Under the pieces are notes generated by a model. The model did not search any database. It was given only the letters and a program-made list of their open reading frames with translations, and had not been told where the DNA came from. DNA of 64,000 bases, taken from the NCBI RefSeq assembly GCF_009914755.1, contig NC_060927.1; one strand, given 5' to 3'. A program made the translations under genes and the position numbers. Source of the stretch: the human T2T-CHM13v2.0 reference genome, Homo sapiens. Numbering within the stretch: the stretch's first letter is position 1; each line of letters begins with the position of its first letter. Shown here piece after piece: positions 1-64,000 of this stretch.

Positions 1-532
1 GGACCAATCAGCTCTCTGTAAAACAGACCAATCAGCTGTCTGTAAAATGGACCAATTAGCAGTATATGGGTGGGGCCAGATAAGAGAATAAAACGAGGCT
101 GCCCCCGCCAGCAGTGGCAACCTGCTCGGGTCCCCTTCCACACTGTGGAAGCTTTGTTCTTTCGCTCTTTGCAATAAATCTTGCTGCTGCTCACTCTTTG
201 GGTCCATACTGCCTTTATGAGCTGTAACACTCACCGCGAAGGTCTGCAACTTCATTCCTGAAGCCAGCGAGACCACGAACCCATTGGGAGGAACGAACAA
301 CTCCAGACGTGCCGCCTTAAGAGCTGTAACACTCACCACGAAGGTCTGCAGCTTCACTCCTGGGCTTGCGAGACCATGAACCCACCGGAAGGAAGAAACT
401 CCGAACACATCCGAACATCAGAAGGAACAAACTCCGGACACGCTGCCTTTAAGAACTGTGACACTCACCACGAGGGTCCGCGGCTTTATTCTTGAAGTCA
501 GTGAGACCAAGAACCCACCAATTCTGGACATA
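1..532 (+). mobile_element. LTR12 (ERV9) LTR, 3' portion (cut by window start)
   Basis: Repeated GACCAATCAGC (CCAAT) units, GATAAG, AATAAA, tandem U5 units GAGCTGTAACACTCACC.CGAAGGTCTGCA, and an end GACCAAGAACCCACCAATTCTGGACA typical of LTR12. Confidence 0.9.
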
Positions 533-599
533 ATATGATTGAAACAAACTCGCAAGTTGAAGGACAGTAGGGAGAACTGTGGTCACCTGGCTAGACAGC

Positions 600-790
600 A
601 CTCTAGCTGCTACTCAAGGTGAAGCACATTGCTGTCATATGAGATCAGGAGCCTGGTATTACCAGATTTTCCAGTTTTTCAAGAGAAGCTAGAAATCCAG
701 ATTTGTATGTTATTCCAGTGTATAAATGTCGACAGTCAATTCAAACTCCTATAAAATGCTTTATTGGTTTAAAAAAATGAAGCATGGCAG
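600..790 (+). mobile_element. MER103-like hAT/Charlie relic
   Basis: CCAGATTTTCCAGTTTTTCAAGAGAAGCTAGAAATCCAGATTT motif; related copies at ~13640 and ~42290. Confidence 0.5.
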
Positions 791-1623
791 CTTTTACTTT
801 ACAGTCTCTAATCTAATTGCATCTCATTTGAAAAGTGCGAAAATAGAATTACCAAAAGAGTGCTATATGCCCAAGGGTGCACACAACTACCTAATGGCAA
901 AACTGATAAAACTCACATCTCCCAAGTCTGACTCCAGGGACCTCTTATGTCCTTCCCTATGGTGCTTTTTCGCCCTTCACATCTGTTTCTAATCTGCAAC
1001 TAAATGCTGTTATTTTTGTACTCTCCACTCCATTCTCATGGTCATCACACTCACTGGGTTGCAGTTGTATCATAAACTTCTCACTGGAATTTCTGTCAAT
1101 CCGATTCACCTTGGTTTGTTTGCTAAGATCAGACTAACCTTCTTGACATTAACCCTCACACCCCTGCCCTAAATTCTTAAAGAATTCCTTATCACTACTG
1201 CATCAGTGCCAAGTACCCTGGACTGTCATTCAGTCATGTGGCCTCAAGTTGGTTTCCTTTTGCTTTCCTCAGGCCTCTGCGGCTGGCTGGTATCCTGGCT
1301 GCTCCTTGAACAAGCTGGGTCACATTAACTCAGCATTTCCTAAAGTAAGATAAAAACAATAGGAGCGTATAATAAAACAAGAACAAAGAAACATACGTTG
1401 GTTGTGTTCCATGCCAATGCATTCTTCTTAAAGTATATAAAAGATAAAGAGAAAAACTTTAAGAAAAACACATAAAGACAGATGACCTGCAAAATAATGA
1501 TAATTAGACTCATTACCCACAACAGAAGCTAAATAACAATGCAGTCATATTTCGAATGTTTATGGAAAATCTTGAATTTTAGACAAAAGCTGAAGTATTT
1601 CTTCCAAGCCTAGAAGAAAATAC

Positions 1624-1924
1624 TTTTTTTTTTTTTTTTTTTTGAGACGGAGTCTCGCTCATTGCCCATGCTGGAGTGCAGTGGCTTGATCTCGCCTCAC
1701 TGCAAGTTCCGCCTCGGAGTTTCAAGTGATTCTCCTGCCTCAGCCTCCTAAGTAGCTGGGACTACAGGCACGCACCACCATGCCCAGCTAATTTTTGTAT
1801 TTTTAGTAGAGATGGGGTTTCACCATATTGGCCAGGCTGGTCACGAACTCCTGACTTCAAGTGATTGCCCGTCTTGGCCTCCCAAAGTGCTGGGATTACA
1901 GGCATGAGCCACTGCATCCGGCCA
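1624..1924 (-). mobile_element. Alu (AluS-type)
   Basis: Poly-T followed by reverse Alu consensus; flanking AAAATACTTTTT duplication. Confidence 0.95.
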
Positions 1925-1994
1925 AAAAAATACTTTTTAGCCTCACAAAAGTTCAGTGTGCCACTCACAGATCTTCCCTAAAACAATTTTAAAA

Positions 1995-2520
1995 TTATTT
2001 CTATTACAGCAGGACAAATTACCACAAATTTAACATCTTAAAACAACATGTATTTATTATCTCACAGTTTCTTTTGGTCAGGAGTTCAGATGTATCTTAG
2101 CTGGGGTTTCTGCTTCAGGGTTTCTCACAGGCTATAATCAAGGCGATGGGCAAGGTGCATATCATCCAAAGGCTCAGCCAGAAAGTGAGGTCACACAAGT
2201 GTTGGCAGGATTTGGTTTTTCTATGTTTTGAACCGAGAATCTTAGTTCCTTGTTGGCTGCCAGCCATAAGCTACCCTCAGTCCCTTATCACATGGACTTC
2301 TCCATAGGATCACTCACAACATAGCAGTATCCTTCATAAAAGCCAGCAAGGGAGTCTACTAGCTAACCAGAAGTTACTGTCTCTTGCAACCTAGTCATGA
2401 AAATGACAATCCATAACCTTTGGTATGTTCTATTGGTTAGAACCAGACCAGCCCACACTCAACACAAGGGAATTACGTGAGGGCATAAGGACTGGAGGTC
2501 AGCTTAAAGTCAGTCCACCA
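1995..2520 (-). mobile_element. MLT1 (MaLR) LTR
   Basis: ACAAATTACCACAAATTTAACATCTTAAAACAAC...TTTATTATCTCACAGTTTC...GGTCAGGAGTTC signature. Confidence 0.65.
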
Positions 2521-3701
2521 AACCAGAGCAAGAAAAAAACCCAGAAAAAAAGACACGGATTATAAGAAAAATGGTTTTTATGTAATCTGTTTGATATTTG
2601 GTGCCATAGGTGGTTATACTTCTTTTTATAAGTCTCTCTGCACCTCCTAAGCTACTTTTTACTTATTTTTGCCATTATTATGTGAAAAATCACATTATTA
2701 GTGCACTCCAACTTGGATGAGCAAAGCATTAAGGACTTAGGTGTTGTGACAGGTGCTCCTTTCACAGTTCTCACATACTTAGATGGTACTTCAGTGTGTT
2801 TAAATGAGAAAGAAAGGGAATTTATGGCTCAGGGTTACAAAAAGGTACTGAATTGAAATAAGCTTGATGCTCTTAAGGAAAAATGCACAAGGCATATGCA
2901 CGAGAATCAGCACAGGCAACGGCTTCTTCCATGGGAGCGGGGTGGGGAAGAAGGAATGGAAGATTTACTTCCTGTCTGGTCCCACTGAAACTGCAGGAAG
3001 GGAGGCAGTTTTTCCACTGGTGTTTGGCTGGAGTAGGGCAGGTATTGCCAAAAGGCTTTTCTGCTGTTAGGTCATTCTTTTCCCAATCCTCCAGCAATGG
3101 GAATAGGCTTTCTTGGAGCTTTTTGTCTTAGGCCTACTGGCAGCTCCAGTTTGCAGACAACAACTTCTCAAGATGATGTGAAAGGCAATCAAGAAACCTA
3201 AGCAACTCACCATCATGTCATCCTTCAATTTTCAAGGTCCCTAGACCATCTGCCTTATTCTTTCTACATTTTTGAATCTTCCTATGCCTGTTTGTTGTAT
3301 TGTCTCTAAGGTTTTTCGGTTCTAGGATGGAGAACCTGGGAAGAATGGGGCTACCCCATGTTGGCTGGAACATGATCCATATTTTTAACTAAGTGTAACA
3401 AACTAATTTTAAAAGAACACATTTGAGATAATTAAAGGAATTTGAGTGTCAGCTAAGGATAAGATGATAGAGGAATTATTTTTAATTTGATTTAATTTGG
3501 TTTGGTGTGATAATGGTATTGTGATTATATAATGCCTTTAAATACAGATTTTTAAAAATCATTTTTCTTTATTCTTTGGAGATGTTTCCTGAAGTATTTT
3601 AGGTGAAATTACTTGACATCAGGAATTTCCTATAAACTATATCTGCAAAAATGTTTCTAAAAATTAGAACAGGAGAGAGAAAGGGGAAAAAAGAAAACAG
3701 A

Positions 3702-3997
<296 letters not shown>

Positions 3998-4856
3998 GGA
4001 AAAAAGAATGAAAAAAGGGAGAAGACAGATACAACAAGCAAGAAGCAAGTGTGTTGAGACGCTGGTAACTGTTGAATCTGGCTGATGGCTAAATGGGAGT
4101 CATTACACTATTTTTTCTACTTTTGGGTATGGCTAAAAATTGTTATAACAAAAAGTTTTGTTAATTTAAAAATCACTCTAGTAATATTATGAAGAAAAGA
4201 TTGGAAAGGGCAATCTAAGAATTGGGGATACCAGTCAGAGGCAACTTTAGTAAACCCACAAGACGTAATGGTCGTTTTGACTAGGATGATGGCAGCTGAG
4301 AGGGAAAGAAGACAAAAGAGTGAGCAAAAGATCTGGGAATTCATGACAATGGTTTGGGAAAAATATTTGAAGGAGGATTAAGTATCAAGTATGACTGACA
4401 GGTATCTGGTTTGTGTTACCTGTGACAGGAAAGGTGGGAGAAGGTACAATTTTGGTGCAGATAGGTGAGTAGGGGGGAATTTGGCTTTGAATATGAGAAA
4501 CAACCAAGTGGAGTGATTTAGGCAGCATGCAATATAAAATCTTAAGCTTAGGAACAAGGTCTAGATTGGAAGTGGTACAGCATTGGAAGTTGTTACATAA
4601 ATGTTATATGAAACCACAAGAATGGGTAGGAGAGTTTAACATAAAGAGAAAAAAAGGGCTTAGGACAGAGCCCTTGAGAATCTGCAAATCAGAAAAAGGT
4701 AATTTTTCTTAAAAGTGGCCAAGCCACAGGAGAGCCTAGCATCCAGTTCTTAGTTTCTAAATGCCATTTGTTCATCAGTTAATTAATTAGATGTGATTAG
4801 TTAATAAGTAGGGTGTGCCCTTAATCCAATCTGACATACTCTTATAAGAAGAGAAA

Positions 4857-5146
4857 GGCCCAGGCGCGGTGGCTCACACCTGTTATCCTAGCACTTTGAA
4901 AGGTCAAGGCAGGCCGATCACTTGAGGTCAGGAGTTCGAGACCAGCCTGGCCAACATGGCGAAACCCTGTCTCTATTAAAAATACAAAAATCAGCTGGGC
5001 ATGGTAGCACCCACCTGTAATCCCAGCTACTCAGGAGGCTGAGGCAGGAGAATCACTCTAACCCTAGCAGGCGGAGGTTGCAGTGAGCCGAGATCATGCC
5101 ACTGCACTCCAAACTGGGCGACAGAGCAAGACTCTGTCTCAAAAAA
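4857..5146 (+). mobile_element. Alu (AluS-type)
   Basis: Full Alu dimer. Confidence 0.95.
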
Positions 5147-5299
5147 GAGAAAGAGAATATCCACTCATAGGAGAAATCCTGCATAGGCTCTCAGAGCTGG
5201 AACGAGACAGTGAACAGGCATACGAGCCACCAGACACAGAGTGCGATGCCTGGCAGGGAAAATGTTCATTGGCAACATTTAGACAAGTTGATTAAGTGA

Positions 5300-6450
5300 A
5301 TATATGAAGGACTATAAGAGCCAAGTTTCTCACTCGCAGAAAGGGGAATTAAAACAAAGGAAAAAAGACAACTAGAATTAATTCTGTGATGAACAGGAAC
5401 TGGAGATATTGACAATAAACTTATGCATTTCAATAAATATAGATATAGAAATAAACATAGGTGTGTGTGTGTACATACGCATACATCTATTCCTTAGCTT
5501 AGTTTTCTGAGAGACAGCAGGAGTATCTAGTGCCGAGATCTTGTTTCTAAATATTATTCGCTACTAAAAGGAAGCAGAAACTTCCTGGAAAAAATGGCAG
5601 ATTCCAGGGCTGGAGGAAGGAAAGTACAAAATGATCAATTTTTGTGCTGAAAAAGTAATAGAACGTGTCAAAATCACACAGACATCAACTTGCAGGGGTT
5701 CTCATTGGCCAAACTGGAGGAACTCTGAACATTAAAATAAATAATGATATTAAGAAATTATAGTTTATGGAATAAAATAGAAAATATGAACCCTAAGAGA
5801 TATAAGTAAATGAATAAATTGAAAGTTTAATGAAGAGCAAGATATTTACATAGTCTTAAAGAACTCCCAACAAAATACTTCTAAAATTATACAGTGAAAA
5901 AGAGTAACTTTACAGTGAAGAAACCTGGCAGACACCACCTTGATCAAGTAATAAAAGTGAAAATATCAGTAATGGGGGAAGTTAAAATCATGTGCACCTG
6001 ACAGGATGTATTGAGAACACAGCATCACTTCTGTGATATTCCTGCCAATGATGTGTCACCTAAATATAATCATGAGAAAACTTCAGACACATCCATACTG
6101 AAGATTGTTCTTCAAAATAACTGGCTGGTATCTTAGGAAGTATCAAGGTCATGAAACTGGGGAAAAAAACTGAAAAATTTTTCTAGAGTGGAAGAACCCT
6201 GAGAGAAGTAACAATTAAATGCAACACATGATCCTGAAATTGATCCTTTGGTAAAAAAGAACATTATTGGGACAACTGAAATAAAGTCTGAGGTGTAGGT
6301 GAGAGTAACATATTAATGTTGGAAAACACATATTAAAATATCCAGGGAACACAGGGCATTATATTGGTAACTTTCTCTTAAATGGTCCAGAAAAAAAAGT
6401 TCTTTGCACTTGCAACTTAAAGTCTGTTGATTGTTTTAACTTTTTAAAAA
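5300..6450 (+). mobile_element. Old L1M (L1MC/MD-like) 3' region
   Basis: AAACCTGGCAGACACCACCTTGATCAAG, CATCACTTCTGTGATATTCCTGCCA and CATTATTGGGACAACT motifs of mammalian-wide L1 3' UTRs. Confidence 0.65.
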
Positions 6451-7956
6451 ACTTTTTGCATTTGAGGAACACTTCAAAACACAGTATAGTGCAAAATGCC
6501 AGGCTCTAGAAGATACAATACCTATATACAAGGCATTTACAACGGAGCAAAGGATTGAGACATGAACACTTGTATACCTGGTAAATCAAATTGAGCCAAG
6601 GATCAAATTTGACTGAAAAATTTTAACAGAGTTCTTGCCATACCACATTTCACAACATGTATTAAGGAAGGTTAATATTCCTTAAAAAAATTGCCCTGAC
6701 TTGATCCAACTGATTTGCAATACTGAATATATGTATTCTTTATACTTCAATCCAATCCTCTGGTAACTGACTAGGGTGAAACTGAAGGCATGGCCCAACA
6801 AAGTGAATTTATAAGTGAAGAAAATGGAGCTCCAGAGAACAAAAATAAAGAACTCTTTGTTTTACACTCACTATACCTAGTGCCAAAGTAGCATTTATTT
6901 TCCAAAGTAGCAATCATCTCCCACAAAAAACTAATTTATAAAATAGAAGAGGAACCTGGAGTAAATTTGTTACAATGCTTTTCAAGACTCCTCATAAAAC
7001 AACAGAAGAAAATGATCACTAGAGGGCACAGCTGTGTTGCTCTGAGACATGTATACATAAGGAAATTTCTTCAATTTTATATCTAAATGAATATATACCA
7101 TCATTTCACTTTTGAAATACAGTAGATAAGTGAGTTCATTTCCAACAAGGTGGGTGCAAGGCCTTGCCTGATACAGGTGATTTAGTGGCAGGGAAAAAAA
7201 CGCTGTCAGAAAATTAAGACATTCTCTCATCTCCGGATTGCAATGTCATTTATATTTTTTTCTGGTTCTCAGGTCGTATCTATCATTTTGTAGCATTTAA
7301 AATAGGACAATGTGTCTCCCCATGTTTAAGTTGAATTTCATTATGAAGAAGCCTTTTTGCATTGTATATTATGTTAGCCAGCACTGCAGACACCATTCCC
7401 TTGCTGGCTGCTTTCCATTTATTTAAACCTTTGGCTTTTTACTGAGACTTAAATTTGAAATTTTCTTCTTTTAAATAACATCATCAGTAACTCAGAGTGA
7501 TCACTTCTATGCCACTCTTACTGTTGGATAGTGAAGTTGTGAAATCTTAGTGCCTAATATTCTGTAGAATTTTTTCTTTTCAGTTAGGTCTCCTCTTCAA
7601 TCAAGCAATGATGAACAAGATTTTTCTAGGATATTTAGCAGCCTGTGGTATGTGATGTGTGGAAAGTGGGCTGAAAGCCGTTCCGCTGTCAATGCTACAT
7701 ACCCCATGTCCACCCACCTGACACCTCTCTACTCACACTTGCCTACTCTCCCACATACAACTTTCCCTGGTCTTTCTCAAAAATAACTCACCCAAAAACA
7801 CTGGTTAAGCATCTGAGCAATGCAAGGTGGAATAGAAAATGGTAAAAATTTATGCACACATAAGAGCCTTATAATCTAGTTAGAAAGGCAAAGCATAAAA
7901 CTACAAAAATGTTGCTAACACATGGCTGTTTAATGAACAACTAAAATTATGTGTTT

Positions 7957-8247
7957 AGGGGATGCAGTGGCTCATCCCTGTAATCCCAGCACTTTGGGAG
8001 GCCGAGGTGGGAGAATGGTAAACCCAGGAGTTGGAGACCAGCCTGGGCCACATGGCAAAAACATATCTCTACAAAAAAAAAATACAAAAATTAGCCGGGT
8101 GTACTGGTGTGAACCCGTGATCCCAGCTATCCGGAAGGCTGAGACCAGCGGATTCATTGAGCCAGGGAGGACGAGCCTGCTGTGAGCCGTGATAGTGCCA
8201 CTGCAATACAGCCTGGGAGACAGAGTGAAACCCTGTCTTTAAAAAAA
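7957..8247 (+). mobile_element. Alu (AluJ-type)
   Basis: Diverged Alu dimer. Confidence 0.9.
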
Positions 8248-9047
8248 GTTTTAACAGTCTATATTCTAAATTTCCAGAACAGTATCAATATTCTGACTCA
8301 CTGTCACTTCATGTGTTAAAAAAAAAATTTAGCATAGTATTTAACTTCAGTATCTTTGGGGGCTCTGAATAACTGGATTAGAATACAAGTTTTGTCAACT
8401 GTTACGTAAATTCAGATTTCTCATCTGTAAAATGGGAAAAGTAGTGCCTATCACTTAGAGTTAATAAGAAGATTTTATTTTCTAGGATAACATACAGCAA
8501 GTAGTTAGCGATAATGGACAACTACATCATTGTCATATGTCAAAGTATATGTTCAAAAACTTTTATTGGAAAATTGTATTATTGTGGCTACATTTCAGGT
8601 ACCATGCAAAACTCTAGATAAAGATGAATCACACAGCCATTGCCTTCAATGAGCTTACCATCTAATATTAATACTAACATTAGTATTATAAATATGGAAT
8701 AGTATATATATGTCACAAATGTATATAAACATAAAAATACATATCCAGGAGGCTATTCCCAGATTTGTTTTTTACCACTGGGTGCATGAGCAACAAATTA
8801 AGACCATTGACAGGTATATTAACAACTGGTTATTGCACTGTGTTAAAAGATTCTGCTGTCATGGTGTCAATTAAGTGTTATGGGAGCCCAGAGATGCATG
8901 ATACATCTGGACACTCTAAAGTGTAGCTCAGGATTCATCATTCAGGAAAATACAAGAACAAAATTTCAAGCAGATGTAACAAGCATGGGCTTTGGGTAAG
9001 ACAAAGCTGTGCTTAAATACTGACTCTAACACTTTCTATCTGTGTGA

Positions 9048-9049
<2 letters not shown>

Positions 9050-9081
<32 letters not shown>
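9050..9081. repeat. (TG)n microsatellite
   Basis: About 16 perfect GT units. Confidence 0.95.
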
Positions 9082-9084
<3 letters not shown>

Positions 9085-9559
9085 CACTACTACCCACCCC
9101 AGGGCTGCCTGAGGATCTTTTTTTAAAAAAAATTAAGATAATATTCATTAGTTCAGTGCAATTCTCTTGCTGTAGGTCTCTTTTCCCCTTCTTGTCTAAG
9201 GAGGATGCTCCTAACTAGATGTCTCTGTATACACCAGGCCGGCAAAGCACAGAAGGGTAACTGGAGTTCTAAATTCTTTCGTTATCACTGCTCCAAAGTT
9301 GTTTGTGGTTAATGCCTGGATTTCAGCCCCTCATAACCATTCACTTTACATGGGTTTCTGAAACCTGCTGCTTACCTACATGGACTTCTGATCTTCTGTC
9401 TAGCTCTGAACTATTACTATCTATTGTAAACATTTCTTGGTTTTTGTACTCCCATGTCTCCCTAATCCTGCTTCTCCCTGCTACTGGTAGCAGCACTCTC
9501 ATTTCCTTCGGCAACCCATCTATTTTTCATTCAGTCTGTGTGGCTCTGGGACTCCAGCC

Positions 9560-9935
9560 AATCATAAAAATGTGTCTTCCCGGCTAGAGAAATTGGGTCC
9601 AGGATGGAGTACAATGCAAGTCAAAGAGAACCAGGCCCAAGACTTTTATTGGAACTTAGCAGGGCACACTTTCTCTTTCTTCTAGTTTTGGAGCTGAAGT
9701 TGCCAGAGGCCACCATTAAGAAAGCACCTGACTGAGAGTGAAGCCAGTGGAGTAAAGTATAACCAAAAGACAGTAATTTAAAAATAGCTTCCTGAGGACT
9801 TTTTTAAGGGCCTGGATCCACCAATACCTGAAGCCAGTAGATGTCCTAGATTTTTCAGCATATAAGCCAATAATTATTTTTCCATTAAGCCTGGTTTTGG
9901 GCTTCTATCACCTGCAACTGAAAGAGTCCTAATAC
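9560..9935 (+). mobile_element. MLT1 (old MaLR) LTR
   Basis: 3' end CCTGAAGCCAG...TTTTCAGCATATAAGCCAATAA...CACCTGCAACTGAAAGAGTCCTAATA. Confidence 0.6.
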
Positions 9936-10405
9936 CTCTGAAGCGTGTTGGTCAATGCAGTCTTCTAACTTACTTCATTTAATATTGGCTGCCTCTGCCT
10001 CTCTAAACCAAAGTTCCAGCTTTACTGCCATCATCACTGACAACTGAATTTATTACAAAGTACAGAACAAACTCACCTGCTTTCTCAGATCTGTTACATC
10101 TATACTAATCATGTCAATCTACACTGTGCTTACGGATTACTTCTATACTCTGAAGCTTATGGTAAAACCAAAATAAGTTCAATCCATCAATTCCCTACTA
10201 TTTTTGAAGGGCACAGCCTTTAACTACCGCCTCATACAATCTTAATGCTACTACCACTAATAATAATAACAGTAAGAATAATAGCTGAAATTTATCCAAC
10301 ATCTGCTGAGTAACAGGCATTACACCATTAGTGGGTTGTGTTTTGTGGGCTGCAATTATTATTTTTTTTTAAATGGAGTAGGATGGAATAGAATTAAGTA
10401 AATTA

Positions 10406-10796
<391 letters not shown>

Positions 10797-11191
10797 TTAT
10801 ATTGTGTGTCTATGTGTGCATATATGTGATGATTTATAATAGGAACCATATGCCACTTATGGATAAGGAAATTAAGTTTGGAGAAAACAAGTCATATGGG
10901 GAACGTGATAATACCTACCATATAGAATTGTAAGGATTAAATCAGATAATATAATTGTCTGATAGATAACTGAGCATAATGAAAGTTAATATTAAACCAT
11001 TTCAGAAGTTTTTTCATGTAACAATATATTAACAAATTTCTATTTCTTTATATAGTCTTTTACAACAGCATTTTAAATGTCTGCAATGTATTCCTTTGTA
11101 TTTGCAGTTATTTCTTTGCTTGACTGATCTTATACTATGAGACACTTAGGTTCTTTTCATCTTTTAACTACTTACAATAAAAACTAACAGT

Positions 11192-11546
<355 letters not shown>

Positions 11547-12199
11547 TCATAGGATAAATTCGGAGAAGGGGACTAGCTAAGTCCAAGGGCATACATGTTG
11601 TAAACTCAAGTTTAAACCAATTTGCGCTTTACCCCAGCAATTGCTCTATTGCTCTAAGTCTCAAAACTCTGTCAAGAGTTTTGAAAGAACTTAAGAATCC
11701 ATTTGTAGGGCAAGATACTGCTGTCATGGTAAGACCAACAAACAACAAAGCTGGCTTTGTGCAAACCTCATTAAACCATCCCCATGCCTGATCTTCAACT
11801 CCCTCAACCTCATCCCGTCTCCACGCTTGACTCACTCAGCTTTGTGTCTCTCTTAGAGCACTCCTAGTTTCCTCACGTAAATAACTATTGCTGCCACCAT
11901 TGGATATACTCTCTGGAACCCGACAACGTCTATCTCCTGAATGCATAGGAATTGAGCAGAATCTTATTCTATTTCCCAAACACAATCATACTGAGTGCAA
12001 TGATACTGACTGCTTGATTGCTTCAGCAGACTCTGATAGGTATTATTTGTAAACACCCAATACTCTTTTCCATACCTCTTCTTTTAGCAGCATCCCTGTC
12101 CTTTGCCAGTCCTTTCTTTTAAGGAACACCCCCCACCCTCCAGTTCCATGTAATACTAGTGAGTGCCCTTCATCGTAGTAACTCAACCTCTCCCCTAAT

Positions 12200-12630
12200 G
12201 AGTAAAACAAGATCCAATCTGAACCTATAATAGCAGCATATTCTTCTGGACACAGAAATTGGTATAAGGGACAGACATGGTACACAGGAAGGGCCAATCA
12301 GAGTCTCTCTCTGAGCTCAATATACAAATTTTGAGTGAAGAAACTCCGCTCCATTTGGCTACTAAATTATGATTATGACGTATGGTACTGCTTGGACCTA
12401 TCTTCCCCAGATGTCTAGAGAAAGTTGTCTGCTCCAGAAGTAGTCCAATACACCCAGAGGACAGAGATGAGCAGATCAATAAATCTGATGACATCATTGG
12501 CCCTGCATTCAGCAGTGCTTGAAGTCAGCACCAACAGACTTCTGAGTCAAAAAAAACCAAAAAGTTGTTGGCCAAGGACAGTTTGATTGGTTTTCTGCTT
12601 CTAGTGATTAGAAGAGTCCTGACTGACACA
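12200..12630 (+). mobile_element. MLT1 (old MaLR) LTR
   Basis: Ends AGTTTGATTGGTTTTCTG...AGAGTCCTGACTGACACA. Confidence 0.5.
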
Positions 12631-13559
12631 GTTATAAAATGAGCAAAATTAACAATATATATCTTGAGTTCGGAGTAGGGAGGCATACAGTATGGAAATA
12701 TTATATGGTAAATAGGGCAGGAATGGAGTTGAGCTGTAAAATAATATAAATAATAGTAGTTGTAAGAGAATGATGAATGCAAAATAACTCTAAGAAAGAT
12801 ACTCATTTTTAAAGGCAACATAATGAATTTAAATAAAAGAGACAGAGTGTGGAGACTCAGCTATGGTCTCAATCTACCTCTAGACAGCTACAGGTCCTTG
12901 GCCAATTCACATCACCTCTTAAGGACTTCATTTCCTCATCTAAAAATAAGTACACTGAATAGTTTAATTCTAGAATCTCTTATACCTCTAAAATCTAAGT
13001 TAACAGCCCAATAAAGTTATTGTGCTGTAACCTGTGTTTCTAGGAAATGCTATTTTCTGATTGACTTAGGCCTGGTTTACTGTCTGTTGAAGTGAGCAAG
13101 GGTGATATTACACTGCATGTGGAGGTGTAATGAAGCATATTACATTTGCTTTATTTTACTACTGATTTTTTTCTACTCATACTTAACAAGTCCAGGATTC
13201 AAATTTGCCAATTAAAAATATCATCTTTTTAAATCTTTTAGTCCTTAATAAAGACAAAAGAATAATTTTCCATTTTTTATAGTTTTATGTGCATATGGAC
13301 TCTGCAGAGGAATTTCTGAAAAGTAGCTCTTGACCAAGCAGTTATTTCTTAGCCACAATTTACAACATTTTTGCCATATGGAGTCCAGGGTCAGTACTGG
13401 GTAAGCTCAATTGTTACCATATTGAGTTGCATGTGCACAGCGGGTGGGCAAGCTCATAAGCAGGGCCTTAGACAATGATTGCAGACTAACAAGTCTACAG
13501 AGGCCAAAGGGTACCTATGCATGCAAAATGGTCCAAAGAAGTCTGTAGAAACCTGGAAA

Positions 13560-13812
13560 ATGCATGCCTTGTCTGAAGTAGGCAGCTGCTACTCAGCTCC
13601 AGTTTATTCTTGCCATGAGGGAGTGTGTGCTCAGCACTGCCAGAGAGTGTCTGATTCAAGGGAAGCCAGAAATCTATATTTTTTAATGCAAAATCTCCTG
13701 ATTTTTAAAAGATTGGCAACTTATTCAAAGTTTTAAAAGTATTATGTGGACCAACAATGTGTGGTCCTAACGAAACCCATCTGTGATCTACCAGATTGTG
13801 ACCTCTGCTCTA
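13560..13812 (+). mobile_element. MER103-like hAT relic
   Basis: GAAGCCAGAAATCTATATTTTTTAATGCAAAATCTCCTGATTTTTAAAAGATTGGCAAC...GTGACCTCTG. Confidence 0.55.
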
Positions 13813-14349
13813 ATAATTGTTCTAGAAGGGGTCAAACATTCAGAAGGAATGGTGGTAAGTCAAGGTCATTCATGAGCTAGATTAATTTTATGAAATGCTC
13901 AATGACTTCATCATCCATTAAAGTGGGTATTTTGGGACAAACACAGATGCCTTCTAAAATCACTGTGTGGTATTGTAATTGTGTCCTCACTAACCCCTCC
14001 TCTAATGTGTAATAACCATGTGGCTTGGATGGAACTGATTCCAATCCCACCCCACAATAAGAAATGCATTTTATTTCATTACTTGGTGGTGCATTTCTTA
14101 ATGTAGTTTGCATTTGAAAATACTCAAGAAAAAGAGAGCTATAGAATCTATCATGCACATACCATTTCTGAGAAAATCTCAAGTGAATATTACAGTTGAC
14201 TCAGTAATATAAAAAATATGGAACTGAAATGTTACTAAGCAAACTATAGTGATTATATCAGTCAAGGTTCTAGTTTGCAGAAATTAAGTTAATTTAACTT
14301 AAGGTAAATTTGAACAGAAAAATAATCTATTGGGAGTATATTAGGTACT

Positions 14350-14670
14350 ATATTATTTATCTATTGCTGTACAACAAATTCCTGGTGATTTAAAACATCA
14401 TATATTGTCTCACAGTTTACATGGAGGCACAGCCTGCCTCCATATAAGACAGGTCCTCTGTCTTTGGATCTCCTGTACAGCTGCCATCAAGATGTCAGCT
14501 GCGGCTGCAATCATCTTAAAGTTCTTTTAGGTATGAATCTATTTCCAAACTCTTTCAGGTGGTTTCTGGCAGGATTCAGTTCACTGGGGGCCACTGGACC
14601 TCGGGCCTCAATTTCTCATGAGCCATTGACCAGTAGTAGCCTCCCATAGTCCTTTGCTACATGACTCATA
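14350..14670 (-). mobile_element. MLT1 LTR fragment
   Basis: TATCTATTGCTGTACAACAAAT...TCTCACAGTTT...GGCAGGATTCAGTTC. Confidence 0.6.
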
Positions 14671-15844
14671 GGGTGGAAACCACTGCAGCAGTCACTGAAC
14701 ACTGCACATCTCCTCCGGCGCTGCCAACTCAGCCAGTTCTGAACTCTAGATATCCTCTACAACATTATTTAGAATTAATGTCTAATTAGCTATTGACATA
14801 ATCTGCAAATATTGTAAAAATTATGAAAGTAGCTTTTTAAAGAGATGTAAAATTAAAATAATTTATTATAATCACAAATAATAATAACCTGAAACTATTA
14901 GAAGAATGAACTTTTTTTATCCTACAAGGGGAGAATTAATAAATGATGGTATATACATTATTTTTAATCTTTTATTGTGAAAAATTTCAAGCATAAACAA
15001 AAAAAGAGAATATTGTTATTAACCCTCACGTATCTCCATCCAACACTGGTGATTATCAACTTTTTTTTTTTTTGGTCAATCTTCTGTCATCTCTTCCATA
15101 CACTTTTTTCTGGCTAACATATTTTAAAGCACATTCCAACCAATATAAGTGATATGATATTGATGCTAATAAATAAGTGGCATTCAAAATTATTTTTTAA
15201 AAATTTAAGGTCATAATTAAATTTCTGTTTGTTAAATGTCTACTATATGCCAGACATCTAGGCAAACGTACAATGATAAGAATTTAATGTAATTTTTCAA
15301 GCTAAATCAGTGAGTGTTTATGTGTTAAATAACAGTTTTAAAATATACCTAATCGAATTTGTGAGAAATTCTGTGAATAGACTGAAAAAAATCAGACATT
15401 AATCTATGTCTCTCAGTCTTCTACAGAACAAGCTAACAAATATAATATACATTATATAATTTAAAAGCTTAGCATGTATATATATTGAGCTTTTTACACA
15501 TAGACAATGCATATTCTTTTCAAAATTCATGATGCATTTTATAAAAGGGTTTCTTAATATATTCCAAATAGTACAACTAATAAAGGCACGTTCTTTGACA
15601 ACAATATAATAAAAGTAAATATTTGTATGGCAACAAAACACAAATAATAAAGTCCACTTATTAACGAGAAATAAAATGTACACTATTGAGTCACAGAAAT
15701 TCAAAGCATCAATAGCAGACTAATTAGAAAGCACCAGTGACCTATAAGTATGACAACACAACATTTAAATTTATGAGAAGTACTTACACCTTACTCCAAA
15801 TAAAATGCATACTTTTAAATACTTTTATTATTCAATAAGCATTA

Positions 15845-16169
<325 letters not shown>

Positions 16170-17011
16170 TTATCTATTCATTGCCTCTCAGCTCCAAATT
16201 TACCCTGCGTGATTGCTCTGTAAAATGAATCTTGGTCGGTCTTTGAAATGTTTTTTGCTTGCTGGCTGGCACTGAAGCTTTATCAGTAAAGAGTGTTGGA
16301 GAGACATTGTAATAGAAAAAGGATCTTGCTTCCTGGTTCTCGTGTGCTTATGAGGCAGGCTCCTAAGAGTGTGAGTGGGTGGCTTTTTCCAGCACCAGGC
16401 TCCTGAAGCACTCATAGCTTCTTGAGGGCTCAACTTTTGCAGTGCATGGCAGCCACATAACCTAGTGGTTAGCAGCCTGCCAGCTGCAGTGCTTGCAGCT
16501 TCTCCAAAGCCAAGCTCTTACACTGCAGTGGACAGCAGCACTCAGGGGCCAGAAATTCTCCCACTCCACCCCCCAACATCCCCTTTGCGTGCTTTTGTAG
16601 CAGAGTGAGACACCTTCCTGTGAACAATTTTTCCTAGCATACTAAAGGGCAGATTTCTGGCAAGTTTCAGAGAGCAGATTTCCAGCAAGTTCCACTGATG
16701 CAGCATCACAGAGACTTCTTTACCATCCAGTGAGCCAAGAGGGCATTCTCTCCAACAAGGTCAGATTCCAGTCCCAGGGATGGGGTGGGGCAGAGAGTGG
16801 GAGCTTCTTTCTTGGGTGCTCCATCTCAACCCGAGAGTAGTGGCTGTTCCTTCTATGTGCTATTCCTGTGTTTAATGTTCTCTTTACTTCTTACCAGCCA
16901 ATCCCTAATTACTTTAGTGCCTTAATGTGGTTAATAATTCTTTATACTAAACCTTCCCTGTTCAAATTATGTGGCTTATCTCCCTCTTCTAATTGGATCC
17001 AGACTGATACA
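16170..17011 (+). mobile_element. ERVL-class solo LTR
   Basis: Ends TTAATAATTCTTTATACTAAACCTTCCCTGTTCAAATT...GGATCCAGACTGATACA, a typical ERVL LTR 3' terminus; subfamily uncertain. Confidence 0.55.
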
Positions 17012-17200
17012 AACTATTCAATTCAAGAAATTAGAAAAAGAATAAAACAAAAGAAAGAAAAACAGAGGACATTACTAGTGATAAAAAAAACTTAGAAAAA
17101 AGAGTCAGTAGAATTGATAAATACATATAAGAAACCTTAAAAAATTGCCAAATTTAAATAAGCAAGCTTGTATGGCAATATTAATCAAATAAATAAAAGT

Positions 17201-17583
<383 letters not shown>

Positions 17584-18033
17584 TCAATACATCTAAGAAA
17601 ATATAAAAACAAAAACTGATTCAAGAAAAGCTAAAAAATCCGAATACAGAAATAACCCTGAGAGAAATAATAAAGAGCCATCCCACAAAAAAAAGCCTGG
17701 TTCAGGCAGTTTCACTGTGAAGTTTTCCAGTTTTCAAAAAGCAAGTGAGTCAGTCTTAGGCTCTTTAAACTGTTTCAGAGGGTAGGGAATGAAGAAAAGA
17801 GTATCCTCATTGTAACACTTCTGTAGGTCTCATAGTAAAGTACAGACAGTAATATCTGATGAGGCACTAAGATTAAGAGTAAACATGAATAAAGCAACTG
17901 GTTCAGTGATGTATACACTAAGAGAAAAGGAGGGAAAGAAACACTATTGTTGAGGTGCCTATTACTAGTGCCAAAATATCTACTGTAAGACATGCCCTCT
18001 GGGCAAAAGTGCTCCCAAAGAAAGTTTGGTTAC

Positions 18034-18139
18034 TTTTTTTTTTTTTGAGACGGAGCCTCGCTCTGTCACCAGGCCGGAGTGCGGTGGTGTGATCTTGGCT
18101 CACTGCAACCTCTGCCTCCTGGGTTCAAGTGATTCTCCT
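18034..18139 (-). mobile_element. 5'-truncated Alu (part of right arm)
   Basis: Poly-T plus partial right monomer; 16-bp TSD AGTTTGGTTACTTTTT. Confidence 0.9.
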
Positions 18140-18191
18140 AGTTTGGTTACTTTTTAAAAAATAATCACAGCGTGAAATAGGCCTCTCTACA

Positions 18192-18327
18192 ATATCTATA
18201 ATAGGGGACAGTAATAAGAGTTAAAGAAAAACTATGAGAAGATGATATGGCCAATCCACAAAGAAAGGGAGGGACGGGCTAAAACACTCACTCTGAGTTA
18301 AGCACTATTTCTGGTGTGGTTCAAGAA
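18192..18327 (+). repeat. 136-bp local direct duplication, copy A
   Basis: 122/136 identical to 19804-19939, ungapped (manual alignment). Confidence 0.9.
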
Positions 18328-18960
18328 AATACTTACTGAAATATTTGCTGTAAATCTGTACAGCAATGAGTGCATTAACATAGTCAAAAGACAACAAGCT
18401 AGAAAAACATTTGCAAGACATATAGCCAGCAAAAGCCTATTTTCCTAGATACTCAAGGTGTTCACATTGAATAAGGAAAGGATCAACCGCCCAACATAAA
18501 AATGCACAAAGGGTATGAACAAGGGGTATGAACAATTGATGCATGAAAAAATATATGTAAGTAGTATATACACACATACACACATCAAAGTTTTGGCTTG
18601 GAAAATTTCCTTTTGCTTATCAGAATTCTACTTATATCCTCAAGAAAGCGTTCTAGAGAGCTCCTTTAGCATCCCTAATTTGATGCTCAATGTTAATATC
18701 CCCTCTATTCATAGGGAAATACTAAAGGTTTCTTTAAACAAATAACATCTGCATGTGAAAAAGTTAATATTACCCAAAGTGAAACCAAAATTTTCTAAAA
18801 GTGAGATCTAAAAGTCATCTACTTCAACATCACCTGGCTGCTTTATAAAATGCAGATTCATGGGCTCTGCTGCAGCCCACAGAATAAAAATCATCTCAAG
18901 ACCACAAGACCAGTGTGGTCTAAGCAGGAGTCGACCTTGAGTGCTTTGAAAATGCTTCTC

Positions 18961-19289
<329 letters not shown>

Positions 19290-19803
19290 TCATTTGACTG
19301 TGAGAATTCAGCCCCTGTGAATAAATAATAAATGTCTGCCTTTGTTTTGTATAGATTTTATAAGGTGTTTTTCATAAGCATTTTAAAATTTCACGCCCAC
19401 ACCCAGTCTGGGTGGTTGTCTGGGCTAGGAGTATTACCTCCACTTTCAAGATAAAGAAATTACAGTCAGAGAGATTTAGGGACTTATTCAAAGATTCATC
19501 TAGAAAATGGTAGAGCTCAGATTTCATTATATTTTCATAACTACAAGTTCTGTCTTTATCCATATGTAGAGCTCATACAAACCCCCTAAAACTCACATTT
19601 CTTCACATTTGCAGAACCAACTCACAGTGGTTCTTCAGAACAAAGTGACAACAACAGGTAGAAACAGCAGTAGTAAAGGATTACAAGTACCTTGGGAACT
19701 CATGGCTCCATGAGGCAGAAGTTGATTTCACAGATGTGGAAACTGATGGCCAGATGGTTGAATGGTTACACAGCTGTCCCTTCAAGAAGGAAGGGTCAGG
19801 AAC

Positions 19804-19939
19804 ATATCTATGATAGGGGACAGTGATAGGAGTTAAAGAAAAACTATGAGAAGATGAGATGGCCAACCCACAAAGAAATGGAGGCATGGGCTAAAACACT
19901 CACCCTGAGTTGAGTGCAAGTTCTGGTGTGGTTCAAGAA
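19804..19939 (+). repeat. 136-bp local direct duplication, copy B
   Basis: 122/136 identical to 18192-18327. Confidence 0.9.
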
Positions 19940-20811
19940 TAACTGAGCCAAAGACACTCAGCAGGAGAAGCAGCAAGACCAACATCAGTGACAATGACCC
20001 CAGGCCAGAGACAAGAAGCCAAGCACGTCACCCAGAGTCTCTGCCTCCATGGATTCTGTAGTTGGAGGACTCACATGTTTCTGCAGCCCCTTTCTTCCCA
20101 GATGCTTTAGAATCCCCACTGCAGCAGAATTTACTCTTGATCCACAGCCAGGCCTAAGAATCCCAGCATAAAGACCTCAGGAGAGATTCTGGTAGCCCCA
20201 GCTATAGACTTGCTCTTTGCTCCTTATGCCAGGGACTGTATGCCAGTGTCTGAATGTTTCCCTGGCCCCACAGTCCACCTTGCATCTACAGACCCCTTTA
20301 GTGACCTCTATATGTACCTCTTCCCTTAGAACCCTATAAAACCTTGTCCCCAGATGGAGCTGGCTTTCCAGATAGAAACTATCTCAGCACTGGGATATTT
20401 CTGAATTGCTAAAAGAGTCTGTCCACTGAAATAACTTGCTGATCCCCTAGGGAAGCCATTACAGAACCTTATGACAACTATATGTTAATGAGTTTATCCA
20501 TGTTTTTGCCTGAAGATGCTATTTGTTCATTTAAATTGCTTTGTAGAATTCCACAGTGGAGCTATACTATACTTTTAAATCCCTTCTTCTGATGGTAGAT
20601 AATTGAGTAGTTGCCAATTTTGGCATGTAATAAATATTGCTTTTATGTTAATGAATTTTTATTTCATATACATAAAATTGTTGTATAGTCAGGTTTAGAA
20701 GATAATGCCAAAGAGTTATGTAAAGTAGATTACCAAGTTACTCTCCTACAGGCAGTATACAAGAGTTCCTGTTGCTCAGGGTCCTCACCAACAATTAGTA
20801 CTGTGAGACTT

Positions 20812-20825
20812 TATATATATATATA

Positions 20826-20856
<31 letters not shown>

Positions 20857-20994
20857 TTTTTTTTTTTTTGGTATTTTTAGTAGAGATGGGGTTTCACCAT
20901 ATTAGCGTAGATAGTCTCGATCTTTGCCTCGTGATCCGCTTGCCTCGGCCTCCCAAAGTGCTGGGAATACAGGCGTGAGCCACTGCACCCGGCC
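20812..20994 (-). mobile_element. Alu left monomer with (TA)n/(TG)n tail
   Basis: Left arm plus mid A-rich linker only, flanked by GAGACTTTA on both sides. Confidence 0.85.
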
Positions 20995-21168
20995 AGAGAC
21001 TTTACATTTTTGTTAACCCGCTGATTGTGTTTTTTTCTTTTTTTTTTTCATTTCTCTCATGACTAATGAGATGAAGCGCTTTTCATATGTTTTTGGACCA
21101 TTAGGATTTACTCTTACCTGAAGTGTGTACTCAAGTGTTTTGTCCGTTTTTCTAATTGATTGTAATGA

Positions 21169-21488
<320 letters not shown>

Positions 21489-23063
21489 CTGATAATTATT
21501 TTTAAAAAATATATTTATAATGAAATTTTACACCTCAGAAAATGATTTGTTCTTTCATTTTAAGAGACTAGGGTAATGATTATTTGGAGGAAAGGCATTA
21601 GAAAAGATTACATGTTCCATGGCATATTTTTCTGTAGTGCTTGGATTTTTATAATGATTATGTATTCCTTCATTCAACAAATATTTACTGAGCACCTAAT
21701 ATATGCCAAGAAAGGCTTTAGGTCCTAGAGATCCATTACTGAACAAAAGAGGCAGAGACTCCTGGCCTAATGGAATTTACACAGGAGGACTCCATATAGC
21801 TTTTATTTAGAAAAAATGCTATAAAAGACTTTGGTTTCTATCAAACTTTCATTTTGCACTTTTAAATATCTATATATAAAACCAACATGGCACAGAACTC
21901 AGAGTAAATACTTGAAAAGATAAGCAAAAGCTTTTTGTCCAGGGTTGCTATTGATTTTTCCCTTATTTCAGCAGCAAATTTTCCAGAAAGCACACTAAAA
22001 TGTCAGACCCCAGGCCTCTCAAACATATAAATAATACAAAACCATATAAAATATTTATTTTAAAACACCTTAGTGTAATGAGCCACCTTAAATCAATGAT
22101 GCAAGTAGTTTAAATGTGAGTCAGATTCTGGGCTGGCTTTGTCTATAGTAATTATATTTAAATTTCATTTTGAGTCAGTAATACATACACAAGGAAAAAT
22201 AAATAGATGAGCATGTACGATATATGGAATAAATATATCTTGCTTTCATCCAGGATCTACCTCCTCCAACCCACTCGCCATCTACTGCCGCAGCCACAGT
22301 TAGCAGCTTCTTGTGTGTTCTTCAGAAGGTGTTGAATTATGCACAAACACATAGGGATTATGTACGTGGTTCTATGTTTTAACTGTTCTGTACTGCTAGG
22401 TTAATTTTGTGAGTGGAGGCTACAGATTTGGGGGATAGGAGGCTCTGATAACAAAATGATAAGCTCAGAACTGAGCCAGGTGAAGCTGAAAGGGGGTCCC
22501 TGAAAAAGCCTCTGTACTCCCAGGCTGGCTCCCTTGCTGGTGCAAGCAGCCTGATAATTGCTGGGATGCCGCATGAAGGTGGCAATGCCCTCCAGTGGAT
22601 CCCAGGCTACACCCCTCCCACCTCAGCCCAGGCTTCACAGTGAACATTGATGTAGCTGGCTTCACTTCACCCCTTCTCCCCCAAATATAAAATGACTGCT
22701 GATGTCGTGCCACGTCCACTTCCTTCTCATTTCTGGGCACTTCCCTCTCCTCACCACCCACCATTCTGCCTGGGGTATGTCACTGCCCTTCTGTGCTCAA
22801 CCCCTTCGTTTGCCTGTCCTACATTCAGCATAGCTTTCCTGAGTGCAAACTTGAAGCAATTTCTTGTCTTCTGTTAGTTAGTTTCTGCCCTACCCACACC
22901 TTTGGTCTCCTATGCTTCAGGCTTCTTCACAGGCACAAGCCAGTGCTCTGAGAAAGGTGTCTAGGTCTACAACGTTATGAGCCTTGGGGGATCAAGTTAA
23001 TATTTACAGTGCATATTTTACAAATATCCCTCACCTCTGTACTAAAAAAGTCTCTCCAAAATT

Positions 23064-23197
23064 TGATTGCCAGTTTTAACAAATAAAAATACGGGATGCT
23101 TAGTTCAATTTCAATTTCAGATAAACAATGAGTGATTTTTTTTTAGCGTATATCCGATGTAATCATCTTTCATCTATATTTAATCTGCCAGTTCTAT
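23064..23197. mobile_element. MER53-like palindromic hAT MITE (internally deleted)
   Basis: TTGCCAGTTTTAACAAATAAAAATACGGGATGCTTAGTTCAATTTCAATTTCAGATAAACAATGA. Confidence 0.7.
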
Positions 23198-24325
23198 TTC
23201 CAAACCAGTTGAGCAGTTAAATTAAACAATCCTTCTAATCTGCATGTCTTTGGCCTGAAAAACAAAGTTCTAATCCTCCTTTCAATGACTGTGGCCCATA
23301 CACAGCAAAATGTCCCACCAATTTCAAAACTGGGCATTTTGAGTAGCCTTGGGTCAGTGCAGGAGGCATTTCAAAGCGGTTGCTAGGTGGCAGACCTCAT
23401 CTCTGGAAAGCATTTTTCACATTCTATTAGTACTGCTGGGTGAGACGAGCTTGGTAGTCAGCCCAAATGTGTATGATTTAGAGAGCTTCACTTTGTTACC
23501 ATTTTTTCTTCCAATTTAAAATCTATAGCAAAACCAGGTTCAAATAGCACATCTAAAAAGCTTTGTCTTTTGAGCCAAATGCCAGAATGTCTAGGTAAAC
23601 ACAGAACTAAGTAATCACAGGCTTCATTTATTTCAGCTATTATTCTCTGCTGGACTTTTGAGGTAGATAAGACTAGATTTCTTCCAAACAGATCTGGGCA
23701 GGAGAAAACTTGAAAGTACCGGCCAGTCTTAAGTATCCTCATGTGATTCCTGATATAAATTTACCTGGAAACTGGAGTGGACACAACAGATTTGTTTTTT
23801 AAATCTTGAGTTCTTTTGCAAACATTAAACTGGTTGTACAAAAGGAATAGTGTAACACACCTTTGTTCAAATTACTTAACAAACTTCATGAAACAAGAGC
23901 TGTGATTCTACATGCTGTCTTGTTAATCCACAGAAGGAGCAGGATCCCGGAAAGGACACAAAAGAGAGAAATAATCATCAAAAGAATAGTAATAGTGATA
24001 ATAGCACCTCAACCCAATTTCCCCAGAAAGTACCAGAACCCTGCTTAGAGCATGTTGATGCACGATGATTTCACCATTAAGACAGCATTAAGAGCAGACT
24101 CTAAATTAAACATAACGAAATTAAATAACACCTGCATCTTTGTTCAATAAAGTATTCTCTTTTACTATCTTACATCTTCCAGGCATTCAGGGATGGGAAC
24201 AAAGCAAAGAATTACAGAAATGAAGAGCTGGAAGGAATTTTACAGTTTTTCCATTGGTGCTCAGATTTTGCGAATAAATAATTTAAATGTCTGTTAATAG
24301 GAAACTTGCTAATGAATTATGTAAT

Positions 24326-24405
24326 ATTAGGTGAAACCATATGAAATTCCTGATATTTGATTGCTTTTGACTCATAAAAATGGCAATTTTATTTGATCTA
24401 CCTAA
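24326..24405. mobile_element. MADE2-like mariner MITE (~80 bp)
   Basis: ATTAGGTGAAACCATATGAAATT...AATTTTATTTGATCTACCTAAT terminal inverted repeats. Confidence 0.7.
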
Positions 24406-26119
24406 TGCTCTACAGCTATTAAAAATATATGGTAGTTCTATAAGTACCGGCATTAAATGAATTGTATTTAAGGTAATTTGTAAGGAACAGAGGAGTGTTA
24501 TAGGGTGCCAGTGTGTAGTATGTGTAGGGATATATATGTTTACTAATGTCTACCATACATCTGAAAATTTATAAAATACAACAAACTGTTAACAGTGGAC
24601 GCCTCTAGCGGGCCAACTTGGAAACTAGAGACAAGAGTGACAGAGATTTTTTTTACTTTTGTGCAGTCCCAATTTTTACTACATGCATGTATTAAATATT
24701 TTACAGCAAACACAAAACAAAAAACAAAGCAACAAGGAAATCACTGTTTAGAGAGGTAAAGCGTCCGTACAAGGCATACAGTGAGCTCATACTAGAACAC
24801 GTTGAACAAAGTGGCTGCTCAATTGCTTATCTCATTCCTACAATTCAAAGAACAAAAGCTAACAGCTCTTGGTGGCTGCCAGTTGTGGGAGCCACTCTTC
24901 ACTCTGACCTCATGGTTTACCTGGGATCTTAATTACTCTAGTTAAACGGGGACCTTCCCCTTCAAAACATGGTGTCACTGGAGGTTCAATGCATCACGTT
25001 TGAATCATTCTCACTGCTGTTGTGGGTGAACAGATTGGATGCTGCAGGCAAGGGCTGGGAGCAAGAAAGAAGCCCTTCTCCACTTGGTGAAGTCTTCTTG
25101 CCATTTCCCTTCCATCTGGCCATGCAGAGTCCTCGGAGTCACTTTCAACAAGTCCTAACCCTTTTCTCATTATGATCTTTATTCTTTAACATGGAGTTAA
25201 AAATAACAAAATTTTATTCTAATTATTTGCTGTTCAAGAGGGGGGAAATAAATTAGAATTCAGTTTTTTGTGCACTTATCTGGCCAGGTCTCCCCTACTC
25301 TTTGTCCCCATCTCCATTTCCACGTCCTACTTTCCTCCAACCATTAGACCGGCCACATCCAAATTATTCTAATCTATACCAGTGCTTCCCAAACTGTGCT
25401 AGCGAGGAGGAACAACTTCATGTTGCAGCTGAAGAAACTGTGGTCTTAGAGATTAAATGACTTGTCTTCATTCCCACAGTTCAAAAGTGGTAAACACAAA
25501 CTCAAACCCAGCTTCCTAATGTCTAGCCAAGTGTCCTCAGTCTTGAAACTAAAACTGTTTATTTCTCCCTTATCCTCCATCTACTGCCCTATTTTTCTCC
25601 TTCGTTTTACTGTCACAATTCCCACAGTTGCAGTTAAGTTCCTAGACTGTTTTCTACTTGCCTTCTCCATAAGCCCAGCCAGTTGGGTTCAGTGCCCACC
25701 AAGACTGAAGGTACCAGTTGCAAGGGCACTAAGTGAGCAGCATCTTTAGCATTCAATGCTATCTAAGGTTAGTCTTTCCCGATATACCATGGTAAGGATT
25801 ATGTGCCTATTTTCTTCACCACTGTACCTATTGGTAGCCTATGGCCAGGTACCAACCAGGAGCTGCTGATCTGACTTTCCTTTTGGAAACTTCCTTTCTC
25901 AGGTTTTTGTGGCTTTCTTCCCACTTGCATGACATCCCTTCCTCCACCTCTTTTTCTTTATAACTTTGGGCATTTTCACCAATTGATCAACCTGTCCATT
26001 ACTGAAGCAATACTGGAGATAAAGAACCAGCCTGACGTTGGGGTGTTTATATATTATTTGTGAAAAATATAAATGCATAATGGAATCACAAACCATGTAA
26101 CAATATAGTGTAATAATTA

Positions 26120-26295
26120 TGAGCCAGGATGCATGGCTTCTTAACCTCTCTGTGCTATACTTAATTTTCTTGTGTATAAATGGATTACAGTAGTAGTTCC
26201 TACCTCATAAGGTTGTTGTGAGGATTAAATTATATAATACAGTTGAAGCACTTCAAAGAGGGTCTGTATACTGTAAGTGCTCACAAAATGTTAAC
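26120..26295 (+). mobile_element. MIR
   Basis: CTTAACCTCTCTGTGC...CCTACCTCATAAGGTTGTTGTGAGGATTAAAT core. Confidence 0.75.
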
Positions 26296-26499
26296 ATGTA
26301 AGATAATATATAAATCATTAATAAGTGTCGTAGAAAGTCTCCTTTTCAGAACTCTTTTCCCAAAGAGATCTAGTCAATTTTCAAAACCTCCTTTTCAAGT
26401 ATCCTCTCCAGAATTTTCTTTGTCATTTTGACTTACCACTCCATTGTCTCAGGAATCATGGGGATTCCTGTTCAGAACATTGAAGATTTGAGAAAGGGA

Positions 26500-26745
26500 G
26501 AATAGGAGCCTCAAATAACAGCCAGCATCAACCAGCTGTGAGGCATGTGAGGGGGCTTTGTCCTCCCGACCCAGACAACCCCACAGCTGGCTGCCTGCTG
26601 CCACACTAGAAAACCTAGGTGAGACCTACTGAAGAACTGCCAGGCCAGCCCACAAAATGGTGAAAAAATAACAAATAATAGAAGTTGCTATTTTACGTCA
26701 CTAAGTGTTGGGGTGGTTTGTTTCACAGCAAAACATACCTAAATA
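26500..26745 (+). mobile_element. MLT1 LTR 3' part
   Basis: TTTTACGTCACTAAGTGTTGGGGTGGTTTGTTTCACAGCAA. Confidence 0.6.
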
Positions 26746-27208
26746 TCACCATTAATCCAGCTGTGCAGAGTAGACATGACAACATTTTGGTGAATACTCA
26801 AAATCTAGGCATTACATATATACACAAATACGTTTTATATATTTACAAACAGTTTTACATATAGCTATTTGCAGTTTGTAAAACTCAAAGTAGGATATTT
26901 TGCATAGTGTGTATTAAAACAGTTTTCTAAAAAAACTTTAATTACATATTTTGAATTTTTGTATAATTATAATTTTGCATAATTATTTTTGGTGGTTGCA
27001 TTGCACATCATGGTTTGTTAGCCAGTCCCTTGCTGACACTTAGCCTGTTGCTAACTTTTGGCCACCATAACAAAAGGTTTGGTTAAGTATCATCTAATTG
27101 CTCTCCAGAAAGAGGTACCAATTTACATTCTTACCATGAATGATTCAGAATTCTCTTTTGCCTGTGCTTTTACCAACAGTGGGTATTGCCTTTTTAAAAG
27201 ACAATCTT

Positions 27209-27505
27209 GGCTGGGCACCCTGGCTCATGCCTGTAATCCCAGCACTTCGGGAGGCTGAGGTGGGTGGATCATGAGGTCAGGAGTTCAAGACCAGCCTGGC
27301 CAAGATGGTGAAACCCCGTCTCTACTAAAAATATAAAAATTAGCCAAGTATGGTGGTGGGCGCCTGTAATCCCAGCTACTTGGGAGGCTGAGGCAGAGAA
27401 TTGCTTGTACCCAGGAGGTGGAGGTTGCAGTGAGCCAGGATCACGCCACTGCACTCCAGCCTGGGGAACAGAGTAAGCCTCCATCTAAAAAAAAAAAAAA
27501 AAAAA
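27209..27505 (+). mobile_element. Alu (AluSg/Sc-type)
   Basis: Alu dimer; TSD AAAAGACAATCTT. Confidence 0.95.
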
Positions 27506-27676
27506 GACAATCTTTGCTTATCTAATAAATGAAAAACTATCTCACTAATTCTTAAATTTTGTTTTTATTATTGAGATTGAGTATATTTTGATGTATAGTG
27601 GACATTCATGTCTTCTCCAACATGCTTATTCTTACTCTGTTCATTTTACAACTTTCGTTATCTTATTCTTATTGAT

Positions 27677-27805
27677 TGTATGATACAGCCACTTAACACT
27701 TTGTCATATATATTTATATATTTCAATATATAATATATATATTTAATATACAACATATAAATATTTAAATATATATGACAAAGTGTTAAATGGCTATATC
27801 ATACA
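27677..27805. repeat. 40-bp inverted repeat around an AT-rich spacer
   Basis: 27677-27716 versus reverse complement of 27766-27805: 38/40. Confidence 0.9.
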
Positions 27806-28034
27806 CAAACCTATTTATATTTATATTTTATATATATTTAAATATTTTTCTCTAATTTCCTTCTAAGAGAAGATTTCCCTCAAAATGTATGGGTTTATGT
27901 GGCTTTTCTTAATGCACAAAGGTTAAAATGTTTAAATTGTCAAATCTGTCAATGTTTTGTTTTTTATTTCTGACACTGGTGTCATCATATTCATTTTGTA
28001 GAAGATGGCAAAGTTTAAATCTCTTCAAGGAGTA

Positions 28035-28403
28035 TGTATTAGTCCATTTTCACACTGCTATAAAGATACTACCTGAGACTAGGTAATTTGTAAAGGAAAG
28101 AGGCTCAATTGACTCACAGTTCCATATGGCTGGGGAAGCATCGGGAAACTTACGCTCATGGCAGAAAGTGAAGAGGAGGCAAGAACCTTCTTCACATGGT
28201 GGCAAGAGAGAGAAGTGCAAGCAGGGGAAATGCTAGACGCTTATAAAACCATCAGATCTCATGAGAACTCACTCACTATCATGAGAACAGCATGGAGGAA
28301 ACTGCCCCCATGACCCAATCACCTCCCTCCATGAACACATGGGGATTACAATTTGAGATGAGATTTGGATGGGGACACAGAGCCAAACTGCCAAATCATA
28401 TCA
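28035..28403 (-). mobile_element. THE1-family MaLR solo LTR
   Basis: TGTATTAGTCCATTTTCACACTGCTATAAAG...CATATCA; 5-bp TSD GAGTA. Confidence 0.9.
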
Positions 28404-29277
28404 GAGTAGTTAGTTGTCATTCAGGTAAAATCTCAATCCCTCAGTCTCTGTTGCATACCACATTCTATTCTCACCATATTCAGCCAAATTAACATCCCAC
28501 AACTTCTAAAAGCAAACTGTGTTTTGGTGAGCTTAGTTTCTTGTATGTTTTGATGCATGGGCTCTGGAGTATTGTAAAGAAAAAGTTTAGGATTCTGACT
28601 CAACCAATTATCAACAGTATGAGAAGAGCTTTTTGGGCTTCAGCTTCATATTTAAGTGGGCTCAGAACTAATGTGAGATTAAGTTATGTGTAACAAACAA
28701 CAAAGCTTAAAATACAGTTGGCACTTAATGAATATCAGTTCTCCAGCCATCCCTCCATGTTTTTGCTTATCCTGGGAAATCTTTCTGTGACATCATTGTC
28801 CGCTTCTCCACCTTGCAATACTTTATCTACCCTTCTGGGCCAGTTTTATCCAGACTCCTTCACAAAGGTTTCCATAGAACAGAGAGCTTACTATGCATCT
28901 TACACAGTTTGGGTGTCTTTTATTTTAATGTTTCAGTCATGTTTCATGAGCCAAACTGTAAGGTTCAGGAATGTTTGTCTTAATGCTTGGCACTTGAATG
29001 CACCCAATAAATAGTTGTTGAATGTATAAATAAACAAAAGGTACATGGGATGGGAAATATTGGAAAATTGGACATATATTGTAATAAGACTAGCTAACAA
29101 TTTGCATTTAAAAATTAGCCAAATTATTGTGCTTGGGACACAAAATTTGTGACCAATGTGAATTTGTTTAGTAAATGTAGCCATATATATCTTGCGTTAT
29201 ACCATTGAATATTCTAATAGTTCAATATACCATTGGAATATACCAGCGGAAAATATCATTACAAATAGTTTGACATA

Positions 29278-30103
29278 CTGTATTTCTTCAATTTTAAGAA
29301 TAATTTGGTACCACATTTTAATTTCTTTGAAACTGGGATGTGTCTTACTATCAAATAAACATCCAGTGGCCAGGTGATAGTGATGATATAGTTGGCATTG
29401 CCTATTTTTGAACATGGGCATAAATGAATTGTTATCATTTCTACTAAATTCTATGAAATTTAGTCCTGTTGTGTCAAAGCCATATGCCAAGAAACATAGT
29501 TGAAGGCAGGAGAAATTACCAGATACGACAGATTAGGTGAAAGAAATTCTAAAGCAAAGAGAGGTTGATATAACCAATTCATGTATCATGCAGGACTATG
29601 GTTAAGGCATGAAACTACCATTTGTGAGAAACTTTCTCCTGGCCATTAATAGAGAAGCTGCATAGCTTGTAGTGACATACAATTCAGTTGAACAAGAAAA
29701 CTATGTGTTTAGTCAAATGGGATAGTGCCAGCATCACAACTGCAGAATGAGTGTCATTGTCTAGGAGGCAAATCCCAGAAACAAGATTGGAACATCCTTT
29801 TAAGAAATGGTGCACTATCAACAATATTGTGTGGAAAAACACACATGAATGCTTTTCATGAAAAGGTATTCAGAAGAATCAGGCTCAATGTTCGGGACTT
29901 TGGTAAATTCATTTTGCTTATATTTTCCTTTCCTACATACACACAGTACTAAGCAAATCTATGTATAAGTGTCTAAAAGCACTAAGTATAAAGTAAAAAT
30001 TCGATATGACATAACATATTGTCATAGTTTTATTAGCAGCTTTTTTCCTTTCTTTTGAGTGGAACATATAATTGAAGATAGGTTAGATTTGAATAGATAA
30101 CAA
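29278..30103 (+). mobile_element. Tigger/pogo-type DNA transposon relic (Tigger6-like)
   Basis: Degenerate TIR CTGTATTTCTTCAATTTTAAG; internal sequence resembles a decayed CENP-B/pogo HTH coding region. Confidence 0.45.
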
Positions 30104-30544
30104 TAAATTGAATAGGCACTAGGTCTGTGAGTTTGTAAACTTCCCTCAGTGAAGGACCAGAGCTTGGTGTTTTGTTGTTGTTTTGGTAGGTATTTTGTTG
30201 TCTGTTGGAAATGAGGTAAGAAGATCCTATGAAGTCGTCACAAATATTGGTTATACTTGTTTGTAGAAGCAACATAATTTCAAGAAAAGCCACCTTCTCA
30301 CATCACCTTTTACAGCTTCTTAACATAGGTCACAGGTTGCATTTTGAATTAGGTGAATACTCCATTTGTCAGTCGGTAACCACTTCTGAAATTAATTTAT
30401 TGTATTTCCCCAATATAACAGCAATACATGTTGGTATAGAAAACACCTTATATTAAAAAAAAAGTCTATGTATCTACATGTGAGTATGTAATCAGCCATG
30501 TCTTCCACCCAATGTGGAAAATTTCTTTCTTAAAAATTTTCTTA

Positions 30545-30843
<299 letters not shown>

Positions 30844-31309
30844 TTATACATTTTTCGATGCCGTTTCTTTTTTTCTTTGTTTATGAAAATGTCTCAGATC
30901 AAAGTAATATATCTTCATTGTCCAGGATATTTCGTTAAGTATAGAAAAATATAAAGCAGCATGAAACATACTATCCTTCATCTCACCACCCAGAGATCAC
31001 ATCTTAATATTTTTGGCCATTGCATTCAATCTAGGGCAAAAACAGGCAGCATAACTTGCACACAGTGGATGCTCACTGCATCCCTGCTGAATGCATGAAT
31101 GCAGAAAGAGAACTTGGAGAAGGGCCCATTTGTCTTGCTAATAGAATCAATTATACAGCTCTTATGGTCTAAAATTATTTGTCTTCTCAAGTTTGCCTCA
31201 TTATTGTCACACAGCAGGAGCCTGGCCAAGACACAGCCATCTTTCTACTATTTGACAACCAAGCACTTTGGAAGGAATGGTCACTGTTTTCACTTCATTC
31301 CTGTCATTC

Positions 31310-31745
31310 ATTCTCTCACTCATTAAATAAATATTAAGTGCCCACCATGTGCCGGAAATACGGAGAAGAAAAAAAAACATGACCCCTGCCCTCATGCAAA
31401 TTACTGTGTAAAGACAAAAGACAATAAACATAAACACATAAATATATATATATACAAAATTTTATAAGTGCAAAAATAGAAGAGAACAAGTGGCTGGGAA
31501 AATAAACGGGGCAATGGTATAATTAAGGAGGGGACAGGGAAGGCCTTTCTGACGCAGTGACAAGTCGGGTCAAGAAGGAACGAAAGGGAAGGTTCTGAGG
31601 CTGTCAAACTTTGAGTGTGGCCAAAAAAAAAATGAAGAAAGTGATGGAGGAAAGACTAGGCTGAAGAAGTAGGGCAGTAGTGAAGTGTCTTGTAAGCCAT
31701 GCTAAGGATTTTGAGTTTTATTCTATGTACTGTTGGAAACCAATA
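31310..31745 (-). mobile_element. L2 fragment
   Basis: CATTCATT...AAATATTAAGTGCCCACCATGTGCC...CCCTGCCCTCATG...GGGAAGGCCTTTCTGA. Confidence 0.65.
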
Positions 31746-32295
31746 CTTTTTTTGTAGTGTAAATTGAGCTTATTTTTCATAGATAGGTTTCAAGATGCAA
31801 AGCATACAAGGACCAAAAATAATTATATGAAAACTCTCCCTCCCTCCGGTTTCCTAGCCACCCAGTTTCCCTCTTCAGAGCTGCCAGTCTTTCCTACGGA
31901 AAGACTCTAGGCACAAACAAGCCCATCTATCTGTTTATATTATAATGCATTTTCAGCACTGGGACGAGCCCATCTGATTTAAGACCTGAATGCTGAGAGG
32001 GCATGACTCTGCGTTAGAACTCTGCGCTACTGCCCACGCATCTCACAAAGTCTACTACGCCGCGCGTTCTCGGTTTCAACGCACCTCCAGGATTCAGGGC
32101 TTCCTAAGCTGCAATTCAGCAGGGCTCCCTTGCTTGTTCTCACTCTGTGCCCCCGGCAACGACCCCGCGCGCCTACACTCCCGTGCCGCCTCAGCTACTA
32201 GTCCGCAACTTCTAGCCCCAAAACGCTGGAGCTCAGAAGCCAGCTCAGGTGCGCTCGTCGGTTTCCCAGGGAGACTGGGGCTGATTGTAGGCACG

Positions 32296-32408
32296 CGGGG
32301 GCGGGAAGACAGCTTCTTGCTTCTGGCTGCGATGGAGGCGGATCTGGGCGGGGCCGAAACGGGGGCGGGGCCAAGTGTGGGGGCGTAGTCAGGCGTGGGG
32401 GCGGGCCG
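32296..32408 (+). promoter_or_regulatory. Cluster of Sp/KLF GC boxes; G4-capable
   Basis: GGGGCGGGA, GGGCGGGGCC, GGGGGCGGGGCC, GGGGGCGGGCC. Confidence 0.8.
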
Positions 32409-32419
32409 GCGCCGGCGCC

Positions 32420-32532
32420 GCGGTCGGCGGCAGCGCTCTCCTAAGCTCTCGCGGCTGCGCTTCGGTCCCGGACCCGGGCCACCCACGGGGTAGTGGGTGC
32501 TCCTCGGCCCCGGACATTGCAAGCCCCAGAAG
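32420..32532 (+). other. ARHGEF26: ARHGEF26 non-coding exon 1 (start approximate)
   Basis: Immediately downstream of the GC boxes; ends at donor AAG|GTAAAT (GT at 32533). Confidence 0.65.
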
Positions 32533-32954
32533 GTAAATTTGCGTGGGAGCCGCGCACCTGGAGCGCGAGGGTACCCATGATGAGGGCGGGAGGCTGGCTG
32601 GCGACAGAAGGGAGCGTCCCGCGGCGAGTTTCCCAAGAAAGCTGAACTCGTCCCAAGTTTCTTGTGCCTCGGCTTGCACTCAGTGAATTGGTGGCGGGCT
32701 CATTTGCTGCGGGTGGTCTTTTGGCGCGGGAGGGACGCGGAGGTGATTGGATTAATCCGCCTGGGCGGCAGCCCAGATTTCTGCCGGGAACCGCGCACCG
32801 CAGTGGTGCAGTTTTTGCCCGAGAAAGGGCGGGTAAGTGCGGTGCAGTCGTGTCCTGCGCAGCAGCAGGGGGACCGCCGGTCTGGGAGCACGCGAGTCGG
32901 CCAGGCGTCCCCGGTTGTCCAGAGGCACAGTTTCCTAACTTCTTTCCTCTTTAG

Positions 32955-33005
32955 GCAAGACTAACTCGGTGTTGCTCCTCCCGGCGCTGACTTCGAGGCC
33001 CGGCT
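32955..33005 (+). other. ARHGEF26: 5' UTR part of exon 2
   Basis: Acceptor TTCTTTCCTCTTTAG|G ending at 32954, branch-like CTAAC upstream; no upstream ATG. Confidence 0.85.
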
Positions 33006-34088
33006 ATGGACGGCGAGAGCGAGGTGGATTTTTCTAGCAACAGCATAACCCCTTTGTGGCGGAGGCGGTCGATTCCTCAGCCCCACCAGCTTCTGGGCCG
33101 GAGCAAGCCGAGGCCCCAGTCCTACCAGAGCCCCAACGGGTTACTAATTACGGATTTCCCGGTGGAGGACGGAGGGACGCTCTCCGCAGCGCAGATTCCC
33201 GCCCAGGTGCCCACCGCCTCGGACAGCAGGACGGTACATAGGAGCCCCCTGCTTCTGGGCGCCCAGCGGAGAGCGGTGGCCAATGGTGGGACGGCATCCC
33301 CGGAGTACAGGGCTGCCTCTCCTCGACTTCGACGGCCCAAGTCACCCAAGCTCCCCAAAGCGGTGCCTGGCGGCTCCCCGAAATCCCCAGCAAATGGCGC
33401 GGTGACCTTGCCTGCGCCGCCGCCGCCGCCGGTTCTGCGCCCCCCGCGGACTCCTAACGCGCCCGCCCCCTGCACCCCCGAGGAGGACCTTACTGGGTTG
33501 ACTGCCAGCCCGGTGCCTTCGCCCACTGCAAATGGCCTTGCCGCTAATAACGACTCTCCTGGGTCAGGTTCGCAGTCCGGCCGGAAGGCAAAGGACCCCG
33601 AACGGGGGCTCTTTCCTGGGCCCCAGAAAAGTTCTTCGGAACAAAAACTCCCCCTCCAAAGGCTGCCCTCCCAGGAGAACGAGCTCCTCGAGAATCCTTC
33701 CGTGGTTTTGAGTACAAACAGCCCCGCCGCCCTCAAAGTGGGGAAGCAGCAGATCATTCCGAAGAGTCTGGCCTCGGAAATTAAAATAAGTAAATCCAAC
33801 AATCAAAATGTGGAGCCCCACAAGAGACTCCTCAAGGTGCGCAGCATGGTGGAGGGCCTAGGAGGACCCCTGGGTCACGCAGGGGAGGAGAGTGAGGTCG
33901 ATAACGACGTGGATAGCCCAGGGTCTCTGCGGAGAGGCTTGCGGTCCACGTCTTATCGCAGGGCAGTGGTCAGTGGCTTTGATTTTGACAGTCCTACCAG
34001 CTCGAAGAAGAAGAACAGAATGTCCCAGCCTGTTCTGAAAGTGGTGATGGAAGACAAGGAGAAGTTTTCCAGTCTGGGAAGGATAAAG
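33006..34088 (+). CDS. ARHGEF26: ARHGEF26/SGEF exon 2 CDS (aa 1-361; Pro-rich N-terminus)
   Basis: MDGESEVDFSSNSITPLWRRRS... recognised as SGEF; Kozak GCTATGG; 1083 nt, phase 0; donor AAG|GTAAAA. Confidence 0.97.
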
Positions 34089-35424
34089 GTAAAAGTGGGC
34101 AGGAGTGTGGCACGCCATTCACTAAGCGGAAAGTAAATGTGTTGGGAGTGGGGAGGAGGAGCGTAGAGGAAACCCGAAGAAGTCATTCCGTTTTAATTCT
34201 GTGTTTTGCTCTTGATTGCTAGTGTACATCCAGCTCTTGGCCACTTTGATGCTGGCAGGCACAGCCGAGTTTAGTGCAACTTTGTGGGAAGAAGTGAAAT
34301 TCATCACTTTTAAATTTCTAAGCTCAGGCAGAATTGGGGGGGACAAGAGTGAAATATGGCAGATTATTGGCTGAGTGAGTCTTTACCACTTTTAAAAGAG
34401 ATAGCTGAAAGGGGGAGGAGCATGTTCAGAACCGCACTCTGCAGTCAAGTTGTCTGGAGTTTGCTTAGAGGTTTCAGTCAATGATAGCTGTTATCACAGC
34501 TGATTCAGAAAAATACTGATTCCTGTTTGAGCCTGTTGATTATTTTTTGCTTTTACTTACTGAATTTTGAGTGGTTACTACGCACTTGATGTCATTCAGG
34601 TAGAATGTGAATTTGAAAATCAGTTGCCAGGATCACAAAAGACATAAATATTTTGTCATCTTTTTTGTTGCTTGTTTTTGTCACCGTGGCCTTTGGTTGT
34701 GTTTTATTCCCGTTGTATGCCCATTCATCCTTGAGTGCATGTAACAGATTGGCAGCTGAAAACTTAAGGTTAGGGTGGACACTGTGTGGTATTGCTCCCC
34801 TATATTGTCCCATTAGCTGCACTTATTAAAATATTGTCAAATATGACATAAAGAAACAGGGAAAACTGAAGAGGGGTATTTTGGAGTGTGTGCTTCCTTC
34901 CACAGAAACAACACAGGTTTCAGCAATAAGGCAGAGATTCTTTTTGGCAGCCACATTTTTTCTTGGTTAATCAGAGCACTGGAACCAGTCTATATAAATG
35001 GCACATATGCAAAACACAAGCAAGCCTGTTTTATTTTAGAGCCCGTGGTCTTAAAGAAAATAAATTACATAACATTTTATGTGTTTTTTCCAACTCTGCA
35101 AGTATAGCAAAGTTCAATTTAACAGTGATGGTGAATCACGAGTTGTAAAATGAGCTGACCTGCTAGTTATTTGAGGATTCTCAATCTGTTTTGACAGGGT
35201 GTGGGGGATCTTGTACATTTTATTTCATTGTTTCAGTGAATTGTAGTGATCAAATGAGTGAACTCCTCCAGGGCTCAGCTTCTGTGCGCTCTTGGAAATC
35301 TAATTAATGTAATGACTAAAAAAAAGTATTTTTACTTAAAATAGCTGTATTTTCTATTTGGCTCATTCATACATAGTTTGCTTTTCCTTTTTTTTTTTTT
35401 TTTTTACTTTTTTTTGTCTCTTAG

Positions 35425-35464
35425 AAAAAAATGCTGAAAGGACAAGGAACATTTGATGGGGAAG
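35425..35464 (+). CDS. ARHGEF26: ARHGEF26 exon 3 (40 nt, KKMLKGQGTFDGE)
   Basis: Long poly-T tract with TCTCTTAG acceptor; donor AAG|GTAAGC; continues the reading frame. Confidence 0.93.
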
Positions 35465-37289
35465 GTAAGCATTTAATTTTCCAAACTTTCATTGCTGTTT
35501 CAATGTGGAATACCAATTATAAGTTGAAATCCAACTGCAGTAACAAAAATGCTTACGATGAGAAATATGTCCAACTTCTTCTCAAATTATACAGTCCAAA
35601 GCTTCTCACTAAGCTAAATTTTTATCTAGTAATACTAATGGTGAATATAGTTAATGGCATTTTTTATAGGCTGATAACTTTTTCAGTCGATGTCCTGGGA
35701 TTTTTAATTCTTCTCTACCTTGGCTCCATCCCCATGTTCCTCAGGAAGGGTAAGAGCAAGATCTAGCTTTTTAGTTAAAAATTCTGATTTTGGCATTTAG
35801 ATCTGAAGTCATATTTCTTTAGGTCACATTTCCTTTGACTTAGTATTCTGCCCATATTTCCACATTTGATTATCATTTCTGACTTCCTGTTTCCTTATTA
35901 AGTTTCAGCTTTGGGGGAACTCTAACTCTCCTGGCTGACAAAAACATATTCTTAAGACTTTTCAACCCATGTAGTATTTTTATTAAGGATCTCAAAAAAA
36001 AAAAAGCAGCTTCAACCAGGTGTTCAAACCCTAATCAGATTAATGGACTTTTTTAAATAGATGGGTCAAGCGTCAGCCAACTGGAAGAGCATGAAGGGAG
36101 CAGTCCCAGCTGTAGCACTTGTTGGGCTAGAGGGTCATGGTGGTAGTGAGGGTAGTTAAATTTTTGTCATGTTTTGAAGTGTGAAGATTTTCCAACCTTC
36201 AAAGAATAATAAAGAAGGGAGTGCCCCTCCATAGGTCAAGCAAATGTACAATCACCCAGAGTTATAAAATATGTAGCCTTAGGTGATTGTCAAGTAATTC
36301 CCTATATAATTTTTATAAAGATGAGTTTCCCATTGGAACATTTATAAATGACTTATCTATAAAAATTCATTCACCGCACCAATCTTAGGAAATCCAGATA
36401 TAGTATTTAGCTGGTTGGAATAAGTTCATCTCCCTAATTTTATAATTGAGGAAACCAGAAGATCTGAGAGGTTTGGTAACCTGTCTGCTGTCACACCTAG
36501 TTACACAGCCAGTAGTAGGACACAGATCGAGTTCTTAGTCCAGTTTGCTGCTTCTTATAGCACTCTGACTATGAAGTGAACAGCATCTACCTAATATTTA
36601 CCTAAGGAGATGCTTTACATTCCCTGGAATTTGATATTTATTTTGTGACCTCTGCCTAAGAGAGTTTAAAATTTTTAGATTTTTTTTGAAGTCAGAGAGT
36701 AGACTTCATTATAACTAGTTTTACGTTATTTCCTTTTATAAGGAGCTGTTTCTGTGTATCCTCTCATTTCTTCTCAAATATAATGACCTAGAAATTTTTT
36801 TCATGTACATACATATGTACATGAGGAATGCAGGATTCTTACAGTTAATGATTAACAAGAATGTAACTAAAGAAGCAGTGTGTCTAAATGGGGAGAATCT
36901 GTGATATTAGAGCCAGGCAGACCTGGGTTCCTGTCTTGCTGTTCCTGTTCATCAGTTAAGTGATACTGAGAAAAACCCTTAATATCACAGGGACCTCACT
37001 GAGCCACCTCATGTGTGAAATGAGGTTAATAATACTGTTGCCTAAGTTGTTGTGAAAATGAATGAGAAATCTGTCAACAATGTTATGCATATATACTTTG
37101 TGCCAACTACTTAGTACTTTGAAGACTAGGGGAGACTCAGCCTTTACCCTCATAATCTGCTTTACATAGCATGACAATCAGAGACCAGTAAAATCTTGAA
37201 TAGACTCCAGTGTTACTTTAGTCATAGTGCATACAGAATATTCTGTAGTTGATGAGAAAAGGGGCAGATGCATGCTTGTTTTGGTAGAT

Positions 37290-37790
37290 GGGAAAGTCAG
37301 TTCAAACTCAAAATGCCCCAAACCAAACTCATAATCTTCCCCACTAAACCTGAATCTCTTCTGGTGTTCCCATCTCCTACTTTCTGGTTGTGAGGCCTGC
37401 AGACCTAGGAAACACCCTTAACACCTCCCTCTCTCTGCCCCCATATCCGGTCTTTCACCAGTCTGTTCTATGTTATGTAGCTCAAATCTCCATCATCTTT
37501 CGTTGACTACCCCAATAGCTTCTTAGTCTCCTAGGTAGTCAATGTTTTGCTGTCTAATCTAAGCAAGTCTTTCCTTTTCATGGAGTCCCATTGTGTTCAG
37601 GAAAGAAATGCTATCATGACAGTGTGAAAGAAACTCAATCCTTTTGTACTCAGGGTGAAATCCAGTTTTTACCATTGCCTACAAATATTTCCTTGATTTG
37701 GACTGTCTGGCTCATGTCTCTAAACTCACCTTGTACACTGTGGCCACTAGACATACCCAAGCTTTTGCCACGTTGACTTTCCCTAGTTCT
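37290..37790 (+). mobile_element. L2 fragment
   Basis: CAAACTCAAAATGCCCCAAACCAAACTCATAATCTTCCC...CCCATCTC signature. Confidence 0.65.
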
Positions 37791-37799
37791 TTTAAGATA

Positions 37800-38946
37800 C
37801 AGCCATGCATCACTTAATGATGAGGATACATTCTGAGAAATACACCCTTGGGCAGTTTTGTTGTTGTGCAAATATCACAGAGCGTACTTAAACAAACCAG
37901 ATGGTATAGCCTAGGATATATGGTAGAGCCAAACCTGTACAGCATGTTACTGTACTGAATACTGTAGGCAGTTGTAACACAATGATATTTGTGTATCTAA
38001 GCACAGGAAAAGTACAGTAAAAATACAATATAAAATATTAAAAATGGTACTCTTCTATAGGACTCTTACCGTGAATGGAGCTTGCAGTACTGAAAGTTGC
38101 CCTGGGTGAGTCAGTAAATGAGTAGTGAGTGAATGGGAAGGCCTAGAACATTACTGTACACTATTGTAGACTTTACAAATACTGTACATTTAAGCTATAT
38201 TAAATTTTAAAGAAACTTTTCAATCATTAACTTCAGCTTACTGTAACTTATTTTGTAAAATTTAAAAATTTTTGAATCTTTTCAACTCTGGTTTTAATAC
38301 AGCTTAAAACACAAACACATTGTACAACTGTACAGAAATGTTTTATTTCTTCACATACCTATTCCATAAGCTTTTTCCTATTGTAAAAAATTTTCATTTT
38401 TACTTTTTAAATTCTTTTGTTGAAACTAAACACATGCATTAGCCTAGGCCTGCACAGGGTCAGAATCATCAATGTCACTGTTCTCCATCTCAACATCTTG
38501 TCCCACAAGAAGGTCTTCAGGGACAGTAACATACATGGGGCTGTCATCATCAATGATAACAGTGTCTTCTGGAATACCTCCTGAAGGACCTGCCTGAGGC
38601 TGTTTCACAGTTAACTATTTTTTTTTTTTTTTTGGTAAGTAGGAGTGCACTCTAAAATAATGATAAAAAGCATGGTATAGTAAATACATAAACCAGTAAC
38701 ATAGTTTATTATCATTATCAAGTATCATGAACTGTATATAATTGTATGTGCTATACTTTTGTATTTTTGGCAGTACAATCGGTTTGTTTACACCAGCATT
38801 ACCATAGACATGTGAGTAATGTGGTACACTACAACATTTAAGATGGCTAGGTGATAGGAATTTTTTAGCTCCTTTATAACATATGGGACCACCGTTGTAG
38901 ATGTGGTTTGTCATTGATCAAAACAATATTATGCAATGCGTGACTG
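37800..38946. mobile_element. Tigger3-type (MER7 family) DNA transposon
   Basis: TIRs CAGCCATGCATCACTTAATG / ATTATGCAATGCGTGACTG with TA on both flanks; ~1.15 kb. Confidence 0.85.
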
Positions 38947-39269
38947 TATTATGTTTCCTCTTATGTTCGCATTATAGCTTTTGTGTATGCTTTTCCTGTA
39001 GCTCTGTAGCTTCTCAGCTTTCAGACCTTAGACTTTCCTCATTGACCAAATATCTGACTGCCAGACTAGATCACACCCTACTGACAGTCTGTTCTCACCT
39101 CTATATAAATCCTTCAGTTTGTAGGTATGTATTTGTGTAAGATCATTATGTTCTCAAACTTATAGTGACTTGCCATCACATTTTGAGTAAAAATCAAAGT
39201 CCTTTAATGGCTGAGGCAAGGCCCTACATGATCAGCCCTCTGGTCACCCACAACTCCCATCTTCTTCTT

Positions 39270-39556
<287 letters not shown>

Positions 39557-39559
39557 TCA

Positions 39560-40090
39560 ACTCCCATCTTCTGTACTTTCCCCCCATTTCCTTGTACTCC
39601 AGCCATGCAGTCCTCCTTGCTGCTCTTGGTACATACAGACATACCAAGTAGACTCATGCCCCAGGGCTTTGCACTTGCTGTGTCCCTGATGAGATGCTGT
39701 TTGGGCACTAGTTCTTCATCAGAGTCAACATCAAGGGCCTTTTCTTTGTAGTTTTGATACAGGTGGCTCACTTTCTCACCTGTTCTATGTCTTTACTTAA
39801 TTGTCACTCCAGTGAGGCCTTCCTAAACTACCCTACTTAACATCTACATGCCCTCCTCCCAGCGCTTTCTACCCCCCTTCCCTGTTTCATGTTTCTTCAT
39901 GACACTTATCAGCATCAAAATACTACCAAAGTTATTTGCTTATTTATTGCAGTTCTCTCATGCTTTAGTATCAGCTCCTGAATATTGAGATTTTTAGTGT
40001 CTATTATTGTATTTCACGTGCTAAGCTGTTGCCGGTTCCTAGTAGGTGTTTTCTAAGTAACAGTTGAATGAATAAATGCATGAGTGAATT
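39560..40090 (+). mobile_element. L2 3' region (interrupted by the inverted exon-4 copy)
   Basis: CCAGGGCTTTGCACTTGCTG...TGGCTCAC...GAGGCCTTCCT...GTTGAATGAATAAATG. Confidence 0.7.
39700..39763 (-). repeat. Inverted partial copy of ARHGEF26 exon 4
   Basis: Reverse complement is 56/64 identical to 40599-40662; translates LYQNYKEKALDVDSDEELVPK. Confidence 0.95.
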
Positions 40091-40588
40091 TGACAGTTTT
40101 TTTAATTAAACTGTTAGCTCATGAGAGGTGGATGAGGGCATGAGAGCTCATGAGGCATCAGAGGTGTCTTTCTTTTGTTTTCCATTTTACTCTCAGCCCT
40201 TGGCACGTCATAGATACACAATAAATGTTTATTAAATAGATAAATGAATGGTGATGGACCTTAAATAAAAGATAGGATGTAATTTAACCTAAATTACAGT
40301 GATTTAACAGGCCTGACTGTCCTTCATGAGTAGTGGACAGAGACATGGAAACTGCTTCTGTTGGCATTCTCTGTATGGGCTGGTCCCCTTCCCCTGCAGT
40401 TGAGTTTGAGATAGAGCTATGTGAATGAGAAAATCACTTTTCTGTAATTATTCTTCAGGGACTAAATCTGTTTGTCTCTCTGTTTATAAAATTGGAGGCC
40501 AAACATTGGGTACATATGATGTTTATTTAGAACAAGTAACATAATGATTGAGAACAATTAGTGACACATAGGCCTTGTTTTCTTGCAG

Positions 40589-40734
40589 AAAATGCTGTCC
40601 TGTATCAAAACTACAAGGAAAAGGCCCTTGACATTGATTCTGATGAAGAGTCAGAGCCCAAAGAACAGAAGTCAGATGAAAAAATTGTGATTCACCATAA
40701 GCCATTGAGATCCACATGGAGCCAACTCTCTGCG
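40589..40734 (+). CDS. ARHGEF26: ARHGEF26 exon 4 (146 nt; ENAVLYQNYKEK...WSQLSA)
   Basis: Acceptor TTTTCTTGCAG, donor GCG|GTGAGT; frame continues; Ephexin LYQxY motif. Confidence 0.95.
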
Positions 40735-41162
40735 GTGAGTGTTTATCTTCTTTTCTATCTGTGGTAGGAAAAAAACAAGTTTTGGAAATTATGTGTGGAT
40801 TTGGCTTATGTTCTTTTCTGCCAGTGATCCTGTAACTAAGGAGAAAGACTCTTTTTAGATTGTGAAATGTTTCTCGGAACTCTGCCCGCACTAATGAGAA
40901 CATGAACTTTGACACTTCTGATCAGGAAAATTAGGTTTGATAAAATAAAGTGCTATGAGATTGATGTACTGTGACCTCTGGAAACTCTTTCTGCGAGATC
41001 TCTCTTTTTGTTAAATATAGCCTGCACTTTATCATAATTATGGCTATTTACATATATACGCGTGTGTGTTTATGTATGTATGCGTGTATATGTACATGTA
41101 TGTATGTACCTGTATATGTATCTCTGCACAATAGAAAGCTAGTTACAATTCTTCCTTGGAAA

Positions 41163-41463
41163 TTTTTTTTTTTTTTTTTTTTTTTTGAGATGAGGTCTTG
41201 CTCTGTCGCCCAGGCTGGAGTTCAGTGGCGTGATCTCGGCTCACTGCAGTCTCCCAGGTTCACGTGATTCTCCTGCCTCAGCCTCCTGAGTAGCTAGGAC
41301 TGTAGGCGTGTGCCACCATACCCAGCTAATTTTTGTATTTTTAGTAGAGATGAGATTTCACCGTATTGGCCAGGCTGGTCTTGAATTCCTGCCCTCTAGT
41401 GATCCGCCTGCCTCAGCCTCCCAAAGTGCTGGGATTACAGGCATGAGCCACCGCATCTAGCCC
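41163..41463 (-). mobile_element. Alu (AluS-type)
   Basis: Reverse Alu; TSD TTCCTTGGAAATTT. Confidence 0.95.
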
Positions 41464-44400
41464 TTCCTTGGAAATTTAATTTGATATAGAAATGTTTATA
41501 TATTCTTAAAGCTGATTAATGAATGATATTCTGTTCCATCTCTGTGCCTTTTTTGTATGCCTGTCTCTGACACTTAATTTTGTGTTGATGAGTAATTTCT
41601 CCTCTCTGCATCAGACACCTTTTGTTTTTTAACTGTATATTTTTTTCCTCCTGGCTTACAATGTCACAGTTTGATGCTTAGTTTACTTGATAAGAGTTTG
41701 GGCACAGCATTTGCGAATATCTGATGAATTAGCAAGTAGAAAGGAATTCCCATGGCTGGCTTGGTTCAGGGGAGCTTTGCATCAAAAACAAGCCAGTACA
41801 CCTCCATGAGTCCTTAGGCAATATCAGAGCAGAGGTGACAGAGATGTTTAGAATCAGGAATCTTGTGTATTTAGGGAACCCACTGGTGTAAGAAAAGGAG
41901 TTGTTAATGTTGGTGCTGTATAGCCAGGGCCGTGGGAATATGTGTATGTAAACGGTGGGAGACAACTTCTGCTTCAAGCTCTACCTTCCCTCTTCTAACC
42001 TGTATTGGAATTCAAAATTCAATACACCAAGCGCTTTCTCCCTGTCTTCTTCCCACCTCCTAATTTTGTTCTCAGGAGAATCTGTTCATTTCCAGGGCCT
42101 CTGAGGTATAGCACCCTTATGATTATGCCAAAAATTAAAATATTCACAGTGTCAGGGGAAGTAGAATGAATATGTGATGCTGGTATATGTAGGTGATAGG
42201 GAGTGGTGGGAGCTGTGGTGAACAGGCCTTATATAAATTGAGCAGCTACTACTTAGCTCAAACCAGGTGAGTGCAGGGGCTCAGTGTGACCAGATGTTCT
42301 GATAATTAGAAAAGAGAATGTACAAATCCAGACTTTTATGAGTATTTTCTCAACTCAAATTTTAAAGAAATGTTGTGTGTCCAAGAAAGTATTCAGATTT
42401 GCCCTCTATGCTAACAGTTTGTAACTTCTGTGATATTTTTAAAATTTTTGCATGTGGTTAGGTGGTAAAAGCTAGCCACAGAATTGGTTTATTAGCAGCC
42501 TTATACCCTAATCTAATGATCTCATGATATGTGTATCCCAAAACAGATATGTGGAAAAACTGATGACAAGGTCCATTGAGGCCATGTTGGCTCTAAATGG
42601 CTGTCATTCAGTTCATTCAGTTGTTGGTATGGACCATTTGGTAGAGGATCCAGGAGAAGAAAGAAGGCTGTGAATTTTTTGTTTTCTCTCTGTGGCAGCA
42701 GCTGGGTTTGTTAGCACAGGCCTAAATCGTGCTGTTGGTCTCTGAAAGAATGCTAAAAAGAAATGTGGATTTTTATGTCAGTTACACCCTGATCTCAGTT
42801 TAGCCCAAGAAACAGGCTGCCATATTTATGCCTCCTGGAGTTTGGCTTTCATATACATGAACAAATGTATATACAATTAAATAATAGTGCATATCCTTCA
42901 GTTCAACTTTGTTTATGGACTTGCATTTTATTTGGCAAAAAATGAATGTTGTGTCTTTTGTAAATGATATTGATATCATAGAACTATCTTGTAATAAAAT
43001 GTAAAACTATAAAGTGATTTCTGATTTTAGTGTATGTTATCTTGGAGTTGAGTGTTCCCGGGAGGCTTGTGTGTGTTTATTGTGTTGCTTGGCAATTACA
43101 TTTAATGAAAGCAGCATGATTGGACTTGGCCACTTAGCATTACTTAGGCACCAGCCTGCATTTCTTTGTGCCTTTTGTGTCTTCTTTTCACTTACATTTT
43201 ACTTTAATTTTTTTTGTTATAAAGTGCTTTAAACCCATAGAAAAATTAAAAAATAAATAAAGTTAATCAATTTCTGTGTACCTATCACTCAGATTGAACA
43301 AATGTTAATATTTTAACATATTTGCTTCATTTTCTATTTTTTTAGACTATTACAGCGAACCCCTCCTTCCTTTCCAGTTCTTTTCTCCTTCCTACCTCCC
43401 CAGAGATAACCACTATCCCTGACGTTCTCTTCTGTCCTTCCCATGAGGGTTTTCTGTCCACCAAAAAGATATAACCAGTTCTGGCTTTTAGGAAAGTAGA
43501 TATTTTAACACCAGAAAGCAGCCATTACCTTTTTAGAAGCTCATCTGCTACTAAATTTTCAAGTTGTATTTAGGACCCTAACGAGCGGAGGCTTCGTGCA
43601 TCATTAACAATGTCAGGATGTTTCTCAAAAGTGATCGGCACCTCTATTTCTCTATCTGACCCCTCCTGGTAGTGAAGCTGCAGCGTTTAGGGCAGGTCTC
43701 AGAAGACTTTCAACTTTAATATATATATTCAGCTTTAATATGTAATATATAAATATATATGTGTGTGTATATATAGAGTTGGAGGTCTATATATATAAAT
43801 ACCTAGTATAATGTATATATTAAACCTAGCATCATCTACGTATATAAAATCATCCTTCCATGCTTAATTTTAATAATCAAAATAGTAAGGTAGCCCGTCT
43901 AATTTTGAGTATAACATTTTAATGCAAAACTCTTCTTAAAGACAAGGGGTTTTCTGGCAGTGGGTTAGGTCTCAGTTCGGCATATACCTTCACTTCCTGC
44001 TAAGGAGGGTAGGGAGTGAGTGCACATGTGCATTAGCCGGTGTTGTTTTATTTTCTAAAAAATCTTTTTATTGCAAATGCCTGCCTCCTGGGATGGTGAA
44101 ACTATCCTTATCAGTTGACTATAAGAAGCATTCAGTATGCTGAATACTTTTGAAGTGCAGCAATTTGCAGTAATTTATGGTTGTTACGTAAGATCTTTAA
44201 GCCTTGAGTCTGTGCTGTAATTTGTCTGGGCGTGTTTATGTTTCCTTTGGTTTCATTGGACCATGCTGGGTAAGGCAGTGTTCAGCTATACAGATGACAG
44301 GTGGTTCCCCATTTATGGTGTTGGGACAGGTTTAACTGTAGTGTTGTCATTTAGGAATAAAGGAGAATTAGAAGAGGCATTTATTTAGTTGGGCCTCAGT

Positions 44401-44477
44401 AGAATAATAAATGATAGTCATTTGTTTAACTGAGCCTCAATAGAATAATGAGCCACAGACTTCTATATTAGGACTAA

Positions 44478-46455
<1,978 letters not shown>

Positions 46456-47234
46456 CTGAAATAATGTTAATGGTCGTAGTTCCCAGTTTGGGTTGGTCAA
46501 ATGTGGAAGGGATTTGAGGTTTTGAAACCTCAATGACTTTGAAAAGTAAGTTTTGACCCCTGGAGATTATCTGGAACTCTACTCAGAGACAAAAACCCTG
46601 CTGCACGCAGGTAAATCACCGGTGCCTCACCCAAAACAGCAGCACAAACATTAAGCCAGCAGTTCTTGGATCTCTGGGAAAAGCATGTGGGTTTGAAGGA
46701 AAATATTGATTGTATTAGTCAGGGATGGAACACTGTGTACTTGTTACAGTTAATGCCAGGTGTGTAGTCAGCTGAACTTCAGGTTTTCCAAAGGGTTCAT
46801 TCATTAGTAGGACCCCGGAAGTATTTATTGTCTTTTCTTTTAGATAGATTTTGACTAGAGTTTTTGCTTTTCACTGTAAGTACCCCCTCCACCTCTCCAA
46901 GATCATGTACTATGCATGTATGAAGAAATGACTGTTGCAACACCAGTGTTTGTTATGTTAAGTTCGGTGATGGAACCAAAACCATATTTGCCAGCTGTGC
47001 CCTGACCTGATTTATTTGCCATGGGGTGCGTTTGTGTAATTTCCATCACCTTGAAATGCCAGATACCTTTGAAAAGGGTGTTCTCTGTTCAGCACCTAAT
47101 AGAGTCATCCTCTACTGCACTCTTCTTTTGTACTTGCTGACATGTGGCTTTATCAGTAATCTTAAGTCATTGGAATGTTTCTTCAGTTTGCTCAAATATT
47201 TTGAACTCTGTAGTCAGAAATGGTTTGATTTCTT

Positions 47235-47394
47235 AAAGTATTTTAATTTTAATTAAAATATTTTAAGTAAAGTATTTTAATTTTAATTAAAATATTTTAA
47301 CTAAAGTATTTTAATTTTAATTAAAATATTTTAACTAAAGTATTTTAATTTTAATTAAAATATTTTAACTAAAGTATTTTAATTAAAGTATTTT
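47235..47394. repeat. 34-bp AT-rich minisatellite (4 full copies plus partial)
   Basis: Unit AAAGTATTTTAATTTTAATTAAAATATTTTAACT. Confidence 0.95.
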
Positions 47395-48123
47395 TCAGCT
47401 CTGTGCTAAGTGTGACTAACAGTGCAATGGGAGATCTAGAATTCAGACCTCAGTCTCTGGTTCTGGGCTCAGCTCTTAAAGCACACATAGTGTACCTGTG
47501 GGAGACTTTCTGGAATTGCAGGATGAGAAAGGAAGATTTGAAAAGCAGGAATTTTATTATAAATATCATTTCATTCCATTGAAAATGCAGCAGACACTTT
47601 GGCATCTTAGTAGTTTGAGGTGATGGGACTTATTATTTTAGAATTTACTCTGTGCTTATTGTGAAAGACATACTATTTTCTAGTAAAAATCAGAGCTCAA
47701 CAAATGTAATATACCTGAATGTCATTCTGTTTGCAGAAATGCTTAATGCATTTAAACTTATTCTTTTCCCTAAATTTTCACATTTGTCTGAATTTTCAGT
47801 TGTTTGTGACTTGTTGCTTAAAATAGTAATTTCTGTAGTTTTATAATTTTTCATTTACAGTTTGGCAACGCAGCAGTCTCATAAGATTAATTTTTTACTT
47901 TAGATGGTGACTAAAACCTTTTACCATATCTTTTTTTGTGTGTGTATAAGATATGGAAAATTATTTTCACTTTTTATAACTGGCTCACATTTAGCTCACA
48001 TCATGGTTTAAACAGAACTGCAAGCACATACTAGTCCACATTTTCAAGTTGGCTTGTGGGTCTTCTGGAATCCTTGTGTCTTTATAAACAAAAATAGAGG
48101 CCCATGTGCCTAGACCTGAGATC

Positions 48124-48554
48124 CATGGTTTGGATATTTTTCCCCTCCAAAACTCATATGGAAATTTAATTCCTGATGTAGCAGTATTGAGAGGTGGAGC
48201 CTTTAAGAAGTAATTAGATCATGAGGGCTCTGCCTGCGTGAATAGATTAACAGCCGCAGATTACTGGGCTAATGGATTAATGAATTATCATGGGAGGGGA
48301 GCAGGTGGCTTTATAGGAAGAGGAAGAGAGACCTGAGCTAGCTCGTTAGCATGCTTAGCCTCCTTGCCATATGATACCCTGCACCACTTCGGGGCTCTTC
48401 AGAGTGTCCCCACCGGCAAGAAGGCTCTCACCAAATGTAGCCCCTCAGCCTGGAACTTCTTAGCCTCTATAACTGTAGGAGATAAATTTCTTTGCTTTAT
48501 AAATTACCCAATTTCAGGTATTCTGTTGTAAGCACCCCAAAACGGACTAAGACA
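48124..48554 (+). mobile_element. MST-type MaLR LTR
   Basis: ATGGTTTGGATATTT.TCCCCTCCAAAACTCAT...ATAAATTACCCA...AAACGGACTAAGACA. Confidence 0.85.
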
Positions 48555-48725
48555 TACCCCAATTAGAATTACTACTCTAGCTAAGAGAGATAAAGGTGGG
48601 GGACTACTTAGCTTGGGCCAGGGACTGGGCTCTGTATGTGGTCTTGCTTTTTATGTATAATTAGATTATGGTACATTTCTGAAAATTAACTTGACTTATG
48701 TAAGCAATATATAATATGTCCTTCA

Positions 48726-48885
<160 letters not shown>

Positions 48886-51647
48886 GAAGAAGAGAAGAAG
48901 AAGAATTGGGACATTTCAGATTAGACTAAAGGCTCTTTTGGTCATTTGTGCAATCCCAGTCTCTATCCCCTTCTCCATAGATAATGCTGCTCTCAATTTG
49001 GCAATACTCTTCTGAAAATCCACATATATACATTTAAGGAAACAATATAGATTACCCATATTTATGTAAATATACAGACTATTTATAATATACAGCTTGT
49101 TTCTTTTCTGCACTATGTGTCTTATAAGTCATTTCATATCTACACATGATCTACAGTGTTATAACTGCATTAATACATAGGATGGATATGCATTTAGCCA
49201 TCTTTACTGGGGGAGTGTCATACATGCTTTAAGAATCTAATAAAAATTATGAGCCATAGGCTTTCTCTGTAGAAAAATGCACACATGTATACATGTAAAT
49301 TTTTTTTAATAATTTTTGTTTTTTCAGTTTTAGTTGGAGAGTATTTTTTTCTTGACTTTATTTCCAAATACTAGGAGCACCTTAGTGTAGCTTGTTATGT
49401 ATTGAGTACAGTTTCCATGTTGTTAATATCACTTTAAAAAGTTTTTCTGTATCTGCATTGTTGCAGCGTTGGAACTTTATGTAACTCCTAAAAATATAGA
49501 CAGAGATTGAGGAAAAAACTACTCTGGTTGGAGCTCACTAATTAAAGGGCAACTGAGTGGTAGATCTGCCAATATTTATGTAATTGATTCTTCTGAGAGA
49601 ACAGTGAAGTGTTGGGATATGGGGGTGTGTGCACCAGTTGCCCGAGGGTAGGCAGAGATCAGAAATGACAGGTGCTCCAAGAAAGCAGGAGGAGATGAAA
49701 ACACGGTTAGTTAATTGTTATGGGCATAACTACAAAGGCAGATGTTTCAACTACAAACCTACAACAGGGTCCAGACAGAGAGGGTCTTCTTACTTCATTG
49801 AGTAGAAAATCGATGAGAGAGATTGATGAATTCATTGTCTTCATCAAGGGCCTGCCCCACATGAAGTTCTGTCTATGGCAGGCCCTGGAGATAGAGCAAG
49901 AACAGACTCCACCTTGCATTCATGTCCTTGTAAACAACCTGAATGGCGAGACAGATGTCAGATATCAAATCATCCCATAGATAAATGCATAATTACTATT
50001 GTGGTAAAGCTGTGAATGACTTACTGGTGCTGCTGCAAGATCTGCTAGAAAAGAGCACCTGTCTGGGCAAGGTGCGGTCAGTGGAGAGCAGGTGTCAGAG
50101 GAGGTAATGTGAGCTGTCATCTGGAGGGTCCAGGACGATAGCTGGTGGGGCACAGTTGGGGAGTGGCAGGGTAGAAGAGTCTCAGGTAGAGAAAATGTCA
50201 TGTGCACAGACATTTGGGGTGATGGTGGGTAAGAGGAGTTGGGATAAGGCCAGTGCAGCTGGAACATCTTGATCTCCTTTGTGGGTTTTTCCTCATTCCT
50301 CTGTTCTCTAAATTTTGGAGGGCCCCTGGGCTCATCCTTGGGCCTCTTCTCTTACCTGCACTCATGTGGTGGTTTTATCAATCTTGTACTTTTAAATATA
50401 TCATATACTCGGATGACTTCCAAGTTATTGCTTACTATGAAATCGAATTAAATTTTGGACTTATTCTCAACTAGCTATTTCTTTTGGGGAGTTGGAAGGG
50501 ATACATTCAAGAATAATAGCAGTCTGTAGGAAGAGAAGGCTCAGGGATGTTGAAGAGTTCTGAATAACTGCATAGAAAGGCTTTTTCATACTGACTTTGG
50601 ATTGCAGATTCATCTATGGGATTCTTGTATTTGCCCTGTTGAGCTTAATGTATCCTCTTGTGGGGTCTCCTTCCTCAGTCCAAAGATAGGGCTATTTCTC
50701 AGGGCCACATCCACACAGTGGTTGGTCTCCATGATGATTGGAGAGTGTTGTCACCTTTAAAATTACTATTGAATCTTTAAATAAGGAATCCTTAAAAATT
50801 TGTTACTCAAATTTTGTGGATTTATCTGGAGCACATATAGCCTGTTAATTCTCTAGATTATTAGCCTGTACTCTAATATCTTAATATTAGGATGTTTATT
50901 ATCTATATTTCTATTATTTTGAGGAGATAAGAACTATACAGTCAGTGGACAACTTCTGTAGCAGGAAGTATTATTGACAGTAAAATAAAATTGCAGATTA
51001 TTTCCCTCTTTGTAGGAAATAAGCCTATCCAACTATAATAATACAAAAATGGAGCAATTTCCACTTAGCCTGGTTAGAAACCCTGCTTCTGGTAGTGGAG
51101 TGCAAAGGAGTCTGATTGTTGTGTGCCCACCTGGGCAACAGGGAGCCCTTATATCCACATGGGTCCAAAGTCTCTGAATGAGCAGACTGAGTTGCAGGAT
51201 AGCTGTTAGCTCTGGGATCATCACAGTATTGATTTGTTTACATGCAGTTAAATTACTGACCACATATTTGCAGGAGACTTATTGTGTACCAGGATTGTGT
51301 TAGGTAATTTCAGATACAGTTTATGTAGTCCCGGGACAATGCCACGAGGGTAAGTACAAATTCTTTACTTTGTAACAAGTCAGCTGAGAGGCCAGGATGT
51401 TAAATGCGGCTGCTAGTTAAGGTCTTGAGATTACTTGGAACAGCCTCTGCAGTGACCTCAAAAGATGGATACATGTACCTAGGGCTCTGGAAGAGCAGGA
51501 ACTATGTTTCTCCCAGGTGCTCAGCCAATAATGTGACTGCAACTCTGACTTGGGCTTTTTTTTCTTCTCATAAATTGGCTTATTTTCCCTTTTTACTATG
51601 CTTGTCTTTTTCCTGAAAGCTCCTGAATACTCAGGGTTTCTGAGTGC

Positions 51648-51940
51648 TTTTTTTTTTTTTTTTTGAGACAGTCTAACTCTGTTGCCCAGGCTGGAGTGCA
51701 GTGGCACGATCTCAGTTCACTGCAACCTCCGCCTCCCATAAGCGATTCTTCTGCCTCAGCCTCCTGAGGAGGTGGGATTACAGGCACACGCCACCACGCC
51801 CGGCTAATTTTTGTATTTTTAATAGAGACAGGGTTTTGTTATGTTGGTCAGGCTGGTCTCGAACTGCTAAGCTCAGGTTATCTGCTCGCCTCGGCTTCCC
51901 AAAATGCTGGGATTACAGGCATGAGCCACCATGCCCAGCC
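51648..51940 (-). mobile_element. Alu (AluS-type)
   Basis: Reverse Alu dimer. Confidence 0.95.
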
Positions 51941-51974
51941 TCTGAGTTCTCATAACTTACACTTGAGCACTTGA

Positions 51975-52325
<351 letters not shown>

Positions 52326-53275
52326 TTCCATCCTATTTTTGAAAGGATGTAGGCCAGAATGCCAAAGTGAGTTACACAGTTTAGTTGCCCAGTTTAGTTC
52401 CTTGAGAAAGAGAATTATATTGGCTCAGCTACTTTGCCCCCGCTTAATAGGTCACTAGAACATGTATTGTCATTTAGCTAGGTGCTTAACTAACTCTGCT
52501 CCAGTCAGCTTTGGCCTCCATGATGTACTATGGCACAAAATGTGGTCCCTTGGGGCTGCTGCTTTTGCAGAGGCTGTGAGTAGAATGGTTTTTCTTGTAG
52601 AGGTCCATGGAAGTGTTAAACGACATGACTGACTGACTTTTGTCTAGTGTAAATTTATACATCATGGAGTGGACATTGTAACCATGGTCTTTATCAGCAG
52701 CTTAACATGATAAGAAATATGTTTTACCTTATAAACCAGTATGTGTGTCTGAATGTGTATGTTTGCACATATGTATGTGTGTATATATCTCAAAGAAATT
52801 TTACAAGGCAGGAGTTACTTTATACTTCTGCTTGCAGTGTACTATAGTATTTTTAATTTTTTTCTGTTCTGTTACATTTAAATAGATAACGATCACTTCA
52901 TGATAAGACTTTATTTTGCATTCAATGCCAGTTTATAACTTATAATTTGAACAGTGGTAATATCTGACTCCAAAATTCATTTGTTTTCCACTGCACTGTA
53001 GTGAATGAGGCAAACAAAACAAGGCTAAAACCCAGCCTACCCTCCAGGAGCTTAGAACCTAGAGCAGAAGACAATAGAAATGAAATGTCTGAATGATATT
53101 TTGAAAGGATGTAGGACAGAATGCCAAAGTGAATGACACAGTTGAAATCACAGAAAGCAGTGAAGTGAAGATGAGGAAAGTTTTGTCTATAGGATGTAAC
53201 TTAAACTAGATGGGCTATTTGGGCAGAAGAGGAGAAAATAAAAGTAATGAAGGTGTAAATTGCTTGAATAAAACT

Positions 53276-53444
<169 letters not shown>

Positions 53445-55261
53445 TAGGCAAAGGGAAGAAGAAAGATAGGACTTCTGTGTCTGTTTCTCAGATCTCCGTA
53501 CAATAAGGTAATTCCTGTCCAAAGAAACCACTGCCTGCTTTGTACATCTAATGGAAAGCATCAGTTTACTCTATTACCCATTTTTCAGAAACAGATTTTG
53601 CTCAGGTTAGATTTTTATTGCAAAATCTCAGAAATTCAGAGTCGCTGTTGTTCTAAGTAGCTTATTGTTTTGGAGTTTCTCATTCCTATCCACTGGTCAT
53701 TTTACAAAAATAGCAAGCAAAAATAAAATAGCAACTAATATATTGGCATCACCTTTAGAAATAGGTGTTCTTTTCTTCCGCAAGAGAGGAACATCAGACC
53801 TGTTGTACCTTCCTTAACCCCTTGACTCATACCTTCACTATGTGTAAATGGCATCATTCTCAGTTACGCAGACTCCTTTATCCTCCTTTATCTCTCATGC
53901 TTGCAGATTGGCCTGTCATCACTTATTTTCAGCACTGCCTCATAAGCTATTGCTCAGTTTGGACTTGATTAAAATCTTTCTTTCTTATTGCCTCCCTTTA
54001 CCTTAGCTTCTCATTTCTTTTATCTACAGGTGGTCATCTCTCATTTCTCTAGTTTCTCTTTGGGGCAGCAACAAAGAAATAGAGATATTATTGGCACCTT
54101 TAAACAGTTCTACTTGTCTGCCCTACTCGTTTTGTTTCTTTTTTGGGAGAGGATGTTGAAGTAGTATTTTAGTTTTTGTTATTCGAAGTGTTGCTTTAAT
54201 TGCAAAGCCAAGACATGTTTATTACAGAAAAATCAGAAAGTACCAATAGATAAAAAAATTGAACTATCTCTTTCTATTCAATCACTATTAACATTTTTGT
54301 CTATAACTTTTCAGATTTAAAAATATATAGAAGGATTGTCTTTTACGCAAAAATCAATAATGTAGTAATAGTTTTGTCACTTTTTTCCCTTAACAGTGTC
54401 GTAAATATCTTTTCATGTTATTAAGCCTGCTGTTTTGTCACCTTTTTTTAACAGTGTTATGAATGACCTTCTATGTCATTAAATATTCTTCTACAACCTT
54501 TTTAAAGCCCACATACTAGCTCCTCAAATAAGTGGATGTTTAGCTCTTTTAACCAATTTCTTGTTGTTAATCATGTGTGTGTTTCTAATTTTTCAATTTA
54601 AAATTCAAAATTTAAGGCTGATTAAGTTTTTTAAAATAATTATTTTTGAACTACTGAAGTAAAAGAAATACATTCTCCTTATTAAAATATTAAATGTAAC
54701 AGTTAAGACTGAAAGCTGCTTAACTTTACCACCATTCCCAACCCCTCAGCTGTTAACCACTGCTATAAGTCTGGTCTGTCCCCCAGTATTTTATTAAATA
54801 GTGCACGTTTAAAAATTGTTAGTCTTCGGTTAAATTATAGAATTGCCCTTTACCCTGAATTTATTCCCTTTCATCCTTGTTACTTCTGTGTCATTAGCTT
54901 TTCATGTATTTGTTAACCTCATTTTCTCTTCTTAATTTAGCTGATAGATACATGAGAACTGCATCTCTTGCTCATTTGGGGGATAGAGAATACATAAATT
55001 TTAGTCCAGGCTCAGTAGCCCACAGCGGGAAATGCAGGTTAGAGAGAGCCACAAGGAAAAGAAGAATTTGTTTGGTGGTAGAAATGTCAGGATTGATCAA
55101 CAAGTTAAATGACCAGGGAGCCCTGCTGACAGCTTAGCTTTCACTGCAGCAGAAGCCAGGAAGCCAATGAGAGATGTTGTTTCTGGGGCATTCAGGGGGA
55201 GCAACTTAATTTAGGGGAAGAGTAGCTTGCACAGCTCTTAAAAACTCTGAAGTTTTAGAAG

Positions 55262-55480
55262 GCAGTGTGCTACAGTGATTAAGAGCTCAGGCTTTGGGGG
55301 TGGACAGGCCGGCCCAAGTTTGAATCTCAGCTTTCCAATTATTAGGGTGAATGACTTAACTTTTCTGTGTCTCCGTTCTTTATTTGTAAACTAGGGATAG
55401 TAATGCCTTCCTCACAGAATTGTTACAGGGTTTAGATGCATGGAAGGAACAGTACCTGGTTCATGGTAAACATTTGATAT
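55262..55480 (+). mobile_element. MIR
   Basis: GTGATTAAGAGCTCAGGCTTTGG...TTTGAATCTCAGC...TGTAAA.TAGGGATAGTAAT. Confidence 0.7.
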
Positions 55481-57102
55481 AATGGTAGTTTGAGAAATAA
55501 ATTGAGAACCAACCAGAACTCTGAATCAGGAATTGACAAGACATGGGTAGCAAGCTGGTGAGTGCTGGCTGCGAATGAAGTAATGCACGTTTATTTCCTA
55601 AATGTACAAAGCACAGCAGTTCATTCTTGTGCATTTAATTACTTATCTGTAGTTTGTATTCTCAGCCTCATGTCTGTATTGAAATGATTTGGATTCATTC
55701 AGGAATCCTGGCTCTGTCTGTAGATGGTGATGCAGGGCATAGAGGAGCAAGTGTCCTGGTCTGCTTTATCTGAGTTTTCCATTATTTTAGCAAACTCGAT
55801 GTTGCCTGCTTGAGGCTGAGTACTTGCTATTTCTTGAGATTCGAACACTTTTTTGAGGATTATAGAATTAAGCTTAACAATAGGACATCAGAGAGATCAG
55901 CTTTTTGAACAAATTAATTTGGATGTCACTGGCATATTACCTGATGCATTTTTAAATTAAGCATATGATTTTATGATATGTGCTATTATCCTTCTACTTT
56001 TTCTTTCCTTAAAAAACGCGTTCTCTCTTTCTGTTTACCCACCACTCCCCAGAAGGATGACCCATCTTGACCTCATGTCTAGTGTTTGGTTATGCAGATC
56101 TCTGGCCCTTTGAAATTTGTGTTCTGTGGCAGCTCCTAGCTAGGAAAAGTGATGTCTTAGAACCTTTCCTTGTGGATGTAGTGGGGTTAAAGAGAGCCTA
56201 TTGGGTCTGGTTACAGAGGACACTCTTTCTGGACTCTGGCAGATTTTTCATTTTAAGGATTTCAAGCATACTCTCAAACTGCTGCTGTTCCCATGTTATT
56301 TACAGTGAAAGAACTCTAGCTCACTTGTAATTCAGGGATGACTCAGGTTACATTAAGTCTGTAGAAAGGACCTGAGAGTGATTGTGTCCTGTGGTATAAT
56401 TTTACTTTGAAATCCCTTCCCATTTGAGCTCTTGAGAAAAGAAGCCTGTAAGTAGAGAATCATCAATAGACATGAAAAGCAAGCTTACTTTCAGCAAATG
56501 GGTAAACTCCATTGAGTTTTAGCTCAGATGGGTGTTCAGTATAAATTAGTGCTTGATGGAGACAGAGTGATCTTGGATTGTAAATCTAATGTAATTTTTA
56601 ACTGGCTACATTTTTGAGTCTTTTTGGTTTGTGAGGCTTTTGGGTTCTTCCCATCTGTTTTCCCTAGTGGTGGGCAAAAATAGAAGGAATGCACATTCAT
56701 CTAGAAACACTATCGAGTCATGGAGGGTCTGAGAACAAAGAGGGCATCAGAACATAAATATCCCTGTTTACTTCACGGAAAATGATTATCTGATCAGCCA
56801 AGAGACTGGTGCTAATCTTGGTTCTCTCCACAGATGTAGGACTGGCTGTATCCATAGATAAGTTCTGTGTAAATGGCAATTTGAGGGATCTATTTGGGGC
56901 TTAGAGAACTTGGCTCATAACCTATTCCAGTTAGTAGAGTCAAAGACCAAGAAATATTACACAAAGTTTTTAGTTCTTTTACACAGTTCTCTGCAAGGTG
57001 GAGATGCTTAGTGTAACTGTGATGAGTGTAATAATGGACTCACGGTCTAAAGCTTGTCTGTTCCTTTTTAGAGTATTTATCTGAGAAGCTCAGACCTGCA
57101 AA

Positions 57103-57443
57103 GTACTTTAGTTTGGGCTGCCATAACAAAATACCATAAATTGGGTAGCTTATAAACAACAGAAATTTATTTCTCACAGTATTGGAGGCGGGAAAGTCCA
57201 AAATCAAGGCAGATTTGGTGTTTGGCAAGGGGCTGCTTTCTGGCACATAGTGCCTTCTTGCTACATCTTCACGTGGTAGAAGGGTTAGGGGTTTCTCTGG
57301 GGCCTATTTTAAAGGGCGTTAATCCCATTCATGGAGCAAAGCTTAATCACTTCTTGAAAGGCTCCACCTCCTAATACCATCACCTTGGGGGTTAGGATTT
57401 CAATATATGAATTTGGGAGGACACAAACCTTCAGACCATAGCA
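57103..57443 (-). mobile_element. MLT1A-type LTR
   Basis: GGGCTGCCATAACAAAATACCATAAATTGGGTAGCTTATAAACAACAGAAATTTATTTCTCACAG...TTCAGACCATAGCA. Confidence 0.85.
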
Positions 57444-58186
57444 CAAGGTATCAAAAAGGAAACCGGCATGATTTTAGGTGGAGTGTCTAATAATTACCTT
57501 TTGGATCTATACTTTGGGAGTTTACCCTTTTACAAATTTCATAAACTATGTTTTGGGTCTAACTAGACAGTATCATATCCATAGAAGAAATATCTTGTAG
57601 TGTTCTTTATTAGGTTTAGCCAATTACTAATTTCTATCTCATTTCGACATGCAAAATATATCAGTTATAAAGATCACAGGTCAAGAATTTCAGCACCAAT
57701 TATACAGTAAATTTGTAATTATGAATTTAAAACTATTATAACATTAGCGAGTTCTATGCATTCACTATCTTAATAAGGCACAGATGTATGCTTATATTTT
57801 TAACATGTCAAAACTGTAGTATTGTTCATTTTCTTGTTTTATTTGAATTTTTATCCACTTAAAATGCTGAAGATATAGACATATGTTCATATATTCTGTT
57901 TAAAATTCAGAATCTACAGATTTGAACAGTTTGTGAATTGGCTGGATTATACAAAATCAAGAACCTCACATTAAATCCAGTTCTTACTGCTTTGTTAAAA
58001 ACTACTTTTGCAATTTTACTTGTTGATGACATATTTAAATAAGAAATTTAAACCAGTGAGGAATAAGAAAGTTCAAATGAGGTTGCTTTGGCTGTCTGTG
58101 TGTTTAAAGGAGTGTTGCTTTGGCTGTCTACATGTTCCCATTTGTACCCAGCTGAAGCTGGTATGAAATGTATATTTTAAAAATGA

Positions 58187-58490
<304 letters not shown>

Positions 58491-60067
58491 CGAAAAAGGA
58501 GCCTGTACAATTTTAATTTCTTTCACTTTATGTATCAAGTAAGACTCATAGGTTTTAGAAACTGGTATATTATATTTTCTTTCCCACGAATGGAGACAAT
58601 AGAAACACTTGAAGAAATGGGATAAATTTGACAGTACTTTGGATTCTCATAGCAAAAATTGGTAAACTTCAAAAAGGTTGTCTATTTTAAGACTATAGGT
58701 ATAAACATATGTTTTTCATGCTACAAAGCCTGGAACATCAAGTGATTTTTACTTAGGTTTACAGATAAGGTCCCTGTGTCTGAATTTGAGAATTTTCAGA
58801 GGTCTTTCCTATTAAAAACTTTGTACACATTCTTTTTCCCCTTCTTTTCTTCCTTTTCCTTTCTTCCTCCCTCCCTTCCTCTCTGCCTTTCTTCCTTATT
58901 TCCACTTGATGTTATTCACCTACATTCTCATTCTCCCCTGATTGTCTCTTCTTTGCTCTCTCTCAGTCTTCTTGGGGTCCCCTTTTCAGATCATTCTCTC
59001 CCCTCTTGGGTTTCATCTCTCCACCTTGATCAGTCTCTGAAATCTTCTTGCCTGTTCATGACCTTCTACCTCCAGACACCTGCTATAAGGTGCTACTTAA
59101 TTTGGAGTTGACTGTGGAAGGATGCCTCAGGTGGACAAAATGACTCCTCTGGGCCTTGGAGGAAGAACCTCTAGAGCCTGTTCTGTTACAGGCCGTGGAA
59201 GGACAGAGACAGAAGCACAGGCCCAGGAGCAGCGGCCTGGCAGCCAGCCATGAGGAGCCGCTTTGTCATACCTTAGAAGAAACTTTCAGGCTCCCCAAAT
59301 GTGTGACACTTCAGTTTTCTCAATCAGAATACAAGAAGGCTTCCCGGAATCTCTTTTTCTAGCACTATAATTTTGTTAGTTCCTTACTGATGGCTTGTTA
59401 AAGGAATATTTTACTATATGTCATGTTAGTATTAGTGAAAGATTATAATTCTGTATATTAATACTTTACCTTTGTCAAAACTACCTTCTCTTTCCCCTCA
59501 AAAAAGCAAGTACTTTAGTTGTGGGTTTGCCCTCTCTTTTGATAGGACAAAGTACTCTTAATTCCTCAGTAAAGTAGCTGTCATCTGTGTAGGTCGCTAA
59601 GCCCAGGTTTTTCATTCTCTTCTCCTTAAGATTTTTTGGGTCTGAACCCCATTTGGGTGGAGATGCCACTGGCATGGAAATTCTTGCTGGTGACCTCACC
59701 TGCAGAGATTGTGGGCATGGCACCTGTATATCCATCTGCCGGACTTTGGGTCATGCAGGAAATCCTGTGAAATTCCTGCTCAGGGTTAACCAAAGGGAGC
59801 AGCTCTGAAGGGTTACATTCTTCTGGCCAGTCTCCTCCCTTATTAAAATGTGTAAAGAATCCTTTTTAGCCATGAATTCTTGCTGACAGGCTGACCCAGG
59901 GTCAGGATGGTGGGTAAAGCTAAGAACATTCCAAGATACATGTGGACCAAAAAAACACATGAAAACTGGTACAGACTTGGTTTTAGAAGGGGTCTTAGTG
60001 ATGCTAGCCCAACCCTTAGAAATGGGATGCCTTTCATATAAAGTAGGGGGTCCCTAACCAATAATAT

Positions 60068-60290
60068 TGACTAAAAGCATGAGCCCTGGAGTTGGACTGG
60101 CGTCGATGCAGATCCTGGCCTTGTTACCTATTAGCTATGTGCTCTTGGATCCTAAGCCTCAATTGTTACCCCCATCTGTGAAATGGGGAAAAGAACAGTA
60201 TCAGCTTTCTAGAGTTTGTATGAGGATTCAATGGGAAAAAGAGTATAAAATGCTTAGTATATTGTCTGGCACACTATAAATATTTATTAA
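60068..60290 (+). mobile_element. MIR
   Basis: CCCATCTGTGAAATGGG...TGAGGATTCAATG...TAAAATGCTTAG core. Confidence 0.7.
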
Positions 60291-60448
60291 ATAACTGTTG
60301 ATTAATTAATAAATATTGATGAATTCAACATTTTGTATAGTTTCTCCTAATTCATTTTTGAAGGGCATAGAGTTATGCCTTGAATAATGCCCTTGAAACT
60401 TTTAAAGTATTAATAAATGAGTCAACTCTACTTTGCTTTTTCTCCTAG

Positions 60449-60505
60449 GTGAAAAGAAAGGGATTATCTCAGACAGTAAGCCAGGAGGAAAGAAAGAGAC
60501 AAGAG
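60449..60505 (+). CDS. ARHGEF26: ARHGEF26 exon 5 (57 nt, VKRKGLSQTVSQEERKRQE)
   Basis: Acceptor TTTTTCTCCTAG, donor GAG|GTATGT; phase 0-0; leads into the DH domain. Confidence 0.93.
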
Positions 60506-63500
60506 GTATGTTTCTACCGAGCAGCTGCTTTAGAGCTCTGGAGTGTGCATGTCGGTGTCTGCTTTTTTGTGTTTTCACTTACTGTGTGCACTTGTTTAGT
60601 GTTGCCCTTTGAAAATGTATTTGTTTAACAAAAGCAGTAAGTGATCATTTTAATGTAAAGCTACGCATAAGCCCCCAGAAAAGAAAAAATTTTAAATATC
60701 TCAACATCACTCAACATCGTTTGATTTTAAACAACAAAGCACCTAGTTCAGGTATTTAAACTGAGAGAAATATGATAAAAAATGAAACCAACATTAGATC
60801 TTAGAACTGAAAAAGGATGTTTATGGAAAAACTGATAGTCACGTTAGTCTGTAGACAAATGTAGCCTATTTATGTAAGATACCCTAGGTTAGGGAAAGCT
60901 GGATGTAGCATACAAGGGTCTCTGAACCCTTTTTGCAAGTTTTCTATAAATTTAAAATTATACCAAAATAAAAAGTTTATTTAGTAAAAAAAAAAAAAAC
61001 AGGTTAATAATGCAGTTTTACAACTTGAAGTTTAAATCAATGCAATTTGAGAAAATTGCTTATTGTAATAATATTGTGAAGCTCTCAAAGCATTTTCCTC
61101 TTGCTTCCTGCATATTATTGTGTGTGTGTGTGTGTGTGTGTATGTCAATGCATATACATACATATAAATTGATTCCACAAAGGACCCAAGGATGTCCTTT
61201 TTTTTTTTTTTTGGTTGGCATAGAATAAAGTGAAATACAAGGGTGCAGTATAGTGCCATTTTTTCAAGTTTAAAAAAAATAATAGTATAGAACTTTGGTG
61301 TACCCATCCACTGAGAATTAACAAATGTATAACAATCGTAATTTTTCTCCTTTTTTAAAAAGAACATAAAACTGATAGTGTAGAAGGCCTGCATTCTCTT
61401 CCTCAGTCCTGTCCTATTCCTTTCCTCCCCAGAGACAGCTATAATTATGAACTGGTACATATACTTCCAGCCTGTGTTTTAAAATTATGTATAACATACA
61501 CACACATATTTGTGCATGTGTGTTAAAATGTATATGTATGAGATTCTATGCATATTTTTTGGTTTTCTGTTTTTTACACTCAACATTATTTTTGAGATTA
61601 TTCATGTTAATGCATATGAATCTAGATCATTCATTTCAATCATCATATAGTACTCTAGTCTATGAACACCACCTTTAAATATTTTTTATCTATTTTTCCA
61701 ATGCTGGACAGTAGGTGGGACTTTTTCCTTCATTGTTAACATTGTGACATAAAAATGTTTCCCTCTCCTTGTGGATAAATTTAAAAGCTCCTCCAAGATA
61801 TTAATCCCATTTGAACATTTTTGTTCTTTTAAACCTTATATAACCTTGCCTATTTCTATCATATTCTGAAAATATTTATTCAGACTTTCTATTCCTATAT
61901 AGCAATTCCTACCTGCTATATATAACAGGTCTAACCTAATTTGCTTTTAAATAGTTGATGGTATTATTGCAGGATATTTTAGCAATTATTTTATTAAACT
62001 TATTATAATAAACTGCCAATTATTTACCTTTTCCTGTGATCTATTATAAATAGTTCATTAAGTCTTTTTGCCCAGTTTGAGTATTTAGATTAGATTACAC
62101 ACTCTCTCCTTGATGTAATCAGAAGTAAGGAGTGAGCAGAGTGGGGGAAAAGAAGGAATGAAGTGACTTTGGACAGCTGTCTGCTGTGACAATTCATTAC
62201 ACACTGAACATCTGTCTGTCCACCCAACTTGAAACATACCTCAAAATTTCTTTCAAGGAATCAAGACAAAAGCCAAATGCATGAGACATTATAACCCTAA
62301 ATGGCTTCCTTTGGAGATAACAAAGGGCTTATTTGTTTATGCCCTTCAGGAACAAAAGAAATTATTTAAAATGTTGAATTCAGCAATATTAATTTTTGTT
62401 CTCAAAACCCTCAATTATCACTTAATCACATTAATCAGTTAGCATAGTACAGCATTGAAGAAGTGAAAAATGTCTTTGCTGTTGCAAATATTTTAAGTAA
62501 TTCCAAGGCATCGTATACATCAACACCTGAAATCCATTATTTATGGTCCAGAAGGGAAATTTTTCTTTAATTCGCTTTGTGTATAGTTTTTGGGGGTTAT
62601 TGTATTGATTGAAAAAATTCAATACGCAGGTTAAATGAGACTCTTAACATTCTTACTCTTTACTCTTCAGATAGTTACATCACTTAATTTCATGAAATAC
62701 AACTGAGGCTAGATTAGCACATTTAAGTAAGACCCAAGTCCCTAAACCTTACGGAAGTTAAAAGTGGAGGTGAGCACTGAGATTAGCACTTCTAACCTGA
62801 TTTATAAAATATGGAGCACCCATCAGCAGCTGGGTGTCCACCTGCTTGTGCCTTTCCTGCTCCCACCCAGCCACAGTACCCTCTGCTCTTTGGGGCAAGG
62901 ACTTGAAGGGGTGGAGCCCTGGAGATCAGGGTGATGAAGACAGAATTACCAGGGAGCTTTCCAGGAAGGCTGTGAATCTTAGGCCTGCATTTTCCCTATA
63001 TCCCTTTTTAGAGGATCTGAATTTGATTTTGTTAAGGATCTAGATGAATTCCTTACGCAGGGCATTGGAATCTTATCCACATATGTGGGTTGGTATTTCA
63101 TCATTAACAGTTATCAGGAAAACCACTGTGTGCCTGCCACTGAGAGTCTCTGCAGAGAGTCCTTTGCTCCTTCTTGAGACATTGATGAGAGTAGAGAATG
63201 TGACTTGTTGAATAGATGGAATTACTTTCAATTGTATGAGTTTATATAAAAGAATTCCTGTGGTTGATAAGAACCTTTTGAGGGTAGACACAGTCATACC
63301 AGAATATTTGCTGTTATTGACTGAAAATTAGTCAGATTAAGCATAGGGAGAGGAAGAGTGTGACACACAAGAGGGAAGGGAAGGAAGGTGTGAGAAATTT
63401 TCTCTGAATCTCAAGAGATGACCATAAATCCTTACTGTCCCTAAAGCAGCATGCTTTGAAAGCAGGGCTGGAGGAGATGACCCCAAAGGTTAATTAATGT

Positions 63501-63832
63501 CTCACTGAGATTTTATGACATGCCCTCGCTTCCTTCCATAGATTCTACCCCTTGGCAAAGGCATGACCTCAGGATGTGATGTCAAGTCATCCACATGATT
63601 TCATTTTTTTCATATTTACAGATAGTGATTATTTTTTAAGATTTGGGTAAATGTATATTATATAAAGAGAGTAGTTTTATGATGTTGTTTCTTTAATGTT
63701 CTTTTTGTACTTTCCAAGATACTATACCTGAAAAGTGGAGTATCTTGTTATTCTTACAGCAAAATTATGAGAGCTATATTTAATTCTTTAATTAAAAGAA
63801 TTAATAATACATTTCTTTTTCCTTCTTACCAG

Positions 63833-63993
63833 GCTATCTTTGAAGTCATATCCTCTGAACATTCATATTTACTCAGCTTGGAGATCTTGATACGAATGTT
63901 TAAAAATTCTAAAGAACTGAGTGATACAATGACTAAAACCGAGAGGCACCATCTTTTCTCCAATATTACAGATGTCTGTGAGGCAAGCAAAAA
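63833..63993 (+). CDS. ARHGEF26: ARHGEF26 exon 6 (161 nt; DH domain start [16 protein letters not shown]...)
   Basis: Acceptor TTCCTTCTTACCAG, donor AAA|GTAAGT; DH CR1 motif (E..SE.SY..SL) and LFSNI. Confidence 0.96.
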
Positions 63994-64000
63994 GTAAGTG

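What the first reader, a model, noticed from the sequence alone, without database searches (positions are those of the whole stretch)
39700..40662. Intronic inverted copy of exon 4: candidate self-made editing-complementary or splice-control element over the LYQNY motif
Seen: the reverse complement of 39700-39763 matches exon-4 positions 40599-40662 at 56/64 without gaps, about 840 nt apart in the same pre-mRNA. Four of the 8 differences become G-U wobbles in the sense RNA, so 60/64 nt can pair. The duplex starts about 10 nt after the 3' splice site, and A40633 (first base of Ile390 ATT) faces a C. Known: ADAR recoding sites usually depend on an intronic complementary sequence and favour A-C mismatches, and the LYQxY helix N-terminal to the DH domain is an autoinhibitory, tyrosine-regulated element in Ephexin-family GEFs. 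Inference: the duplex could drive A-to-I recoding (I390V, Y380C at A40604, Y383C, K-to-R changes) or sequester exon 4 and its acceptor.
Basis: partly seen in the sequence, partly recalled or inferred. Interest (0 to 1): 0.85.

Follow-up and report, generated by a model that had tools for sequence, protein, structure and literature searches.

The report
Backwards exon copy inside ARHGEF26 intron
A 64-base backwards copy of part of ARHGEF26 exon 4 sits in the intron before it, probably left by an old DNA copying error; it could pair with the exon in the RNA, but no use of that pairing was found.

Summary
The reverse complement of 39700-39763 matches exon-4 bases 40599-40662 at 56 of 64, and 60 of 64 positions can pair in the sense RNA. 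The next-best match among 127,874 offsets in the window is 33 of 64. The genome holds only these two copies.

The intronic copy lies inside an old interspersed repeat, L2-like by recall. None of 30 other family members carries the block. It replaced about 16 bases of the repeat. The exon peptide is nearly invariant across mammals and birds, so the exon was the source. This is the signature of a reverse-complement templated insertion, that is, a long-range template switch. Eight differences make it old, not human-specific.

In silico the duplex is very stable, -94 kcal/mol against -21 for shuffled arms. I found no evidence of use. ARHGEF26 is absent from the readable supplements of three A-to-I studies. 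The 4 G-U to 3 A-C split among the differences is what neutral transitions give.

Most likely this is a neutral relic, perhaps edited weakly and promiscuously. Cross-species DNA and RNA-seq could not be examined.

The parts
39700..39763 (-). Intronic inverted copy of exon-4 bases 40599-40662. Read on the minus strand it is the exon sequence, and in the exon frame it encodes LYQNYKEKALDVDSDEELVPK.
   Evidence: 56/64 identity to the exon after reverse complement. It is one of only two genomic matches to exon 4. It is absent from 30 of 30 other members of the surrounding repeat family.
40599..40662 (+). Exon-4 arm, the source of the copy. It covers codons 379-399 (LYQNYKEKALDIDSDEESEPK) of ARHGEF26.
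   Evidence: The peptide is near-invariant in 104 homologue segments from mammals and birds.
40589..40734 (+). ARHGEF26 exon 4 (146 nt, phase 1). Its acceptor is a polypyrimidine tract followed by cag, and its donor begins gtgagt.
   Evidence: Hub annotation, sequence, and a codon numbering check.
39764..40598 (+). 835-nt loop closed by the duplex. It contains the end of intron 3, including the branch-point region, the acceptor and the first 10 exon bases.
39556..39699 (+). Upstream flank of the host repeat: an old interspersed repeat, L2-like 3' region (name recalled, not tested).
   Evidence: Homology to copies on other chromosomes. A 19-mer that differs from 39664-39681 by one extra base occurs 239 times in the genome and its backwards control 0 times. 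A profile of 30 copies aligns here with high posterior.
39764..40090 (+). Downstream flank of the same host repeat. The end coordinate is approximate.
   Evidence: L005 matches window 39767-39926 and L006 matches 39764-39858, collinear with their upstream matches.
39255..39554 (+). Alu insertion into the same old repeat, with a target-site duplication (39248-39265 / 39555-39572). It is an independent event and not part of the duplex.
   Evidence: Direct repeat D10, 94%, the Alu-like sequence, and the masked interval in the hub table.

Best explanation
The block at 39700-39763 is a single, old, reverse-complement templated insertion. During replication or break repair in the germ line, a nascent strand left its template inside an L2-like repeat in intron 3. 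It copied 64 bases of the opposite strand of exon 4, about 0.84 kb away, and then returned, replacing about 16 bases of the repeat. This is a long-range template switch of the four-point, MMBIR or FoSTeS kind. The pre-mRNA can therefore fold a duplex of about 64 bp between intron 3 and exon 4. Most likely the duplex is a tolerated by-product with no selected function. If ADAR acts on it at all, I expect weak, promiscuous editing of nascent RNA, strongest in the intronic arm, rather than site-selective recoding. Shown: the copy, its uniqueness, its position inside a repeat that otherwise lacks it, the direction of copying, and the predicted stability. Inferred: the molecular mechanism, the age, and neutrality.
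For: Copy and uniqueness: 56/64 identity, next best 33/64 among 127,874 offsets, and only two genomic matches.

Host repeat: both flanks match dispersed copies on other chromosomes. In L006 the two collinear flank matches lie 16 nt apart where the window has 62 nt. In L005 the figures are 62 nt against 133 nt. A 19-mer from the flank family occurs 239 times in the genome, control 0. In an alignment of the window with 30 family copies, 0 of 30 carry the block. A profile of those 30 aligns with high posterior to both flanks and has 34 positions where the window has about 77 nt. The net gain is about 43-44 nt, that is, 64 in and about 16-20 out.

Direction: the exon-4 peptide is 90-100% identical in mammals and birds among the 120 listed hits. 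I390 and E397 are invariant in 104/104 and S396 in 103/104 ungapped segments. The 4 non-synonymous base differences therefore arose in the intronic copy. The other 4 are synonymous third-position changes.

Neutral pattern: 7 of 8 differences are transitions, giving 4 G-U and 3 A-C, the 1:1 split expected without selection for pairing.

Mechanism: the four-point model describes exactly this, replacement of a fragment by the reverse complement of a nearby fragment in one event (PMC5453318, passages read).

No use seen: ARHGEF26 is absent from the readable supplements of three editing studies. The GTEx catalogue does report editing clusters where long reverse-oriented exon copies exist.
Against: Neutrality is not tested directly, because no orthologous DNA from other species could be fetched. 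The age is unknown, so 8 differences cannot be compared with an independent expectation.

The duplex is still very stable: -94.1 kcal/mol against -21.4 +/- 3.4 for 200 shuffled arms, a mean pair probability of 0.91, and 55 kcal/mol better than any fold limited to a 600-nt span. By what is known of inverted Alu pairs (recalled), such a duplex should attract ADAR. Absence from curated lists of mature-mRNA sites does not exclude editing of nascent RNA, low levels, or tissue-specific editing. One of the supplementary files was not searched, and one was cut when stored.

The 0.84-kb distance is longer than the short-range events for which the four-point model was applied. Clear microhomology is seen at one junction at most, and only against a family majority sequence.
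Confidence: 0.66

Rival explanations
1. Active but non-adaptive ADAR substrate. The duplex forms co-transcriptionally and is edited at many adenosines in nascent or intron-retaining RNA, mainly in the intronic arm. Little of this reaches mature mRNA. This overlaps the best explanation and differs only in saying that editing is measurable.
For: The duplex is long and stable, and it persists in the context fold. Intronic A39710 is U-A-G opposite C, and several exon adenosines have A or U 5' neighbours. That these contexts are favoured is recalled knowledge. Long reverse-oriented exon copies do give clusters of CDS editing in GTEx, for example TOR1B/TOR1A (PMC8897444, passages read).
Against: ARHGEF26 does not occur in the readable supplements searched. 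Full-text searches found no report. REDIportal itself and raw RNA-seq could not be queried.
Confidence: 0.3
2. Selected editing-complementary sequence. The intronic arm is kept because ADAR recoding of the helix N-terminal to the DH domain (Y380C, Y383C, K to R, I390V) tunes autoinhibition of the exchange factor.
For: It has the geometry of a classic intronic ECS. 19 of the 24 adenosines in the exon arm would recode. An inhibitory, tyrosine-phosphorylated helix N-terminal to the DH domain is described for Ephexin1 and Ephexin3 (review PMC6406967, passages read). It is not shown there for ARHGEF26.
Against: No ARHGEF26 site occurs in the readable supplements of the three studies. A long, nearly perfect duplex favours promiscuous rather than selective editing (recalled). 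The peptide NAVLYQNYKEKAL is identical in 104/104 homologue segments, and no species has genomic V at 390, so most recoding here would probably be harmful. A40633 has a 5' C and lies in a tandem mismatch. The mismatch pattern looks neutral.
Confidence: 0.06
3. Splicing or kinetic control element. Pairing hides the purine-rich first half of exon 4 and closes the branch point and acceptor into an 835-nt loop. This would slow intron-3 removal or cause some exon-4 skipping, which shifts the frame because the exon is 146 nt.
For: The duplex starts 10 nt into the exon and is predicted with high probability. Long-range pairings are associated with splicing outcomes in human genes, and double-stranded splice-site regions are generally obstructive (PMC8052449, passages read).
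Against: The acceptor, the polypyrimidine tract and the donor are outside the duplex and look strong. The hub table lists no transcript without exon 4 in this window. The PCCR catalogue excluded exons and repeats by design, so it neither supports nor contradicts, and ARHGEF26 is not in its 3 readable supplements. There are no data on inclusion levels.
Confidence: 0.1
4. RNA-templated origin. A fragment of ARHGEF26 transcript, not the neighbouring DNA, was used as a patch in break repair or was reverse-transcribed into the intron in antisense orientation.
For: The copied stretch lies wholly within one exon, so an RNA source cannot be excluded from the sequence.
Against: There is no exon-exon junction, no poly(A) and no target-site duplication around the block. 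The source lies only 835 nt away in cis, which a local DNA template switch explains without further assumptions.
Confidence: 0.08

Closest known systems
Template-switch mutations (four-point model, Loytynoja and Goldman 2017, PMC5453318) and MMBIR/FoSTeS templated insertions
   Same: A fragment at the target site is replaced in one step by the reverse complement of a nearby fragment, which creates a new inverted repeat flanked by unrelated sequence. Here 64 nt of exon 4 replace about 16 nt of a repeat.
   Different: The template lies 835 nt away, and the copied piece is 64 nt. The published scans addressed short-range events and expressly did not model long-range switches. The event here is old and is inferred from repeat-family comparison, not from a sister-species alignment.
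Intronic editing-complementary sequences of ADAR recoding sites (for example GRIA2 Q/R; recalled)
   Same: An intronic stretch is complementary to a coding exon of the same pre-mRNA, giving a predicted duplex that includes A-C mismatches.
   Different: No editing of the exon was found in the catalogues searched. The duplex is long and nearly perfect rather than short and imperfect. Conservation of the intronic arm could not be tested.
Coding-sequence editing clusters caused by reverse-oriented paralogue exons (TOR1B/TOR1A, CLDN9; Gabay et al. 2022, PMC8897444)
   Same: The complementary strand is a diverged copy of the exon itself, giving a long duplex with coding sequence.
   Different: There the partner is a neighbouring gene's exon reached through an extended 3' UTR, so the duplex persists in mature mRNA. 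Here the partner is intronic and is removed by splicing. No cluster is listed for ARHGEF26.
Hairpins and microRNA precursors born by template switching (PMC8794818, PMC10710096; search listing and abstract starts only)
   Same: A single mutational event creates a ready-made long RNA stem instead of many point changes.
   Different: Those are local hairpins with short loops. This one has an 835-nt loop and one arm in a protein-coding exon.
Long-range pre-mRNA pairings that affect splicing (PCCRs, PMC8052449)
   Same: Two complementary regions under 10 kb apart within one gene, close to a splice site.
   Different: PCCRs are defined from conserved, non-repeat, non-exonic sequence. This pair has one arm in an exon and the other inside a repeat, so it was outside that search by design. 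The predicted energy here is several times greater than the validated examples listed there (-16 to -36 kcal/mol, against -94).

Membership tests
Template-switch / templated-insertion mutation | The new sequence is the reverse complement of a nearby sequence on the same chromosome | tested here: met
   56/64 identity to exon 4, 835 nt away. It is the only other match in the genome.
Template-switch / templated-insertion mutation | The copy replaces, or is inserted into, pre-existing sequence whose ancestral state lacks it | tested here: met
   0 of 30 aligned family members carry the block. The profile has 34 positions where the window has about 77 nt. Collinear flank matches occur in L005 and L006. 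The ancestral state is inferred from paralogous repeat copies, not from an orthologue.
Template-switch / templated-insertion mutation | Orthologous locus in an outgroup without the insertion (polarity and date) | not testable with these tools
   No collection of vertebrate genomes other than the window's own assembly was available.
Template-switch / templated-insertion mutation | Short range (switch points within tens of bases), as in the published four-point scans | tested here: not met
   The distance is 835 nt. It therefore works like a template switch but belongs with long-range (MMBIR/FoSTeS-type) events, which the model paper says it did not try to cover.
ADAR editing-complementary sequence (ECS) | Intronic sequence that base-pairs with the edited exon in the pre-mRNA | tested here: met
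   60/64 positions pair, -94.1 kcal/mol, and the mean pair probability in 1.2 kb of context is 0.91. This is prediction only.
ADAR editing-complementary sequence (ECS) | Observed A-to-I editing of the paired exon | tested here: inconclusive
   ARHGEF26 does not occur in the readable supplements of PMC8897444 (3 files; ARHGEF1 and ARHGEF4 are present), PMC12203800 (1 file) or PMC9704047 (4 of 5 files searched). No raw RNA-seq and no REDIportal were available.
ADAR editing-complementary sequence (ECS) | Unusual conservation of the intronic arm across species | not testable with these tools
   No orthologous DNA was available. Within the human sequence, the split of differences (4 G-U, 3 A-C, 1 A-A) fits neutral change.
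Splicing-regulatory long-range RNA structure | The pairing overlaps or encloses a splice site or regulated exon and changes its use | not tested
   The geometry is compatible, since the duplex starts at exon base 11 and the loop holds the acceptor. No splicing data were available, and the pair was outside the PCCR search space.

The most novel reading that the evidence does not exclude
One template-switch event, tens of millions of years ago, gave a deeply conserved exon a ready-made 64-bp editing-complementary sequence. Primates may now use it, perhaps only under high ADAR activity (interferon, brain), to recode the tyrosine-bearing helix in front of the DH domain of ARHGEF26 (Y380C, Y383C, K to R, I390V), or to time the removal of intron 3. 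That would be a documented birth of an ECS by a single mutation.
Probability: 0.07. Interest if true: 0.7.

Novelty: new member of a known kind. Interest (0 to 1): 0.3.

Why it matters
How intronic editing-complementary sequences arise is poorly documented. Two full-text searches found no paper that traces an ECS to an inverted copy of its own exon. This locus shows that one templated insertion can create a near-perfect 64-bp exon-intron duplex in a single step, inside a gene whose exon is almost invariant from birds to humans.

If the duplex is silent, it is a natural control. It would show that a strong intronic complement is not enough for detectable recoding, presumably because splicing or RNA-binding proteins win.

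If it is edited, it would be a dated example of ECS birth.

Either outcome can be read from existing RNA-seq and genome alignments. On present evidence the locus is an ordinary, neutral structural relic.

Tried and rejected
Chance or shared repeat. Rejected: the next-best match is 33/64 among 127,874 offsets, and there are only two genomic copies.

Exon derived from the repeat. Rejected: the family lacks the block, and the peptide is conserved as far as birds.

Copy from a paralogue. Rejected: no other genomic sequence matches exon 4 or the block at E<=0.001 or E<=10 respectively.

Coding or exon role for the copy on the minus strand. An 88-codon stop-to-stop frame exists, but there is no acceptor before the block and no annotation. 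I did not pursue it.

Known RNA family. 0 Rfam matches in 35000-45000 at gathering thresholds.

Flanking Alus as a pairing partner. The Alus at 39255-39554 and 41152-41461 are in the same orientation (direct repeats D1-D5), so they do not pair with each other.

Recent or human-specific event. Rejected by inference: 8 differences in 64 nt is far more than a few million years would give at recalled primate rates.

Earlier findings of this scan.

Dating by polarising the differences with proteins. Only the 3 amino-acid differences could be assigned, all to the intronic copy. The 4 synonymous differences stay unassigned for lack of orthologous DNA.

Microhomology at the switch points. At most about 4 nt at the upstream junction, measured against the family majority, and none clear at the downstream junction. 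This is too uncertain to count as evidence.

Literature. The searches 'ARHGEF26' with 'RNA editing' (5 papers, two read in passages, not about editing of this gene) and 'ARHGEF26' with 'ADAR' (17 papers, 15 listed, none relevant by title or abstract start) gave nothing.

Full report
**1. The observation**

The sequence is as described. The reverse complement of 39700-39763 equals exon-4 bases 40599-40662 at 56 of 64 positions without gaps. In the sense transcript, 60 of 64 positions can pair, 4 of them as G-U. The four non-pairs are A39707/A40655, A39710/C40652, C39729/A40633 and A39730/C40632.

The repeat finder reports the same pair slightly extended: 39695-39763 with 40599-40667, 69 nt, 86% complementary, 835 nt between the arms. 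Exon 4 begins at 40589, so the duplex begins at exon base 11.

I slid the 64-mer over both strands of the whole window. The true site scores 56/64 and no other offset exceeds 33/64 among 127,874. The binomial expectation multiplied by the number of offsets is 7e-20.

Among 28 inverted pairs of at least 45 nt within 5 kb in the window (25 listed), the other listed pairs that I recognise are Alu pairs or AT-rich palindromes. This is the only one that touches an exon.

**2. What it is**

A search of the window's own assembly with exon 4 finds two places only, the exon and this block. The reciprocal search with 39556-40100 finds the exon as the only partner of the block. So the block is not a member of a repeat family.

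Its flanks are. Window 39600-39685 matches dispersed copies on two other chromosomes, and 39772-39911 matches a third.

With sensitive BLAST the matches are collinear across the block:
- In L006 the two flank matches are 16 nt apart where the window has 62 nt.
- In L005 they are 62 nt apart where the window has 133 nt.

A 19-mer shared by these copies differs from window 39664-39681 by one extra base. It occurs 239 times in the genome, and its backwards control occurs 0 times.

I aligned the window with the 30 copies that were returned as loci, out of the 239. None of the 30 carries the block. A profile built from the 30 aligns with high posterior probability to both flanks, and it has 34 positions where the window has about 77 nt.

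Between two well-aligned anchors the window has 83 nt where a typical copy has about 39. That means 64 nt came in and about 16-20 nt of the repeat went out.

By recall the family is the 3' region of LINE-2. No repeat library was available to confirm the name. An Alu with its own target-site duplication (39248-39265 / 39555-39572) landed in the same old repeat. It is unrelated to the duplex.

**3. Direction and age**

The exon is the source. A protein search with the 48 residues of exon 4 returned 366 hits, of which 120 were listed. These are ARHGEF26 orthologues of mammals, at 94-100% identity, and of birds, at 90-94%.

Of the 120, 104 aligned over all 48 residues without gaps. The other 16 were dropped from the counts. 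In those 104 segments:
- NAVLYQNYKEKAL is identical in all.
- I390 and E397 are invariant.
- S396 is S in 103; the exception is P0069, the aardvark.

Read in the exon frame, the block encodes V390, L396 and V397. The 4 non-synonymous base differences therefore arose in the intronic copy. The other 4 differences are synonymous third-position changes and cannot be assigned without orthologous DNA.

Eight differences in 64 nt (12.5%) is far more than a recent event or an error-prone polymerase would leave. At recalled primate neutral rates it suggests an origin tens of millions of years ago, somewhere between the anthropoid and the early placental ancestors, with a wide error. This date is an inference, not a measurement.

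**4. Mechanism of origin**

The anatomy has four features:
- a reverse-complement copy of a sequence 0.84 kb away in cis;
- replacement of a short stretch at the target;
- no poly(A), target-site duplication or splice junction;
- presence in a single copy.

That paper applied the model to short-range events and states that long-range switches (MMBIR, FoSTeS, BIR) were not modelled. By distance, this case belongs with the latter.

Microhomology is suggestive at the upstream junction only, and only against the family majority. An RNA template cannot be excluded but is not needed.

**5. What the duplex could do**

Thermodynamically the pairing is strong:
- The two 64-mers pair at -94.1 kcal/mol. 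With a few flanking bases the figure is -100.8. For 200 shuffles of the intronic arm it is -21.4 +/- 3.4.
- In the partition function of 39600-40800, the mean probability of the 64 in-register positions is 0.91.
- Forbidding pairs that span more than 600 nt costs 55 kcal/mol.

The minimum-energy fold of 39650-40750 keeps the helix.

The exon arm holds 24 adenosines, and 19 would recode if edited. The intronic arm holds 14. By recalled ADAR neighbour preferences the best site is intronic A39710, which is U-A-G opposite C. A helix this long and regular should be edited promiscuously rather than selectively.

The acceptor, the polypyrimidine tract and the donor lie outside the helix.

**6. Evidence on use**

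None was found. I searched readable supplements of four studies for 'ARHGEF26':

| Study | Files | Result |
|---|---|---|
| GTEx-wide recoding catalogue (PMC8897444) | 3 (7.8 million characters; one file cut when stored, two PDFs unreadable) | Not present. The site table does list ARHGEF1, ARHGEF4, GRIA2 and COPA. |
| Four-species brain study (PMC12203800) | 1 | Not present |
| Brain-development study (PMC9704047) | 4 of 5 searched | Not present |
| Long-range pre-mRNA pairings, PCCRs (PMC8052449) | 3 | Not present |

The GTEx paper reports that long reverse-oriented exon copies do produce clusters of 10-19 coding sites, as in TOR1B/TOR1A and CLDN9. A strongly edited ARHGEF26 exon 4 would therefore probably have been seen.

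The PCCR catalogue excluded exons and RepeatMasker intervals by design, so its silence says nothing.

Full-text searches for ARHGEF26 with 'RNA editing' (5 papers) and with 'ADAR' (17 papers) gave nothing pertinent.

These are curated lists of mature-mRNA sites. They do not exclude weak, nascent-RNA or tissue-restricted editing.

The internal evidence is neutral. A transition in a Watson-Crick pair yields G-U or A-C with equal probability, and the 7 transitions here give 4 and 3. The extreme conservation of the peptide argues that widespread recoding here would be harmful rather than useful.

**7. Comparison with known systems**

- It works like a template-switch mutation, and by its defining features it is one of the long-range kind.
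- It looks like an ECS. The defining feature of observed editing is unconfirmed, and conservation could not be tested, so I do not file it as an ECS.
- It resembles the paralogue-driven CDS editing clusters in having a diverged exon copy as partner. It differs in that the partner is removed with the intron.
It is not shown there for ARHGEF26.

**8. Verdict**

The 'self-made' origin is supported and made more precise: a templated insertion into an old repeat. The functional reading remains possible but without support.

| Reading | Confidence |
|---|---|
| Neutral relic of a long-range template switch | 0.66 |
| Measurable but non-adaptive editing (not exclusive of the first) | about 0.3 |
| Splicing effect | about 0.1 |
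| Selected recoding | about 0.06 |

Novelty: a new member of a known kind. Interest: 0.3. The locus is a neat natural test of whether a born-perfect intronic complement suffices for recoding, and it can be settled from public alignments and RNA-seq that were out of reach here.

Noticed in passing
window 27677-27805: Near-perfect AT-rich hairpin-type palindrome: 60-nt arms, 85% complementary, with only 9 nt between them. It lies upstream of the ARHGEF26 promoter, inside the span of ARHGEF26-AS1 (pair I16). It could be a small foldback element or another template-switch product.
   Followed up: no
window 47248-47387: AT-rich block that is both tandemly and invertedly repeated: 69-nt arms, 86% complementary, 2 nt apart (pairs I11, I18, I19). 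It lies in intron 4 of ARHGEF26.
   Followed up: no
window 39526-39792, minus strand: The inverted exon copy lies in an 88-codon stop-to-stop open frame on the minus strand, which runs on into the old repeat and the Alu edge. There is no acceptor site before the copy and no annotation. It is probably accidental.
   Followed up: partly
protein P0069 (aardvark ARHGEF26), residue equivalent to human 396: This is the only one of 104 homologue segments with L instead of S at position 396, the same residue that the human intronic copy encodes. It is a different lineage and probably a different codon, so most likely a coincidence.
   Followed up: no
window 39255-39554 and 41152-41461: Two Alus in the same orientation flank the region, at about 80% identity over the aligned parts (D1-D5). 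The first has a clear 18-nt target-site duplication (D10), and the second shows 41151-41170 / 41463-41482 (D8). Being direct repeats, they do not add to RNA pairing around exon 4.
   Followed up: partly
protein P0091 (tree shrew record): A 731-residue record named ARHGEF26 carries ribosomal-protein Pfam domains (PF03868, PF01159) together with the exon-4 peptide. It is probably a mis-joined gene model in the source annotation.
   Followed up: no
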